A stretch of 64,000 nucleotides of DNA. Origin: Alphaproteobacteria bacterium. GTDB lineage: Bacteria > Pseudomonadota > Alphaproteobacteria > MPNO01 > UBA830. The position numbers were made by a program, and so were the translations under genes. Every line of letters starts with the position of its first letter. Within the stretch, counting starts at the first letter, position 1. The notes under the pieces are model-generated. The model did not search any database and had not been told where the DNA came from. It saw only the letters and a list, made by a program, of their open reading frames with translations. The DNA is taken from NCBI GenBank assembly GCA_965243135.1, contig OZ251539.1, positions 896,001-960,000 on the forward strand, written 5' to 3'. Positions 1 to 64,000 of this stretch are shown here, one piece after another.

Positions 1-1371
1 CGAGAAGCAGGCGTCGCAATACTGCGGACAAGCGGGATCCCGGCGTTCCTCGCCCATCGCGCGGTACAGGCCGTCCATCGACAGGAAGGCCAGGCTGTCG
101 ACGCCGATGATGTCCGCCATCTCGTCGACGCTGTGGCAGGCGCTGAGGAGCTGCTCCCGCCGCGGCGTGTCCACGCCGTAGAAGCAGGGGTGAGCGGTCG
201 GCGGACTCGCGATTCGCATGTGAACCTCGGTCGCGCCCGCCGACCGGACCATTTCGACGATCTTCGTCGAGGTGGTTCCGCGGACGATGCTGTCGTCGAC
301 CAGCACGACGCGCTTGCCGCGAAGCGCCTCGTCGTTGGCGTTGTGCTTGAGCTTGACTCCGAGGTGCCGGATGCGGTCGGTGGGCTCGATGAACGTCCGG
401 CCGACGTAATGATTGCGGATGATGCCGAGTTCGTAGGGCAGGCCGGCCTGCCGGGCGTAGCCGAGCGCGGCGGGAACTCCGGAATCCGGCACCGGGACGA
501 CCGCGTCGGCCGCGACGGGAGATTCCATGGCGAGTTCGGCGCCGATCCTTCTTCTGGCTTCGTAGACGTTCCGGCCTTCGAGCCTGCTGTCCGGCCGCGC
601 GAAATAGACGTACTCGAATATGCAGAACCGCCGGGACCTGGATTCGAACGGGCGCAGGGACCGCGCCCCGTCGGCGTCGATCAGCAGCATTTCTCCGGGT
701 TCGACGTCCCGGACGCGTTCCGCGCCGATGATGTCGAAGGCGCATGTTTCCGACGCCAGGACATGCGCGTTTTCGAGGCGGCCGAGCGCCAGGGGCCGGA
801 CGCCGTGCGGATCCCGTATGCCGATCAGGGTGTCGTTGTGAAGCGCGACCAGGGAATACGCGCCTTCGACCTGGCGAAGCGCCGCGACGATGCGGTCCTC
901 CACCGCGCCGAATTCCGCGGTGGCGATCAGGTGGACGATGACTTCGGTGTCGGTCGACGACTGGAAGAGGCAGCCGCGCTTCACGAGCGCGTCCTTCAGC
1001 GTCAGCGCATTGGTGAGGTTGCCGTTATGGGCGATCGCGAAGCCGCCGGAGGCGAACTCCGCGAACAGGGGCTGGATATTGCGGGCGATGGTCGCGCCCG
1101 TGGTCGCGTAGCGGTTGTGCCCGATGCCCGTGTCGCCGGGCAGGCGGCCGATGACGTCCCCGTCGCCGAAATTCTCCCCGACGCCGCCGAGCGCGCGATG
1201 TCCGAAGAACCGTCCGTCCCGAAAGGTGACGATGCCGGCCGCTTCCTGTCCCCGGTGCTGGAGCGCGTGCAGCCCGAGAGCGATGAGCGCGGCGGCGTCC
1301 TCGTGGCCGTGAATGCCGAAGACTCCGCATTTTTCGCGCAGGCCGTCGAACGAAGCGGGCGTCGCCGGCAT
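1..1371 (-). CDS. purF: Amidophosphoribosyltransferase (3' end beyond window)
   Basis: Manual translation MPATPASFDGLREKCGVFGIHG...LHALQHRGQEAAGI (N-terminal Cys glutaminase); VLVDDSIVRGTT PRPP motif; follows cvpA. Confidence 0.95.
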   Translation of the reverse strand, partial: MPATPASFDGLREKCGVFGIHGHEDAAALIALGLHALQHRGQEAAGIVTFRDGRFFGHRALGGVGENFGDGDVIGRLPGDTGIGHNRYATTGATIARNIQPLFAEFASGGFAIAHNGNLTNALTLKDALVKRGCLFQSSTDTEVIVHLIATAEFGAVEDRIVAALRQVEGAYSLVALHNDTLIGIRDPHGVRPLALGRLENAHVLASETCAFDIIGAERVRDVEPGEMLLIDADGARSLRPFESRSRRFCIFEYVYFARPDSRLEGRNVYEARRRIGAELAMESPVAADAVVPVPDSGVPAALGYARQAGLPYELGIIRNHYVGRTFIEPTDRIRHLGVKLKHNANDEALRGKRVVLVDDSIVRGTTSTKIVEMVRSAGATEVHMRIASPPTAHPCFYGVDTPRREQLLSACHSVDEMADIIGVDSLAFLSMDGLYRAMGEERRDPACPQYCDACFS

Positions 1372-1372
1372 C

Positions 1373-1990
1373 TTATTGCTGGCTGCGGATCAGGCGGTCC
1401 ATTTCCCGCCGTTCGCTTTCGTTGTAGCCGGGTTTGGGGGGCGTCTCCTTGGTCCGCGGCGTCAGCAGCGTCCGGTAGGCCTCCTCGCGGTCCGGTCCCG
1501 GCATCGGAACGAATCCCCAGTCCGAAGGCGCGAGCGACAGCAGCGCGGCGGCGCCTCGCCTGACCAGAGGCAGCGTCCGCGCGTCCTTGTAGAACGCCGT
1601 TTCGTCGGTCATTTCCAGGACATTCTGGCTCAGGACGTATCCGCCGCAGACGATGACGGCGCCGATAGCGAGACCGCACAGCATGCCGAGGGTCCGGTCG
1701 AGCGCGCCGAACGCGCTTTTCCGCACGCTGCCCGCGACCGCGTGGCTCACCAGGGTGAGGACCACCATGGTGGACACGAACAGCGCGGCGGCGGCGGCGA
1801 CGTCGGCGATGAGTCCAGGACCGATCCAGTCCCGGGCGAAGGGACGCGCGTAGGAGAAACCGTATATCGTCGCCAGGGAGGCTCCGACCCAGCCGCCGAG
1901 TCCGAGCACGACCCGCGCGAGGCCCAGCCGCAGCGCGACGACGCCGGAGAGGACGATCACGACCGCCGCCGCGATGTCCGCCGCGCTCAT
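1373..1990 (-). CDS. cvpA: CvpA family membrane protein
   Basis: Hydrophobic protein with ALDRTLGMLCG motif, between radA and purF; ATG overlaps radA stop. Confidence 0.9.
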   Translation of the reverse strand: MSAADIAAAVVIVLSGVVALRLGLARVVLGLGGWVGASLATIYGFSYARPFARDWIGPGLIADVAAAAALFVSTMVVLTLVSHAVAGSVRKSAFGALDRTLGMLCGLAIGAVIVCGGYVLSQNVLEMTDETAFYKDARTLPLVRRGAAALLSLAPSDWGFVPMPGPDREEAYRTLLTPRTKETPPKPGYNESERREMDRLIRSQQ

Positions 1991-3339
1991 GCGCAGGCCT
2001 CCGCCCCGGCGCTTTCGAACCGGGACATCATGTCGCGCAGGCTTCTCGTTTCGACGACTTTCAGTCCCGGCGGCCCGTCGGCTCCGCGCCGGGAGCAGGG
2101 CGTCCAGGCCGCGTCGAACCCGAGCTTGGCGGCTTCCCTCAGGCGCAGGTCCGTTCGGCTGACCGATCTGATCTCGCCCGAAAGGCCGATCTCTCCGAAA
2201 ACGACGGTGTCCGGCATCGCCGTCCGGTCGAGGGCGGCCGACGTCAGGGCGGCGGCCGCCGCCAGATCGGCCGCGGGTTCCGTTATCCGCAACCCGCCGG
2301 CCACGTTGAGGTAGATGTCGCGGCCGGACAACGTCAATCCGCATCTGGTTTCGAGAACCGCAAGGACCATCGCGAGCCGTCCCGAATCCCATCCGATCAC
2401 CGCGCGCCGCGGCGTTCCCGGCACGGACGCGCCGACCAGCGCCTGGATTTCGACGAGAACGGGACGGGTTCCCTCGATGCCGGCGAACACGGCCGTGCCC
2501 GCCACGCCTTCCTGGCGGTCCGCCAGGAACAGCTCCGACGGGTTGCCGACCTGCGCCAGGCCGCTGCCCGTCATCTCGAACACGCCGATTTCGTCCGTCG
2601 GCCCGAACCGGTTCTTCGTCGCCCGCAGAATCCTGAACCGATGACCGCGGTCGCCCTCGAAATAGAGGACCGTGTCGACCATGTGCTCCAGCATGCGCGG
2701 CCCCGCGATCGCGCCCTCCTTGGTCACGTGACCGACCAGCACCAGACTGAAGCCGCGCCGCTTCGCAAGGCGAATCAGCATGTCGGCCGAACTCCGCACC
2801 TGCGAGACGGTTCCCGGCACGGAATCCAGAGAATCAAGATACATCGTCTGAATCGAATCGACGATCACCAGGCGGGGCGGCGACGGCTTGTCGAAGGTGG
2901 CGGCGACGTCGCGAACGGAAGTCGCCGCCGCAACGCGCGCGGGCGCCGTCGACAGCCCCAGCCGGCGCGCCCGCATGCGGACCTGGTCCACCGACTCCTC
3001 GCCCGAGACGTAGGCGCATTCGGCGCCGCTCGAAATCGCGCCGGCGACCTGCAGCAGCAGCGTCGACTTGCCGATGCCGGGGTCGCCGCCGAGCAGAACC
3101 GCGGATCCAGCGACCAGGCCGCCGCCCGCCGCGCGGTCGAACTCCTGGATGCCGGATGCCAGCCGCGGGAGGTTGCCCTCGTCGCCGTCGAGGGCGGCGA
3201 GGGGAATTTCCCGGCCGCCCGAAGGCCTGTCGCCTGCCTCCGCGATCGTGTTCCAGTCGCCGCAGGAGTCGCACTGTCCTTGCCACTTGCGGTAGGCGGC
3301 GCCGCAGCTTCTGCAGGCATGGCCGGGCGCCGCGGTCAC
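1987..3339 (-). CDS. radA: DNA repair protein RadA/Sms
   Basis: CxxC...CxxC zinc finger, GDPGIGKSTLL Walker A, KNRFG motif; GTG start overlaps upstream stop. Confidence 0.95.
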   Translation of the reverse strand: MTAAPGHACRSCGAAYRKWQGQCDSCGDWNTIAEAGDRPSGGREIPLAALDGDEGNLPRLASGIQEFDRAAGGGLVAGSAVLLGGDPGIGKSTLLLQVAGAISSGAECAYVSGEESVDQVRMRARRLGLSTAPARVAAATSVRDVAATFDKPSPPRLVIVDSIQTMYLDSLDSVPGTVSQVRSSADMLIRLAKRRGFSLVLVGHVTKEGAIAGPRMLEHMVDTVLYFEGDRGHRFRILRATKNRFGPTDEIGVFEMTGSGLAQVGNPSELFLADRQEGVAGTAVFAGIEGTRPVLVEIQALVGASVPGTPRRAVIGWDSGRLAMVLAVLETRCGLTLSGRDIYLNVAGGLRITEPAADLAAAAALTSAALDRTAMPDTVVFGEIGLSGEIRSVSRTDLRLREAAKLGFDAAWTPCSRRGADGPPGLKVVETRSLRDMMSRFESAGAEACA

Positions 3340-4082
3340 GGCCGCTCCGGCGGGCGGCCGCGAACGAAACCGTCGACGACCGCGTTGCCGCTGTTCCCGG
3401 CTTCGTCCACGCCTCCCGTCCAGATCGCCGCGCCTTCGTGAAGCATGACGATCCGGTCGCCGATCCGGCGGGCGCTTTCCATGTCGTGCGTGATGGTGAG
3501 CGCCGCCGCTCCCAGCTCCCGAACGCATTTGACGATCAGGCGGTCGACGATGTCTCCCATGAGCGGGTCGATCCCGGTCGTCGGCTCGTCGAAGAAGAGG
3601 ATTTCGGGCCGGGACGCGATCGCCCGCGCGAGGCCGACCCGCTTCTGGGCGCCGGCGGAAATCTGGGCCGGATAACGGTCGGCGGCGTCCGCGCCGAGAC
3701 CCACCTCCGCCAGCAGTTGGACGGCCAGCCGCCGCGCCTCCGAACGGCCGTGGAGCGGGGCGAGCCGGAACGCGACGTTTTCCCAAAGGGTGAGGGAATC
3801 GAACAGCGCCGCGCCCTGGAAGAGCATTCCGATCTTCCGGTTGACGCGATCGCGCGCGGCGCCGGACGCGCCTGCGATTTCGACGCCGTCGAGACGGATG
3901 GAGCCGGAATCCGGGGCGAGGAGCCCGACCACGGTCTTGATCAGGACGGACTTCCCGGTGCCGGACGCGCCGATGACGACGAGGCTTTCGCCGTCCAGCA
4001 GGTCGAGGTCGAGGCCGCGCAGCACGCGCTTGGGGCCGAAGGATTTCTCGAGCCCGCGGATCTCGATCCTGGCCTTCGTCAT
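3336..4082 (-). CDS. mlaF: ABC transporter ATP-binding protein (MlaF/Ttg2A-like)
   Basis: GASGTGKS, FDEPTTGIDP, ITHD; follows MlaE. Confidence 0.85.
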   Translation of the reverse strand: MTKARIEIRGLEKSFGPKRVLRGLDLDLLDGESLVVIGASGTGKSVLIKTVVGLLAPDSGSIRLDGVEIAGASGAARDRVNRKIGMLFQGAALFDSLTLWENVAFRLAPLHGRSEARRLAVQLLAEVGLGADAADRYPAQISAGAQKRVGLARAIASRPEILFFDEPTTGIDPLMGDIVDRLIVKCVRELGAAALTITHDMESARRIGDRIVMLHEGAAIWTGGVDEAGNSGNAVVDGFVRGRPPERP

Positions 4083-4852
4083 TGGGCGAAGAACGCTTCG
4101 GTGATGACGTAGTTGGAGGCGAGGATCAGAATGGACGCGGAAACCACGGCGTTCGTGGTGGCGGCGCCCACGCCTTGCGCCCCGCCGCGCGAATGGTAGC
4201 CGTGGTAGCAGCCCATGAGAGCGATCAGGAACCCGAAGACCGCCGCCTTCACGAGGCCCGACGCCACGTCGGCCGTTTCGAGAAACCGGAAAGTGTTTTC
4301 GATGTAGACGCCGCCGTTGAACGACAGCTTGTGCACGGAAATCAGGTAGCCGCCGAACACGCCGATGACGTCGGCCACCAGCACGCAGCAAGGCAGCATG
4401 ATCGTCCCCGCCAGCAGGCGCGGGGCGACCAGATACTTGTAAGGATTGGTGGACAGGGTCGCGAGCGCGTCGATCTGCTCGGTGACCCGCATCGTGCCGA
4501 TCTCCGCCGCCATGGCGGCGCCGATCCGGCCCGCCACCATCAGTCCCGCCAGCACGGGAGCGAGTTCCCGGGTGACGGAGAGGACGACGACCGTGGCCAC
4601 GGCGCTTTCGGCGTTGAACCGGGCGAAGCCGGTGTAGCTCTGCAGCGCGAGCACCATTCCGGTGAAGACGGCCGTGAGGCCGACCACGGGCAGCGAGTAG
4701 TAGCCGATGTCGAGGACCTGCCGCAGCAGGAGGCGGGGATAGAAGGGCGGCCGGAAGACGTGGCTGACGCCGGCGCCCGCGAACAGCGCCAGCCGTCCGG
4801 TGGCCGCCAGGAAGGCGAGAAAGACGCGTCCGACGGCGGCGACGAAGTTCAC
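4079..4852 (-). CDS. mlaE: MlaE family ABC permease
   Basis: RELAPVLAGLMVAGRIGAAMAAEIGTMRVTEQIDAL signature. Confidence 0.9.
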   Translation of the reverse strand: MNFVAAVGRVFLAFLAATGRLALFAGAGVSHVFRPPFYPRLLLRQVLDIGYYSLPVVGLTAVFTGMVLALQSYTGFARFNAESAVATVVVLSVTRELAPVLAGLMVAGRIGAAMAAEIGTMRVTEQIDALATLSTNPYKYLVAPRLLAGTIMLPCCVLVADVIGVFGGYLISVHKLSFNGGVYIENTFRFLETADVASGLVKAAVFGFLIALMGCYHGYHSRGGAQGVGAATTNAVVSASILILASNYVITEAFFAQ

Positions 4853-5922
4853 GGCAGGTAGCGCCGCTCGTAGCGGCGGCCCAGCGCGGTCAGGATTTCG
4901 TATCCGATCGTTCCGGCTTCTTCGGCCAGATCGTCCACCGTGTGGCGGTCGCAGATCAGGTCGATATGGGCGCCCGGCCTGGCGGCCGCCTCGGGAACCC
5001 TCGAAACGTCGAACGTGGCGAGATCCATCGAAACAACACCTGCCACGGGCACTTTCACTCCGTCGAGATATCCGTGACCGCGATTGCCGAGCGATCGAAG
5101 GTAGCCGTCCGCGTAGCCCGCCGCCACGGTGGCGAGCCGCGCGCCCTTCGGCACCCGGCAAGTCGCATCGTAGCCTACCGTCATGGCGCTTTCAACGACC
5201 CGCACCTGCAGAATCCGAGCCTTCAGCCGCGCGACCTGGCGCGTCTTGCCGCCGATGCCGAAGAGCGCCGCGCCCGGCCGGGTCAGCTGGTAGCGATACG
5301 CCGGTCCGAGAAAGATTCCCGCCGAATTCGCGAGCGAGGCGGGGGCCGCGGGAAGCGCGCCGCGCAACTCGTCGAACAGACGCCGCTGGCGTTCGTTCAT
5401 CGGATGGTCGGGTTGGTCCGCGCAGGCGAGGTGGCTCATCACGAAGTCGACGTCGAGGCCGCGCAGCGCGTCCCGTTCCAGCGACCGCGCTTCCGCCGGC
5501 GTCAGGCCGAGCCTGGCCATGCCGGTGTCGACGGCGAGGATCGCGCGCCGTGCGGCGCCCGCGTCGCGGGCGCGGGCGCTCCAGAGCGCGATGTCCTCTC
5601 GCGTGTTGAGCACGGGAATCAGCCGGCCGGCCTCGCAGGCGTCCGCGCCTTCCGGGCAGGCGAGTCCGTCGAGGAGGTAGATGTCGGCGGATTCGCCGAG
5701 CGCCGCCCGGAGGGCGAGGCCTTCGCCGGGGCGGGCGGCGAAAAAACGCCTGCATCCGGCCGCATGCAGCGCCCGCCCGACCTGCTCCAGACCCAGGCCG
5801 TAGGCGTCGGCCTTGATCATTCCGGCGCATTCCGCCGGTCGCGAGCGGTCGCGAAGCGCGCGCCAGTTCGCGGCGACGGCGGCGAGATCTACGGTGAGGA
5901 CGGCGTGGCGCGGCGCGTTCAG
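4849..5922 (-). CDS. alr: Alanine racemase (probable CTG start)
   Basis: IKADAYG PLP-lysine motif, DTGMARLG, GYADG; conserved N-terminal LTVDLAAVAANWRAL lies upstream of the first ATG (5820). Confidence 0.9.
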   Translation of the reverse strand: MNAPRHAVLTVDLAAVAANWRALRDRSRPAECAGMIKADAYGLGLEQVGRALHAAGCRRFFAARPGEGLALRAALGESADIYLLDGLACPEGADACEAGRLIPVLNTREDIALWSARARDAGAARRAILAVDTGMARLGLTPAEARSLERDALRGLDVDFVMSHLACADQPDHPMNERQRRLFDELRGALPAAPASLANSAGIFLGPAYRYQLTRPGAALFGIGGKTRQVARLKARILQVRVVESAMTVGYDATCRVPKGARLATVAAGYADGYLRSLGNRGHGYLDGVKVPVAGVVSMDLATFDVSRVPEAAARPGAHIDLICDRHTVDDLAEEAGTIGYEILTALGRRYERRYLP

Positions 5923-7448
5923 AACGGCGTATCCCCGTAGGCGTCGTCGTCCCTGCGTCCGCCGCCGTAGCCTTCGTCTTCGAGATTGTCGAATCTGGTC
6001 GCTTCCGCGTGGAAGCGCAGAGGCACGGTTCCGGTGGGGCCGTGGCGCTGCTTGGCGATGATGATCTCCGCCTTCTTGCTCTCTTTTTCCATCTCGCTAT
6101 CCCACCATGCCTTTTTCCTGTTGAAGGTTTCCTGCGTTTCGCTCGGCTTTTGAAGCGGCTCCATCCGCTGCAGGTAGTATTCCTGCCGGAATATGAACAT
6201 CACGACGTCCGCGTCCTGTTCGATCGTCCCGGATTCCCTCAGATCCGCGAGCAGCGGCCGCTTGTCCTCGCGCTGTTCCACGGCGCGGCTCAGCTGGGAC
6301 AGCGCCAGCACGGGAATGTCGAGTTCCTTGGCCAGGGCCTTGAGGCCGCGCGTTATCTCCGCAACCTCCTGAACCCGGCTCGGATCGCGGGTCGGGGCCT
6401 GAACCAGTTGCAGGTAATCGACGATGATCAGGCCGAGGCCCTGCTGCCGCTTCAGGCGCCGCGCCCGGGTGCGCAGCGCCGAGATCGTCAGCGCCGGCGT
6501 GTCGTCGATGTAGATCGGAGCCTTCTGGAGCCGCTGGCTGGCTTCCACCAGCCGGTTGAACTCCGCCTGGTTCAGTTCGCCCTTCCTTATCTTGTCGCTG
6601 GAAATCTGCGCGTTCTCCGCGAGGATCCGGGCGGCGAGCTGTTCGGCCGACATTTCGAGCGAGAAGAAGCCGACGACCGGGTTGTCGACGGGCGTCTCCA
6701 CGCCGTGCTCGTCGACGAAGGAAGCGTTGGCCGTGGCGATGTTGAAGGCGATGTTCGTCGCCAGCGCCGTCTTGCCCATGGACGGCCTGCCCGCGAGGAC
6801 GACCAGATCGGATTTGTGGAGCCCGCCGAGCATCTCGTCGAGCTTCCAGAATCTGGTCGGCAAGCCGCCGTATGCGCCGTCCCGCTTGCTGGCCGCGGCG
6901 GCCGTGTTGATCGCGCTCGTCAACGAATCGGCGAAACTGCGGAAACCGCCTTCGTAGCTGCCGTGCGTCGCGAGATTGTAGAGGCTCTGCTCGGCCGTCT
7001 CGATTTGCCGCGCCGCGCTGCCGTCGGGATCGTGGGAGTAGGCCTCGTTGACGACGTCGGTGCCGAGTTCGATCAGTTCGCGCCGCAGGTGCAGGTCGTA
7101 GATCAGCCGGCCGTAATCCTCGGCGTTTATGACGGTCAGGGTCGCGGCGGCCAGTTCGGCGAGATAGCGATGGCCGCCCATTTTCTCGAATTCGGCGGTT
7201 TCGAAGACGTGCCTCAGGGTCGTCGGATTGGCGAGCTGTCCGCGCTCGATCAGCCGGCTGCAGGCGTCGAAGATGCGGCCGTGCGCGGCGTCGGCGAAGT
7301 GCTCCGCGCGCAGGAACTCCGAAACGCGCTCGTAGGCGCCGTTGTTCTCGAGGATTGCGCCCAGCAGCCCCATCTCCGCTTCGAGATTGGCTGGCGGCTG
7401 GCGGTAATCCAGCTTTTCGTCGTTCAGGCTTCTGAGCGGAACGGCCAC
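5919..7448 (-). CDS. dnaB: Replicative DNA helicase
   Basis: AGRPSMGKT, FSLEMS, IIVDYLQL, DLRESGTIEQDAD, KQRHGP motifs. Confidence 0.97.
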   Translation of the reverse strand: MAVPLRSLNDEKLDYRQPPANLEAEMGLLGAILENNGAYERVSEFLRAEHFADAAHGRIFDACSRLIERGQLANPTTLRHVFETAEFEKMGGHRYLAELAAATLTVINAEDYGRLIYDLHLRRELIELGTDVVNEAYSHDPDGSAARQIETAEQSLYNLATHGSYEGGFRSFADSLTSAINTAAAASKRDGAYGGLPTRFWKLDEMLGGLHKSDLVVLAGRPSMGKTALATNIAFNIATANASFVDEHGVETPVDNPVVGFFSLEMSAEQLAARILAENAQISSDKIRKGELNQAEFNRLVEASQRLQKAPIYIDDTPALTISALRTRARRLKRQQGLGLIIVDYLQLVQAPTRDPSRVQEVAEITRGLKALAKELDIPVLALSQLSRAVEQREDKRPLLADLRESGTIEQDADVVMFIFRQEYYLQRMEPLQKPSETQETFNRKKAWWDSEMEKESKKAEIIIAKQRHGPTGTVPLRFHAEATRFDNLEDEGYGGGRRDDDAYGDTPF

Positions 7449-7661
7449 GTCGATGTTCCCGCGATTGGATTCGATGCAAGCTACGCTCCCCGGACCGAAT
7501 CGGGGTGATTCTCGTCGACGTTCCGGCGCCGCCGGATGGGGAAACGGTGGACCGATTCCGGTTCGGCGCCGTTCGCTGTGGATAGCGTGGACGCCGGCGC
7601 TCCGCGCCGGGCCTCGACGTTCGGCGCGGAGCGGTTGCCCCTTGCCCGCGCGCGGCCGGAA

Positions 7662-8900
7662 TCAGGCGGCGAGGTCGTACCGGCGTTCCTTCGCCGCTTG
7701 CGCGCGTTCCCACTCGAACATGTAGTCGCGGGTCAGCGGCGCCGCTTCCAGGGATTTCGTCAGCTGCACCTGGAACACCATCAGGTTCTCGTGGCGGAAG
7801 CCCATTTCGCAGATGATCAGATAGAGTTCCCACATGCGGCAGAAGCGCTCGTCGTAGATCGCCGCGGCCTCGTCCCGGCGGGCGACGAACGCCTCGCGCC
7901 AAAGCCGCAGCGTCTCGGCGTAGTGCAGCCGCAGAATCTCGATGTCGGTGCAGAACAGGCCGGAGCGTTCGACGACGGGCGTAATCTCGGACAGCGCCGG
8001 GATGTCTGCGCCGGGAAAGATGTACTTCCGGATGAACGGGTTGATCGGCGCCGGGGTGTCGAGCCGGCCGATGGAATGCAGGATCGCCACGCCGTCGTCG
8101 GCAAGCAGGTCCCGGAGCTTGCCGAAGAATTCGGCGTAGTTGCGCTTGCCGACATGCTCGAACATGCCGACCGAGACGATGCGGTCGAAATTCTCCGTCA
8201 GTTCCCGGTAGTCCCGCAGGTGGAACCGGACGCGGTCGTCGAGCCCGGCCGCGCGCGCTCTTTCGTTGGCGACCCGGTGCTGTTCGGTGGACAGCGTGAC
8301 GCCGGTCACGCCGGCGTCGCAGAGGCCGGCAATGTACAGGCCGAGTCCGCCCCATCCCGAGCCGATGTCGAGCACGTTCAGCCCGTCGCGGTCGAGCAGC
8401 ATCTTGGAGGCGAGGTGCCGTTTCTTGTTGGCCTGCGCGGTTTCGATGTCGTCGTCGGGACTCATGAAGTAGGCGCAGGAATACTGGCGGTCGCGGTCCA
8501 GAAACAGGTCGTAGAGTCCGTCGGACAGATCGTAATGGTGGGCGACGTTCTTCCGCGCGGCGCCGATCGGGTTGTATTGCTTCACCTTGCGGCTGCCGAC
8601 GCCGATCCAGCGCAGCGCGTTCGCCAGCGGAAAGTTTTCGATGTTGCCGTAGTTGCGCGCCGCGAGTTCGATGAAGTCGTAGAGCGTGCCGTCCTCGATC
8701 TCGAGGTCGCCGTTCATGTAGGCTTCCGGCACGTAGAGCGACGGGTTCAGGGGGAGGATGTAATCGAGGCTGGCCCTCTTCAGCCGCACGGTGCAGGAAG
8801 GCGGCGAGCCGTCGCCGTGGACGCTCGCCCGGCCGGCGGCGTCGACGATGCGGACCGCGCCGGTCTTGATCGCGAATTTGATCAATGAGCTGAACAGCAT
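7662..8900 (-). CDS. cfa: Cyclopropane-fatty-acyl-phospholipid synthase family methyltransferase
   Basis: NVAHHYDL, QYSCAYF, LDIGSGWG, FDRIVSVGMFEHVG. Confidence 0.9.
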   Translation of the reverse strand: MLFSSLIKFAIKTGAVRIVDAAGRASVHGDGSPPSCTVRLKRASLDYILPLNPSLYVPEAYMNGDLEIEDGTLYDFIELAARNYGNIENFPLANALRWIGVGSRKVKQYNPIGAARKNVAHHYDLSDGLYDLFLDRDRQYSCAYFMSPDDDIETAQANKKRHLASKMLLDRDGLNVLDIGSGWGGLGLYIAGLCDAGVTGVTLSTEQHRVANERARAAGLDDRVRFHLRDYRELTENFDRIVSVGMFEHVGKRNYAEFFGKLRDLLADDGVAILHSIGRLDTPAPINPFIRKYIFPGADIPALSEITPVVERSGLFCTDIEILRLHYAETLRLWREAFVARRDEAAAIYDERFCRMWELYLIICEMGFRHENLMVFQVQLTKSLEAAPLTRDYMFEWERAQAAKERRYDLAA

Positions 8901-9055
8901 GTTCCTTTCTCCACGCTGGCAGTCTGTCGTGTCGCCGAAAGAATAAGGCATTGCCGCCGCCGGTGGCAATTCCGCGTCGGCGGCTTCGTCGTCCGCCGCC
9001 GCGTGTTATTCTGAAGCGGACGGGAACGCCGCCCCTCGCGCTCGGGAGCCACTGA

Positions 9056-10618
9056 ATGCACGTCCAGCCAGACTCGATGACCGGCGCCGAGAGCCTGCTC
9101 GCGACGCTGCTCGCCTGCGGAGTCGACGCCTGCTTCGCCAATCCCGGCACTTCGGAATTGCATCTCGTCACGGCCCTCGAGAGCGAACCGCGCATTCGGT
9201 CGGTTTTGTGCCTGTTCGAAGGGGTGGCGACGGGCGCCGCCGACGGTTACGGCCGCATGAAGGGCAAGCCGGCGGCATCGCTCCTGCATCTCGGCTCGGG
9301 TTTCGCGAACGGTTGGGCCAATCTCCACAACGCCAGGAAAGCGAAGACTCCGGTCGTGAACCTGGTCGGCCAGCATTCCACCTCGCACTTGCCCTTGGGC
9401 GGCTCGCAGGTTTCCGATCTGGAGGGCGTGTCGGGTTCGATATCGGATTGGCTGAAGGCGTCGAATACGGCTTCCGAGGTGGGCGCCGACGCCGCCCGGG
9501 CGATCCGCGCCGCGGTCAGCAAGGGAGGGCAGGTGGCGACGCTCATCCTGCCCGGCGACGCGAGCTGGGAGGCCGGCGGGATCCCCGGCCGGCCGCTCGC
9601 GCCGGAACCGGCGAAGCAGGCGGCCGGCGACAGGATCGAGGAAGCGGCGCGCGTTCTGACCTCCGGCCGCCGCGCGGCCGTTCTGACGACCGGACCGTCC
9701 CTCGCAGGGGAAGGACGGGAAGCCTGCACGCGAATCGCGGCCGCGACCGGCGCCGCGTTCTTCTGTCCTTCGCTGTACCCTCGCATGGAGAGAGGCGCAG
9801 GGCGGATGGCGTTCCGCAGGGTTCCGGCCTGGGGGCAATCGGCGCTGGAAATTCTCGGCGAATTCGACGATCTCGTCCTCGTCGGGACGGAGTCGCCGAT
9901 ACTGGCCTTCGGGCACCCCGAATACGAAAGCGTTCTCGTGCCGGACGCCGTCCGGACGTTCCGGCTCGCCGGCCCGAAAGACGACGTGGCCGGGACGATG
10001 GCCGCGCTGGCCGACCGCGTCGGCGCGAGCGGCGTCGGCGGCGCGTCGCTGTGCGAGCGGACCGCGCCGAGCCTCGCCGAGGGACCGCTGACGGCGGAGG
10101 CGATCGGTCGCGCGATTTGCCGTTTCCTGCCGGAAGGGGCGATCGTTTCCGACGAATCCGGCACCGGCGGCGCGGCGGCGTATCCGCTGGCGGCCGGCGC
10201 CGCCCCGCACGACAGCCTGTACCTTACCGGGGGAGCCATCGGCCAGGCGCTGCCGGTCGCTCTCGGGGCGGCGATCGCGTGTCCGGACCGGAAGGTGCTG
10301 TGCCTGCAAGCCGACGGCGGCGGGATGTACACCCTTCAGGCGCTCTGGAGCATGGCGCGCGAGAGATGCGACGTCACCACGGTCATATTCTCCAACCGCG
10401 TCTACGGCATTCTGGTCCGCTCTCTCGGCCAGTACGGGATCGGAACGAACCGGGTGCCGGATTTGTTCGATCTGTCGAACCCGGATCTGGACTGGGCGCG
10501 ACTCGCGGAGGGCATGGGGGTGGAAGGGCATGTCTGCAATACGTCGGAAGACTTCAATCGCGTTTTCGAGGACTGCATCGGTCGCAAGGGACCGCAGTTG
10601 ATCGAGGCGGTGGTCTGA
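9056..10618 (+). CDS. Thiamine-diphosphate enzyme, acetolactate synthase large-subunit-like
   Basis: FANPGTSE, EGVATGAADGYGR, ADGGGMYT...NRVY TPP motif; start may be ATG 9077. Confidence 0.85.
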   Translation: MHVQPDSMTGAESLLATLLACGVDACFANPGTSELHLVTALESEPRIRSVLCLFEGVATGAADGYGRMKGKPAASLLHLGSGFANGWANLHNARKAKTPVVNLVGQHSTSHLPLGGSQVSDLEGVSGSISDWLKASNTASEVGADAARAIRAAVSKGGQVATLILPGDASWEAGGIPGRPLAPEPAKQAAGDRIEEAARVLTSGRRAAVLTTGPSLAGEGREACTRIAAATGAAFFCPSLYPRMERGAGRMAFRRVPAWGQSALEILGEFDDLVLVGTESPILAFGHPEYESVLVPDAVRTFRLAGPKDDVAGTMAALADRVGASGVGGASLCERTAPSLAEGPLTAEAIGRAICRFLPEGAIVSDESGTGGAAAYPLAAGAAPHDSLYLTGGAIGQALPVALGAAIACPDRKVLCLQADGGGMYTLQALWSMARERCDVTTVIFSNRVYGILVRSLGQYGIGTNRVPDLFDLSNPDLDWARLAEGMGVEGHVCNTSEDFNRVFEDCIGRKGPQLIEAVV

Positions 10619-10744
10619 GCCGATGAGCGCTCGCGGTTCCGGGCCGGGCGGAGTCGGCGTCGTCGGGACGACCGGACGGTCGGCCGTTCTTCGCCTTCTC
10701 CGCCGGCGGCTCGGTCCGCCGGCCGGCCGCGCCTTCGCGAAAGG

Positions 10745-11923
10745 ATGCCCGGCTTGTCGCGGCTAGGTTACGAGGGCGTCGCCGTCTGCGCCCCGGCGAC
10801 GATTCCCTACGCGCGCTACTCGATCAGGAGCGCCCACTGGTTTTGCGGGCGCGCTCTCGCGGAGTTGATCAAGGAGGCGGGCGTCGCGAAGGCCGATATC
10901 GACGGATACTGCGTTTCGAGTTTCACGCTCGCCCCCGACACGGCCGTCGGGCTGATGCAGTATCTCGGCGTTTCGCCGCGCTGGCTCGACCACATTCCGA
11001 TGGGGGGCGCGAGCGGCGCGGTGGCGCTGCGGCGCGCGGCCCGCGCCGTGCAGGCGGGCGACGCCGAAATCGTCGCGTGCATCGGCGGCGACACGAATCA
11101 CGTCGACACTTTCCGGCGAACGATCGCCACCTTCAGCCAGTTCGCCAACGATGCCGTCTATCCTTACGGTTCGGGCGGGCCCAATTCGAGCTTCGCCTTC
11201 CTGACCGACCATTACATGCGGGAGTACGGCGCGAGGCGCGAGGATTTCGGCCGGCTGTGCATCGCGCAGCGCAACAACGCGCTTTCCGTTCCGCACGCGA
11301 TGATGAAGCGCCCGCTGACCATGGACCAGTACCTGAACGCGCGCGTGATCGCCGATCCCTTGCGCCTGTTCGATTGCGTGATGCCGTGCGCCGGGGCCGA
11401 AGCCTGCCTCGTCACCACGACCGACAGGGCGAAGTCCCTGGGCCTCCCTTACGCGACGGTGCTCTCGACGATCGAACGCCATAACGCGTTTCCCGACGAT
11501 CCGATTCAGATCCGGGGCGGCTGGGCGCTGGACGCGGACGAGTTCTACGGGCAGGCTGGCGTCGGTCCGAAGGACATGGATCTTATGCAAGCCTACGACG
11601 ACTACCCGGTCATCTGCTTCATGCAGATCGAGGATCTGGGTTTCTGCGCCAAGGGAGAGGCTGGCGAATTCGTGCGCGGACGGGATCTGACGGCGGCCGG
11701 CGACTTTCCGTTCAACACCTGCGGCGGACAGCTCTCGGCAGGGCAGGCGGGCGCCGGAGGAGGCTTCATCGGCCTCGTCGAGACCGTGCGCCAGCTCACC
11801 GGGCGGACGGTCGGCGACAAGGTGGAGCGGGCGCGCCACGGCCTCGTTTCCTGTTTCGGCATGATCAACTACGACCGCGGCCTGTGCACGTCGGCCGCCA
11901 TTCTCGCCGAAAGCTCGCCGTGA
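10745..11923 (+). CDS. Thiolase-superfamily protein (SCP2/Ltp2-like)
   Basis: PLRLFDC, YDDYP, NTCGGQLSAG motifs; coupled to DUF35 gene. Confidence 0.85.
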   Translation: MPGLSRLGYEGVAVCAPATIPYARYSIRSAHWFCGRALAELIKEAGVAKADIDGYCVSSFTLAPDTAVGLMQYLGVSPRWLDHIPMGGASGAVALRRAARAVQAGDAEIVACIGGDTNHVDTFRRTIATFSQFANDAVYPYGSGGPNSSFAFLTDHYMREYGARREDFGRLCIAQRNNALSVPHAMMKRPLTMDQYLNARVIADPLRLFDCVMPCAGAEACLVTTTDRAKSLGLPYATVLSTIERHNAFPDDPIQIRGGWALDADEFYGQAGVGPKDMDLMQAYDDYPVICFMQIEDLGFCAKGEAGEFVRGRDLTAAGDFPFNTCGGQLSAGQAGAGGGFIGLVETVRQLTGRTVGDKVERARHGLVSCFGMINYDRGLCTSAAILAESSP

Positions 11924-13161
11924 CGAAGGTCCTGCCGCCTCCGAAGCGGAAGGATCCGCGCCGACGCACGCGGATGCCGACCCTGCCGCCCGGCAACCGT
12001 TCCCGCGAGGCCCAGGGCCTTGCGGCGATGGCGGCGGTCGGCCGGTTCGCTCTGCAGACCTGCGCGGACTGCGAAGCGGTTCAATATCCGCCGCGGCAGA
12101 TCTGCGGCAAATGCCTCGGCGACGCCCTCGAATGGAGGGACGTGCCGGACGGCGGCACGTTGCTTGCGGAGACCACGCTGCGGCATTCCAACGACTTGTA
12201 CTTCCGCGACCGGCTTCCGTGGCGTCTCGGCATCGTCGCCGCCGACGCCGGCCCTTCGATCGTCGCGCATCTCGCCGAAGACTGCGCGCGGGGGGAGCGC
12301 GTTCGCCTTTCGCTGGGGATCGATCCCGCAGGCAACGCCGTGGCGACGGCGCGGCCCGAACGGCCGACCCCTCGTCAGGAGGACGACGTCCAGCTGCGCG
12401 AAATGGAGTTCGATCCCCGGCACAGGCGAATTCTCATCGTGGACGGCAAGACGGAACTTGGGCTGGAGCTTGCGAAAGCGTTCGCGGACGCGGGCGCGCG
12501 AGACATTTTCGCGGGCTTCGCGCAACCCTGGAGGGAGAGCCGTTACCTGAACGAAATGCGCAAGATGGAACGAGTCACGCCGTTTCCTCTCGACGTGACC
12601 GATACCGATTCCGTCGAGGAGCTGGCGGCCATGATCGGCCACAAGGTCGAAATCATGGTCAACAACTCCTATCATCTTCGGACGGGCGGCTTGATCGATC
12701 GCTTCGACATCAATACCGCGCACGACGAGATGGAGGTCCACTATTACGGCCTGATGCGGCTGGCGGGGCACTTCGGGCCGACGATGCGCGCTCTCGGAGC
12801 CGACGGCCATCACGCCGCCGCCGCGTGGCTGAATATTTTCTCGGCGTACGCCTGGATCAACAATCCCGCGTTGGGCACGTACTCCGCTTCGCAGGCGGCC
12901 GCTCTTTCCCTGTCCCAATGCCTGCGCGCCGAACTGACGGCCGGCGGCGTGCGGGTGGTCAACGCCTTCATCGGCCCCATCGAGGACGAGTGGCACCAAC
13001 TGGCGCCGCCGCCCAAGCTGCTTCCGGCCGGGATCGCGCCGCGCGTCGTCGCCGCTCTCAAACGGGGCGTCGAGGACGTCCCGATCGGCGCGGTGGCCGA
13101 AGAAATCCTCGAGCGAATGGCGGAAAATCCAAAGGAGATGGAACGCGCCATCCGTCTCTGA
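11920..13161 (+). CDS. DUF35 zinc-ribbon/OB-fold fused to SDR-like domain
   Basis: CADC...YPPRQICGKC N-terminus; YSASQAA SDR-like C-terminus; GTG overlaps thiolase stop. Confidence 0.8.
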   Translation: MTKVLPPPKRKDPRRRTRMPTLPPGNRSREAQGLAAMAAVGRFALQTCADCEAVQYPPRQICGKCLGDALEWRDVPDGGTLLAETTLRHSNDLYFRDRLPWRLGIVAADAGPSIVAHLAEDCARGERVRLSLGIDPAGNAVATARPERPTPRQEDDVQLREMEFDPRHRRILIVDGKTELGLELAKAFADAGARDIFAGFAQPWRESRYLNEMRKMERVTPFPLDVTDTDSVEELAAMIGHKVEIMVNNSYHLRTGGLIDRFDINTAHDEMEVHYYGLMRLAGHFGPTMRALGADGHHAAAAWLNIFSAYAWINNPALGTYSASQAAALSLSQCLRAELTAGGVRVVNAFIGPIEDEWHQLAPPPKLLPAGIAPRVVAALKRGVEDVPIGAVAEEILERMAENPKEMERAIRL

Positions 13162-13178
13162 CGGCGCGCGAGAGAAAC

Positions 13179-13982
13179 ATGGCGAAGGAAGGACGTACAA
13201 CTCTCCTCGGAAGCCTGCTGACCGGCATCGTCGACGGGAGCATCCGGGTCGTCGATCTTACGATGACCCTCGATCAACGCACCCCGACGATCGTCGTCCC
13301 GCCCGAGTGGGGGCAGTCCTGGCCGTTCCGCATGGAGGTGATCTCGCGGTACGATCGCCGCGGTCCCGGCGTCTATTGGAACAACGTTTCCTGCGGCGAG
13401 CACACCGGCACTCATTTCGACGCGCCGATCCACTGGATCTCGGGCAAGGATCTTCCCAACAACGCGACCGACACGATTCCTCCGGAGCTGTTCGTCGCGC
13501 ATGCCTGCGTCGTCGATTGCTGCGCCGAAGCCGACGCGGATCCGAACTATCTGCTCACGGTCGAGCGAGTCGCGGAGTGGGAGGCGCGGCACGGCCGGAT
13601 TCCGCCGCGTTCCTGGCTGTTGATGCGCACCGACTGGTCCAGGAAGGCGGATCCGGTCGCTTATCTCAACATGGGCGAGGAGGGCGCGAATACCCCGGGC
13701 CCTCACCCGGACCTCGTTCCCTGGCTGATCGAGGAGCGCGACGTGGTCGGTTTCGGGGGAGAGGCGGTCGGCACGGACGCGGGGCAGGCGGCCCACTTTC
13801 CGGTCCCCCATCCGTGTCATCACATGATGCACGGCGCGGGCCGTTTCGGCCTTCCGGCCCTCACCAACCTCGACCTGTTGCCGCCGCAGGGCGCGGTCGT
13901 AGTCGCCGCTCCGCTCAAGATTCGCCAGGGATCGGGAAGCCCGGTCCGGGCGCTGGCGTTCGTCGAGGACAAGCGGACATGA
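13179..13982 (+). CDS. Cyclase/kynurenine formamidase family metal hydrolase
   Basis: EHTGTHFDAPIH motif, GSGSPVR. Confidence 0.9.
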   Translation: MAKEGRTTLLGSLLTGIVDGSIRVVDLTMTLDQRTPTIVVPPEWGQSWPFRMEVISRYDRRGPGVYWNNVSCGEHTGTHFDAPIHWISGKDLPNNATDTIPPELFVAHACVVDCCAEADADPNYLLTVERVAEWEARHGRIPPRSWLLMRTDWSRKADPVAYLNMGEEGANTPGPHPDLVPWLIEERDVVGFGGEAVGTDAGQAAHFPVPHPCHHMMHGAGRFGLPALTNLDLLPPQGAVVVAAPLKIRQGSGSPVRALAFVEDKRT

Positions 13983-15526
13983 CCGCGCCGGTTTACGTTC
14001 CGCCGCCGGAAGCGGTTCAAGCGGGGGCGACGACGGTCGGTCGGCTGTTCGCGGAAACGGCCGCGTTGAACCCCGGGCGGACGGCGTTGGTCGAAGGCGA
14101 CCGGGAGCTGACGTACGGAGAACTCGCCGCGCGGGTCAACCGGCTGGCCGGAGCGATGCTCGAAAAAGGGATCGGCCGGGGCGACAGGGTCGCGCTGCTG
14201 GCTCGCAACTGCATTGCGTTTCTCGAGGTCGAGCTGGCGGCGGCGAAGATCGGCGCCATTGCGGTCAACTTCAACTGGCGCTGGGCCGAGGCCGAAATCG
14301 CGCACAGCCTCCGCCTGACGTCCCCCCGTCTGGTCGTCGCGGCTCCGGAATACGCGACCGCGCTGAGGGCCGCCGGCCGCCCGCCCGATCTGTCGTTCGG
14401 CGCGGAGTACGAGGCGGCGCTTCAAGCTTTCGGGGACGACGAACCGAACGTCCGCGTCGAGGCGGAGGACGGGCTGGTGATCATCTTCACGAGCGGCACC
14501 ACGGGACTGCCCAAGGGCGCGCTGATCAGCCACCGCGCCATGATCGCCCGCAGCCTGATCTACGCGAGCGAGTTTCACGTTCCGAAAGAAGACACTTTCG
14601 TCGCCTGGTCGCCGCTGTTCCACATGGGGGCCAACGATTTCGCTCTGGCGACGCTGCTGCGCGGGGGGAGGGTCGCGGTCGTCGACGGTTATCGGCCTCA
14701 GGAAATAATACGAATCGTCGAAACCTGGCCGGTGCACTGGCTCATCGTAATACCGGGCATGATCGAGGACTTCATCCGGCAGTTGAGGGACGCCGGAGCG
14801 AAACCGAAGCCGGTCGGGATGATCGGGGTCATGGCGGATCTCGTTCCGCGGGCGTTGATCGCGGAGATCTCGACGCTGCTCGACGCTCCCTACGTCAACA
14901 CCTTCGGCTCGACGGAGACGGGAAATCCGCCCGCGAGCGCGAACTTCATCGCCGTCGGCGCGACGCCGGAGAGATTGTCCAAGGCGCAGACCGGGTTCTG
15001 CGAGGTTCGTCTCGTCGATTCCGACGACAACGACGTGCCCGACGGCGAGGCGGGCGAACTGGCCATCCGAGGTCCCAGCCTTTTCTCCGGTTATTGGGGC
15101 AACGACGACGCCAACAGGGAGGCGTTCCGGGGCGGCTGGTTCCACATGGGCGACGTGTTCCGCCGCAATCCCGACGGAACCCTGGATTTCGTCGACCGGG
15201 TCAAGTACATGATCAAGTCCGGCGGCGAGAACGTTTATCCGGCCGAGATCGAACAGCACATCATGGCCGACGCGCGCATTATCGACGTGGCGGTCGTGCG
15301 CAAGCCGGACGATCGCTGGGGCGAAGTGCCGGTCGCGTTCGTCGCGAGCAACGACGAGACCCTCAGCGCCGAGGACGTCGTCGGGATGTGCAGGGGCAGA
15401 ATCGCCGGCTACAAACTCCCCAAGGAAGTCCATTTCGTGGCGACGGACGATCTTCCGCGGACCCTCACCGGGAAGATTCAGCGTCAGGCCCTGGAAGAGC
15501 GGCTGAGCGGCCGGAGCCCGGCCTGA
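13979..15526 (+). CDS. AMP-dependent acyl-CoA synthetase
   Basis: FTSGTTGLPKG, FGSTE, GWFHMGD, KSGGENVYPAEIE. Confidence 0.9.
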   Translation: MTAPVYVPPPEAVQAGATTVGRLFAETAALNPGRTALVEGDRELTYGELAARVNRLAGAMLEKGIGRGDRVALLARNCIAFLEVELAAAKIGAIAVNFNWRWAEAEIAHSLRLTSPRLVVAAPEYATALRAAGRPPDLSFGAEYEAALQAFGDDEPNVRVEAEDGLVIIFTSGTTGLPKGALISHRAMIARSLIYASEFHVPKEDTFVAWSPLFHMGANDFALATLLRGGRVAVVDGYRPQEIIRIVETWPVHWLIVIPGMIEDFIRQLRDAGAKPKPVGMIGVMADLVPRALIAEISTLLDAPYVNTFGSTETGNPPASANFIAVGATPERLSKAQTGFCEVRLVDSDDNDVPDGEAGELAIRGPSLFSGYWGNDDANREAFRGGWFHMGDVFRRNPDGTLDFVDRVKYMIKSGGENVYPAEIEQHIMADARIIDVAVVRKPDDRWGEVPVAFVASNDETLSAEDVVGMCRGRIAGYKLPKEVHFVATDDLPRTLTGKIQRQALEERLSGRSPA

Positions 15527-15798
15527 TCCGCGAGATCGTTTTCGACGGCGACCATCGGCGGGTTCCGGAGGTCCGACCAAGAGGGGAGAATCCGGGCCGA
15601 AGCCTCAATGGCTGGAAGGGCGCATTCTTTCGGCGCTTCGCCTTCGGGCCGGAGAATTCAATCGAAGAAGAGGAAAACGAGGAAAAGCGGGCCGGGGTTC
15701 TCGACATGCGCAGGAACGACCACAGCTGCGTCGCGTCGACCGCGCCTGGGCCCCCGCTGTTCATGCCTTCCAAGGCCGCATCGTGGATACGGTGGGCG

Positions 15799-15960
15799 AT
15801 GGAAGCGAATCACTCCCACTTGACGACGCAGAAGACGCTCTACGTCGAGATCGGCCGGGCTCGCGACCGGGCGGTCACCGATGACCGGAACGCGCTGCGC
15901 GAGCGGCTGGAGGCCGCCACCGGCGAGCGCATCGCCGCGCGGGAGGCGGTCGCGCCGGGG
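15799..15960 (+). pseudogene. Fragment resembling the C-terminal helicase part of a MobF/TrwC-type conjugative relaxase
   Basis: MEANHSHLTTQKTLYVEIGRARDRA..TDDRNALRERLEAATGER resembles the helicase motif VI (YVxxSRAR) region; no rest of gene. Confidence 0.6.
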
Positions 15961-16131
15961 AAGGGCAGAAGGTCCGAACCCGTCCACGGCCGGAAGCATG
16001 AAGGTCGCTCGGCGGAATCGCGCGAGTGGGTACCGGAATCGGAGAAGACCCGCGAGCAGCCGGAATCGGGACGGAGATGCAAGGCGGTTTCGCCGCTTGT
16101 CAATCGACAGGCGACGCGTCATCATTTTGGC

Positions 16132-16392
16132 ATGATCGCGTCGTTCAAACACCGAGGCCTCAAGGCGCTTTATCGGACAGCGCGGCGGGTGGCGTCTGAG
16201 CATGTCGAGAAACTGAAGGACATCATGCTGGGCCGTGGACCCAACGACATGGACTTGCCGGGATTCCGACTCCACGCGCTGAAGGGTAAGATGAAAGGCC
16301 ACTACGCCGTTTCGGTATCGGGGAACTGGCGCGTGACTTTCCGATTCGAAGACGGGTCCGCAGTTGACGTCGATTACGTGGACTATCATTGA
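16132..16392 (+). CDS. higB: HigB-like (RelE/ParE family) toxin
   Basis: MIASFKHRGLK...GFRLHALKG...VSGNWRVTFRF...DYH; 86 aa, apparently with short internal deletions. Confidence 0.85.
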   Translation: MIASFKHRGLKALYRTARRVASEHVEKLKDIMLGRGPNDMDLPGFRLHALKGKMKGHYAVSVSGNWRVTFRFEDGSAVDVDYVDYH

Positions 16393-16405
16393 GGAGGTTT
16401 GGACC

Positions 16406-16732
16406 ATGGCGATGCAAAATCCACCTCACCCCGGCGGCGTCGTGAGACGGCAATGTCTGGAGCCTCTCGGTCTGTCCGTGACGCGAGCCGCCGAAGGTCT
16501 GGGCGTCACGCGCCAAGCTCTTTCCCACCTCGTCAACGGCAACGCGGGTATCTCGGTCGATATGGCCGTCCGCCTGTCGAAGGCGTTCGGGTCGAACCCG
16601 GAGACGTGGCTGGGTATGCAGATGGCCTACGATCTGTGGCAGGCACGTGATCGCGCCGACCGGATCGTGGTCGAGCGGTTCAAGGCGGCCCGAACGAGGA
16701 AGTTTCCCGCCCCGGCAGCAGCATCTGCTTGA
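16406..16732 (+). CDS. higA: HigA family antitoxin
   Basis: NPPHPG, HTH, AGISVDMAVRLSKAFG..PETWLGMQ; GAGGAGG RBS. Confidence 0.9.
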   Translation: MAMQNPPHPGGVVRRQCLEPLGLSVTRAAEGLGVTRQALSHLVNGNAGISVDMAVRLSKAFGSNPETWLGMQMAYDLWQARDRADRIVVERFKAARTRKFPAPAAASA

Positions 16733-17141
16733 AGCCGCTCAAGCCCAAGTCACAGCCAGCGTCCGGCGCTTCAAGATAGCCACGACCTCCGCCCTCATGG
16801 CAGCGGGGCCTCGTCCATGTACGCGGCGCAGGCAGCAACGTAAGCTCGCGCACTCTCGGCAGCGGCCTTCGCGGCGGCGAGCGCGCCCACCAGGATTTCT
16901 CTCACGGGACATAATTGCCAGCAGACCGCTGAAAGCGCATCGCCAGCCATAGGCCGCTTTTGTCCGCATGCTGAACGCCTGATGATTCCTGGTCTGGCTA
17001 AACGTCAGCGAATAGGTCGCCTCAATTTCTGGCGGCAGCGCGTCGCGCGACGCTACCACGGAGCTTTGCCCATGATGCTCGAAACCTGCTGTCGCCATGA
17101 GGACGCATCCATCCTCTGGCCGACAATCCTCTATCCATACG

Positions 17142-19146
17142 CAGGGCGAATTCAAGAATGGCGCGATCATTGCCAAGCGCCGCCCTTGAGGAGGCGGCCG
17201 CGGCGTGAGATTCGCGTCGGCGAGACGATGGCGGCGTGAAGAGACGGCAGCGGTGCTGACAGCGGTGGTGCGAGAGGCGAGGCTACTGGCGGACGTCAGA
17301 AGACCTCCGTGGACAGCTCTCGAACGGCCTGGCGCAGGTCGTAGTGCCGGTGAGCCTGCGGCAGGTAATCGTCCGCGCAACCGAACGATGGAGATCGCGG
17401 CGTTGCGAATCGAAGCCAGTGCACGGGCACTGCCCCCGACGTGGTTGCGGCGGCGGTCCTCGTCGTAAGTCATGTCGCGAACATGATGCACCCGGTTCTC
17501 GATTTCCCAGTGACGGCGAGCAATATCGAGAATCTCGGCAGGTCCTCCGTGCGATGGCGGGACGGAAGTTACTCCGTAAATGATTTCCGAAGTTGTCCCG
17601 ACGATCTTTCCCTTTCTGAGTTTCTGGCGTATACGTTCGATGCGGAACGCTTGCCGTCGCCCGGGCAGTTCAACGTACCCGTCCCAAGTTTTGTCGAGTT
17701 CGACGACCAGACAACTACGAGTGTCGATTCGACCGTGCGTTTTTTCGACCGTCTCGCTTTTACCGACCTCCTGATCGTTCCAGTCAATCGCTTTCGTCGA
17801 GTATCGTCTTCTGATTGCCCTTGACGACCATAAGATAATCGGCTCCCCTGTCCAAGATCAACTGGGTGGTTTCGACCTGAGTGTGCATGGCGTCAGCGGT
17901 CACAATACGTCCAGACAACTGCATGCTCCGTAACAACTTTCGCGCAGCTGGAATCTCGTTTGACTTGTCTGCGACTTTCACCTGACCGCAAATTAGTCCG
18001 GTTTCGTGCTCGACGGCGCCGACCAGATGGCATCCGTCCCCCCGCCGCGACGCTCCGCGCACGGATTTCCCGTCAAGGATTCCGTTGGGATCCTGGTATT
18101 GCGCGGTCCATTCTCGCAAAGCCTTGTCAAGAGCTTCCGGGTCGACATTTGAAAGCACGCGATGGAAGGTAGCTCGGCGCCGTGCGGTTTCCATTATCGC
18201 TCTGAGCGCACCTCCGCCAGCTGCGGTTGCTTCAACTTTCTGGAGAAGTCCGCTATGGCGGTCACGCTGAACAAACCGCACAGTTGCGCCGCTATCGCGA
18301 GAACCGTTGCCAAAGCGCTGACCGCGACGACTTCGGAAGTCCGGCACCGTACTCAAATACTCGTACAGACTCCCCATTCTGTGATCCGGTATCTCGTCTA
18401 CGTTCAATGTCTTGCAGTTCCAGCTCTTGTCGTCGGAAAGCATGCGAAGTTGCTTGCGGGCATCCTTTTCCAGCTCGAACATCTTTCTGGACGTTCCGTG
18501 TTCGCGGTAACCGCCGCATGCGCTCGTATCCTTTTGTGAACCCAATGGCTTGCCAGTTTGCCGCTTGGTAACACGTTCCCTCGAAACGGTCCGGATCCAC
18601 AAAAGTCTCCGCCATCAGGACTGGATGACCGTATGCCGCCTGAAAGTCGTCCGACAGGCGCTGGGTGCTGAGGGACAAAATATGGGACGCCAGATTGTGT
18701 CGCCGCCAAGGCGGAAGAATCAGTAAGCGTGCGTTGTTCGCTACAAGATGCAACCGGCGGCCACGCTGCTCGGGCGTCCAGCCACCGGTCTCGCGCCCGC
18801 AGCCGCCAGGCCCCGGCTTTCCAACCCAGCAACGCTACCCATTCCCCGTTCGGGGCCACGGCGACATGCCGCACCGCCTCGCCGACCATGCCGCGAAACT
18901 CAAGGTAGTGATGCTTCCGCATCGTCTCGTCCCACCGGTCGCGTTCGGCCCGGTCGAGCACCGGCCGAACGGCAATGTCGTTCGGCCCCCAAATGTTTTT
19001 CAGCATCATGGCCGGCACATTGGCGGCAAAAACCGGAAATGTCTAGAAAAAAATTACCCGCCGGTATTTCCGATCATTCGCCCCCTTCTTGAACGGCCTT
19101 TACCTTGCATTATCATTAGGTTAGGCTGAAAGATAAATTCGCCCTG
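17142..19146 (-). mobile_element. ISAs1-family element with N-terminal DUF4338 domain (degenerate)
   Basis: Inverted ends CAGGGCGAATT (17142-17152 / 19136-19146); 9-bp direct repeat ATCCATACG (17133-17141, 19147-19155); frameshifted DUF4338 (HHYL..ETFVDP.RF.GTCY.AANW) then ISAs1 motifs DGKSVRG, KSNEIPA, TADAMHTQ, VKGNQ, DMTYDED. Confidence 0.88.
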
Positions 19147-19231
19147 ATCCATACGGCCCATCTTGGCACTTTTTTGCCGATAATGATCGCCTCAGTCAGT
19201 CATTCTGACCTATATTTTTGAAGGGCTTTTT

Positions 19232-19561
19232 TTAGTCCGTTCCTTCTTGCGCCTCGCATAGCGCCTCGCTGACCTCGATCAACTCGTTGGTCAGCCGACG
19301 CAAACGTTGACATTCGGCAATCTGCGTCCGAACGCGCTCGACATCGTCCGGCTTCAAGATTCGCGTCACCGTTTTCCCGTCCACATGGCGGGTGAACGAC
19401 CAGCTTGGTCCGTGTCCCGGGTCGCCTTCCCGAGCGCAACGGCAGTTGGGTTTGCCGCACTTGCGATAACGCGAGACGAGCGAACCCGGGCGCAGGTCGC
19501 CAATCGCGGCCAGTTCCTGGAGCAGCTGGGCTCGACGGCCTTCGAGTTCTTCCGTGGACAT
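19232..19561 (-). CDS. DUF6788-like protein, probable first ORF of an ISKra4-type element
   Basis: GSLV..YRKCGKPNCRC...GHGP motif; putative GGG-starting IS end at ~19630-19652; A-run right after stop; downstream transposase absent. Confidence 0.7.
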   Translation of the reverse strand: MSTEELEGRRAQLLQELAAIGDLRPGSLVSRYRKCGKPNCRCAREGDPGHGPSWSFTRHVDGKTVTRILKPDDVERVRTQIAECQRLRRLTNELIEVSEALCEAQEGTD

Positions 19562-19895
19562 GGAGCGCCCCGTTTCCTGACAGCTTATAGACTGATACGC
19601 CGGTTCTTCCCACATTCCAAGACTTTCCTCATGACAATCCTGTCGTGCACCCGAATCCGGGCGCTGCCAGCTCGAAAAAGCCGGCAGCCGGTCCGTAGCG
19701 GTTTCGGCGTCGAAAGAGGATTTTGCCCGGAGCGAATTTCGGGCCGATTCTCGATAAATGCATGGTCGACCCGATCGCGGCGTAAATGGTGCATCAGAAT
19801 AAGTATTCTCGGAATCGACTTCTTTCTGATATCGAATCAAGCTTTCTGACGCATTTTTTCTCAAGACCTAGATCGTTCACCTGTAACGCAGACAA

Positions 19896-21188
19896 CTAAT
19901 CCGTCATCGGGGCGGTATTGCTCGGATCGCTCGACATGGTCGCCCGTAGAACGTTAAGTCTACTTTGCTCTTTTCTGGTTAATTTCTTGCTTAATCGCTT
20001 TCGATTGAGTTGGGCGAGTTCCTGCAGTTTCGCTTTCGATCGTTCCGATCTTGTTACATCCTCGCCGAAAAGCTCCGTGCTATAGGCATCCAGTATGTCG
20101 CCATCGGTCAAACGGTCCAGCTCGATTCCTGTAACCCGGCGAGGAAGATCCGAAGATCCGGGCGCGGGCAGCAACCAGACGCTTCCCTGGCGCGCTGAGC
20201 GGCATATGATTGGACTATGCGTGGTGACGAAGAATTGCGTGTCGGGAAAACGTTGGACAAACCAGTCGCCGATGAATTTTTGCCACGCAGGATGAAGATG
20301 GGCGTCGATTTCGTCGATCGCGACAACGCCGGAAAGCAGGACGGTTCCGGCTTTCCTGTCGATTTTCGAGCATGCCTCTTCCGTGCCGAAACGGACGAAC
20401 ATAATTCTCATGAGCTCGAACAGGAGGCCGAGAATTGATCGATATCCGTCGCTCATTTCTTCGATTGCAACCGTCGAACCATTGCCGTCGAGCAGCAGCA
20501 TGCGTTCGGCCGTCACTTTCTCTATGCGGACCCCGTGCGGCAATAGGTTGGCTGCGTTGACGAAATGAATTACCTCGTTCTGGATTTCCTTCGCTTCGCT
20601 ATCTCCTTCGAGCGCCCTGATCTGAAGGTCGCTCAACCACCGGAAGCTTTCGCGGAGGGCAACGTTTTCGCCGAGCGCGGACAAATGAGGGGCTAGCAAG
20701 GGATGACTCAAATAAAGCCTGTCCATTTCCGGATCCGAGCCGGAAAAACGTCGAAACGCTCCAAAGGAGGCGGAAAACCAACCGGAACCGTTCCAGATCG
20801 TTCTGTCACCATGGTTGCCATAGAATGCAACCCTTACCCTGTCTTGGTTTCCGGTTTCTTTTTTGAACGTTGTTTCGACATCAATATATTCGGCGCTTGT
20901 TCTGCCTCTTCCCGACCATCTGTCTTCCTTTCTGTGTTGTTTTAGCGTGCTGGAAATATGGCCGGATTTTTTGCCGTTTGAAAGCCACTTGGACCAGTCC
21001 TGACGGGTGGCCATGGCATTTTCCGGCCCAATGAAGGCCAACGCCAAGGCGCGAACGATAGTGGACTTTCCAGAACCGTTGTCGCCGAGAATTACATGCC
21101 AGCCCGACGATTTTTTATCTTGGCTGAGGTCGATGTCCAGCTCGTGCAAAGACCGTATGTTCCTGATCTTCAGCTGTAGAACATGCAT
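19896..21188 (-). CDS. ABC-type (AAA_15/AAA_21) ATPase, PtuA-like
   Basis: GDNGSGKST, MSDGYRS, IDEIDAHLHPAWQ, TTHSP; lower GC than flanks. Confidence 0.8.
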   Translation of the reverse strand: MHVLQLKIRNIRSLHELDIDLSQDKKSSGWHVILGDNGSGKSTIVRALALAFIGPENAMATRQDWSKWLSNGKKSGHISSTLKQHRKEDRWSGRGRTSAEYIDVETTFKKETGNQDRVRVAFYGNHGDRTIWNGSGWFSASFGAFRRFSGSDPEMDRLYLSHPLLAPHLSALGENVALRESFRWLSDLQIRALEGDSEAKEIQNEVIHFVNAANLLPHGVRIEKVTAERMLLLDGNGSTVAIEEMSDGYRSILGLLFELMRIMFVRFGTEEACSKIDRKAGTVLLSGVVAIDEIDAHLHPAWQKFIGDWFVQRFPDTQFFVTTHSPIICRSARQGSVWLLPAPGSSDLPRRVTGIELDRLTDGDILDAYSTELFGEDVTRSERSKAKLQELAQLNRKRLSKKLTRKEQSRLNVLRATMSSDPSNTAPMTD

Positions 21189-21547
21189 AGGGCGGCTCGC
21201 TGGGTACTATTGAACATCGAAAAACATCGTTGTTGGCTTGTCAAGCGTTGGCGCCGGCGCTTCCGGATTACGCTCTCCGTTCGCAAATGCAGGGATGGAA
21301 TGTTCTTTGCCCGCGCGGGTCGGTGCAGCCCGGTTCGAAAGCCCTTGGGGGGACGCGCTCGCGGGCTGCCAGTCGGCGCGTTTTCAGCTCGATTTCGTCG
21401 CCTTCGGGCCGCGCCGTCCGTCCAGCGAAGCGGCAGGCGCAGAGCGCGACTGCGCCCGGTTTCGATGCCATGCGGAGGCGCGTCGTTGCGTCCGCGTGAA
21501 AAATCGCTTTTCCGGGAAGCCGCGGCCGGAAACGGCCCGACAACCTC

Positions 21548-22318
21548 CTACAGCATCACTTCGCCGCCGCAGACGGCGATCGACTGCCCGGTGATGAAAG
21601 ACGAGGCGCCGGAGGCCAGAAACAGAAGCGTGCCCACCAGATCGTCGGTGGTTTCGCTCCGCTTGAGAATCCGCATGTTCTTGACGGCCTGGCGGCCTTC
21701 CTCGGTCATGATGGCGTGCTCGACTTCCGTTTCCGTGTAGCCCGGCATGACGGCGTTCACGTTGATGTTGTCGTCGCCCAGTTCCCGCGCCATCACGCGA
21801 GTCATTCCGACGACGGCCGCCTTCGAGGTGACGTAATGCATGAACCCGGTCGTGCCTTGGGGGACCGTGCCGGACGAGATGTTGATGATCCGTCCTCCTC
21901 CGGCAGCGCGCATCGCCGGCAGGACGGCCCGGGCGCACAGATAAGACCCGGTGACGTTCACGTTCATTACGCGGTTCCATTCGTCCAGCGGAATTTCCTC
22001 GAAACTGCGGCGTTCGAGCGTCGAGAAGATTGCGGCGTTGTTCACCAGAACGTCGATGCGCCCGTACGCGTCGAGCGCCTTGCTGGCCATTGCCTCGACC
22101 GAACTCTGCGAAGCGACGTCGGTTTCGACCGCGAGGGCCTTGCCGCCCTTGGCTTCGATTTCGCCGGCTACGCGGCGGGCATTCGCGCCATCGAGTTCGG
22201 CGACGACCGGCACGGCGCCCGCTTCCGCGAACGCATGCGCGTACTTGCGCCCGATGCCTTGTCCCGCGCCGGTGATGACGACGACTTTTCCCTCCACGCC
22301 AAAAAGATTCGAGGCCAT
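21548..22318 (-). CDS. Short-chain dehydrogenase/reductase
   Basis: TGAGQGIG, NNA, YVTSK. Confidence 0.92.
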   Translation of the reverse strand: MASNLFGVEGKVVVITGAGQGIGRKYAHAFAEAGAVPVVAELDGANARRVAGEIEAKGGKALAVETDVASQSSVEAMASKALDAYGRIDVLVNNAAIFSTLERRSFEEIPLDEWNRVMNVNVTGSYLCARAVLPAMRAAGGGRIINISSGTVPQGTTGFMHYVTSKAAVVGMTRVMARELGDDNINVNAVMPGYTETEVEHAIMTEEGRQAVKNMRILKRSETTDDLVGTLLFLASGASSFITGQSIAVCGGEVML

Positions 22319-22600
22319 GATTCTTCTCCCTGCCGGTATCGTTTCGCGCTCTTGCGTCCGGGACCGGACGGCCGCCGCCAGCAGGCGGCTTGTAACGCAA
22401 CGCTTTCCGCGTGTCGACCGGATCGCGGCGGCTCTCGGCGGACGCGCCGCGAAAAGGCCGGGTCGAAAGTTCCGGCCTCCGGACGCTGGCGCGCTGCGGA
22501 CGAACGCGCTTGCCGTTCGCTTTGGGCTCGCTTCCGTTTACCCGGCGATGACGCGATGTTACGCTTTTTCGCAGCGACGCCTTGGTGGGGATGGTGCGCC

Positions 22601-23934
22601 GTGCAGACTGCCTTCACGAGCGAGCAACTCGCGAAACCGCACATTTCCGCCGCCGACGGGATCCTGAAGGATTGCGTGCATTACGGGTTCTGCACGGCGG
22701 TTTGTCCGACTTACGTTCTGCTTCGCGACGAGAACGACGCGCCGCGCGGCCGGATAGATCTCATCAGAGAAATGCTGGAGGCTGGCGGCGAGCCGTCGCC
22801 GCGAACGGTCGGATACATCGATCGTTGCCTGTCCTGCAACGCCTGCATGACCACCTGCGCCGCCAAGGTCGACTACATGCACCTTGTCGACATTGCGCGC
22901 GCGTATATCGAGCGGCATTACCGCCGTCCGTTGGGCGACCGGCTTCTGCGCCGCCTGATCGCCTTTTCCGTCTCGAGTCCGTCCCGCTTTCGCCTGGCCG
23001 TGAAGGCGGCCGCGTTGTGGGCTCCGTTCCGTCATGCGTTGCCGGGGGCCGGCTGGGCAATCTGATCGACATGGCGCGTCGGGTTCCGGCGTCCCGGGAA
23101 AGCGGAACCGCTTCGGGAGTCTACCAGCCGGAAGGAAAACGGCGGGCGCGGGTGGCGTTGCTTGCCGGATGCGTGCAGGAGGCGGTCGCGCCGCACCTGA
23201 ACGGGGCGGCGATTCGCCTGTTGACCCGGCACGGTTGCGAGGTCGTCGTCGCCCCCGGTTGTTGCGGGGCGCTCGCCCTCCATATGGGCCGGGAGCGGTC
23301 CGCGAAGGCGGCGGCCCGCCAATGCGTATCGGCATGGTCTCGCGAGATCGAGGCCGGCGGGCTGGACGCGATCGTCGCCAGCGCGGCGGGCTGCGGCACG
23401 ACGGTCAAGGACTACGGCCGCATATTCGATGCGGATGAAGCGGAGAGGGCGCGGGAAATCGCGGCGCGGGCGCGGGACGTGACGGAGGTGCTTCACGGGA
23501 TCGGGTTGCGTCCGCTGCAAGGCGGCCTCCCGCTGAAGGTAGCCTATCACGACGCCTGCTCGCTGCAGCATGCCCAGAAGGTCTTTCGACAGCCGCGCGA
23601 GCTGTTGCGCGCAGCGGGATTTTCGGTGGTCGACGTGCCGGAGAGGCATTTTTGCTGCGGCTCGGCCGGAGCGTACAACATGCTTCAGCCCGAAATCGCG
23701 CGGGAATTGGGGCAGCGGAAGGCGGAGCGCATCGAAGAAACCGGCGCGGCGGCGGTCGCCGCCGGGAACCTGGGATGCATGACGCAGATCGGTTTCTTCA
23801 CCGAACTGCCGATCGTCCATACGGTCGAACTGCTGGATTGGGCCACGGGCGGTCCGATGCCTCGAGCGCTGGAAGGCAGGGAATTGACGGCGGACGAGAG
23901 CGGGGATCCATCCGGCGCGCCCGCCGTCTGGTAG
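22601..23934 (+). pseudogene. glcF: Glycolate oxidase Fe-S subunit GlcF-like, frameshifted near 23044-23048
   Basis: MQTAFTSEQL..CVHYGFCTAVCP, CLSCNACMTTC, then CCG domains in another frame; switch at a GGGGG run. Confidence 0.85.
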
Positions 23935-23952
23935 CGACAGGGAGGATTGGCC

Positions 23953-25473
23953 ATGAACGAAGGACTCGCGGGGTTCCTGAAGCGGATCGAAGGCGAACTT
24001 GGCTCCGCCGGGGTCGACGTCGCCGACGATACGCTGGCCCGTTACGGAGAAAACACCATGCCCTCGGGCGACCGCCGTCCCGCCGCGGTCCTGTTTCCGG
24101 GGTCAACGGCCGAAGTGCAGGCGATCGTTCGCGCCGCGAACGAGTTCCGGACGCCGCTCTTTCCCATGTCGACGGGCTGCAACATAGGTCTCGGAACGCG
24201 GTCCGCGCCGGCCGCGGGCATGGTCGTCGTCGACTGCGGCAGGCGCATGAACAGGATACTCGAGGTCGACGATGTCCTCGGTTACGCGGCGGTCGAGCCG
24301 GGCGTCAGCTTTCGCATGATGGCCGAGGAATTGCAGCGTCTGGGCGGCCGCTGGATGATTTCCACCACGTCCGGACCGCCGGAAGGCGGGATGATCGGCA
24401 ACGCCCTCGACAAGGGAGCGGGCTACGGCCCGTATTTCGATCACTTCGGATTTTCCTGCGGAATGGAGGTGGTGCTCGGCAACGGCGAGATCCTGCGCAC
24501 CGGCGACGGTTCCATCGAGCACGAGGATCTCATCAACTGGCACGTGTCGAAGTATTGCTTCGGTCCGGTTCTCGACGGCCTGTTCGCGCAGTCGAACTTC
24601 GGGATCGTTACGCGGCTGGGAATCTGGATGTTGCCGCGGCCGCCGGCCGTCAGATCGTTCCACTTCGCGTTTCCCGACGACGGCGACCTGGAAGAAATCG
24701 TCGAACTCTGCCGGCCGCTCAAGATGTCCAATTTCGTGCCGTCGCTGTTTCGGATCTCGAACGACCTTTACCTGGTCGGCACCGAGGACACGCATCCGGA
24801 GTACGAAGCGACGGGCGGGCGCGCATCCGTCAGCGACGAAGCGCGCCGGGAGTTGCGCGCGAAGCACGGAGTCGGCGCGTGGACCGCGTCCGGAGCCTTT
24901 TACGGTCCGTCGATGGAAGCGCTTGACCAACAGATCGATCGCGTGCGCGCTCACTTCACGGCTTCCGGAAAGGCGAAATACGTCCCGCATGAGGAGGCCG
25001 AATCGATGCCGCCCCTCAAATGCGCCATCGATTCGTTTTCGGGGGTTCCGACCGCCGCCGAACTCGGTTTGCTCAAGTGGAGGCCCGGCGGCGGCAACGC
25101 CTGGTTCACGCCGGGCACTCCGATGAACGGCAGGATCGCAAACGAGTTTCAGAGGCTCGGGCGCGAAATTTACGAACGGAACGGTCTCGACTACACCTGC
25201 ATGAACGTAGCGGGTCCGCGATTCGCCCGCGGCCTTCACGTGATCACGTTCAACCGGGAGAGCGAGGACGAGAGCGCGCGCGCCGACCGGACCTACCGGG
25301 AGCTTGCGGAGGCGTATCTCGCGCGCGGCGTCTCGGTCGGCAGGGCGCCGATCGACTGGCACGATTTCCACCTGGAGCGGGCCATGCCGTCGTTCCGGCG
25401 CGCCTGCGGCGAAATAAAGAAAGCGCTCGATCCGAACGGCGTGATCGCCCCCGGGCGCTATGGAATCGCGTGA
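23953..25473 (+). CDS. FAD-linked oxidoreductase, vanillyl-alcohol oxidase/p-cresol methylhydroxylase family
   Basis: STGCNIGLG, VEPGV, GNALDKGAGY, LFAQSNFGIVT, LDPNGVIAPGRY. Confidence 0.85.
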   Translation: MNEGLAGFLKRIEGELGSAGVDVADDTLARYGENTMPSGDRRPAAVLFPGSTAEVQAIVRAANEFRTPLFPMSTGCNIGLGTRSAPAAGMVVVDCGRRMNRILEVDDVLGYAAVEPGVSFRMMAEELQRLGGRWMISTTSGPPEGGMIGNALDKGAGYGPYFDHFGFSCGMEVVLGNGEILRTGDGSIEHEDLINWHVSKYCFGPVLDGLFAQSNFGIVTRLGIWMLPRPPAVRSFHFAFPDDGDLEEIVELCRPLKMSNFVPSLFRISNDLYLVGTEDTHPEYEATGGRASVSDEARRELRAKHGVGAWTASGAFYGPSMEALDQQIDRVRAHFTASGKAKYVPHEEAESMPPLKCAIDSFSGVPTAAELGLLKWRPGGGNAWFTPGTPMNGRIANEFQRLGREIYERNGLDYTCMNVAGPRFARGLHVITFNRESEDESARADRTYRELAEAYLARGVSVGRAPIDWHDFHLERAMPSFRRACGEIKKALDPNGVIAPGRYGIA

Positions 25474-25771
25474 ACCGAACGCAAGCGCCCGGCCGCCGGC
25501 CGAAACGCGAGGCGGCCGGGTCCGCGGCGCGGCACCGTAGCGGCTCGCCTTCGTTTTGACGATCGGCCGTCCGGGCGGCCGTCGCGAACCGACGCGCGAA
25601 CGGCTGGAGCGATCCGTGGGTCGCCGACGGTCGAAAAAAAATAACGCAAGATTAGGGTTGATAGATTCGCATCTTGCGGTATTGTTGCGCTCGGGTTGTC
25701 TGGAATTCGGCGTAACGGGCGTCCTGAAGCTTCGCAACCCGCAGGCCGATTAGCATCGAGGAGCAAATAAA

Positions 25772-26047
25772 ATGAAGCGTCTCAAATATCTTGTCGTCGC
25801 CGTGGCGCCGGTTCTCTTCGCCGCGGGTTGCGAGATGTCCCTCAACAAGGAAGACCGGGCAATGCTCGAGAAGGCCAGCGCCGCCGCCGCGGAGGCGCAG
25901 ACCTCCGCCGCCGCCGCCATCGCCGCTTCCAAGAATGCGGCCGATACTGCGCAAGCCGCCGCGGATGCCGCCAAGATGGCCGCCGCCGAAGCCAAGGCTG
26001 CGGGCGACAAGGCCGATCGCATTTTCCAGAAGAATCTCCGCAAGTAG
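25772..26047 (+). CDS. Lpp/OprI-like alanine-zipper lipoprotein
   Basis: Lipobox AAGC, Ala-rich coiled coil, C-terminal KADRIFQKNLRK; GAGGAG RBS. Confidence 0.8.
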   Translation: MKRLKYLVVAVAPVLFAAGCEMSLNKEDRAMLEKASAAAAEAQTSAAAAIAASKNAADTAQAAADAAKMAAAEAKAAGDKADRIFQKNLRK

Positions 26048-26048
26048 C

Positions 26049-26987
26049 TCAACCCGGAGGAGTCGCCAGCACGGGAACGGGAACGCCTCGGCGTTCCCGG
26101 GCGGCTCTTCCGACCGCGGTCCAGTCGATTCGGTCCCGGTCGAACCCGGCCGCGCGTGCGACCTTGAATTCCAGTTCCGCGGGCTGGAACGGCGTGAACG
26201 TTCCTGTCTGCTCGATTTCGTCCGCCTGTTCCTGGTCGGGGTGCACTTCGAGCCAGAGCTGGCCCTCGTGGCGAGCGAGCTTGACGTCTTGGTCCACCAC
26301 TCTCACCGGCATCCCGATCTGAACGTCGCCGTACAGACGCGAGATGTCCTCGGGATAGAGTCTCACGCAGCCGTGACTCACGCGGCGCCCCACGCCGTAG
26401 GGTTTGTTGGTGCCGTGGATCAGGTAGGAAGGCCATTCGAGATAGAGCGCATGTTTGCCGAGCGGATTGTCGGGCCCCGGCCGCACGATGGCGGGCAGTT
26501 CCGGCTGGTCCTTCTGCACCGACTTGGGCACGTACCATGTCGGGTTGCGCTGCTTTCGGACGATTTTCGTCGACCCGGTGGGCGTATTCCACCCCAGGTT
26601 GCCGATGCCGAGCGGCGCGGTGTCCACGGTTCGGTTGTCCGGGCGGAAGAAATAAAGCCGCTGGTCCGCGAGGTTGAGAACGAGCCCTTCGCGAGGCGCG
26701 TCGGGCAGAACGTGCCCGGTGGGAAGGGTCAGCTCGACGTCCGCGCCCGGCACCCACGGATCGACGCCGGGGTTGGCGGCGACGATTTCCGTGTAGCCCA
26801 ATCCGGACGCGCGAGCGATGTCCACCAGGGAATCGGAATAGCGGGTCGTGTGGGTGCGGGTTGCGCCGACGATCGCCGGATAGCCGTCCCGTTCGCCGGC
26901 CGCGCGTTTCGCGGCCGCGAGCGAAAACGCCGCCGCGAGCGACGCGCAGAAACCTCGACGACCGATATCAGGCATTGAATTCATCAC
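26049..26987 (-). CDS. L,D-transpeptidase (ErfK/YbiS/YkuD family)
   Basis: PGPDNPLG, YLIHGTN..GVGRRVSHGCVRL; RRGF Tat-like signal; ANPGVDPW N-terminal domain. Confidence 0.92.
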   Translation of the reverse strand: MMNSMPDIGRRGFCASLAAAFSLAAAKRAAGERDGYPAIVGATRTHTTRYSDSLVDIARASGLGYTEIVAANPGVDPWVPGADVELTLPTGHVLPDAPREGLVLNLADQRLYFFRPDNRTVDTAPLGIGNLGWNTPTGSTKIVRKQRNPTWYVPKSVQKDQPELPAIVRPGPDNPLGKHALYLEWPSYLIHGTNKPYGVGRRVSHGCVRLYPEDISRLYGDVQIGMPVRVVDQDVKLARHEGQLWLEVHPDQEQADEIEQTGTFTPFQPAELEFKVARAAGFDRDRIDWTAVGRAARERRGVPVPVLATPPG

Positions 26988-27240
26988 GTTTACTATATGC
27001 CATCAAGACCGGGCGTTTGCAACGCGCGATTCGCCGAACCTCGCGCGCCGTCTTCGTCTTTGGGTGCGCCGGCCGAAAGACTCGCCGCGAACGAGCGGCG
27101 GGCATGCTTCGTCGCTGCGGCGCGTTTCCGGCGCTGGCGCGCGAGATGCTCGGCGGGCTTGCCGATCGTCCGCCGCGCCGGATTCCCGACCGGGAAGTCT
27201 TCGGTTATAGTGAGGCTGCGCGTTGAAGGAGGACAGTCCT

Positions 27241-27852
27241 TTGAAGAGAGTGATCGTCGGCATTACCGGTGCCACCGGCACCATATACGGCGTGCGGCTC
27301 ATGGAGCTGATGCGCGACGACGGGGAAATCGAGATTCACCTGATCATGAGCCGGTCGGCCAAGCTGACGCTCAAGATGGAGCACGACCTCGATCTCGACT
27401 ATATCAACGGCCTCGCTCACGACGTGCACGAGCCGGGAAACATCGGCGCCTCGATCTCGTCCGGATCGTTTCATTCCGAAGGGATGATCATCGCTCCCTG
27501 CTCGATCAAGACGATGTCCAACATCGCCATGGGCAATACCGGCGATTTGATCAGCAGGGCCGCCGACGTGATTCTCAAGGAAAGCCGCAAGCTGGTCGTC
27601 GCGATACGCGAGACGCCGTTGCATCTGGGCCATATCGAGAATCTCGCGAAACTCGCGCGCATCGGCGCGGTGATATTTCCGCCGGTGCCGGCGTTCTACA
27701 ACCGCCCCAGTTCGCTTCGGGACATCGTCGACCAGTCCTGCATGCGCATGCTCGATCAGATCGGCGTTCACATCGAATCCGCCCCCCGCTGGGGCGAGGA
27801 GGGCGGGGTTCCCGCAGTCGGCCAGAAGATAGAAGGCGGAAAGGTATCGTAG
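27241..27852 (+). CDS. ubiX: Flavin prenyltransferase UbiX family
   Basis: VGITGATG, IAPCSIKT, RAADV.LKE, RETPL. Confidence 0.92.
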   Translation: MKRVIVGITGATGTIYGVRLMELMRDDGEIEIHLIMSRSAKLTLKMEHDLDLDYINGLAHDVHEPGNIGASISSGSFHSEGMIIAPCSIKTMSNIAMGNTGDLISRAADVILKESRKLVVAIRETPLHLGHIENLAKLARIGAVIFPPVPAFYNRPSSLRDIVDQSCMRMLDQIGVHIESAPRWGEEGGVPAVGQKIEGGKVS

Positions 27853-27859
27853 CGGCGAG

Positions 27860-28630
27860 TCATTCAAGGCGCAGACTGACCTCGCCCAGCCCGTCGAGAT
27901 GGATTTCCGCGGCGCAGGGGAAGCGGTCCAGCCAGACGACCGGCGTGACGGAACCCGTCAGAACGATCTCTCCCTCGCGCAGTTTCCGGCCTTGCGCCCG
28001 GAGCGCGTTGGCGAGCCATGCGACCGCCTCCAGCGGATGGCCCATCACGTCGGCGCCGACGCCTCTTCCGCGTTCCGTTCCGTCGATCAGAACGCGTCCC
28101 GCGACCGCGGCGAGGTCGATCTTCCGGGCGGTTCCGGAACCCAGAACGCAAGCTTTGTGGAAGAAGTCGTCGGCGACGAGCGTGGGCGCGCCCCGCGCCA
28201 GAAAGTCGCCGTATCTGTTTTCGACGATTTCGACCGCCGGCAACGCGCGGTCCACGAGGCCGCCCGCCGCGTCGCGGTCGTAGAGCGAATCGTCCGCGTC
28301 GCGACCGATGCGAACCGCGATCTCGCATTCGATTCCCGGATTGATCAGACCGGCGCTATCGAGCGCCGCGCCGCTGCGGTGCGTGTTGCTCGAAAGCATG
28401 CGGCCGAAAGCCGGCCCGTCGACGCCGAGATAGCGCTGCATGGAGCGCGTGGTCGCGCCGATCTTCCAGCCGGACAACGCGTCCGACGCTCCGAGGATCC
28501 GGTGCAGCGCCGCTTGCACGGCGTACGCTTCGGATAAGTCTCCCGGCCGGTCCCGTTCGGCGAGTTCCGGAACCGGACGCGCCGCCAGCCGCGCCTCGCC
28601 GAGGAGCGCCGCGGTGCGGGCCGCGTCCAT
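27860..28630 (-). CDS. 2-keto-4-pentenoate hydratase / FAH family
   Basis: GWKIGAT, IECEIA, EIVENRY, GHPLEAVAWLAN, LTGS. Confidence 0.85.
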   Translation of the reverse strand: MDAARTAALLGEARLAARPVPELAERDRPGDLSEAYAVQAALHRILGASDALSGWKIGATTRSMQRYLGVDGPAFGRMLSSNTHRSGAALDSAGLINPGIECEIAVRIGRDADDSLYDRDAAGGLVDRALPAVEIVENRYGDFLARGAPTLVADDFFHKACVLGSGTARKIDLAAVAGRVLIDGTERGRGVGADVMGHPLEAVAWLANALRAQGRKLREGEIVLTGSVTPVVWLDRFPCAAEIHLDGLGEVSLRLE

Positions 28631-29349
28631 CACGAAATCGGTTTTTCGTCCTCGAAGTCCTTCGCCCGCCTGCTCTCGTTGAGAGCGACCTGGGCGCGGC
28701 AACGGCTCCAGATCTCGCTCCCGTAATACTCGGTGAAATCGTCGTAGATCCGCTGGTAGGGAAGATCCGACCACGTGCCGTGGTTGGCGACGTATTGCAT
28801 GTGCTGGCGGCCGCGCTTGTCGAACTCCTGAAGCAGCGCGTCGCCGACCCCGTCGAACTCGGTCGGCGTCACGTCGAACTTGTCGCAGAGTTCGATGTTG
28901 AAGGCCGGCGCCGCTTTCACCCACCGGTCCTCGATCAGCATCACCGCGTATCCGTGATGAAGGAACAGATCCTTGCCGCCCATCGCGTCGCGAAGCCGTC
29001 GGCTGCACAGGTGATTCGTCACGTCCGACAATCCGATGGCGGTCGGGATGCCGACGTACCGGGTCACGGCGGCGAGCAGCGAGGCCTTGGGGATGCAGAA
29101 AGCGGCGCCGGTTTCGAGCACGTTGCTCGCTTTGTAGGCGTCGGGGTCGTCGACGATTCGGTACGGGTCGTAGCGAATCGAATCCCGCACGGCGTAGAAC
29201 GCGTTGACGGCCTTTTCCCGGTCCGTGGCCGCGCCATCGATCGCGCGGTCGGCGAACTCGCGGATTTTCGAATTGCCGTGGTCGAGGAAGGGAGTCGCCT
29301 CCAAGTATTCTTCGGATGGTTCCGGATATCCGGTTTCAAGAAACTGCAT
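28630..29349 (-). CDS. Transglutaminase-like protein
   Basis: VRDSIRYDPY, FCIPKA (Cys), HHGY (His). Confidence 0.8.
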   Translation of the reverse strand: MQFLETGYPEPSEEYLEATPFLDHGNSKIREFADRAIDGAATDREKAVNAFYAVRDSIRYDPYRIVDDPDAYKASNVLETGAAFCIPKASLLAAVTRYVGIPTAIGLSDVTNHLCSRRLRDAMGGKDLFLHHGYAVMLIEDRWVKAAPAFNIELCDKFDVTPTEFDGVGDALLQEFDKRGRQHMQYVANHGTWSDLPYQRIYDDFTEYYGSEIWSRCRAQVALNESRRAKDFEDEKPIS

Positions 29350-29466
29350 CGTCTGGCCTCGATGTTGACGGAGCGGAAACATAAGGCGGCGGCGCGCGGA
29401 CGACAAGCCTTGCCGCGCGTCGCCGCGGCCGTTCCCCGGAATGCGGCGGACCGGTCGCGCGCCGGC

Positions 29467-30485
29467 CGTCAAGAACATTTTGAACTGGTACATACCAAAT
29501 TAATTGACCGCTTCCGTTGCGGTGATTGGGCCTGCGGGGAAGCGGTCAGGCGCGAAGCGGCTGTCCACGCCTCCGGCGCGTCGAAGCGGGGCCTGCCGGG
29601 TTGCGGTCGGAGATCCGTCGGCCCTGTAGAGAGCGAGGCGTCCGGGGCCGTGGAAGACGGCAAGGGCGTGGTCGGGGTACTCGTGGACCCAAACCCTGAC
29701 CTTGACGTAGTGGTGACGGTCGGCCTGCAGGGTGCGTCCCTTGTACCGCGTGTCGTTCGAGCCGTTCCTCGTGGACGCAGAGGATGTCGTCCAGGGCGCC
29801 GGCGAAGTGCACGAAGGCCGACCCCCTCGGGCGGGGTCGCGAAGCGCCGGTTGCGGTCCGGCAGGTAGACCTGCGTGAGGAAACGGTTAGCCTCGGCCAT
29901 GTCGGCGGCGAGCCTGAGTTCCTGGAGCAGGCGCTGCTGCAAGGTGCCGAACCTCCGAGCGCCCACGGGCTTCAGGCGCGTAGGCGGCGACATGCTCGAC
30001 GCCGGCGAAGGGCGCGCCCGACCTGGGTCGGGTTGTCCTTGTCCACCTTGCCGCCGGCCTCGGGCGTGTGGAAGTAGCGGTTGCCGGTGTAGAGCGAGCG
30101 GAACAGCCCGCGCTCGCCGACCACCTCGCGAAGCGCCTGGAAAGGGTGCCTTCCTCGGCGACGAAGAAGGCCGGTTCGCTGGTGGCGTCGTCCATGGTGA
30201 CGCCCACGGCCGATCGGGCACCCACTCGTGGCGCGAGCCGTCCTGGTGCAGCGCCGGGGGCAGCGCCCGGCACGGGTGCTTGCGCCGGTGGGCGGCGCGG
30301 CTTGCGTGCGGCCATGGGCTTGCAACGTCAGCCGGACGTAGCTGCGCTGGACGCCATGGCTCAGTACCATGGGTGCGACGCCTCCTTTCTCAGTCCCTGT
30401 CGCTATTCCGTCCGCCGCCACCTCCCTGGTCTGGAAGCGTTCTAAACAGGGTACATGGACCGGACATACCGACATGTTAATGACG
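29467..30485 (-). mobile_element. Degraded ISNCY/IS481-like insertion sequence
   Basis: Multi-frame remnants RRTE.QGLR, TMDDATSE, YFHTPEAGGKVDKDNPTQVGRAL, AYAPEARGRSE, FGTLQ.RL; ends CGTCA.../...TGACG; no TSD seen. Confidence 0.75.
30431..30466. repeat. 36-bp repeat copy 1 (IS left-end core)
   Basis: CTGGAAGCGTTCTAAACAGGGTACATGGACCGGACA identical at 32104 and 35166. Confidence 0.95.
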
Positions 30486-30491
30486 CTCTCC

Positions 30492-30526
30492 TTGACGGTT
30501 CCGGCATGGCGGCCTACCCTCTTCGG
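30492..30526 (+). promoter_or_regulatory. Sigma70-like promoter, leaderless configuration
   Basis: TTGACG-17 bp-TACCCT-6 bp-ATG; conserved before the paralogs. Confidence 0.65.
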
Positions 30527-32059
30527 ATGACGAGACGCATGCTTCCGACCGGCATGTCCTCCCTCCGGACGATCCGGGGGCTGGAGTGCTACTACGTCGA
30601 CAAGACGGACCATGTGCGCCGCCTCGTCGAGAGAGGCAGGTACTATTTCCTGTCGCGTCCGCGCCGGTTCGGCAAGACCCTTCTGGTGGACACGCTGCAG
30701 GAACTGTTCGAGGGAAGCGAGGAGCTGTTTCGCGATCTCGCCATACACGGCAGGTGGGACTGGTCGGCGCGCCATCCTGTCGTGCGGATCAGCTTCGGCG
30801 GCGGCAATTTCGACTCCCCGGACTTCGTTCGGAGAAGCGTGGAAGCGCAGCTGGCGGCGGCGGAGAGGCGCGCCGGCGTCGAACCGAGCGCTGCCGAGGC
30901 GTCGAACCGTTTCGGGGAATTGATCGAGGCCCTGCACGAGCGCACCGGACGGCAGGCGGTCGTGCTGGTCGACGAATACGACAAGCCGATCCTGGACGCG
31001 CTCGGCGACCGGGAACTGGCGCTGGCGAACCGCAACTTCCTGCGCGGCTTCTACGCGATGATCAAGGACAACGACAGGCATCTCCGTTTCGTTTTCCTGA
31101 CGGGGGTGAGCAAGTTTTCGCATGCGGGCCTGTTCTCGGGCCTGAACAACCTGCGCGACATCACCCTCGATCCGCGTTTCGGCGCCATCTGCGGCTACAC
31201 CGACGACGAGTTGGACGCGGTCTTCGCCCCGGAACTCGAGGGCCTGGACCGGGACAAGATCCGCCGCTGGTACAACGGCTACAACTGGCGCGGTCCGGAG
31301 AGGGTCTACAACCCGTTCGACATCCTCCTTCTCTTCGAAACGCGCGAGTTCGAGGCGCACTGGTTCCAGACCGGCACGCCGACCTTCCTCGCCGACCTTC
31401 TGGCGCGGCGCCGGGTCGCGGCGCCGGCCTTGGAGGGCGCGGTCGCGAACGCCACGCTGCTGTCGGCCCTCGACGTCGACCGCATTCCCGTCGAGACGCT
31501 TTTGTTCCAGACCGGCTATCTGACCATCGCCGACGAGAAGCGGGACGACGACGCGCGCCTCTACCGGCTGGACTACCCGAACCAGGAGGTGAGGCGCAGC
31601 CTGAACGAGCTCCTGCTGCAGACGATGGCGCCGGACGTCGCGGTCGCGGCGGAGAGCCAGGAGCTGCGACGCCTGATGCGGACGAACGACTTCGCGGGCC
31701 TCGAGCGGCAGTTCCGGGCGTTGCTGGCGAGCATCCCGAACGAGTGGTACGCGAACACGGGCCTGGCGGGGGCGCACTACGCGAGCGTGCTCTACTCGCA
31801 CTTCGTGGCGGCGGGGATGGACGTCCGCGCGGAGGAGAGCACGGCGCGCGGCCGCTCGGACCTGACGGTCCTGTACGACGGCGGCGTCTACCTGTTCGAG
31901 TTCAAGGTCGTGGACGGGAAGCCGGAAGGCCGGGCACTGGCGCAGATTCGGGAGCGCGGCTACGCGGACAAGTACCGGCGTCCGGGCGTGCCGGTCCACC
32001 TGATCGAGTTCGGCCGGGAGGAGCGCAACATCGTCGGGTTCGAATTCGAGACCGCCTGA
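30527..32059 (+). CDS. AAA-ATPase-like / PD-(D/E)XK nuclease protein, copy 1
   Basis: YYVDKT, SRPRRFGKT, LVDEYDKP, GRSDL..FEFK, ALAQIRERGY. Confidence 0.9.
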   Translation: MTRRMLPTGMSSLRTIRGLECYYVDKTDHVRRLVERGRYYFLSRPRRFGKTLLVDTLQELFEGSEELFRDLAIHGRWDWSARHPVVRISFGGGNFDSPDFVRRSVEAQLAAAERRAGVEPSAAEASNRFGELIEALHERTGRQAVVLVDEYDKPILDALGDRELALANRNFLRGFYAMIKDNDRHLRFVFLTGVSKFSHAGLFSGLNNLRDITLDPRFGAICGYTDDELDAVFAPELEGLDRDKIRRWYNGYNWRGPERVYNPFDILLLFETREFEAHWFQTGTPTFLADLLARRRVAAPALEGAVANATLLSALDVDRIPVETLLFQTGYLTIADEKRDDDARLYRLDYPNQEVRRSLNELLLQTMAPDVAVAAESQELRRLMRTNDFAGLERQFRALLASIPNEWYANTGLAGAHYASVLYSHFVAAGMDVRAEESTARGRSDLTVLYDGGVYLFEFKVVDGKPEGRALAQIRERGYADKYRRPGVPVHLIEFGREERNIVGFEFETA

Positions 32060-32103
32060 AGCCGGGAGCCGTCCCGTTCGGACGCAGGCGGCGCCTCCTT
32101 GGT

Positions 32104-32139
32104 CTGGAAGCGTTCTAAACAGGGTACATGGACCGGACA
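32104..32139. repeat. 36-bp repeat copy 2
   Basis: Identical to 30431-30466. Confidence 0.95.
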
Positions 32140-32573
32140 CACCGACATGTTAATGGAGCCGTGTGCGCTGTCCGCAACGCCTTGGAATGCGGACAGCTTT
32201 CAGGAGTACCTAATTTTTTCCTCGGGTACGGAAAACTGCGAATTCTCCGCGCCGGAACCGCGATTTTCGCAGATTCCACCCCTCGGCCGGCCGGGCGACG
32301 CCCCTGGCCGCCTGCGTTCAGGCCACGGCCCGGCTTGCACCGGATTTGCGGCGCAGCAACACTCGCCTTTGCTGTGTAACTACCCCGAGCTGCCGGCCAC
32401 CCGTGAACCATTCCGCGAGATTTTTTCGCGGCGGCGTTTGCCGTTCGGGAGGAGCGTGACGCTGAGGGCTGCCAGCCCTGTCTTCACGCCGCGACGCCCG
32501 AACGCGGAACGGTTATGTCGGCACATGATAGCGGCGCGAGGCCGGGAGAACCATACCCAAAGTTACATGCTAC

Positions 32574-32760
32574 GGGGTGAGCAGGCTCCGATCATGAGAG
32601 AGTTTGTCATGCTGTCCGCCGCTCCCGGAAGTCTCGCGCACCGAGCATGGAGCGCCGGAGCGCGGCGTCCGCGCCCCGAACGGTCCACCGCCGCCGACCG
32701 GTTGCCGACCGTCCTTTTGCAACCGGCCTCGACGCCGCCGGAGGACACGCCGGATAGCAT
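32574..32760 (-). pseudogene. ISKra4-like transposase C-terminal remnant
   Basis: VSSGGVEAGCK..VG.R, then WTVRGADA..LR in a shifted frame; ...CACCC-type ends at ~32574 and ~33265. Confidence 0.55.
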
Positions 32761-33275
32761 TTCCCGCTAAGGCGGCCGCATGTCCAGAAGGTGCGCCGAG
32801 AAGGCGAAATTACCAATGGACAAGCCGCCGCGACATAAGAAAGTCCCTCAGGCAAATCGCACTACCCAGAAAAATCTACGAAAAATTTTTCTGAAATCCC
32901 ATATTTTCCAAGGGCCTTAGCGGGAATTGCTGCACGCCGGAGGACAAACCCTGTGCGCGGAACTTTGCGTATGCGCGAGCGGGATAGCCTGCAACGCCGC
33001 GCTTGCGGAGAACGGCCTCGTCGACCCGACCGTTTTCAAGGGCGCCGCACCGCTTTCTCGCCGACGCCTCCGCAAGTTCCCCGCGCCTTCGCCAAGGTGC
33101 CGTTTCGCACAGGTCGACGGACGGCGTCGGGGAACGGTTCGTCGGCGAGGTTCCCGGAGATCTCCCCAGGACTACGCGTCGCCCGGCGTCGCGACAGCGG
33201 CGATGGCGCGTTTCTCGCTCGACCCGTTGAGCGAAAGGCGAATCTCAAGAAATTGACGCGCACCCGGCGCTCTCC

Positions 33276-33310
33276 TTGACGGTTCCGGCATGGCGGCCTA
33301 CTCTCGCCGG
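33276..33310 (+). promoter_or_regulatory. Sigma70-like promoter, leaderless configuration
   Basis: TTGACG-17 bp-TACTCT-6 bp-ATG. Confidence 0.65.
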
Positions 33311-34849
33311 ATGGCGAAACGCATGCTTCCGATCGGCTTTTCCTCCCTCCGGGAGATCCGGGGGATGGACTGCTACTACGTCGACAAGACGGAGCATGCG
33401 CGCCGCCTCGTCGAGAGGGGCAAGTACTATTTCCTGTCGCGTCCGCGCCGGTTCGGCAAGACCCTGCTGGTGGACACGCTGCAGGAGCTGTTCGAGGGAA
33501 GCGAAGAACTGTTCCGGGGCCTCGCCGTGCACGACGGGTGGGACTGGTCGGGACGCCATCCGGTCGTGCGGATCAGCTTCGGCGGGGGCAATTTCGACTC
33601 CCCGGATCTCGTTCGGAGAAACGTGGAACGGCAGCTGGCGGCGACGGAGAGGCGCGCTGGCCTCGAACCGGGCTCCGACGAGGCGTCGAACCGTTTCGGG
33701 GAATTGATCGAAGCCTTGCACGAGCGCACCGGGCAGCGGGCGGTCGTTCTGGTGGACGAATACGACAAGCCGATCCTGGACGCGCTCGGCGACCGGGAAC
33801 TGGCGCTGGCCAACCGCGACTTCCTGCGCGGCTTCTACGCGATGATCAAGGACAACGACAAGCATCTCCGTTTCGTTTTCCTGACGGGGGTAAGCAAGTT
33901 CTCGCAGGCGGGCCTGTTCTCGGGCCTGAACAACCTGCGCGACATCACGCTGGCGCCGGAGTTCTCGGACATTTGCGGCTACACGGACGACGAACTGGAC
34001 GCGGTCTTCGCCTCCGAACTCGAGGGCCTGGACCGGGACAAGATCCGCCGCTGGTACAACGGCTACAACTGGCGCGGGCCGGAGAGGCTCTACAATCCGT
34101 TCGGCATCCTGCTGCTGCTCGCCGAGCGCAGGTTCGGCAACTACTGGTTCTTGAGCGGCACGCCGACCTTCCTGGTCGAGACGCTGTCGCGGCGCCAGGT
34201 CTCGGCGCCGGCCCTGGAGGGCATGTTCGCGGACGACGACCTGCTGTCGGCGATCGACGTCGACCGCATCCCCGTCGAGGCTTTGCTGTTCCAGACCGGC
34301 TACCTGACCATCGCCGGCGAAGAACCGGACGAGGACGCGCCCCTCTACCGGCTGGACTACCCGAACCATGAGGTGAAGCGCAGCCTGAACGCGCTCCTGC
34401 TGGAGGCGATGGCGCCGGACGTCGCGGTCGCGGCGGAGAGCCGGGAGTTGCGCCGCCTGATGAGGACGAACGACTTCGCGGGACTCGAGCGGCGGTTCCG
34501 GGCGTTCCTGGCGAGCATCCCGAACGAGTGGTACGCGAACACGGGCATGGCGGGGGCCCACTACGCGAGCGTGTTCTACTCGCACTTCGCGGCGGCGGGG
34601 ATGGACGTCCGCGCGGAGGAGAGCACGGCGCGCGGCCGCTCGGACCTGGCGGTTCTGCACGGCGGCGGCGTCTACCTGTTCGAGTTCAAGGTCGCGGACG
34701 GGAAGCCGGAAGGCCGGGCGCTGGCGCAGATACGGGAACGCGGCTACGCGGACAAGTACCGGCGTCCGGGCGTGCCGATCCACCTGATCGGCATCGAGTT
34801 CGGCCGGGAGGAGCGCAACATCGTCGGGTTCGAGTTCGAGACCGTCTAA
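33311..34849 (+). CDS. AAA-ATPase-like / PD-(D/E)XK nuclease protein, copy 2
   Basis: Same motifs as copy 1; close paralog. Confidence 0.9.
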   Translation: MAKRMLPIGFSSLREIRGMDCYYVDKTEHARRLVERGKYYFLSRPRRFGKTLLVDTLQELFEGSEELFRGLAVHDGWDWSGRHPVVRISFGGGNFDSPDLVRRNVERQLAATERRAGLEPGSDEASNRFGELIEALHERTGQRAVVLVDEYDKPILDALGDRELALANRDFLRGFYAMIKDNDKHLRFVFLTGVSKFSQAGLFSGLNNLRDITLAPEFSDICGYTDDELDAVFASELEGLDRDKIRRWYNGYNWRGPERLYNPFGILLLLAERRFGNYWFLSGTPTFLVETLSRRQVSAPALEGMFADDDLLSAIDVDRIPVEALLFQTGYLTIAGEEPDEDAPLYRLDYPNHEVKRSLNALLLEAMAPDVAVAAESRELRRLMRTNDFAGLERRFRAFLASIPNEWYANTGMAGAHYASVFYSHFAAAGMDVRAEESTARGRSDLAVLHGGGVYLFEFKVADGKPEGRALAQIRERGYADKYRRPGVPIHLIGIEFGREERNIVGFEFETV

Positions 34850-34964
34850 TACCAATCCCACAATTAAATGACTTGTTTTTGCGGGGTTTGCAGTAGCCCG
34901 TTCTCGTTGCACATAAACGAGTACATTCATTCGTTATACAGGTCACTTAATAGTAGGTTTGGTA
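34849..34964. mobile_element. 116-bp AT-rich MITE (IS630-like, TA target)
   Basis: Imperfect terminal IRs ATACCAATCCCACAATTAAATGAC / ATACCAAACCTACTATTAAGTGAC (20/24); TA at 34847-48 and 34965-66; absent at the homologous site after copy 1. Confidence 0.8.
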
Positions 34965-35165
34965 TAAAGCCGGGAGCCGTCCCGTTCGGACGTTTCGGCA
35001 GGCGGCACCTCCGCGAAAGGCGCGGGCGGACCGCGCCGCTGGTCGCCATGCCCTTCGTCGGGAACGGCCGTTGTTTCCGCCGGGTCGCCGCCTTGCGCGC
35101 CGGCCGCCCGACGGGACGCATCAGCGCGGGAACTCCGGGCCGACGTTCGGCTGGCGGACTCCGCC

Positions 35166-35219
35166 CTGGAAGCGTTCTAAACAGGGTACATGGACCGGAC
35201 ATATCGTCCGTTACTGACA
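35166..35219. repeat. Repeat copy 3, with terminal ...ACA (TGT on minus)
   Basis: 36-bp core identical to other copies. Confidence 0.9.
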
Positions 35220-35343
35220 GGTCGCGCGCCGGATCTTGCCGGATTCGGAAAAAAGAGTATCATCGGCGCCATCCTTTCCCGGCGCGGGGAAGCTTCGGTA
35301 CGTTTCCGTTCGGTGCGGAACGTCATGCATGGAGGGTGTTTCC

Positions 35344-36759
35344 TTGGATACTCATCAGATAGTCGCGCAGGACACGGGCCCGGCCGGCGAGCAAGCGGCG
35401 GGACCGATCCCGCAAACCGACAGGTATCGGGCGCTGACGTCAAGGCATTTCGGCGATATTCCCCAGCTGGAGAAAATTCCGGGCGACGACCGCTTCGCAA
35501 TGCAGGTGGTGAGCAGCGTGTTGCCATTCCGCTCCAACCGGTACGTGATCGACAACCTTATCGACTGGGACCGCGTGCCGGACGATCCGATCTATCAGAT
35601 GACCTTCCCGCAGGCGGGCATGCTGGAGGATTCGGAATTCGGACGGGTCGCGGACCTCATGCGCAACGATGCGCCGAAGAACGACTTCGAGGCCGCGGTC
35701 TTCGACATCAGGGAAAAGCTCAACCCGCATCCCGCAGGGCAGCGCGAACTGAACATCCCCAAGGTCGGAAACGAGATTTTGGAAGGGCTTCAGCACAAGT
35801 ACCGCGAGACGGTGCTGTTCTTCCCGAGTCAAGGGCAGACCTGCCACGCCTATTGCTCCTTCTGTTTCCGCTGGGCCCAGTTCGTCGGCGAGAAGGATCT
35901 CAAGATCTCCGCCCGCGAGGCCAGCGGACTGCACCGTTACCTTGCCGAGCATCCGGACGTCACCGATCTTCTGGTCACCGGCGGCGATCCGATGGTGATG
36001 AAGACGAGTTCGATGGCCCGGTTCCTGGAGCCGATCATCGAACAGCCGGAATTGTCCCATATCCGCGATATCCGCATCGGCACGAAGGCTCTGACGTTCT
36101 GGCCGAACCGCTTCGTCGGCGACGACGATGCCGACGACATGCTGCGGTTGCTGGAACGGATCGTCGGATCCGGGCGGCACGTCGCCATCATGGCCCATTT
36201 CAATCACTGGCGGGAACTGGAAACCGACGTGGTGCGCGAGGCCATTCGGCGGTTGCGCGATACCGGCGCGATCATCCGTTGCCAGGGGCCTGTCCTCGCC
36301 CACATCAACGATTCCCCGGACGTCTGGAGCCGCATGTGGCAGGAGCAGGTCCGGCTGGGCATGATTCCCTATTACATGTTCGTGGAACGCGACACGGGCG
36401 CCCGGAACTACTTCGAACTTCCCCTGGCCAGAACGTGGGAGGTTTTCCACGGCGCGGTTCGAAGCGTATCCGGGCTGGCCCGCACGGTTCGCGGGCCGAG
36501 CATGAGCGCCACGCCGGGCAAGGTCGAGGTTTTGGGAACGCAGGAACTTAACGGCGAGAAGGTTTTCGTGCTGCGATTCCTGCAGGGCCGCAATCCCGAG
36601 TGGGTCGGGCGTCCCTTCTTCGCCGCGTTCGACGGCAAGGCGACCTGGCTCAATCATCTGAAGCCGGCCTTCGGAGAAAAGCGCTTCTTCTTCGAAGACG
36701 AGCTCGACGCCATGACCGGAGGAGCGTCGATTCCCGTCGGCACGAGCAGGCCTCACTGA
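35344..36759 (+). CDS. KamA-family radical SAM protein (lysine 2,3-aminomutase-like)
   Basis: HKYRETVL, CHAYCSFCFR, LVTGGDPM, RIGTK, PYYMF; TTG start after GGAGG (ATG 35329 alternative). Confidence 0.85.
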   Translation: MDTHQIVAQDTGPAGEQAAGPIPQTDRYRALTSRHFGDIPQLEKIPGDDRFAMQVVSSVLPFRSNRYVIDNLIDWDRVPDDPIYQMTFPQAGMLEDSEFGRVADLMRNDAPKNDFEAAVFDIREKLNPHPAGQRELNIPKVGNEILEGLQHKYRETVLFFPSQGQTCHAYCSFCFRWAQFVGEKDLKISAREASGLHRYLAEHPDVTDLLVTGGDPMVMKTSSMARFLEPIIEQPELSHIRDIRIGTKALTFWPNRFVGDDDADDMLRLLERIVGSGRHVAIMAHFNHWRELETDVVREAIRRLRDTGAIIRCQGPVLAHINDSPDVWSRMWQEQVRLGMIPYYMFVERDTGARNYFELPLARTWEVFHGAVRSVSGLARTVRGPSMSATPGKVEVLGTQELNGEKVFVLRFLQGRNPEWVGRPFFAAFDGKATWLNHLKPAFGEKRFFFEDELDAMTGGASIPVGTSRPH

Positions 36760-36919
36760 GGGGCCGGGCGTTTCGTCCCGAAAACCCGGCGGCGCGGCGA
36801 ACGCTTCGCCGCCGGGCCGAATCCCTGACCGGCCGGCGCGAGGTTCGCCTGCGACCGGAATTGCAGGAAGGTAGACTTTTCCGGCGGGCAAGGGCGGCGA
36901 CTTGCCCGCGCCGGCCAGG

Positions 36920-37804
36920 ATGACGGCCGCCGCGCCCGACCGGCACGCTCCGGCGGCGGGCATGCTTTGGATGCTGATGGCGGCGCTATGCTTTTCGGCA
37001 TCCTTCACGCTGGTCAAGGCGCTTCAGGACTTCGGAATGACCGTGTTTCAGGCGGTGCTGATCCGCCAGACGCTGGGGCTCGCCGTTCTGTCGCCGCTGT
37101 TGATCCGGCGATGGCCGGAGCCGTTCCGCACCGAGGTGAGAGCGCGCCACTGCGCCCGCGCGTTTCTCGGCTTCGCCGGCATGTGTTCCGCCTACTACTC
37201 GCTGTCGCTGATCAACCTCGCCGATTCGGTGGCGCTTCAGTTCACGCTGCCGTTCTTCACGATGGCCTTCGCGATCTGGATCCTCGGGGAACGTCCGAGG
37301 GCGCACAGGACGATCGCGACCGCGATCGGTTTCGGCGGCGTTCTGATCATCGTCCGGCCGGGCTTCGCCGAATTCAATCACGGCATCCTCTTCGCGCTCG
37401 CCGGCGCCGCCTGCTACGCCGCGTCGGACGTCAACGCCCGCCGCCTGGCGCGGCACGACCCGTTGTCCACCATCATGGCGTGGAACTTCCTGCTGACCAT
37501 TCCGCTCTCGGCGGTTCCGGCGGCCGTGTGGTGGGTCCCGCCGCCGGCGGACGCCCTCTGGACGATGCTGGGCTTCGCCGCGACGGGCGTCGGCGCGCAG
37601 TTCTGCCTCACCAGATCCTTCGGGCTGGCCGAGGCGGGGCTCGTCTCGCCGGTCCTGTTCCTGCGCCTGCCGATCGTCGCGGCCGCCGGCTGGCTCGTCT
37701 ACGGCCAGCAGACGGGAATCTGGACATGGATCGGCGCATCCATCATTTTCGCGGCGACGATCTGGATGGCCCGCGCCGAGACCGGCGGGCGTGGAAAACG
37801 CTGA
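36920..37804 (+). CDS. DMT/EamA family transporter
   Basis: About 10 hydrophobic segments, LGE..., GFGGVLIIVRPG. Confidence 0.85.
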   Translation: MTAAAPDRHAPAAGMLWMLMAALCFSASFTLVKALQDFGMTVFQAVLIRQTLGLAVLSPLLIRRWPEPFRTEVRARHCARAFLGFAGMCSAYYSLSLINLADSVALQFTLPFFTMAFAIWILGERPRAHRTIATAIGFGGVLIIVRPGFAEFNHGILFALAGAACYAASDVNARRLARHDPLSTIMAWNFLLTIPLSAVPAAVWWVPPPADALWTMLGFAATGVGAQFCLTRSFGLAEAGLVSPVLFLRLPIVAAAGWLVYGQQTGIWTWIGASIIFAATIWMARAETGGRGKR

Positions 37805-38991
37805 TGGAAGAATCGGCCTGGGGCGAGGCGACCCGCGCCGCCCTCGTGGAGAAGGCGCGGTCGTTCGTCGAACCGTTTCGCGGGCGCGCGGGAGAAGCCG
37901 AAAAGAACGGCAGGCTGCACCTCGAGACGCACGAGGCGATGCGCGACGCGGGCTTCTACCGGCTCCAGATGCCGGCGCGTTACGGCGGTTTCGAGATGGA
38001 CCACAGGGGCATGCTCGACATTTCCGTCGAACTCGGACGCGCTTGCGGATCGGCGGCCTGGGTTTTCTCCAACATCGCCGCGCAGAACGGCATCGTCGCC
38101 ATGGCCTCGCGGGAGCTTCAGGACGAGGTCTGGGGCGAGGACGGCGACGTCTGCACGGCTTCGTCCTACCCGGCGAAGGGCGGCCGGGTGCGCAGGGCGG
38201 CGGGCGGGCTCGTCGCCGACGGCGTCTGGAGTTTCGCCTCGGGCGTGGACTGGGCCGAATGGAACAACCTGCAGACGTTCGTGCCGCAGGACAACGGGCC
38301 GCCGCAGCATCACATGGCGCTCGTTCCGCGGTCGGACTACACGATCGTCCGGGATTGGGCTTCGCCGGGACTCGTCGCGACCGGTTCGCATTCCATCGTT
38401 CTCGACAACGCGTTCATTCCCGATCACCGGACGCTGAACACCGCCGAAGCGCGGGCGGGGCGGACGATCGAAGCGTCGGGCAATTTCGGCCCGATTTTCC
38501 GCGTTCCGCCGATGTGCGGCGCGAACAAGATCTTCTCCGGCCCCGTGGTCGGCATGGCGCGCGGCGCGCTGGACGCGATCGAGAGGGAGCTCGCGGGCCG
38601 GAACAGCGTCGCCGGCGTTCCGATGGCGGCGCTGACGACGGCTCAGATGCGGGTCGCCGAGGCCGGGGCGTTGATCGACGCGGCCTGGGCGCTGCAGCAG
38701 CGCGACTGCGACGCCGCTCTCGAAATCGGCGAGGCCGGGCGGCTGACCACGGTCGAGGACCGGGCCGTCTGGCGCCGCAACAACGCCTATGCGGGGGTGA
38801 TGTGCGTAAAGGCGGTCCAGTTGCTGTATCCGCTCATCGGCGCCCGCGGCCTCGCGCCCGACAGCGATTTCTTGCGCGCCTTTCGGGACATTCACGCGGC
38901 GACGATGCAGATCAACATGTCCTGGGATCGGCAGGCGGTGTCCGCGGGCCAGATTCAGCTCGGCCTCGAGCCGGACGATCCGCGGATTTGA
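37804..38991 (+). CDS. Acyl-CoA-dehydrogenase-fold flavin monooxygenase (HsaA/C2-like) 1
   Basis: PARYGG, CGSAAW, GVWSFASG, GLVATGS, FRDIH. Confidence 0.82.
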   Translation: MEESAWGEATRAALVEKARSFVEPFRGRAGEAEKNGRLHLETHEAMRDAGFYRLQMPARYGGFEMDHRGMLDISVELGRACGSAAWVFSNIAAQNGIVAMASRELQDEVWGEDGDVCTASSYPAKGGRVRRAAGGLVADGVWSFASGVDWAEWNNLQTFVPQDNGPPQHHMALVPRSDYTIVRDWASPGLVATGSHSIVLDNAFIPDHRTLNTAEARAGRTIEASGNFGPIFRVPPMCGANKIFSGPVVGMARGALDAIERELAGRNSVAGVPMAALTTAQMRVAEAGALIDAAWALQQRDCDAALEIGEAGRLTTVEDRAVWRRNNAYAGVMCVKAVQLLYPLIGARGLAPDSDFLRAFRDIHAATMQINMSWDRQAVSAGQIQLGLEPDDPRI

Positions 38992-38995
38992 CGGG

Positions 38996-40171
38996 ATGAA
39001 AACGCCGGAGACCCGGGAAGGCATGATCGGCCGCGCCCGCGGCATGGTCCCGGCGCTGCTGGACCGGGCGGGCAGGGCGGAGCGGGATCGGGCCATTCCC
39101 CGCGAGACTTTCGAGGAGATGGCCGAAGCCGGTTTTTTCCGCGTTCACCAGCCCCGGCGTTTCGGAGGATTCGGCTGGGAGCCGGGCATGATGGTGCGCA
39201 TCGGCGCCGAGCTCGGCCAGGGGTGCGGATCGAGCAGCTGGATCTTCAGCAATCTGGCCGTTCAGAGCTGGATCCTCGGCATGAGCGAACCGCAAGCGCA
39301 GGAAGACGTATGGGGCGGCAATCCGCTCGCCCTCGTCGCGTCGTCGTTTCCCGTGAAGGGCGGAACGGCGCGGCGCGCGAAGGGAGGCATCGTCGCCGAC
39401 GGGCTTTGGAGCTTTTCGTCCGGCGTGGATTTCTCGGACTGGAACAACATCCAGGTTTTCCTGCCTTCAGGCGACGCTCCGCCGGAGCATCATTTCGCGC
39501 TCGTGCCGCGTTCCGACTACGAGGTCGTCGACGACTGGCATTCGCACGGCCTCGCCGGAACGGGCTCGCGGAGCATCCGGCTCGACGACGTATTCATTCC
39601 CGAGCATCGCGCGACGCATTCGACGCGGCTGATGGGCGGGCCGTCTCCCGGCAGCGCCGCCGACCCTTCCGCCTTGTACCGCGTTCCGCCGCTCACGCTG
39701 GGGACCAAGGTCTTCTCGTCTCCGGCTCTGGGAATCGCCAAGGGCGCACTGCGGCTGGTGGAGGACGAAGTTTCCGGCCGCGCCACCGTGGGCGGCACGG
39801 CGATGGCCGAGTTGCCCACGGCGCAAGTCCGGGTATCGGAGGCGGGCGCGGAGATCGACGCCGCCGAGGCGCTGCTGTTGAAGGACTGCAGCGACGCGAC
39901 GGCGATGGCAGAAGCCGGAGGGGCGCCGACAGCAGGCGACCGCGCGCGCTGGCGGCGCAACAACGCGTTCGCGATGCAGCTTTGCCTGCGCGCGGTGGAG
40001 CGTTTGCATCCGCTGGTGGGCGCGCGCGGACTCGCGCCCGGCAATCACTTCCTGCGGATGTTCGTCGACGCGCATGCGGCCTCCCTGCAGATCACGGTCG
40101 CGTGGGATATCCAGGCGGTCAACGCCGGGCGCGTCCGGTTCGGTCTGCCCTCGCTCGATCCGCGGGTTTGA
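38996..40171 (+). CDS. Acyl-CoA-dehydrogenase-fold flavin monooxygenase (HsaA/C2-like) 2
   Basis: Tandem paralog; PRRFGG, CGSSSW, WSFSSG, GLAGTGS. Confidence 0.82.
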   Translation: MKTPETREGMIGRARGMVPALLDRAGRAERDRAIPRETFEEMAEAGFFRVHQPRRFGGFGWEPGMMVRIGAELGQGCGSSSWIFSNLAVQSWILGMSEPQAQEDVWGGNPLALVASSFPVKGGTARRAKGGIVADGLWSFSSGVDFSDWNNIQVFLPSGDAPPEHHFALVPRSDYEVVDDWHSHGLAGTGSRSIRLDDVFIPEHRATHSTRLMGGPSPGSAADPSALYRVPPLTLGTKVFSSPALGIAKGALRLVEDEVSGRATVGGTAMAELPTAQVRVSEAGAEIDAAEALLLKDCSDATAMAEAGGAPTAGDRARWRRNNAFAMQLCLRAVERLHPLVGARGLAPGNHFLRMFVDAHAASLQITVAWDIQAVNAGRVRFGLPSLDPRV

Positions 40172-40755
40172 CGGCTCGACCATGCGATGCCCAAGTTTGC
40201 GTACTGCCCTTTGCGCTTCCAGTGGCGCGGCCGGGAGTTCAGCGGCGCATGCCTTTGCGCTCAGGAACGGACGGCAAGCGCGGATTTTCCGCTTTCGCGG
40301 GTTCCGGCCGTACGGTACGGTTTGTTCCGAAGTTACCCTGCATATCGCGGTAATTCGGCGTGGAGGGTCAACCTGGAGGAACGCTTGTCGGCGTAAAGAA
40401 CGAAGATCGAGAGTTCCGCGAGTATATTTTCACCCATCTTCAGCAACTTTGAGACTGTGGGCGAGGCGGCCAAAGCTCTCGAATTCGTAGTTGAAGTTGC
40501 TCGAGGGTATGGATTCTTTTCCGTCCGGATGACCGTTTTCAAAAACAGCGCCGAGGTAAAGCAGGTTTCGATCGACGCGTTTCCGGGCGCCGCCGCCGTG
40601 CGCGAGCGACGCGGCCGGCGCAGGCCGCAACGCCCGGAACGGCGTCCGGAAAACCGCCGGGCGCGGGCGGCCTTCCGCTGGTCCTGTCACGGAAAGCGGC
40701 GGGCGCCGCCGGCCGTTCGGGAATCCGCACGGTGGGACCGGCCCGCCGCCGGTCT

Positions 40756-43700
40756 TCAGAAGTAGTAGGCGAAGCTGACGGCGCCGTCGAACTCGCCGTT
40801 GCCGCTGCCGCGTGCGGCGTATCCGGCGGCGGCCCGCAGCGCGTAGCGGCCGTCCCCCCAGCTATGCTCGCCGCCGATCCCGAGGCGGACCCCGGTCTTC
40901 TGCGCCTCGGTCGTCTTCAGCGCGACGTTCGAGACCTTCGCCGTCCGCTCGTCCGAGAACTCGCGCGTCGCCTCGATCGAGCCGAACAGCCGCGGACCGT
41001 TCTCCGTCCGCGTTTCAACCCGAATGCCGGCTCGGCCCATAAGGCTTTGCGCGTCCTCCACCGACACCTTGGCCCCGCGGTTGCCTATCCTGTCCGTGAA
41101 GCTCAGCGATGCCTCCGACCAAGCCAAGCCGACGGCGGGCGTCACTGTCAGCCTGCTGCCCACGTCCGTCCGCCGCCCGGCCTCCACGCCGAGAGCCAGC
41201 CCAAGACCCTTCGCGCCGTCCTTCAGAAACTTCTCGGAGGTCAGCTTGACGTCGTACCAGGTCGCCATCGCCTGCGCGTCCACATGGATGCCGCCGCCGA
41301 GGAACGCCGTGCCGTGCGCGCCGGCACCGACACCCGACAGCTCGATCTCGCCGCCGGAACCCGCCATCTCCGCAGAACCCTGCAGCCCGCGCACCGACAC
41401 GCCGAACCGCCCGTCGCGGCCCACCACGAAGTCCACCCCCGCCTGCACGCCGTACCGGCGGTAGTCGAAGGCCATGTTCGGCTGCGTCGAACTCTTCGCC
41501 TTCCACTCGCCGCCCGCGCCGTCGATCCGCGCCCAGCCGCCGTTGCCGTTTCGCGCAGCCGCCATGCGCTCCCCGTAGGTCGGCAGTTCGTTCATTGCCA
41601 GCAGCACCGACGGCAGCGCCTCGTAGAGACTGCATCGTTTCAACAGGTCGTTCGACATGTCGCAAGCGAAGGGGAGGCGCGGGCGGTCGCCGCCATTCTC
41701 TTCGGACACGCATTCGTCGTTCTGAAGTTCCTGCCCGGCAGGACAGGGGACCAACTTTTCGTAATCAGGATGCCGTTCGGGTTCCACCACGCCGCTGGTT
41801 TCGTTGAGAGGCGCGGGCAGATAGTAGCCGGTGGGATCGCCGTCCGGGGTCGTCTCAGCGATCCGGACGACAACCACGTTTCGCGTTCCTTGCGCCCTGC
41901 CATCTTCCGTGATGTTGTCGCCGCCAACGGTGCCCAACCTCCTCGCCGCGTGACCGGCGCCCCGCTGCGTGAGGAGCCCTTCGCCATCGGCGAAGTCGGG
42001 ATCCTGAAACACGGTCACCTGGGTCGGCGCGCCGTCGCCCCGGATCGCGAGAGTCGCCCCGTTGGCTTCCACTTGGCCCTTCGGACCGACGGTGACGCTG
42101 CCGCCGCCGGTCAGATGCACCGCCGCATGCGGCCTGTCGTCGCCGGCTTGGGGCACGCTGCCCCTGACGAGCCCGTGGATGAGGATGATCGCCCGGCCGG
42201 GATCGTTGACCAGGATCGCCCGGCCCGAAGTGCCGGCGTGCACCTCGCCCGTCGCGCCGACCGTGACCATGCCGCCGCCCGCAATATGCACGGCCGCGTC
42301 CGTCCCGCCCGTCACGGTGCCGTTCACCTCCACGGTCTGCTTCAGGATGCGGGCGGCGCCCGTTCCCGTGCTGCCGGCGTTGGCGACCCAGATGCCCGCT
42401 TCGCCGCCGGTGACGGTCGCGCCGTCGGCGATGGTGACGGAAATGGCCCCATTCATGTCGTTGGGCGTCGCGTAGTAGGCGCGGATGCCGTCGCCCCGAG
42501 AGGTGATGGATCCCCCGTTCACGGCGACGCGGATGTTGCCGACGTTGTAGCGGTCGAGCAGAGCGTTCACCGCGTTCTTGTAGTCTTGTGAGAAGCCCGC
42601 GTCCGCGTCGTCGAGCGCGGCGGTCAGCCCATCGCTGTTGTCGGTCGCCACCGCCCGCAGCACCGCCTTCTCCTTGTCCGAGAGGCCCTGCGCCAGAATG
42701 TTCTGCAGCAGGGTTCTGATAGCGTCGTCGTCCGTCTGGAGATACGCCACGATCTCGGCGTCCGTCACGTCGGCTAGGCTCGTCGCGCTCGAGTCGATGG
42801 CCTCGAAGACCGCCGCCGCGACCGCGAGGTCCGCGTTTTCGAGCGCCGCCCGGAACTGCTTGACGTAGTCGTTGTCGCTGGCGGTGGCGCCCGTCGGCAC
42901 GGCCGCCAGCTGCGCTGCGTTGTCCGCGATCTCGCCCGGGTCATCGCCCTTCGCCACTTCCTTCGCCACATGGCTCCAGCCCATGACCTGGGCTTCGATT
43001 CCAACCGCCGGTCCCTCACGGACGATCATCTCGGGCGCCACGTATTCCAGGTTCGTTTCAAGCGCGGCGGCCACGCTTCCCGCCCTGAGCTTGGCCGTGT
43101 CGCTCTCGGCGGTTTCCGTTCCGTGCGAGAACGCGCCGCCTGTCCATGCGATGTCGATCAGGGGCTGAGCCGCGCGCGTCTCGCCCTCCGCGCTGATGCG
43201 TCCGACCTGGGCGTAGATGCCCTTGCGTGCCGCAATCGTCCCGCTCTGCTTGATCGCGATCTGGCGGTTGGCCTCCTTGACGGGAACCCAGATGCCGAAC
43301 AGCGCCGCCATGAGGTCGCCGCTGTTGGTGACATCGATGTCGCCGGCGACGACATTCTCGGGGTGCTGGCCTTGGACCAGGATGCCGTGGTCGTGTCTGG
43401 CGTCCGCCGCGCCGATATCGCCGCTGTTGGTCACCGTGACGTCGCCGGAGCCTTTCTCCTCGACGAAGATGCCCATCCAGTTCTCGACCCCCGTCTTCTT
43501 GATGGCGCCGCTGTTGGTGACCGAAATCGCGCCGGAACTCGCGCGGCGACGGACGAAGATGCCGGTCTTCGGGGTGGTGATCGTCCCCGCCTGGTCGATG
43601 GTGACGGCGCCGTCCGCGTTCTCCGAGCCGAGCTCGGCGAAGACGCCGTGCTGTTCCGTGGAGGTCAGCGTGACGCCTGCGGCGACGTCGATCTCGATGT

Positions 43701-45663
43701 TGCCGCTCCCGAGGTTCTTCGCCTCCAAGATCGTGCCGTCCACGTCGAAGGACCCGCCTGTGACGTCAATCTTGGCCAGGCCCCTGTTCACGGCGGCCCA
43801 GATGCCTCTGCCGGCGGTGACGACGTCGCCGCTGTTCGTCACCGTGACGCCGCCGGAGGCGCCTTCCTGTTTCTCGACATAGATGCCGTGTTGATGCTTG
43901 GGGTCCGCCTCGCCGATGTCGCCGCTGTTCGTGACTGTGACGTCCCCGGCGTTTTTGTCTTCGACGAGGATAGCGCGCCAGTTCGTTTCTCCCGTCTTCT
44001 TGATGTGGCCGCTGTTGGTGATCGAGATGGGGGCCCCGTCGCCGGTAGCGGTCGCCTGGCGGCGGACGTAGATGCCGGTCTTCGGGCCGGTGATCGTTCC
44101 CGCGTTGGTGATGGTGACGCCGCCCGCCACGTTCCCCTCCGGCATGTCGGCGAAGATGACGTGCTGGTTCATGGAAGTCAGCGTAACGCCATCGGAAACT
44201 TCGATGACGATGTCGCCGGACTGCAAGTTCGCCGCCTCCAGGGTCGTGTCGCGCGATTCGACCGTCCCGCCCGTGACCTTGATCACGGCGTCGCCCGCGT
44301 TGTTGGCGGCCGTGTCGTCGTCGTCGCCTACCGTGGCCTTGATGCCGCCGCCGGCGGAGACGTCGATGGTGCCGCCCGAATGGGTGACGGAGGCACCGGC
44401 GTCCGAGTCGACGGCGTTCTTGTTCCGCGTCAAGACATCGATGCCGATGGCGGTCGACGTGATGGCGCCGCTGTTCTCGACCGTGACGGCGCCGACGGAA
44501 CCAGTATGCCGCAGATAGATGCCGGACGAGTTGGCGTTCTGGACGGTGAGGCCGCCGCTGTTGGTGACCGTGGCAGCACCGGCGCCTGCGTTCTCAAGAA
44601 AGATCGCGTGCTGTTTCGACTCGATGGCGGCGGTGTTGGTGATCTTGGCGGTGCCCGAGGCGGCGCCGCTGCCCTCGGCGTTGCTGGGTGCCGGACCGCG
44701 ATTTCGATATCGGAGGAGGATGCCGTACCCGTTGGTCACGCCCGAGGCGGTGGCGATGATGGCGCCGCGGTTGTCCACCTCGGCGTTGCCATGACCGCGA
44801 TCGTAGTCCAGCTCGATGGCACCTTGATTCCCCGTTCCGGTGTGCTTCGTGATGGTGCCGCTGTTGGTGATCTTGGCGTTGCCGGTGGTGGTCGATGCGG
44901 TGTTGCCGCCGCCGCCGGTCGTGTCGCCGGCCAGGTAACGCAAATAGATGCCCCGTGTTCCCGCCGTGATGGCGCCAGTGTTGGTGATGGTCGTGGCGGC
45001 ATTGGTGTCGGCGCTGTCTCCCCTCAGGACGTCGATGCCTTCAAACGCCGAATGGATCTCGGCATGGTTGATGAACGTGGCCGCGCCGGAGCCGAGCCAC
45101 ACCCGGGCGCGGATGCCGTTGCGCATCATCCTGGCGCTCGATGTCCCGATGGTGACGCCGCGATGGACGGTCACCGCCGTCGTGGACGCGCCCGTGAACT
45201 GGTTGTTGACGACGATGCCGTTGTTGTTGTCGTTGCCGGAGTTCGCGTTGCCCGTGCGCTGGCGGATGTTCACGTTGTTGGCGTTGCCCGTGCCGCCGAC
45301 CGTGAGCGCGAGGCCGCCCCCCGCGATGTCGCCGTCCCGGCTGTCCAGAGCGATGCCGTTCCCCGGGAATCCGGCACCGTTCCCGGAGGTGACCGTCCAC
45401 GCAGTCGAGCCCCCCGGCACGTTGAGCGTGGCGACGCCGGTCGCGCCGGGATTCACGCCAGTGCCGTGGTAGATGATGCCGCTGCCAAAGGTGCCGGTGC
45501 CGCCGCCATGGGCCGCGGTGCAAGTGCGGACCAGATTCGTGGAGGTAATCGTTCCCCCGCACTCGTCGGCCGCCCGCGCCGCCTCCGGCGCGAGGAGGAG
45601 AAGAAGAAAAGGTATCGCCATGCAGGCAATCGAGCTGCGCAAAAAGCGATGTCTCAAGTCCAT
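40756..45663 (-). CDS. Large autotransporter (type Va) with beta-helical passenger
   Basis: Signal peptide (FLLLLLAPEAARA), many (V/I)TNSG repeats, C-terminal beta-barrel ending YYF; in-frame GTG at 45702 is an alternative start. Confidence 0.85.
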   Translation of the reverse strand: MDLRHRFLRSSIACMAIPFLLLLLAPEAARAADECGGTITSTNLVRTCTAAHGGGTGTFGSGIIYHGTGVNPGATGVATLNVPGGSTAWTVTSGNGAGFPGNGIALDSRDGDIAGGGLALTVGGTGNANNVNIRQRTGNANSGNDNNNGIVVNNQFTGASTTAVTVHRGVTIGTSSARMMRNGIRARVWLGSGAATFINHAEIHSAFEGIDVLRGDSADTNAATTITNTGAITAGTRGIYLRYLAGDTTGGGGNTASTTTGNAKITNSGTITKHTGTGNQGAIELDYDRGHGNAEVDNRGAIIATASGVTNGYGILLRYRNRGPAPSNAEGSGAASGTAKITNTAAIESKQHAIFLENAGAGAATVTNSGGLTVQNANSSGIYLRHTGSVGAVTVENSGAITSTAIGIDVLTRNKNAVDSDAGASVTHSGGTIDVSAGGGIKATVGDDDDTAANNAGDAVIKVTGGTVESRDTTLEAANLQSGDIVIEVSDGVTLTSMNQHVIFADMPEGNVAGGVTITNAGTITGPKTGIYVRRQATATGDGAPISITNSGHIKKTGETNWRAILVEDKNAGDVTVTNSGDIGEADPKHQHGIYVEKQEGASGGVTVTNSGDVVTAGRGIWAAVNRGLAKIDVTGGSFDVDGTILEAKNLGSGNIEIDVAAGVTLTSTEQHGVFAELGSENADGAVTIDQAGTITTPKTGIFVRRRASSGAISVTNSGAIKKTGVENWMGIFVEEKGSGDVTVTNSGDIGAADARHDHGILVQGQHPENVVAGDIDVTNSGDLMAALFGIWVPVKEANRQIAIKQSGTIAARKGIYAQVGRISAEGETRAAQPLIDIAWTGGAFSHGTETAESDTAKLRAGSVAAALETNLEYVAPEMIVREGPAVGIEAQVMGWSHVAKEVAKGDDPGEIADNAAQLAAVPTGATASDNDYVKQFRAALENADLAVAAAVFEAIDSSATSLADVTDAEIVAYLQTDDDAIRTLLQNILAQGLSDKEKAVLRAVATDNSDGLTAALDDADAGFSQDYKNAVNALLDRYNVGNIRVAVNGGSITSRGDGIRAYYATPNDMNGAISVTIADGATVTGGEAGIWVANAGSTGTGAARILKQTVEVNGTVTGGTDAAVHIAGGGMVTVGATGEVHAGTSGRAILVNDPGRAIILIHGLVRGSVPQAGDDRPHAAVHLTGGGSVTVGPKGQVEANGATLAIRGDGAPTQVTVFQDPDFADGEGLLTQRGAGHAARRLGTVGGDNITEDGRAQGTRNVVVVRIAETTPDGDPTGYYLPAPLNETSGVVEPERHPDYEKLVPCPAGQELQNDECVSEENGGDRPRLPFACDMSNDLLKRCSLYEALPSVLLAMNELPTYGERMAAARNGNGGWARIDGAGGEWKAKSSTQPNMAFDYRRYGVQAGVDFVVGRDGRFGVSVRGLQGSAEMAGSGGEIELSGVGAGAHGTAFLGGGIHVDAQAMATWYDVKLTSEKFLKDGAKGLGLALGVEAGRRTDVGSRLTVTPAVGLAWSEASLSFTDRIGNRGAKVSVEDAQSLMGRAGIRVETRTENGPRLFGSIEATREFSDERTAKVSNVALKTTEAQKTGVRLGIGGEHSWGDGRYALRAAAGYAARGSGNGEFDGAVSFAYYF

Positions 45664-45682
45664 CGAAAAACTCCCTGACTTC

Positions 45683-45696
45683 GCCCCCCCCCCCCC
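45683..45696 (-). repeat. G14 homopolymer at autotransporter 5' end
   Basis: 14 consecutive C on + strand. Confidence 0.9.
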
Positions 45697-46039
45697 GTAC
45701 ACGGAGGAAGTAAGGCAATAGGCAATTCAGAAGGCAAAATAATACAACATGTCATGCCCGCGCAAGTAATAATTTTTTCGCGTTTTCGGCGCGCGTCTGC
45801 GGGAACCGATTCGACTTCGGCGCGAACGCCCGATCCTCGGCGACCGGCCGGAACGCCGGCCAAAGCGCTTTGCGCCGACATGCCGCGAAAGCGCCCTTGG
45901 CTGGGTCGGCCGCTCCCCTGTTGTTGCAGGCATAGCGGAGCGGTCCGCGGGGCGCTGATCAGGCTGCTGCCGACAAAAAATAGCGCAGCGCAAACGGCCC
46001 CTTCTAGACGGCTTCGGTGCGGCGGCTTACTCTGCCCGA

Positions 46040-47239
46040 ATGGCGAAACGCATGCTTCCGACCGGCCTGTCCTCCCTTCGGGAGATCCGGAAGATGGACT
46101 GCTACTACGTCGACAAGACGGACCATGTGCGCCGCCTCGTCGAGAGGGGCAAGTACAGTTTCCTGTCGCGTCCGCGCCGGTTCGGCAAGACCCTGCTGGT
46201 GGACACGCTGCAGGAGTTGTTCGAGGGAAGCGAGGAGTTGTTCCGGGGCCTCGCCGTGCACGACGGGTGGGACTGGTCGGCGCGCCGTCGTGCGGCTGGA
46301 TTTCAGCGGCATGGGCCGTTTCGACAGCCCGGACGGGGTTCGGGAAACCGTGGAAGCGCAGCTGGAAGAAGCGGAGATGCAGGCCGGCCTCGAACCGGGC
46401 CCCGCCGGGGCGGCGTCCGTTTCCGGCGCCTGAGCTGCACGAGCGCACAGGGCAGCAGGCAGTCGTTCTGGTGGACGAACAAGCCGGTCGCGCTCGGCGA
46501 CCGGGAACTGGCGCGGGCCGGAGAGGGTCTACAACCCGTTCGACATCCTCCTTCTCTTCGAAACGCGAGAATTCGAGGAGCACTGGTTCCAGACCGGCAC
46601 GCCGACCTTCCTCGCCGACCTTCTGGCGCGGCGCCGGATCTGGAGGGCGCGAACGCCACGCTGCTGTCGGCCGTCGACCGCATTCCCGTCGAGACGCTGC
46701 TGTTCCAGACCGGTTACCTGACCATCGTCGACGAGAAGCGTGACGACGACGCGCTCCTCTACCGGCTACCCGAACCAGGAGGTGAGGCGGAGCCTGAACG
46801 AGCTCCTGTTGCAGACGATGGCGCCGGATGTCGCGGTCGCGGCGGAGAGCCAGGAGTTGCGCCGCCTGGACGAACGACTTCGCGGGCCTCGAACGGCAGT
46901 TCCGGGCGTTGCTGGCGAGCATCCCCAACGAGTGGCGCGCGAACACGGGCCTGGCGGGGGCACTACGCGAGCGTGCTCTACTCGCACCTCGCGGCGGCGG
47001 GGATGGACGTCCGCGCCGAGGAGAGCACGGCGCGCGGCCGCCCGGACCTGACGGTCCTGCACGATGGCGGCGTCTACCTGTTCGAGTTCAAGATCGCGGA
47101 CGGGAAGGGGCGGTCGCTGGCGCAGATCCGGGAACGCGGCTACGCGGACAAGTACCGGCGTCCGGGCGTGCAAGTCCACCTGATCGAGTTCGGCCGGGAA
47201 GAGCGCAACATCGTCGGGTTCGAGTTCGAGACCGTTTGA
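46040..47239 (+). pseudogene. AAA-ATPase-like / PD-(D/E)XK protein, copy 3, deleted and frameshifted
   Basis: Intact N- and C-termini; several frameshifts and a large internal deletion relative to copies 1 and 2. Confidence 0.9.
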
Positions 47240-47911
47240 ACCGCTGTCCGGCACCGGGAGGACGTCCCCGTGCAGGTTCGAGAGCCTCGGAGGTCTCGAT
47301 TTCGGAACTCCCGACGTGGCGCCTGGTTTCGTTGAATTTTTGCGCAGTGCTCACATCTTGCTTTCCTGCGCGACAATGTAGCGCATCGTCTCGGAGCCTC
47401 TTGCGTTGTTCCGACCGTCTCGCTTGCGAATCGCAACGCAGGCTGTCGGCAGCGCGAGGGCATTATCAGGAGGTGACCAGTCGACAAAACGGCATGGCGC
47501 AAACGCCTGAATTTTCGATCGCAAAGCGCTGGTTCAATTCCTGTTTCGGAAATCATGCTGTCAAGTCGGGCGGCATGAAACATGGTTGCAAAGAAATTTT
47601 CGGACCTTCAATGACGGTAACGAATGGACGCATAAAACAACGTCAATGCATGATATAAAGCGATCGCAAATCCAATTTTGAAGCGTGCGGCATGAACGGA
47701 ATCGTCAATGGTTTTGGCGGCCGCCGATTTGGCTCCGCATGAGCGCGGAGCGGGCGGTTGGAGATGGCGCTCCGTCCCTCCTTTCGAGCGGCCGCGCATG
47801 TCGAGCATGCCTGAAATCCTGGTCGAAATTTTCGATTCCGGCGATCGCGGCTTGACGGGACGGCGCGTTTGATGACAAGCTGAACGAACTTGACGGCTCG
47901 GGAGGCGCGAG

Positions 47912-49396
47912 ATGGCCAAGACAGGCGCGGATCATCTGAAATCCTTGCAAGACGGCAGGGAAGTTTATCTCAACGGCCGGATGGTGGCGGACGTCACGAC
48001 GCATCCGGCGTACCGGAACGCCGTGAGGGCCGCCAGCGAGCTGTACGATTTTCAGGCCCATCCCGACCATATCGACTATATGACGTTCGAGAGCCCGACT
48101 TCGGGCGAGCGCGTGAACCGGTGCTGGCAACTGACCAGGAGCTACGAAGAACTGGTCACGCGGCGCAGGGCGATCGCCGCCTGGTCCGGACTGTCGGGCG
48201 GGTGGCTCGGCCGCTCCCCCGACCACATCGCGTCCTCCATGGTCGGCCAGGTCATGGGCATCTCCGTGTTCGAGAAGCATTCGCCGGCGCGCGCCACGGC
48301 GCTTCGAGAGTACTTCGAATGGGCCCGGGACGCGGACGCCTACATGACGTACGTGATCATCAACCCGCAGGCCGAGCGCAACAAGTCCACCGGCGAGCAG
48401 CAGGACGAATATCTCGCGACGGGCGTGGTCGACGAGGACTCCGAGGGCATAACGGTGCGCGGCGCCAAGATGCTTGGCACCGGCTCGATCATGGCGAACG
48501 AAGTCCTGTTCGCCAATATCCAGCCGCTCAAGCCGGGCGAGGAGAAATACGCGATTTCCTTCGCTCTCCCCATGAACGCCAAGGGGTTGAAGATCATGTC
48601 CCGGAGGTCGTACGAGGAGGCCGCCTCCACCCCCTGGGACTACCCCCTGTCGTCGCGCTTCGACGAGAACGACGCGCTGATCTATTGCGACGACGTCAAG
48701 GTGCCGTGGGAGCGCGTGTTCATATACCGGGACGCGGATGCCGCCCGCGCGCAGTTCCAGGACACCTACGCTCACTACATGCAGAATTATCAGGCGCAGA
48801 TCCGCCTGATGGTGAAGATGCAGTTCCTGGTCGGCGTGGCGCGCCGCATCTGCGAGACGATCGGGACGGTCGGCATGCCGCCGGTCGCCGAGAAGCTCGG
48901 CCATATGGCGGCCCAGACGGCGATGGTGGAGGGCCTGGTCTACGGAATGGAATCCGGCGGCGGCGAATACAACGGCTACTACGTGCCGGATCGCAACCTG
49001 ATGTATACCGCCCAGGTGCTCACGCAACAGCTCTACCCGGAATTCATCACCGCCATGCGCGAACTCGCCGGCGGCGGGCTGATCATGCTTCCCTCCTCGG
49101 CGGAGGATTTCCGCGATCCGGAACTGGCGCGGCTTATCGACGCGACGCAGAAATCTCCCGTCGGTTCTCCCGAAGGGAAAGTGAAGTTCATGAAACTGGC
49201 GTGGGACGCGATCGGTTCCGAATTCGCCGGCCGTCACACCCAGTACGAAATGTTCTACGCCGGCGCTCAGTTCGTGACCCGGGCGCACGCGTTTCGGACC
49301 TACGACTGGGACAGGGCGGCGTCGCTGGTCGATTCCGTTCTCGAGCGCTACAGCCTCGACGACGTCATCGGCGACCGCAGGATCGCGGCCGAATAG
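47912..49396 (+). CDS. 4-hydroxyphenylacetate 3-hydroxylase family oxygenase
   Basis: LQDGREVY, GRSPD, VRGAKMLGT, SSRFDENDA, GSEFAGRH.QYE.FYAG. Confidence 0.9.
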   Translation: MAKTGADHLKSLQDGREVYLNGRMVADVTTHPAYRNAVRAASELYDFQAHPDHIDYMTFESPTSGERVNRCWQLTRSYEELVTRRRAIAAWSGLSGGWLGRSPDHIASSMVGQVMGISVFEKHSPARATALREYFEWARDADAYMTYVIINPQAERNKSTGEQQDEYLATGVVDEDSEGITVRGAKMLGTGSIMANEVLFANIQPLKPGEEKYAISFALPMNAKGLKIMSRRSYEEAASTPWDYPLSSRFDENDALIYCDDVKVPWERVFIYRDADAARAQFQDTYAHYMQNYQAQIRLMVKMQFLVGVARRICETIGTVGMPPVAEKLGHMAAQTAMVEGLVYGMESGGGEYNGYYVPDRNLMYTAQVLTQQLYPEFITAMRELAGGGLIMLPSSAEDFRDPELARLIDATQKSPVGSPEGKVKFMKLAWDAIGSEFAGRHTQYEMFYAGAQFVTRAHAFRTYDWDRAASLVDSVLERYSLDDVIGDRRIAAE

Positions 49397-49406
49397 CGCC
49401 GGCCGC

Positions 49407-50924
49407 TCAGCTTTCGTAGAGCCGTCTGAGATCGTCGCGCAGCACCTTGCCGCGATCCGACTTCGGCAGTTCGTCGATGAAGAGAAACCGCTTCGGAACC
49501 TTGAATTCCGGCAGGGTTCGGCCGCACCACGCCTGCAATTCCCGTTCGGGCAGGGCTTCGCCGGGCGCGACGGACACGTAGGCCACGATTTCCTCGCCGT
49601 AGATCGGGTCCGGCACGCCGACCGCGGCGGCCTCGCGCACTTTCGGGTGCCCCAGCAGCACGTTGTCGATTTCGAGCGGAGCTACGTTGACGCCGCCGCG
49701 AATGATGAGATCCTTGGTTCTACCCGTGACCGTGACGAAGCCGTCGTCGTCCATGACGCCGAGGTCGCCGGTCCGGATGCGGGCGTCGGACAGATCCTCG
49801 TAGTCGCCCTCCGGCGAGAGCCTGCCGAGGCAGGTCTGGGGGCCGCCCACCGTTATTTCGCCTTCCGTTCCGGCCGGGCAGGGCGCGCCGCCGCCGTCGA
49901 CGATCAGGAACTCCTGGTGCCTGGCTGGCGGTCCGACCGTTCCCATGCGCCGGCGGTAATGCCGATTGCCGCAGATCCAGCCCGCTTCGGACATGCCGTA
50001 GAGTTGCAGCAGCTTGACCCCGTAAATGCTCTCGAATTTGCGCCATTGGTCGGGGGAGAGCGGCGCCGTCGAACAGGTCATGAGCCGCAGCGTCGGCAGA
50101 TCGCGCTCCTCCTCGGGCGGCGGGTCGTTCAGCAGCATGTTGACGACCGTGGGAACGCCCGCGGAAAACGTTATGCCCCGGTCCCGGATCCATCCGAAGA
50201 AGCGGGACCGCGAGAAACGTCTGGCGATATGCATCGTGAGCCCGACCTGGAGCCACGGCATCAGGCTGAGAATCTGGGCGGAATTCCATCCGAACGACCG
50301 GTATTCAAGCGTCCTGTCGTCCTCGGCGAGGCCCAGCATGTCGAGCGTGGAGAGGCCGCTCAGCCAGTAGGACAAATGGTTGTACATGACGCTCTTGGGC
50401 TTCGAGGTCGTCCCCGAGGTGCAGAAGATGCAGGCCAGATCTTCGGGGCCGTTCTCGCCGGCGATTTCGCCGCCGCGCGAGGCGGGAAAGAACTTGTCGT
50501 CAAGCCGCGAGAACCGCGTCGCGGGCGCGTCCAGGCCGCGGGTCAGCCTTTCTCCGTCCAGTTCTTCGTGCCACAGCACGAGCGACGGCGCGATGGACCG
50601 AAGGATTTCCGCCAGATGCGTTTCGTTCATTTCCACGTTGAGCGGGCAGACGGCGGCGCCGTAGCGCCAGATTCCGATCCAGAGGATCAGCTTCTCGATC
50701 GTCTCGTCCGAGAGGAGAGCGACCTTGTCGCCGGGCTTCACGCCGCGGTCCGCGAGGAAGCGGGCGATCCTGTCCGCCTCGGCGGCGAGATCCCCCCACG
50801 AAATCGACCGGCCTTCCTGGTCCAGATCGACGATCGCCGGCTTGTCGGCGTCGCGGCGCCGCCACTCGTCGAGCAGCGCGCGGACGGACCTGAACGGCAA
50901 GCTCATTTCGGGCTGACTGGGCAT
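49407..50924 (-). CDS. AMP-dependent acyl-CoA synthetase
   Basis: CTSGTTSKPK, YGMSE, RTGDLG, RGGVNVAPLEID. Confidence 0.88.
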   Translation of the reverse strand: MPSQPEMSLPFRSVRALLDEWRRRDADKPAIVDLDQEGRSISWGDLAAEADRIARFLADRGVKPGDKVALLSDETIEKLILWIGIWRYGAAVCPLNVEMNETHLAEILRSIAPSLVLWHEELDGERLTRGLDAPATRFSRLDDKFFPASRGGEIAGENGPEDLACIFCTSGTTSKPKSVMYNHLSYWLSGLSTLDMLGLAEDDRTLEYRSFGWNSAQILSLMPWLQVGLTMHIARRFSRSRFFGWIRDRGITFSAGVPTVVNMLLNDPPPEEERDLPTLRLMTCSTAPLSPDQWRKFESIYGVKLLQLYGMSEAGWICGNRHYRRRMGTVGPPARHQEFLIVDGGGAPCPAGTEGEITVGGPQTCLGRLSPEGDYEDLSDARIRTGDLGVMDDDGFVTVTGRTKDLIIRGGVNVAPLEIDNVLLGHPKVREAAAVGVPDPIYGEEIVAYVSVAPGEALPERELQAWCGRTLPEFKVPKRFLFIDELPKSDRGKVLRDDLRRLYES

Positions 50925-50997
50925 GTCCGGCTTTTCCTTTTCGGCGATTGCCGCCGCGCCGTCCGACCGGGCGGTCCGGCCGCTTCGGGGGCGCGCT

Positions 50998-52134
50998 TTA
51001 CCTTACGTTGGAGTCGCCGAGCGCCCGGTCGAGGGCGTTCTCGAGGTTGGCCGCGGCGCGGTCGACGTTCTGCAGCTTGTCCAGGCCGAACAACCCGATC
51101 CGGAAGGTGCGGAAATCGTCCGGTTCGTCGCACATCAGGGGCACGCCGGCCGCCGTCTGGATGCCTGCCCGGATAAATTTGGCGCCGTTCTGGATTTCGG
51201 GGTCTTCCGTGTAGCTGACGACGACGCCGGGCGCTTCGAATCCCCGGGCGGCGAGGCTCTTGAAGCCTCTTCGGGAGAGCAGCCCGCGGACGCGGCCGCC
51301 GAGCTCGATTTGCGCGGCGCGGGCCTTGTCGAAACCCCAGGCTTCCGTTTCCCGCATCGCGCCGTGAAACCGGACGATCGCGTCGGTGGGCATCGTCGCA
51401 TGGTAGGCGTGAGCGCCGTTTTCGTAGGCTTCCATGATCTGCAGCCATTTCCCGAGATCCGCGGCGAAGCTGGTGCTGCGGGATTCCCGGACAGCGGACC
51501 TGGCCCGTTCGGAAAGCATCACGAGCGCGCTGCACGGCGACGCGCTCCAGCCCTTTTGCGGCGCGCTGATCAGCACGTCGATCCCGATTTCGGCCATATC
51601 GACCCAGACCGTTCCCGACGCGATGCAATCGAGCGCGAACAGTCCGCCCGTCCGCCGGACCGCCTCCGCGACCTTGCGAAGGTAATCGTCGGGCAGGATC
51701 ATGCCGGAGGCGGTTTCGACGTGGGGGGCGAGGACCAGATCGGGACGGAACTCTTCGACGGCGGCGACCACGTCCTCGACCGGGGCGGGCGCATAGGCCG
51801 GCCGGGGGGCGTCTTCGACCGGGCGCGCCTTGAGCACCCTTTCTTCGGCCGGAATGCCGCCGGCTTCGAAGATCTGGCTCCAGCGGTAGCTGAACCAGCC
51901 GTTGCGGACGACAAGGCATTTTCGCCCGGTCGCCAGTTGGCGCGCCACGGCTTCCATGCCGTAGGTGCCGCCGCCGGGCACCAGCGCCACGGCGTCGGCA
52001 CCGTAGACTTTCCTGAGCGTCGCCGAGACGCCGGTCATGACGTCCTGGAACTTCGCGGACATGTGATTGAGCGAGCGGTCCGTGAAAACCACGGAGTATT
52101 CGAGAAGCCCCTCCGGATCGATCGGTCCAGGCAC
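50998..52134 (-). CDS. Class V aminotransferase (serine/alanine-glyoxylate type)
   Basis: LLEYSVVFTDRSLNHMS, HVETASG, DCIASG, SAPQKG; GTG after GGAGG. Confidence 0.88.
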   Translation of the reverse strand: MPGPIDPEGLLEYSVVFTDRSLNHMSAKFQDVMTGVSATLRKVYGADAVALVPGGGTYGMEAVARQLATGRKCLVVRNGWFSYRWSQIFEAGGIPAEERVLKARPVEDAPRPAYAPAPVEDVVAAVEEFRPDLVLAPHVETASGMILPDDYLRKVAEAVRRTGGLFALDCIASGTVWVDMAEIGIDVLISAPQKGWSASPCSALVMLSERARSAVRESRSTSFAADLGKWLQIMEAYENGAHAYHATMPTDAIVRFHGAMRETEAWGFDKARAAQIELGGRVRGLLSRRGFKSLAARGFEAPGVVVSYTEDPEIQNGAKFIRAGIQTAAGVPLMCDEPDDFRTFRIGLFGLDKLQNVDRAAANLENALDRALGDSNVR

Positions 52135-52148
52135 GTCATTCCTCCATG

Positions 52149-53516
52149 CTATGCGCGCGCGCTTTCTAACGGAACGGAAGCGGCAGTTCCAACGGCCCGG
52201 GGGAGGAACCGGTTTTCCGGGCGCGGCAGGCCCAGATTCTCGCGCAGCGTTTCGCCTTCGTATTCCCGGCGGAACAGGCCGCGGTCCCGGAGAACGGGAA
52301 TCACGCGATCGACGAAATCGTCGAGGCCTTGCGGCAGGTAGGGGAACATGACGGTGAAGCCGTCGCTGCCCCGGGTCTCCAGCCATTCTTCCATCTCGTC
52401 CGCGATCGTCTCCGGCGTGCCCACCATGGCGAGGCCGGAATAGCCGCCCAGACGCTTCGCGAGCTGGAGGACGGTCAGGCCCTCGCGTTCCGCCAGGTCG
52501 ATCGCGCGCTGACGTCCCGACTTGCTGGCGTTGCTCTCGGGTATCGGAGGCAGCGGGCCGTCGGGATCGAAACGCGAAGCGTCGCAGCCGAGAGAGATGG
52601 ACAACGACGCGATAGCGCTTTCGTCGTGAACGAGGCCGTCGAGCGCCAGCCGCTTCGCGCGGGCCTCTTCGACCGTATCGCCGACCACCACGAAGCAGGC
52701 GGGCATGATCTTGAGATGGTCGGGGTCGCGTCCGATCGCCTTCATGCGGCCCTTGACGTCCTCGTAGAACGCCTGTCCGGCCGCGAGGTCGGCTTGCGCC
52801 GCGAATACGGCTTCGGCCGTTTCGGCGGCGAGGCGGCGGCCGGCCTCGGATCCCCCGGCCTGAACGATGACCGGCCACCCCTGGACGGGACGGGCGATAT
52901 TGAGCGGTCCGCGCACGTCGAAGAATTCCCCGCGATGGTCGAGCACGTGCATCCGGTCCGGGTCGACGAAAATTCCGCTTTCCTGGTTGCGGACGAAAGC
53001 GTCTTCGGCCCAGCTGTCCCACAGGCCCGTCACGACGTCGTGGAACTCCCGGGCCCGCCGGTAGCGGGTCTCGTGGTCGAGATGCTCCTCGCGCCCGAAA
53101 TTCTTCGAGGCGTCGGGATTGGACGTCGTGACGATATTCCAGCCGGCGCGTCCGCCGCTGATGTGGTCGAGCGAAGCGAAGCGCCTGGCGATGTGGTAGG
53201 GCTCGTCGTAAGTCGTCGATCCGGTCGCCATCAGCCCGAGGCGGGCGGTGACCGTCGCGAGCGCCGAGAGGAGGGTGAACGGTTCGAAAGAGGTCGGGGT
53301 CGCGGATCGCCGCAACGCCTCCATCGGCATGTTGAGCACCGCGAGATGGTCCGCCATGAAGAAGCCGTCGAATTTCGCTTCCTCGAGTCTTTGCGCGAAA
53401 CGCCTCAGGCGAGGGAAATTGAAATTCGCGTCGGCCCACGAGCCGGGATAGCGCCATCCTCCGGCGTGAATGGTCGCCGGCCGCATGAACGCGTTGAGTC
53501 GCAACTGTCTGGCCAT
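52149..53516 (-). CDS. LLM-class flavin-dependent monooxygenase (NtaA/SnaA/DszA family)
   Basis: FMADHL, FEPFTLL, ARRFASLDHISGGRAGWNIVT, QAGGS. Confidence 0.9.
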   Translation of the reverse strand: MARQLRLNAFMRPATIHAGGWRYPGSWADANFNFPRLRRFAQRLEEAKFDGFFMADHLAVLNMPMEALRRSATPTSFEPFTLLSALATVTARLGLMATGSTTYDEPYHIARRFASLDHISGGRAGWNIVTTSNPDASKNFGREEHLDHETRYRRAREFHDVVTGLWDSWAEDAFVRNQESGIFVDPDRMHVLDHRGEFFDVRGPLNIARPVQGWPVIVQAGGSEAGRRLAAETAEAVFAAQADLAAGQAFYEDVKGRMKAIGRDPDHLKIMPACFVVVGDTVEEARAKRLALDGLVHDESAIASLSISLGCDASRFDPDGPLPPIPESNASKSGRQRAIDLAEREGLTVLQLAKRLGGYSGLAMVGTPETIADEMEEWLETRGSDGFTVMFPYLPQGLDDFVDRVIPVLRDRGLFRREYEGETLRENLGLPRPENRFLPRAVGTAASVPLESARA

Positions 53517-53652
53517 CGGTTCGCCTCCTGCCGGAGATTTACGCCGCAAGGAGCGCGGCGGCAAGGCGGGCGGCATGCGATTCGCTCGGCCGTCGACTAC
53601 GATCGCGCGGTCGGCCGCCGCGTCCTGCCGACGCGAAAGGGAGAGCCGCCGC

Positions 53653-54195
53653 ATGGCACGTTTGAACCCGCCCGATCCTTCGACTTACGACGAGGAACAG
53701 CGCCGCATCGCGGATTCGATCTCCTCCAGCAGGGGATCGATTCGGGGGCCGTTCGGAGTCTGGCTTCATTCGCCGGGGCTGGCCGATCCCGCGCAAAAGG
53801 TGGGCGCGCATCTTCGCTTCTCCTCGGAATTGCCCGGAAACCTGCGCGAAATCGCGATCTGCACGATCGCGCGGCACTGGCGGGCGAATTTCGAGTGGTA
53901 CGCGCATGCGCCGCTCGCCATCGAGGAAGGCGTGTCCGCGGAAGCGATCGAGAAGCTGCGCGTCGGCGAGACGCCGCGGCCGCTGACGGACGGGGAGGCG
54001 CTCGCGCACCGTCTCGCGAAGGAAATGATCGAGACGGGCGGCATGTCCGACGAGTCCTACGCCGCCGGGCTGGAGCGTCTCGGCGAACGGCAACTGGTGG
54101 ATCTGGTCGGCCTCTGCGGATACTACACTCTGGTTTCCTTCACGCTGAACGCGTTCGAGGTGCCCGTTCCCGGCGGGAAACCTCCTTTCGACTGA
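53653..54195 (+). CDS. Carboxymuconolactone decarboxylase family protein
   Basis: RGPFGVWLHSP, REIAI, FEWYAH. Confidence 0.8.
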   Translation: MARLNPPDPSTYDEEQRRIADSISSSRGSIRGPFGVWLHSPGLADPAQKVGAHLRFSSELPGNLREIAICTIARHWRANFEWYAHAPLAIEEGVSAEAIEKLRVGETPRPLTDGEALAHRLAKEMIETGGMSDESYAAGLERLGERQLVDLVGLCGYYTLVSFTLNAFEVPVPGGKPPFD

Positions 54196-54326
54196 TACGA
54201 GTCCGCGCTCCGAGGCGTTCGGCCGTCCGGGCGCTCCGCCAAAGAAAGCAGGCCTCGAGATCATCGCTCGAAGGTCGCGCAGGTCTCCGGCGAAGCGGCG
54301 TTGCAGGTTCGGCCTTTCCCGGCGCG

Positions 54327-55115
54327 TCAGGCGCCCTTGAAACGCGGAGGGCGCTTTTCGAAGAAGGCGGCCATGCCTTCCTTGTGGTCTTCCGACAGGA
54401 CGAGCGCCGACTGGGCGAGCCGCTCTATGTCGCGGCCGGTGTGCATGTCGGCGTTGACGCACATGTTGACGACGTGCTTCGCCATGCCCATCGCGAAGGG
54501 CGAGTTCTTCAGCAGGCGCTCCGCGTAGGCGTATACGCGGTCCATGAATTCGGCGTCCTGGTGGACCTGGCTGACGAGTCCGATGCGCCGCGCTTCGCGG
54601 GCGTTGATCGGGTCGGCGGTAATGATCAGTTCCTTGGTCTTGGCGAGGCCGACATGATGGATCATCCGGTTGCAGGCGCCGGAGGCAGGGATCGCGCCGA
54701 GCTGGTTCTCCACCAGGCAGAAGGTGGCGTTTTCGGACGCGATCGAGATGTCGCAGGAAAGGGCCAGTTCCACGCCGCCGCCGTAGCACAGGCCGTTGAT
54801 GGCGGCGATGACCGGAACCTCGAGCGCTTCGAGATCGTCGAAGGCCTGGTGCGCCTGACGATAGTAGAAACGGAACGCCGACTGGTTCAGCCGATCGCTG
54901 CCGAGCATGGCGAGGTCGACTCCTGACGAAAACGCCCGTCCGCGGCCGGTGACGACAAGCACCCGGATGTCGTTCTCGTAAGCGCATCGGGCGATCGCGT
55001 CCCGCCATTCGTCGAACATCTTTCGCGTGAAGGCGTTGAGCCTTTCGGGCCGATCGAGCGTCATGGTCGCGATGCCGTCGTCGCGCAGGTCGAAATCGAT
55101 CTCCGTGTAGTCCAT
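54327..55115 (-). CDS. Enoyl-CoA hydratase/isomerase family
   Basis: AFSSGVDL, AAINGLCYGGGVELALSCD. Confidence 0.9.
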   Translation of the reverse strand: MDYTEIDFDLRDDGIATMTLDRPERLNAFTRKMFDEWRDAIARCAYENDIRVLVVTGRGRAFSSGVDLAMLGSDRLNQSAFRFYYRQAHQAFDDLEALEVPVIAAINGLCYGGGVELALSCDISIASENATFCLVENQLGAIPASGACNRMIHHVGLAKTKELIITADPINAREARRIGLVSQVHQDAEFMDRVYAYAERLLKNSPFAMGMAKHVVNMCVNADMHTGRDIERLAQSALVLSEDHKEGMAAFFEKRPPRFKGA

Positions 55116-55245
55116 CCGGTTCTCTCCGTCCGTTCGAGGGTCCGATGGTAGGGGAAGATCCCGCCGGCCGAAAGACGTCCGCGGCGCCGATTGATTTTCG
55201 CCGTTCCTGGCGCAAACTGTCGCGAACTTCGGGAGGATCCGCGCC

Positions 55246-56802
55246 TTGCATTCCGCCGCTCGCATACTCGATCGCGCGGTCAGCTTCTTTCCTGACCGCC
55301 TCGCGATGGTCGACGGCGGCGTCAGGCAGACCTATCGCCAGCTCGGCGCGCGCGTCAGGCGCCTCGCCAACGCGCTGCGCGGCCTCGGTCTCGAGCGCGG
55401 CGACCGGGTGGCCATGCTCGACCTGAACACCTACCGCTACGCCGAAGCGTATTACGCCTGCGCCGCCGCCGGGCTTACGTTCATGCCTCTGAATTCGCGC
55501 CTCGCGGCCCCGGAGCTCGAGTACATCTTCGACGATTCCGATGCGCGCGCGCTGCTGCTGTCCGAGCCGTTTCTGGGACTCTGCGAGGAGGCCGGTCCGG
55601 CGTCGCTGAAGATCGGCCTCGACCTCGATCCCTGTCCCGCCGGCATGCGCGATTACGAGGAATTGCTGGCCGCATCGTCGGAAGCCGGTCCGGACGGCGA
55701 CGGCGACCCCGGCGACATCGCGCAGATCTACTACACGAGCGGAACGACCGGCGACCCCAAGGGCGTCTGCCTCACCCACGGCAACGTGTTCCATTGCGGC
55801 CTCGACTGCGTCGGCACGATGGATTTCCGTCTCGGCTCCACGTGGTTGCATTCGGCGCCGATGTTCCATCTCGCCGACGCGGTGGCGTTCTGGGCCGTTC
55901 CGCTGGTGGGCGGCGCGCAGGTTTGCGCGCGGTTCCGGCCGGACCGGGCGCTGGAGCTGATTCAGGCCGAGCGCGTCACGATCACCTCGCTTCCGGCGAC
56001 GCTGATCGCCATGATCGCCAATCACGGCGACGCGTCGCGGTACGATCTTTCCAGCTTGACGCAGATCATGTACGGGGGATCGCCGACTCCGCTGGGCGTC
56101 TTGCAGAAAGCGCAGGAGTTCTTTCCGTCGAGCTTGATGCTGCATACCTACGGCATCACCGAAACGACGGGCCTCGCCTGCTGCCTGCACCCGGCGGATC
56201 ACGATCTTTCGGCGGCGGAGGGAGGCGCCTACCGGGCGGCATCCTGCGGGCCGCCGACGCCGCTTGTCGATCTCCGCGTGGTGGACGACGACGACAACGA
56301 TTTGCCGCCCGGCGAGATCGGCGAAGTCCTTTGCGGCGGCCCCAAGATCATGAGCGGCTACTGGCGCAAGCCGGACCTGACGCTCGATGCGCTGCGCGGC
56401 GGATGGTATCATACCGGCGACGTCGGATACCGCGACGAGACGGGGCATCTTTATCTCGTGGACCGCAAGAAGGACATGATCATCACCGGCGCGGAAAACG
56501 TCTACTCCGTGGAGGTCGAGAGCTTGCTTTCCACTCATCCCGCCGTGCTCGAAGCCGCGGTGATCGGCATACCGCACGACCTCTGGGGCGAGCAGGTGCA
56601 CGCCGTCGTCGTCCGGCGCCCGGGAGCCGGCGAGGCGTCGGCCGAAGAGATCCTCGAACATTGCCGGGGCAGGATCGCCGGCTACAAGATCCCGAAGTCG
56701 CTCGAGTTCGTGGAAGGGCCGCTGCCCGTCACCGGACCCGGCAAGATCGCCAAGCGCCGGCTGCGCGATCCCTACTGGTCCGGGAAGGCGCGCCGGATCT
56801 GA
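55246..56802 (+). CDS. Long-chain acyl-CoA synthetase
   Basis: YTSGTTGDPKG, YGITE, GWYHTGD, TGAENVYSVEVE. Confidence 0.9.
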   Translation: MHSAARILDRAVSFFPDRLAMVDGGVRQTYRQLGARVRRLANALRGLGLERGDRVAMLDLNTYRYAEAYYACAAAGLTFMPLNSRLAAPELEYIFDDSDARALLLSEPFLGLCEEAGPASLKIGLDLDPCPAGMRDYEELLAASSEAGPDGDGDPGDIAQIYYTSGTTGDPKGVCLTHGNVFHCGLDCVGTMDFRLGSTWLHSAPMFHLADAVAFWAVPLVGGAQVCARFRPDRALELIQAERVTITSLPATLIAMIANHGDASRYDLSSLTQIMYGGSPTPLGVLQKAQEFFPSSLMLHTYGITETTGLACCLHPADHDLSAAEGGAYRAASCGPPTPLVDLRVVDDDDNDLPPGEIGEVLCGGPKIMSGYWRKPDLTLDALRGGWYHTGDVGYRDETGHLYLVDRKKDMIITGAENVYSVEVESLLSTHPAVLEAAVIGIPHDLWGEQVHAVVVRRPGAGEASAEEILEHCRGRIAGYKIPKSLEFVEGPLPVTGPGKIAKRRLRDPYWSGKARRI

Positions 56803-56849
56803 GCCCGCCGCGCCGCGGAAGCCGGTCGATACGTTACGGGAGTTCAAAG

Positions 56850-57863
56850 TTGGAAAATTTCGTTCGCAACGCCTGGTACGCCGCCTGCTGGTCCGGGGAA
56901 CTGACCGGATCTCCCCGCTCCCGGAGCCTCCTCGGTCTCGACGTCGCCTTGTTCCGCACGGAGTCGGGCCGGCCCGCGGCGCTCGAGGACTGCTGTCCCC
57001 ACCGGTTCGCCCCGCTGTCGATGGGAGGCGTGGAGGGCGAGCACATCGTCTGCGGCTATCACGGCATGAGGTTCGGCCGCGACGGCGTCTGCGTCGACGT
57101 GCCCGGCCAGAAGAACGTGCCGTCCCGCGCCCGCGTCCGCGCCTTTCCCGTCGTCGAGAAATACGGGGTGGCCTGGGTCTGGACGGGCGACGGCGATCGG
57201 GCCGACGAAAGCCTCGTTCCCGACGTTCACTGGCTCGACAAGCCGGGCTGGTCGTCGGTGACCGGGACGATGCGCTACGAGTGCAACTGGTTGCTGTTGG
57301 TCGACAACCTGATCGACCTTTCCCATACGACCTTCGTTCACAGGTCGACGATCGGCACCGACGACGTCGCGGCGACGCCGGTGACCGTGAAGCGCGACGG
57401 CGACGTCGTCACCGTCACGCGGCTCATGAACGACACGGAACCTTCGAACTTCTACAGGAAGGTGGGAGGCTTCGAGGGAAAGATCGATCGCTGGCACCGG
57501 ATATGGCTCGATCCGCCGTCGACCGTGGTCATCGACGCGGGCGGGGTTCCAGCCGGCGCGAAGGGCGGTGGCATAGACACCCGGATCATCAGCATGCTGA
57601 CTCCGGTGAACGGGCGATCCGTAGATCAGTTCTGGGCTTTTTCACGCGATTTCCGAACCGGCGACGCCGGGATCGACGAGATCATCGCCCAATCCATCGA
57701 CACGACCTTCAACGAGGACCGGGCCATCCTGGCCGGCCAGCAACGCAACTTCGAACGGATGCCGCATCGGCGGATGCTCAACAACGCGGCCGACGGCGGC
57801 GTCGCGCAGGCGCGCCGCGTCGTCGACCGGCTGCTCGCGGCGGAGAGCCGCGCCGGGACGTAG
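56850..57863 (+). CDS. Rieske oxygenase, vanillate O-demethylase (VanA)-like
   Basis: CPHR...CGYHG Rieske motif; DNLIDLSH..FVH mononuclear Fe site. Confidence 0.9.
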   Translation: MENFVRNAWYAACWSGELTGSPRSRSLLGLDVALFRTESGRPAALEDCCPHRFAPLSMGGVEGEHIVCGYHGMRFGRDGVCVDVPGQKNVPSRARVRAFPVVEKYGVAWVWTGDGDRADESLVPDVHWLDKPGWSSVTGTMRYECNWLLLVDNLIDLSHTTFVHRSTIGTDDVAATPVTVKRDGDVVTVTRLMNDTEPSNFYRKVGGFEGKIDRWHRIWLDPPSTVVIDAGGVPAGAKGGGIDTRIISMLTPVNGRSVDQFWAFSRDFRTGDAGIDEIIAQSIDTTFNEDRAILAGQQRNFERMPHRRMLNNAADGGVAQARRVVDRLLAAESRAGT

Positions 57864-57905
57864 CGCGCGGGCGAACGCGCGCTTTTGGGGGCGTCGAGGT
57901 TGCCC

Positions 57906-58115
57906 TTAGTCCAGCGCCACGATATTGTCCGCCGCCTGCCTTCCGTCGCGGCTGGGAACGAGTTCGAACTGAACCTTCTGACCCTCGCGCAGCCCGGTGA
58001 GACCCGCCCGCTCGACCGCCGAGATATGCACGAACGCGTCTTTTCCTCCGGCGTCGGGCTCGATGAATCCGAATCCCTTGGTTGAATTGAACCATTTCAC
58101 GGTGCCTGTCGGCAT
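57906..58115 (-). CDS. cspA: Cold-shock protein
   Basis: GTVKWFN, KGFGFI, FVHISA. Confidence 0.93.
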
Positions 58116-58803
58116 AGCTACTTCTCCTTACAGTTACTGCGCAAGGATTGCGCAGCTTCGCTTCCTGTCCGGGTGTAGCTGGTCGAGGTCTTCGAAGAGT
58201 ACGCCTGGGCAGGCGTCAAGCGTACCGAACAGGTGCATGAAAAGCAAAAAGAGAATAACCGAAAGAAAATCGCGATCAGGATCCCGGTCCGCGACGGCCG
58301 CGAAGCGCGGAAAGCCCGCGGGCGCCTCTCGGGGCGGACGGTCTCCTTGCCCGTAAGCGCGCGGTGCCGAAGCGGGCGAAACGCGGCCTTTCGACCGCCG
58401 AGCGCGTCGAACGAAATTTCGGCGACCTCCGGGCGACGTTCGTCCCTGACTGCGGTATGCGAAGGATTTCGCAGGCGGCGAAGAATTCAGGATGGTTTTC
58501 GAAACGGACCCGCGTCGCCTGCGCGCGGCCGACGCGGTTTCAGCCCTCCGATGAACTCGGGTTCGTCGAGGGCGGTTTCGTACCGGTCTTCGCGGTGCCC
58601 GGCTGCCCGGAAAATGCCGTCAAGAAGCCGGCGGGCCGTTTCGCGCCCGAAACGAACCTCGCGCTACGCCTTCCTTCGGCCCGCCGTTCGCGCCCCCGTT
58701 CCGCGGGAGAGATCGCCTTTGCGCCGCCCCCTGTCGCCTCCGGAAGTCCAGCGCTTCGAAAGGGACGAGGTCGAACTTTTCCGGACAGACCGCAGGCCGC
58801 GTT

Positions 58804-59853
58804 CTACAGGGCGATTCGCGGCTGCGTCCTTGCGGTGCGGATGCCGCAGGTCCGGTGACGGAACGCCGGCGGGCGCGGCCGGATTTCCTCGTTCTGCAGC
58901 CACAGCCGCCAGAGATGGCGGGGGCGTCCAGGCCGGTCCTCGTAAGCGGTCCGAGAATGCATGGTGACGTGGCTATTGAGTATCTGAACGTCGCCGACCT
59001 TGAAGCTCATGGACAGGTGCAGCTCTTCGTTGATTTCGCCCATCAGGGCGAAAGCCGCCTTTTGCGCCGCGCTCAGCGGCGGATTTCCGGGCAGCGCATG
59101 TCCCTTCTCGATATGCTTTCTGCCCCCTGCGGTCGTGAGATACCCGTCGACGTAGTTGAAGATCGCGGCCTTGTACCAAGGAGCTTCGCCGGGGCCGACT
59201 TCGCCGTGCCGCGTCCAGTACATTTCCCGCGCCAGTTCCGCGGCCAGATCCGGCCTGCGGCGGACCATCTCGTTATGGACCGCGGCCGCGCTGACGATCT
59301 TCGATTGCCCGCCCGATTTGGCGGTTTCGAGGCAAAGCAGCGATACGACGTCGCACTGGTCCGTGTGGAACAGCATATGGGCGCTGGTCTGGTAGCCCCG
59401 GTGCTTCGGATTGTCGTAATCCTTGCCGAGGTCGATGACGCTGCCGATCATGTCGCCTTCGGGATTGTTCGACAACGGCCGCCCGATTCGCAGTCCCATC
59501 GCCCAATAGGCGACGGCGAGGTCGAGACGGTCCCATTCCCGCACCGGCATGCCGCGGATGAGTTGGAAGCCGCATCCGTCCCTGATCCGATGGAAGACTT
59601 CGTCCATTGCGCCGGCGAATGGGCCGAGGTCGAACGACGCGGGGTCGGCTCTCAGAATGCCGTTCGGGTCGTCGCCGATTTCCCTGCGCGCCCGCGCCGC
59701 GGTCTCGGCGAGCGCCGCCAGCTCTTCCTCGGTCAGAACGCGCAGCCAGTCCGTCCGCTTCGCGATTTCGGCTCCGGTCCAGACGGCCGGATCGGCGACC
59801 GGCTTTCCCGGCTCGGCCGGTTCGCGAAGAACGGTTGGCGCTTTGTCGAGCAT
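58804..59853 (-). CDS. TauD/TfdA family dioxygenase
   Basis: FHTD, HSRT, RHLWRLW. Confidence 0.85.
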   Translation of the reverse strand: MLDKAPTVLREPAEPGKPVADPAVWTGAEIAKRTDWLRVLTEEELAALAETAARARREIGDDPNGILRADPASFDLGPFAGAMDEVFHRIRDGCGFQLIRGMPVREWDRLDLAVAYWAMGLRIGRPLSNNPEGDMIGSVIDLGKDYDNPKHRGYQTSAHMLFHTDQCDVVSLLCLETAKSGGQSKIVSAAAVHNEMVRRRPDLAAELAREMYWTRHGEVGPGEAPWYKAAIFNYVDGYLTTAGGRKHIEKGHALPGNPPLSAAQKAAFALMGEINEELHLSMSFKVGDVQILNSHVTMHSRTAYEDRPGRPRHLWRLWLQNEEIRPRPPAFRHRTCGIRTARTQPRIAL

Positions 59854-59949
59854 GCGCCCATTCTACGCGGAGTCGGCGAGAAGATCCATTCGTGCGCGGT
59901 GCCGGTTCCGCCCTGCGCGGGCGCGTCCTGCGGAACTGTCGGCCGGGTT

Positions 59950-60484
59950 TCATTCGACGCGGATGACGAGCTCGCTGCGAACGTGACCCGTTTCGCTCAG
60001 ACGATAGGTTTCGACGGCGCGGTCCAGCGCGAACGTTGCGCCGACCGTCGGGCGCACCGCGCCTTCCTCGAGCAGCGCCGCGATACGCTTCGTTCCCGCG
60101 CATTCGTAAGCGACCGGCGGCGTCGAAATGCGAATGTCCTCGCGCCGGGGGCTGTCGGGAACGGGCGCGGCATTGAGGCCGACCAGCGGGACGCCGGGTT
60201 TGAGTGCGCTTTGCGAGCGCAGGAGAACGTCGCCGCGGGCCGTGACGACGTCGAGATCCGAAACCGCGTCGCGGAAATCCGCGGCTGCGTAGACCGCGGC
60301 CAGCTCCGCACGGCTGCCCCAGCGGGTTGGAGGGCAGACGCCGAACACCTCGTCCCCGACCGCGAATTCCGGCGCGTTCGATCCCGTTCCGACGACGATT
60401 CCCGAAAGGTCGCGTCCTGGAACGTCGAGGAAGTCGAGTTCGAAACGCCCGCGCATGAGTTCGTTCCGCACCTTCCAGTCGATC
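59950..60484 (-). pseudogene. NADP-dependent quinone-oxidoreductase (MDR) family, C-terminal part
   Basis: IDWKVR..PGRDLSG.V...VGDEVFG; internally deleted; N-terminus lies at 63058-63182. Confidence 0.8.
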
Positions 60485-61216
60485 GTAAGCGTTCGGCCGC
60501 GGGGTGACCTGTCCGTTCCGCCTGCAGTCCCGGTGCAGGGCAGGCTCCCGTTGACTTTGCGTTGCATTTCCGGGGTTCCTGTTTCCTCAGGCTTTCGCGA
60601 GTCTCCCAAGCCACGGCTTCGAGCGAGCCCTGAAGGTTCGGCGGCGGAAGCCCGCCTCGCTCGACCGAACGAGCGGAACGTTCCCGTCCGACGGAACCGT
60701 TGCCTGAAGTTCAGGCGTTTCGCCGCTTACGGCGTATGTCGTCATGCGCACCGCCCCTGCCGTCGCCTCGAGGACAGAGCCTGGCAGCCTCCCTCGACCA
60801 GCCTCTCGCCCTGGCGCAAACGTCTCTCCTTTGACGATCGGTGCCGCGGGTCTCCGGAACCGTCTCCGGAAAGGACGCTTATGACCGCCTTCGAGATCGC
60901 CAACCTCGCCATCGCTTCCGCCGCCGTGGCCGTCGTCGCGGCCGTCGTCGCGGCCGTCGGCGTATGGCGTCCGCGCCAACGACGAACGCGGGCAACAACA
61001 GCGCGCGGCCACGCAGCAGCGCGAAGCCGAAGAATGCCGCCACGAGGAGAACATGACGGCGCTCAAGGCGCCGATAGCCGGCTTCGAACGCCAGACCGCC
61101 GCGCTGTAAACCGTCGTCGAACGAACGGCGTCCGGACCCGCGACGTCATGACCGCTTTCGCCAGCATCGCCGCAGGAAGGCCTCGCGACGGCCTGGCAAA
61201 GCCGACTGACGGCGGT

Positions 61217-62761
61217 TCAGACGGTCTCGAACCTGAAATCCACGATGTTGCGCTCCTCCCGGCCGAACTCGATGCCGATCAGGTGGACCGGCACGCCCGG
61301 ACGCCGGTACTTGTCCGCGTAGCCGCGCTCCCGAATCTGCGCCAGCGCCCGGCCTTCCGGCTTCCCGTCCGCGACCTTGAACTCGAACAGGTAGACGCCG
61401 CCGTCGTACAGGACCGCCAGGTCCGAGCGGCCGCGCGCCGTGCTCTCCTCCGCGCGGACGTCCATCCCCGCCGCCACGAAGTGCGAGTAGAACACGCTGG
61501 CATAGTGCGCCTCGTAGCCGGCTATGCCCGTGTTCGCGTACCACTCGTTCGGGACGCTCGCCAGGAACGCCCGGAACAGCCGTTCGAGACCTGCGAAGTC
61601 GTTCGTCCGCATCAGGCGGCGCAACTCCCGGCTCTCTGCCGCGACCGCGACGCCCGGCGCCATCGCCTCCAGCAGGAGCGCGTTCAGGCTGCGCTTCACC
61701 TCCCGGTTCGGGTAGTCCAGCCGGTAGAGGGGCGCGTCCTCGTCCCGCTTCTCGTCGGCGATGGTCAGGTAGCCGGTCTGGAACAGCAGCGCCTCGACGG
61801 GAATGCGGTCGACGTCGACGGCCGACAGCAGGTCGTCGTCCGCGAACATGCCCTCCAGGGCCGGCGCCGAGACCCGGCGCCGCGCCAGAAGGTCGGCGAG
61901 GAAGGTCGGCGTGCCGCTCTGGAACCAGTACGGGCGGAACTCGCGCCGCCGAAACAGCAGCAGCAGGCCGAACGGGTTGTAGACCCTCTCCGGCCCGCGC
62001 CAGTTGTAGCCGTTGTACCAGCGGCGGACCTCGTCCCGGTCCAGACCCTCGAGTTCCGGGGCGAAGACCGCGTCCAACTCGTCGTCCGTGTAGCCGCAAA
62101 TGTCCGAGAACTCCGGCTCCAGCGTGACGTCGATCAGGTTGTTCAGGCCCGAGAAAATGCCCGCATGCGAGAACTTGCTCACCCCCGTCAGGAAAACGAA
62201 ACGCAACTGCTCGTCGCAGTCCTTGATCGCCCCGTACAGGCTGCGCAGGAAATCGCGGTTGGCCCGCGCCAGTTCCCGGTCGCCGAGCGCGTCCAGGATC
62301 GGCTTGTCGTATTCGTCGACCAGAACGACCACCTGCCGCCCGGTGCGCTCGTGCAGGGCCTCGATCAATTCCCCGAAACGGTTCGACGCCTCGACGGGAT
62401 CCGGTTCGAGGCCGGCGCGCCTCTCCGCTGCCGCCAGCTGCCTTTCCACGGTTATCCGAACCCCGTCAGGGACGACGAAATTGCCCCTGCCGAAGCTGAG
62501 CCGCACGACCGGATGGCGCGCCGACCAGTCCCACTCGTCGTGTACGGCGAGGCCCCGGAACAGCTCCTCGCTTCCCTCGAACAGCTTCTGCAGCGTGTCC
62601 ACCAGGAGGGTCTTGCCGAACCGGCGCGGACGCGACAGGAAATAGTACTTGCCCTTCTCGACGAGGCGGCGCACATGGTCCGTCTTGTCGACGTAGTAGC
62701 AGTCCCTCGTCCGGATTTCCCGGAGGGAAGTCATCCCGATCGGAAGCATGCGTCTTTCCAT
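61217..62761 (-). CDS. AAA-ATPase-like / PD-(D/E)XK nuclease protein, copy 4
   Basis: Same motifs; preceded by TTGACC-18 bp-TATTCT-6 bp-ATG. Confidence 0.9.
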   Translation of the reverse strand: MERRMLPIGMTSLREIRTRDCYYVDKTDHVRRLVEKGKYYFLSRPRRFGKTLLVDTLQKLFEGSEELFRGLAVHDEWDWSARHPVVRLSFGRGNFVVPDGVRITVERQLAAAERRAGLEPDPVEASNRFGELIEALHERTGRQVVVLVDEYDKPILDALGDRELARANRDFLRSLYGAIKDCDEQLRFVFLTGVSKFSHAGIFSGLNNLIDVTLEPEFSDICGYTDDELDAVFAPELEGLDRDEVRRWYNGYNWRGPERVYNPFGLLLLFRRREFRPYWFQSGTPTFLADLLARRRVSAPALEGMFADDDLLSAVDVDRIPVEALLFQTGYLTIADEKRDEDAPLYRLDYPNREVKRSLNALLLEAMAPGVAVAAESRELRRLMRTNDFAGLERLFRAFLASVPNEWYANTGIAGYEAHYASVFYSHFVAAGMDVRAEESTARGRSDLAVLYDGGVYLFEFKVADGKPEGRALAQIRERGYADKYRRPGVPVHLIGIEFGREERNIVDFRFETV

Positions 62762-62818
62762 TCGGCAAGAATAGGCCGCCGCAACGGAAACGGTCAAATT
62801 TATTTCAGACCTGAGGCA

Positions 62819-62872
62819 TGTTAGCAACGGATGATATGTCCCCCTGTCCGGATTTGGAACGCTTCCGGACCA
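62819..62872. repeat. Diverged inverted copy of the IS left-end repeat
   Basis: TGTTAGCAACGGATGATATGTCC...GGAACGCTTCCGGACC followed by QGLRKFE transposase-start remnant. Confidence 0.7.
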
Positions 62873-63057
62873 AGGAGATCGGCGACAGGGACTGAGGAAG
62901 TTCGAAACGGACGCACCCGTCAGGGTTCGCTCGAAGCCATGGGCGGCTCGCGAAAGCGAAACAAGAAACCCGGAAATGCAACGCAAAATCAGCGTATCCT
63001 GCCTTGCACCGGGATTGGAGGCGGAACAAGCAGGTCACCCCGCGACCGAACGCTTAC

Positions 63058-63182
63058 AGTCGATCGGATTCACGCTGGCGGCGCGCGCCTTTACAAGCAC
63101 GTCGTCCGGCCCCGGCTCGGGGTCCGGCAGGTCCGCGAGACGCGCCGAGACCGCCGTAGGCGTCGTAAACAAGGGCTTTCAT
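63058..63182 (-). pseudogene. MDR oxidoreductase N-terminal part
   Basis: MKALVYDAYGG / LPDPEPGPDDVLVKARAASVNPID, continues as DWKVR at 60484. Confidence 0.8.
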
Positions 63183-63216
63183 GCCGGATTCTCCCTGCGC
63201 CCGGGAAACGCCGATC

Positions 63217-63681
63217 TCACCAGTAACCCGCCATCAGTTCTCCGGCCCATTCCGGCTCCTCGACCTCGCTGCGCGGCGCGAAGCCCGTCATGTAGGGCTT
63301 GATGTCGATGACCGGCGTGCCGTCGACCGCGTCGAGGCCCCGCACGCGCAGCCTGCGGTCCGAGACGCCGAGAATCTCGCAGGTCGTCACGCCGACGAGG
63401 TTGGGGCGGTTCTTCCCGCGTTGCGCGAAGATGCCGACGAGCGGCCATTCCGGGTTGTTGCGGGGATGCCGGGCCCCCCATTCTATGGTTTCGGGATCGA
63501 CCTTGTCGAAGTGAAACACGACGACCGCGTGGGAAAACTGATCGAGGCTCGCCAGGGCCTCGGGTCCCAGCCTTTCGTCGAGCTCGATATACGCTTCGAT
63601 CGCCCCCCAGTCGTCGTTGACGACCTCGGCGCGTCCGCCGCGCACGGTTCCGACGGCTTCCAGTTCGATCTTCATGCCCAT
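63217..63681 (-). CDS. TrmO/TsaA-like SAM-binding protein
   Basis: GIFAQRGKNRPN, GLDAVDGTPVIDIKPY. Confidence 0.88.
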   Translation of the reverse strand: MGMKIELEAVGTVRGGRAEVVNDDWGAIEAYIELDERLGPEALASLDQFSHAVVVFHFDKVDPETIEWGARHPRNNPEWPLVGIFAQRGKNRPNLVGVTTCEILGVSDRRLRVRGLDAVDGTPVIDIKPYMTGFAPRSEVEEPEWAGELMAGYW

Positions 63682-63684
63682 GCT

Positions 63685-64000
63685 TCAATTCTCCGGTTCG
63701 GGTGGCAGTTCGATGCCGAAATGCCTTCGCAGCAGGTCGTCGATCAGGTCGAAGCACGAGCCGTAGCGGATCACCGTCATGTCGCCGACGTCGATCATGG
63801 TGGAAGACCGGCCGTAACGGTTCCAGCGCATCAGGCCGTAATCCAGAACGATGTCCGCCGTTTGGATGATTTCGGGTTCGATGTCTCCGGCGCGGAACTT
63901 GACGCCGCGCAGGGAGACGTTGGCCGAAGAGCCGATGACGAGCCGGTTGTCCGCGAAAGCGATCCGGGCAAGCGTATCCATCACGGGACCGGCGTTGAGC
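63685..64000 (-). CDS. Sua5/YrdC-like protein, C-terminal part (5' end beyond window)
   Basis: GSSANVS, SSTMID, VIRYG motifs. Confidence 0.6.
   Translation of the reverse strand, partial: LNAGPVMDTLARIAFADNRLVIGSSANVSLRGVKFRAGDIEPEIIQTADIVLDYGLMRWNRYGRSSTMIDVGDMTVIRYGSCFDLIDDLLRRHFGIELPPEPEN

What the first reader, a model, noticed from the sequence alone, without database searches (positions are those of the whole stretch)
60477..63065. Transposase-free element with IS66-type ends and long inverted arms carrying an AAA-ATPase/PD-(D/E)XK nuclease gene
Seen: 60485 and 63057 begin with inverted GTAAGCGTTCGG(C/T)CGCGGGGTGACCTG. Imperfect inverted similarity continues about 140 bp (approx. 60485-60633 vs 62920-63057). 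An 8-bp duplication AGTCGATC flanks it. Removing the element rejoins ...AASVNPID|WKVR... of an MDR oxidoreductase. The cargo is an intact nuclease-ATPase gene with its own promoter and a decayed small ORF; there is no tnpA/B/C. Known: IS66 elements have GTAA ends and 8-bp TSDs, but much shorter IRs. Inference: a non-autonomous cargo transposon, perhaps built from two MITE-like arms, mobilised in trans and helping spread this gene family.
Basis: partly seen in the sequence, partly recalled or inferred. Interest (0 to 1): 0.85.

Follow-up and report, generated by a model that had tools for sequence, protein, structure and literature searches.

The report
Transposase-less IS66-ended cassette carrying DUF1703
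A 2.6-kb piece of DNA with insertion-sequence ends but no transposase of its own has jumped as one unit into an already decaying gene, carrying one copy of an ATPase-nuclease gene that this sponge-associated bacterium holds in about 170 copies.

Summary
Window 60485-63057 (2573 bp) has IS66-type ends (26 of 27 terminal bases alike, inverted). It has 152/141-bp arms that are 81% alike, and a perfect 8-bp duplication, AGTCGATC. It splits an MDR oxidoreductase exactly at NPID|WKVR. It carries one intact DUF1703 gene (PF09820 + PF08011), a frameshifted small ORF and no transposase.

The genome holds 8 identical 2794-bp IS66 copies whose 22-bp inverted repeats match 21-22 of the cassette's first 24 bases. 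It also holds a 0.7-1.5-kb transposase-less family that shares the cassette's left 650 bp.

My best reading (0.7) is a non-autonomous, MIC-like IS66 derivative that was moved in trans as one unit. Contigs from four studies bridge the junctions, so it is not an assembly artefact.

The target gene also has a frameshift and a deletion of about 80 residues. No second two-ended cargo cassette was found.

The claim that the element spreads the gene family is only partly supported. One of 171 DUF1703 loci is arm-bounded, yet 26 of 52 arm-derived fragments lie beside DUF1703 genes (4.3 expected).

This is a new member of a known kind. The more striking feature is the 171-locus DUF1703 expansion itself.

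The parts
60477..60484 (.). left copy of the 8-bp target-site duplication AGTCGATC
   Evidence: identical to 63058-63065
60485..60636 (+). left arm: an IS66-type terminal inverted repeat (first 27 bp) plus about 125 bp of subterminal sequence
   Evidence: 21 of the first 24 bases match the IRs of the 8-copy IS66; 75% identity over 56-65 bp to the IS end on the DruA-like-ORF side
60485..61130 (+). the 650-bp 'unit', shared at 72-78% identity with the left part of a family of transposase-less IS66-derived elements of 0.74-1.5 kb
   Evidence: family members with their own TSD lie at genome 247803-249281 and 4556273-4557015
60863..61127 (+). decayed small ORF (one TM helix plus a Q/E/R-rich coiled-coil protein), split over two frames and with a stop; intact 167-207-aa versions occur in sister elements
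   Evidence: the intact version has no Pfam family
61217..62761 (-). cargo: an intact DUF1703 gene (N-terminal AAA-ATPase_like, C-terminal PD-(D/E)XK nuclease), 514 aa plus stop; Walker A GKT, Walker B DEYD and D...EFK are visible in the translation
   Evidence: AlphaFold2 model pLDDT 79.7; the fold resembles ORC/Cdc6 and CED-4/Apaf-1 type ATPases
62768..62797 (-). promoter-like TTGACC-18-TATTCT directly upstream of the start codon, conserved across the gene family
62798..62916 (-). upstream spacer; about 90 bp of it (62816-62906) is a short repeat found at some 12 other genome places, 4 of them contiguous with DUF1703 genes
62917..63057 (-). right arm: the same kind of IS66 end as the left arm, inverted
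63058..63065 (.). right copy of the target-site duplication AGTCGATC
59950..60483 (-). C-terminal piece of the interrupted MDR/quinone-oxidoreductase-like gene (ADH_N plus ADH_zinc_N_2), lacking about 80 residues of the nucleotide-binding domain
63059..63182 (-). N-terminal piece of the same gene, with a frameshift between MKALVYDAYGG and ...VSARLADLPDPEPGPDDVLVKARAASVNPID

Best explanation
Window 60485-63057 is a non-autonomous IS66-family element of the mobile-insertion-cassette type. Two copies of the same kind of IS66 end, in inverted orientation, enclose a decayed small ORF and one promoter-bearing DUF1703 ATPase-nuclease gene. It encodes no transposase. An IS66 DDE transposase made elsewhere in the genome bound the conserved terminal 22-27 bp of both arms. 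The best candidate is the 609-aa protein of the 8 identical 2794-bp copies. That enzyme moved the whole 2573-bp unit into an MDR oxidoreductase gene and made the 8-bp staggered cut that became the AGTCGATC duplication. Shown: the anatomy, the unit insertion (TSD plus restored reading frame), the lack of a transposase, the presence of matching autonomous IS66 copies, the presence of sister non-autonomous elements with TSDs, and the reality of both junctions in independent samples. Inferred: that mobilisation was in trans, which transposase did it, and that the cargo travelled with the arms rather than arriving later.
For: Ends, arms and TSD. Frame restoration on 6 of 6 homologues. IS66 nature of the ends: 23 elements with GTAAGCGTTCG-type ends and perfect 8-bp TSDs in this genome, 19 of them 1973-3241 bp. 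The 8 copies of 2794 bp are 100% identical. They encode a protein that hits PF03050 (2.4e-50) and NF033517 (265.5 bits, cut-off 180). Their IR is 22 bp perfect, and the cassette ends match 21 (left) and 22 (right) of the first 24 bases. Print agrees that IS66 IRs are 20-30 bp, start with GTAAGCG and give 8-bp DRs (PMC11946415, passages read; PMC3281130, table passage read). Sister elements without a transposase have TSDs: 1479 bp, 743 bp and 59 bp. Their right part derives from the 5' end of another IS66 subtype. The same genus holds 125-bp MITEs with such ends in G002. The terminal 27 bp are 26/27 alike while the rest of the arms is about 78% alike, as expected if the tips are the transposase binding sites. 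Junctions in Logan contigs: the right junction is bridged in 4 of 4 runs from 4 studies, and the left in 2 of 4 (X1, X4) among the listed pieces. Three one-ended relatives keep the same gene-to-arm arrangements: genome 1463366-1465935, 266577-269945 and 4799520-4801386.
Against: There is only one copy. No second insertion site, no empty site and no other two-ended cargo cassette was found in this genome, in 78 genomes of the order searched by terminus (2 of 78 have the terminus: own and G002) or at 80 homologous loci elsewhere. The arms are only 81% alike, so the element is either old or was built from diverged pieces. The ends differ from the active IS at position 16 (both ends) and position 13 (left end), and whether that transposase accepts them is untested. 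DUF1703 copies behave as compact 1.6-kb modules whose homology stops about 49 bp upstream and 47 bp downstream, even at 92-95% identity. The gene could therefore have entered or been converted in place. The arm-linked DUF1703 copies belong to different subfamilies (72-87% aa identity to the cargo, while its nearest paralogues are 88-89%).
Confidence: 0.7

Rival explanations
1. In-place assembly. A small two-ended non-autonomous IS66 derivative inserted into the oxidoreductase and made the TSD. The DUF1703 module came in later by recombination or gene conversion with another arm-adjacent copy. The cargo therefore never travelled between these two ends.
For: DUF1703 homology between distant copies ends sharply about 49 bp before the start and 47 bp after the stop (122 non-neighbour pairs at 92-95% identity). 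Arm/unit fragments lie beside many DUF1703 genes and could serve as recombination handles (26 of 52). The cassette is a single copy.
Against: A donor with the gene between unit-like and arm-like sequence would itself be such a cassette. Normal family members end in a different (B-type) IS66 end, not in a second arm, and no arm-to-arm empty vehicle was found. One-ended relatives show that the unit-gene linkage has been copied before.
Confidence: 0.15
2. Relic of a passenger-carrying IS66 (tIS66) that lost its transposase gene by internal deletion after it inserted here on its own.
For: IS66 elements with passenger genes are in print (7 of 25 Pseudomonas IS66 members; PMC12888890, passage read). 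The sister non-autonomous family clearly consists of deletion derivatives that keep about 700 bp of the 5' part of an IS66.
Against: The cassette has no remnant of tnpC or of the DruA-like ORF at protein or DNA level beyond the terminal 56-65 bp. Both ends are the same end type rather than an IRL and an IRR with their own subterminal sequences. None of the 19 TSD-flanked IS66-size elements lies within 1.3 kb of a DUF1703 gene.
Confidence: 0.08
3. Artefact: an assembly chimera, or a chance inverted repeat around a resident gene.
For: The gene family is highly repeated, which invites misassembly. Short-read contigs break inside the gene.
Against: Contigs from 4 studies cross the right junction and contigs from 2 cross the left, two of these runs (X1, X4) with no differences on those pieces. 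The 27-mer has 0 chance matches in 100 shuffles. The 8-bp TSD and frame restoration are exact.
Confidence: 0.02

Closest known systems
Mobile insertion cassettes (MICs, e.g. MIC231 of Bacillus cereus; the example is recalled, the concept is cited from a PMC3281130 passage)
   Same: IS-type inverted repeats at both ends, no transposase, one or more passenger genes unrelated to transposition, the parent IS's TSD length, and a parent IS present in the same genome as the presumed helper.
   Different: The parent family is IS66, not IS231/IS4. The arms are about 150 bp because both derive from the same IS end. Trans-mobilisation is untested and only one copy is known. My search for 'IS66' with 'mobile insertion cassette' found 2 papers. 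I read passages of one (PMC3281130), and those passages describe no IS66-derived MIC. The other I saw only as a listing.
tIS66: IS66-family elements with passenger genes (PMC12888890, passage read)
   Same: IS66 ends starting with GTAAGCG, and passenger genes inside the element.
   Different: tIS66 elements keep their transposase genes; this cassette has none.
MITEs and composite elements built from them (e.g. Tn3-derived TIMEs that form mosaic non-autonomous transposons; PMC4133298, seen only as title and start of abstract in a listing)
   Same: Non-autonomous, dependent on a helper transposase. Short IS-end-derived modules can bracket foreign DNA. 59-bp and 125-bp MITEs with these IS66 ends exist in this genome and in G002.
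   Different: At 2573 bp with an intact gene it is not miniature. The left side is a 650-bp piece of a larger non-autonomous element rather than a complete MITE.
DUF1703 gene-family expansion in the Cardinium symbiont cCpun (PMC6387759, passages read)
   Same: The same PF09820 + PF08011 architecture, lineage-specific expansion in a host-associated bacterium, a patchy distribution among relatives, and evidence for recombination among paralogues in that paper.
   Different: The paper reports 25 paralogues at about 39% mean identity. Here there are 171 loci (96 full length, 94 of those open) at 65-89% identity to the cargo, making up 3.6% of the genome. The passages I read mention no link to IS ends. 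I did not open that paper's supplementary files.

Membership tests
IS66 family (as an element) | terminal inverted repeats of about 20-30 bp beginning GTAAGCG | tested here: met
   definition from a PMC11946415 passage
IS66 family (as an element) | 8-bp target-site duplication | tested here: met
   23 of 23 paired elements of this end type in the genome have 8-bp TSDs
IS66 family (as an element) | encodes a DDE_Tnp_IS66 transposase (TnpC) | tested here: not met
   none in the element. It is therefore a derivative, not an IS66 member in its own right.
IS66 family (as an element) | accessory tnpA/tnpB genes of canonical IS66 (recalled as a family feature) | tested here: not met
   PF05717 has 0 matches in the whole genome. 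The local IS66 copies instead carry a DruA/DUF4338-like ORF. tnpA was not searched separately.
Mobile insertion cassette (MIC) | IS-type IRs at both ends, no transposase and at least one passenger gene | tested here: met
Mobile insertion cassette (MIC) | flanked by the TSD typical of the parent IS, showing insertion as a unit | tested here: met
Mobile insertion cassette (MIC) | mobilised in trans by the parent IS transposase | not testable with these tools
   Only the presence of 8 identical IS66 copies with matching IRs is shown.
MITE | small (tens to a few hundred bp) and non-coding | tested here: not met
   2573 bp with an intact 514-aa gene
Composite transposon | two complete IS copies flanking the cargo | tested here: not met
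   The arms are 152 and 141 bp and the unit is 650 bp, with no transposase.
DUF1703 (cargo protein) | N-terminal PF09820 AAA-ATPase_like plus C-terminal PF08011 PDDEXK_9 | tested here: met
   both above the curated cut-offs
Known anti-phage defence proteins (PADLOC models) | match to a model of a described defence system | tested here: not met
   0 PADLOC families for the cargo. Fold resemblance to STAND/ORC-type ATPases, including Avs3 and RdrA, is weak (TM 0.2-0.48).

The most novel reading that the evidence does not exclude
The cassette may be one visible edge of something larger. DUF1703 genes in this sponge-associated bacterium would form a hyper-expanded, diversifying repertoire of STAND-like ATPase-nucleases: 171 loci, omega about 0.4-0.6, and 94 of 96 full-length copies open. 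These genes would propagate as compact promoter-plus-gene modules, either by their own nuclease/ATPase activity or by gene conversion. They would repeatedly become linked to IS66-derived arms, which offer a route for movement within the genome and between co-resident symbionts. Relatives at 55-62% identity occur in many phyla.
Probability: 0.15. Interest if true: 0.8.

Novelty: new member of a known kind. Interest (0 to 1): 0.4.

Why it matters
It is a clean natural example of an IS66-family end pair moving a host-type gene without a transposase of its own. My literature searches did not find this form described for IS66. It also links, at one locus, two features of this genome that are otherwise separate. 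One is an active IS66 population with many decayed non-autonomous derivatives. The other is a very large expansion of the uncharacterised DUF1703 ATPase-nuclease family: 171 loci against 25 in the case in print, which that paper ranks among the largest. If DUF1703 genes prove to be defence or selfish modules, such cassettes would be a concrete vehicle for their exchange. As a transposon type it is not surprising.

Tried and rejected
Structured RNA in the arms: Rfam gave 0 matches at E up to 1 over 60300-63300. The fold of 60590-60760 is no better than shuffles (z -0.32). I dropped this idea.

Empty site in close relatives: no orthologue of the oxidoreductase was found in 4 same-genus genomes (best 35-39% identity). 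Only homologues from other genera of the same family could be used.

Unit or arm in relatives: the 656-bp unit gave only short GC-rich matches in 30 relatives, with 18 or fewer candidates scored per genome.

Terminus in metagenome contigs: 0 exact matches. I did not use the second scan that was allowed.

GTAAGCG-type paired ends around DUF1703 homologues elsewhere: 0 of 80 loci.

Simple enrichment of 23-mer termini near DUF1703: 11 of 74 have a locus within 2.5 kb inward, against 11.6% of the genome lying that close. This is not clearly enriched, unlike the unit-derived fragments.

Small ORF between the upstream 'seg' repeat and DUF1703 genes: not found in 11 copies examined out of about 14 with 'seg' upstream.

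PDB by sequence for the cargo: 0 matches. PADLOC and NCBIfam for the cargo: 0 families.

RNA evidence: no RNA holder was listed. Among the 15 joints shown, none skips the element; 19 more were not shown. The parts of the left junction not bridged by listed pieces in X5 and X8 say nothing.

Supplementary files of the papers were not opened. Those of PMC6387759 (copy numbers, recombination tables) may bear on the comparison of family sizes.
Full report
WHAT IS THERE. The window is G000:C1:896001-960000 of a 6.10-Mb single-contig genome with 65% G+C. At 60485 and, inverted, at 63057 the sequence begins GTAAGCGTTCGG(C/T)CGCGGGGTGACCTG. The 27-mer occurs exactly twice in the window, against none in 100 shuffles. 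The inverted similarity runs on over 60485-60636 against 62917-63057, with 123 identities in 152 alignment columns (81%, E 2e-38, and for the ungapped pieces). The first 27 bases are 26/27 alike and the rest about 78%. AGTCGATC flanks the element on both sides, at 60477-60484 and 63058-63065.

INSIDE THE ELEMENT. Inside lies one intact 514-aa gene on the minus strand (61220-62761, stop at 61217-61219). It has PF09820 AAA-ATPase_like (1.3e-61) and PF08011 PDDEXK_9 (3.1e-19), which is the DUF1703 architecture (PMC6387759, passages read). Walker A (GKT), Walker B (DEYD) and a D...EFK nuclease motif are visible in the translation. A sigma-70-like TTGACC-18-TATTCT sits just before the start. It aligns with a TTGACGG-N17-TACTCT stretch that is conserved in nearly all 96 full-length paralogues. 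Between the left arm and the gene lies the remnant of a small ORF for a one-helix, Q/E/R-rich protein. Here it is split over two frames and carries a stop; it is intact at 167-207 aa in sister elements.

NO TRANSPOSASE. None of the 34 PF03050 matches of the genome falls in the element. PF05717 (TnpB_IS66) has no match anywhere in the genome. tblastn with the local IS66 transposase and its partner ORF finds nothing in the element. 0 of 8 further ORFs hit any Pfam family.

THE TARGET. On the minus strand the right flank reads ...VKARAASVNPID and the left flank IDWKVRNELMRGRF.... The left piece has ADH_N and ADH_zinc_N_2. I compared the pieces with six homologues from other genera of the same family (50-66% identity). 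In all six the N-terminal piece ends, and the C-terminal piece begins, at the same two residues. Removing the element and one TSD copy therefore restores the frame in 6 of 6.

The gene is not otherwise intact. MKALVYDAYGG and the following ...VSARLADLPDPEP... match consecutive residues of the homologues but lie in different frames. About 80 residues of the nucleotide-binding domain are missing (homologue positions about 130-210). No orthologue was found in the 4 same-genus genomes searched (best 35-39%), so a true empty site could not be shown. Searches used a wrong frame for this piece and are void.

THE ENDS ARE IS66 ENDS, AND HELPERS ARE PRESENT. In the whole genome, 23 pairs of GTAAGCGTTCG-type ends in inverted orientation carry perfect 8-bp duplications. 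Nineteen are 1973-3241 bp, one is the cassette, and three are small (1479, 743 and 59 bp). Eight copies of 2794 bp are identical base for base. They encode a 609-aa protein that hits PF03050 (2.4e-50) and the NCBIfam IS66 transposase equivalog (265.5 bits, cut-off 180). They also encode a 309-aa ORF with a DruA/DUF4338 domain (4.7e-43). Their inverted repeat is 22 bp perfect, and the cassette's ends match 21 (left) and 22 (right) of the first 24 bases.

Beyond the tip, both arms resemble the IS end on the DruA-like-ORF side (74-75% over 56-65 bp). The long arms therefore arise because the same kind of end is used twice. Print agrees on the family traits: IRs of 20-30 bp starting with GTAAGCG and 8-bp direct repeats (PMC11946415, passages; PMC3281130, table passage with IS66 members of 2731-2829 bp).

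A FAMILY OF NON-AUTONOMOUS RELATIVES. The left 650 bp of the cassette (60485-61130) recur at about 20 places at 72-78% identity. In the longer copies they continue into about 700 bp derived from the left end and the 5' part of the transposase gene of a second IS66 subtype. These copies end in that subtype's IR. Two such elements have their own TSDs (GACCGAAG, 1479 bp; CCCGGCCG, 743 bp), as does a 59-bp mini element (GGATGCTC). Four others have both ends but no matching flanks. A same-genus genome (G002) has 125-bp MITEs with these ends. In the order, 2 of 78 genomes searched have the terminus: the window's own genome and G002. Decay of this IS66 lineage into transposase-less derivatives is therefore routine here.

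IS IT REAL? Logan contigs of four runs from four studies were laid on 59900-63700. The right junction is crossed in 4 of 4 runs: X1 and X4 without any difference on those pieces, X5 and X8 with 11 differences each. The left junction is crossed in 2 of 4 (X1, X4) among the listed pieces. X1 may be the source sample. Several holder runs are labelled sponge metagenome. An assembly chimera is excluded. The insertion is shared by variants that differ by 1-3% in the flanks, so it is not very recent. That fits the decay of the target gene and of the small ORF.

HOW IT MOST LIKELY WORKS. The exact 8-bp duplication and the restored frame show that the whole 2573 bp entered in one event, bounded by two IS66 ends. 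The element has no transposase, so the enzyme must have come from another copy. I infer the usual DDE reaction: binding to the conserved tips and a staggered 8-bp cut of the target. This is the logic of mobile insertion cassettes (concept from a PMC3281130 passage; the Bacillus example is recalled). I give it 0.7.

The main rival (0.15) is that a small vehicle inserted first and the gene was recombined in later. DUF1703 copies do behave as compact modules (see below). However, a suitable donor would itself be such a cassette, and no empty arm-to-arm vehicle exists in the genome. A decayed passenger-carrying IS66 (tIS66; PMC12888890, passage) is less likely (0.08). No transposase remnant is left and both ends are the same end type.

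DOES IT SPREAD THE GENE FAMILY? The cargo belongs to a very large family. tblastn gives 234 HSPs in 171 loci. Of these, 96 are full-length single HSPs, and 94 of those are open. Together they cover 219 kb, or 3.6% of the genome. Many stand in tandem arrays. Among relatives the family is patchy. In the same genus I found 23 matches, 9 matches that are mostly fragments, 1 and 0. Of the 26 other relatives searched, 25 gave 0 and one gave 9. The case in print has 25 paralogues and is ranked by its authors among the largest (PMC6387759, passages).

Only 1 of the 171 loci is inside a two-ended cassette, and 0 of 80 homologous loci from other phyla have GTAAGCG-type paired ends. Yet the arm/unit sequence is clearly tied to the family. 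Of 52 unit-derived places other than the cassette, 26 lie within 1.3 kb of a DUF1703 locus, against 4.3 expected. None of 5000 circular shifts reaches 26. By contrast, 0 of 19 IS66-size elements lie that close.

Three one-ended relatives keep the cassette's arrangements:
- gene plus unit plus IR at genome 1463366-1465935 (86% and 78% identity);
- unit plus gene at 266577-269382;
- IR plus arm plus gene at 4799520-4801386.

The linked genes belong to different subfamilies, so the association either arose more than once or has been overwritten by conversion. The vehicle idea therefore holds for a minority of copies at most.

THE CARGO PROTEIN. There is no PDB relative by sequence and no PADLOC or NCBIfam model. 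An AlphaFold2 model built from 27 sequences has mean pLDDT 79.7 and pTM 0.72. Foldseek places the ATPase part with ORC/Cdc6, CED-4/Apaf-1, archaeal AAA+ ATPases, Avs3 and RdrA, and the C-terminus with PD-(D/E)XK domains of CidB (E 5.5e-5 to 5e-3, TM 0.2-0.48). That is a resemblance in fold, not membership.

Against its nearest paralogues the cargo has dS 0.15-0.18 and dN/dS 0.4-0.6. It is maintained, but under relaxed or partly diversifying selection. Relatives at 55-62% identity occur in MAGs of many phyla (582 of 589 candidate stretches confirmed, the best 80 kept).

AN UNEXPLAINED POINT. Between non-neighbouring copies at 92-95% DNA identity (122 pairs), homology extends a median of only 49 bp upstream and 47 bp downstream of the gene. 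Neutral flanks at dS of about 0.15 should still be recognisable. Either gene conversion keeps the coding parts alike, or the promoter-plus-gene module is itself the unit that moves. One subfamily of about 8-10 copies shares a longer unit that starts sharply about 690 bp upstream.

VERDICT. The interpretation as a non-autonomous IS66-derived cargo element is well supported in anatomy but untested in mechanism. Its role in spreading the family is minor or historical. It is a new member of a known kind (a MIC-like element of the IS66 family).

Noticed in passing
whole genome G000; in the window e.g. 30527-32053 (+) and 33311-34846 (+): The DUF1703 (PF09820 + PF08011) family has 171 loci: 96 full length (94 of them open) and the rest fragments. 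They cover 3.6% of the genome, often in tandem arrays. The family is patchy among relatives (23, 9 mostly fragments, 1 and 0 matches in the same genus).
   Followed up: partly
genome-wide; the flanks of the 96 full-length DUF1703 copies: Homology between distant copies stops about 40-50 bp upstream (just before a conserved TTGACGG-N17-TACTCT promoter) and about 5-50 bp after the stop, even at 92-95% identity. Whether this reflects gene conversion or a mobile 1.6-kb module is undecided.
   Followed up: partly
L058:4723-7516 (genome 1467522-1470315) and 7 identical copies: The IS66 elements of this genome carry the transposase plus a 309-aa DruA/DUF4338-like ORF, and the genome has no TnpB_IS66. 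A search for papers holding both DUF4338 and IS66 found none.
   Followed up: partly
same 2794-bp IS66 copies, about 164 bp from the end on the transposase side: A third, internal copy of the terminal repeat (AACCGAACGCTTAC) lies 164 bp inside one end of every copy. The 2868-bp variant has a similar copy 144 bp inside one end.
   Followed up: no
window 60613-60749 and about 40 genome places (e.g. genome 17838-18026, 269818-269945): A roughly 135-200-bp conserved stretch ('seg', ...GACGCTCTCGTTCGACGGAACCGTTGCCTGACGTTCAGGCGTTTCGCCGCTTGCGGCG...) occurs both inside the non-autonomous IS66 derivatives and 400-550 bp upstream of about 14 DUF1703 genes that lack the IS tip. It has no Rfam match and no unusual fold.
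   Followed up: partly
genome 2761274-2763650 and about 8-10 similar places: One DUF1703 subfamily repeats as a longer unit of 2.3-2.45 kb. Its 5' boundary is sharp, about 690 bp upstream of the start, next to a small palindrome (CTTCAAGTTTGAAG).
   Followed up: no
L059:399-1022 (genome 248098-248721) and sister elements: The small ORF of the non-autonomous elements encodes a one-helix protein with a variable number of QQQREAEERRHEEAME-like repeats. The copies differ in repeat number, and the protein has no Pfam family.
   Followed up: partly
L143/L145 (G002:C2:689186-689310) and two more places in G002: A same-genus genome has 125-bp MITEs with the same IS66-type ends.
   Followed up: no
L063-L142: DUF1703 relatives at 55-62% identity occur in MAGs labelled Vicinamibacterales, Latescibacterota, Gammaproteobacteria, Spirochaetia, Binatia, Gemmatimonadota and others. 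Such high identity across phyla hints at horizontal transfer.
   Followed up: no
window 58804-59853 (-) and 63217-63681 (-): The neighbours of the insertion are ordinary chromosomal genes: a TauD/TfdA-family dioxygenase and a TrmO-like tRNA methyltransferase.
   Followed up: yes
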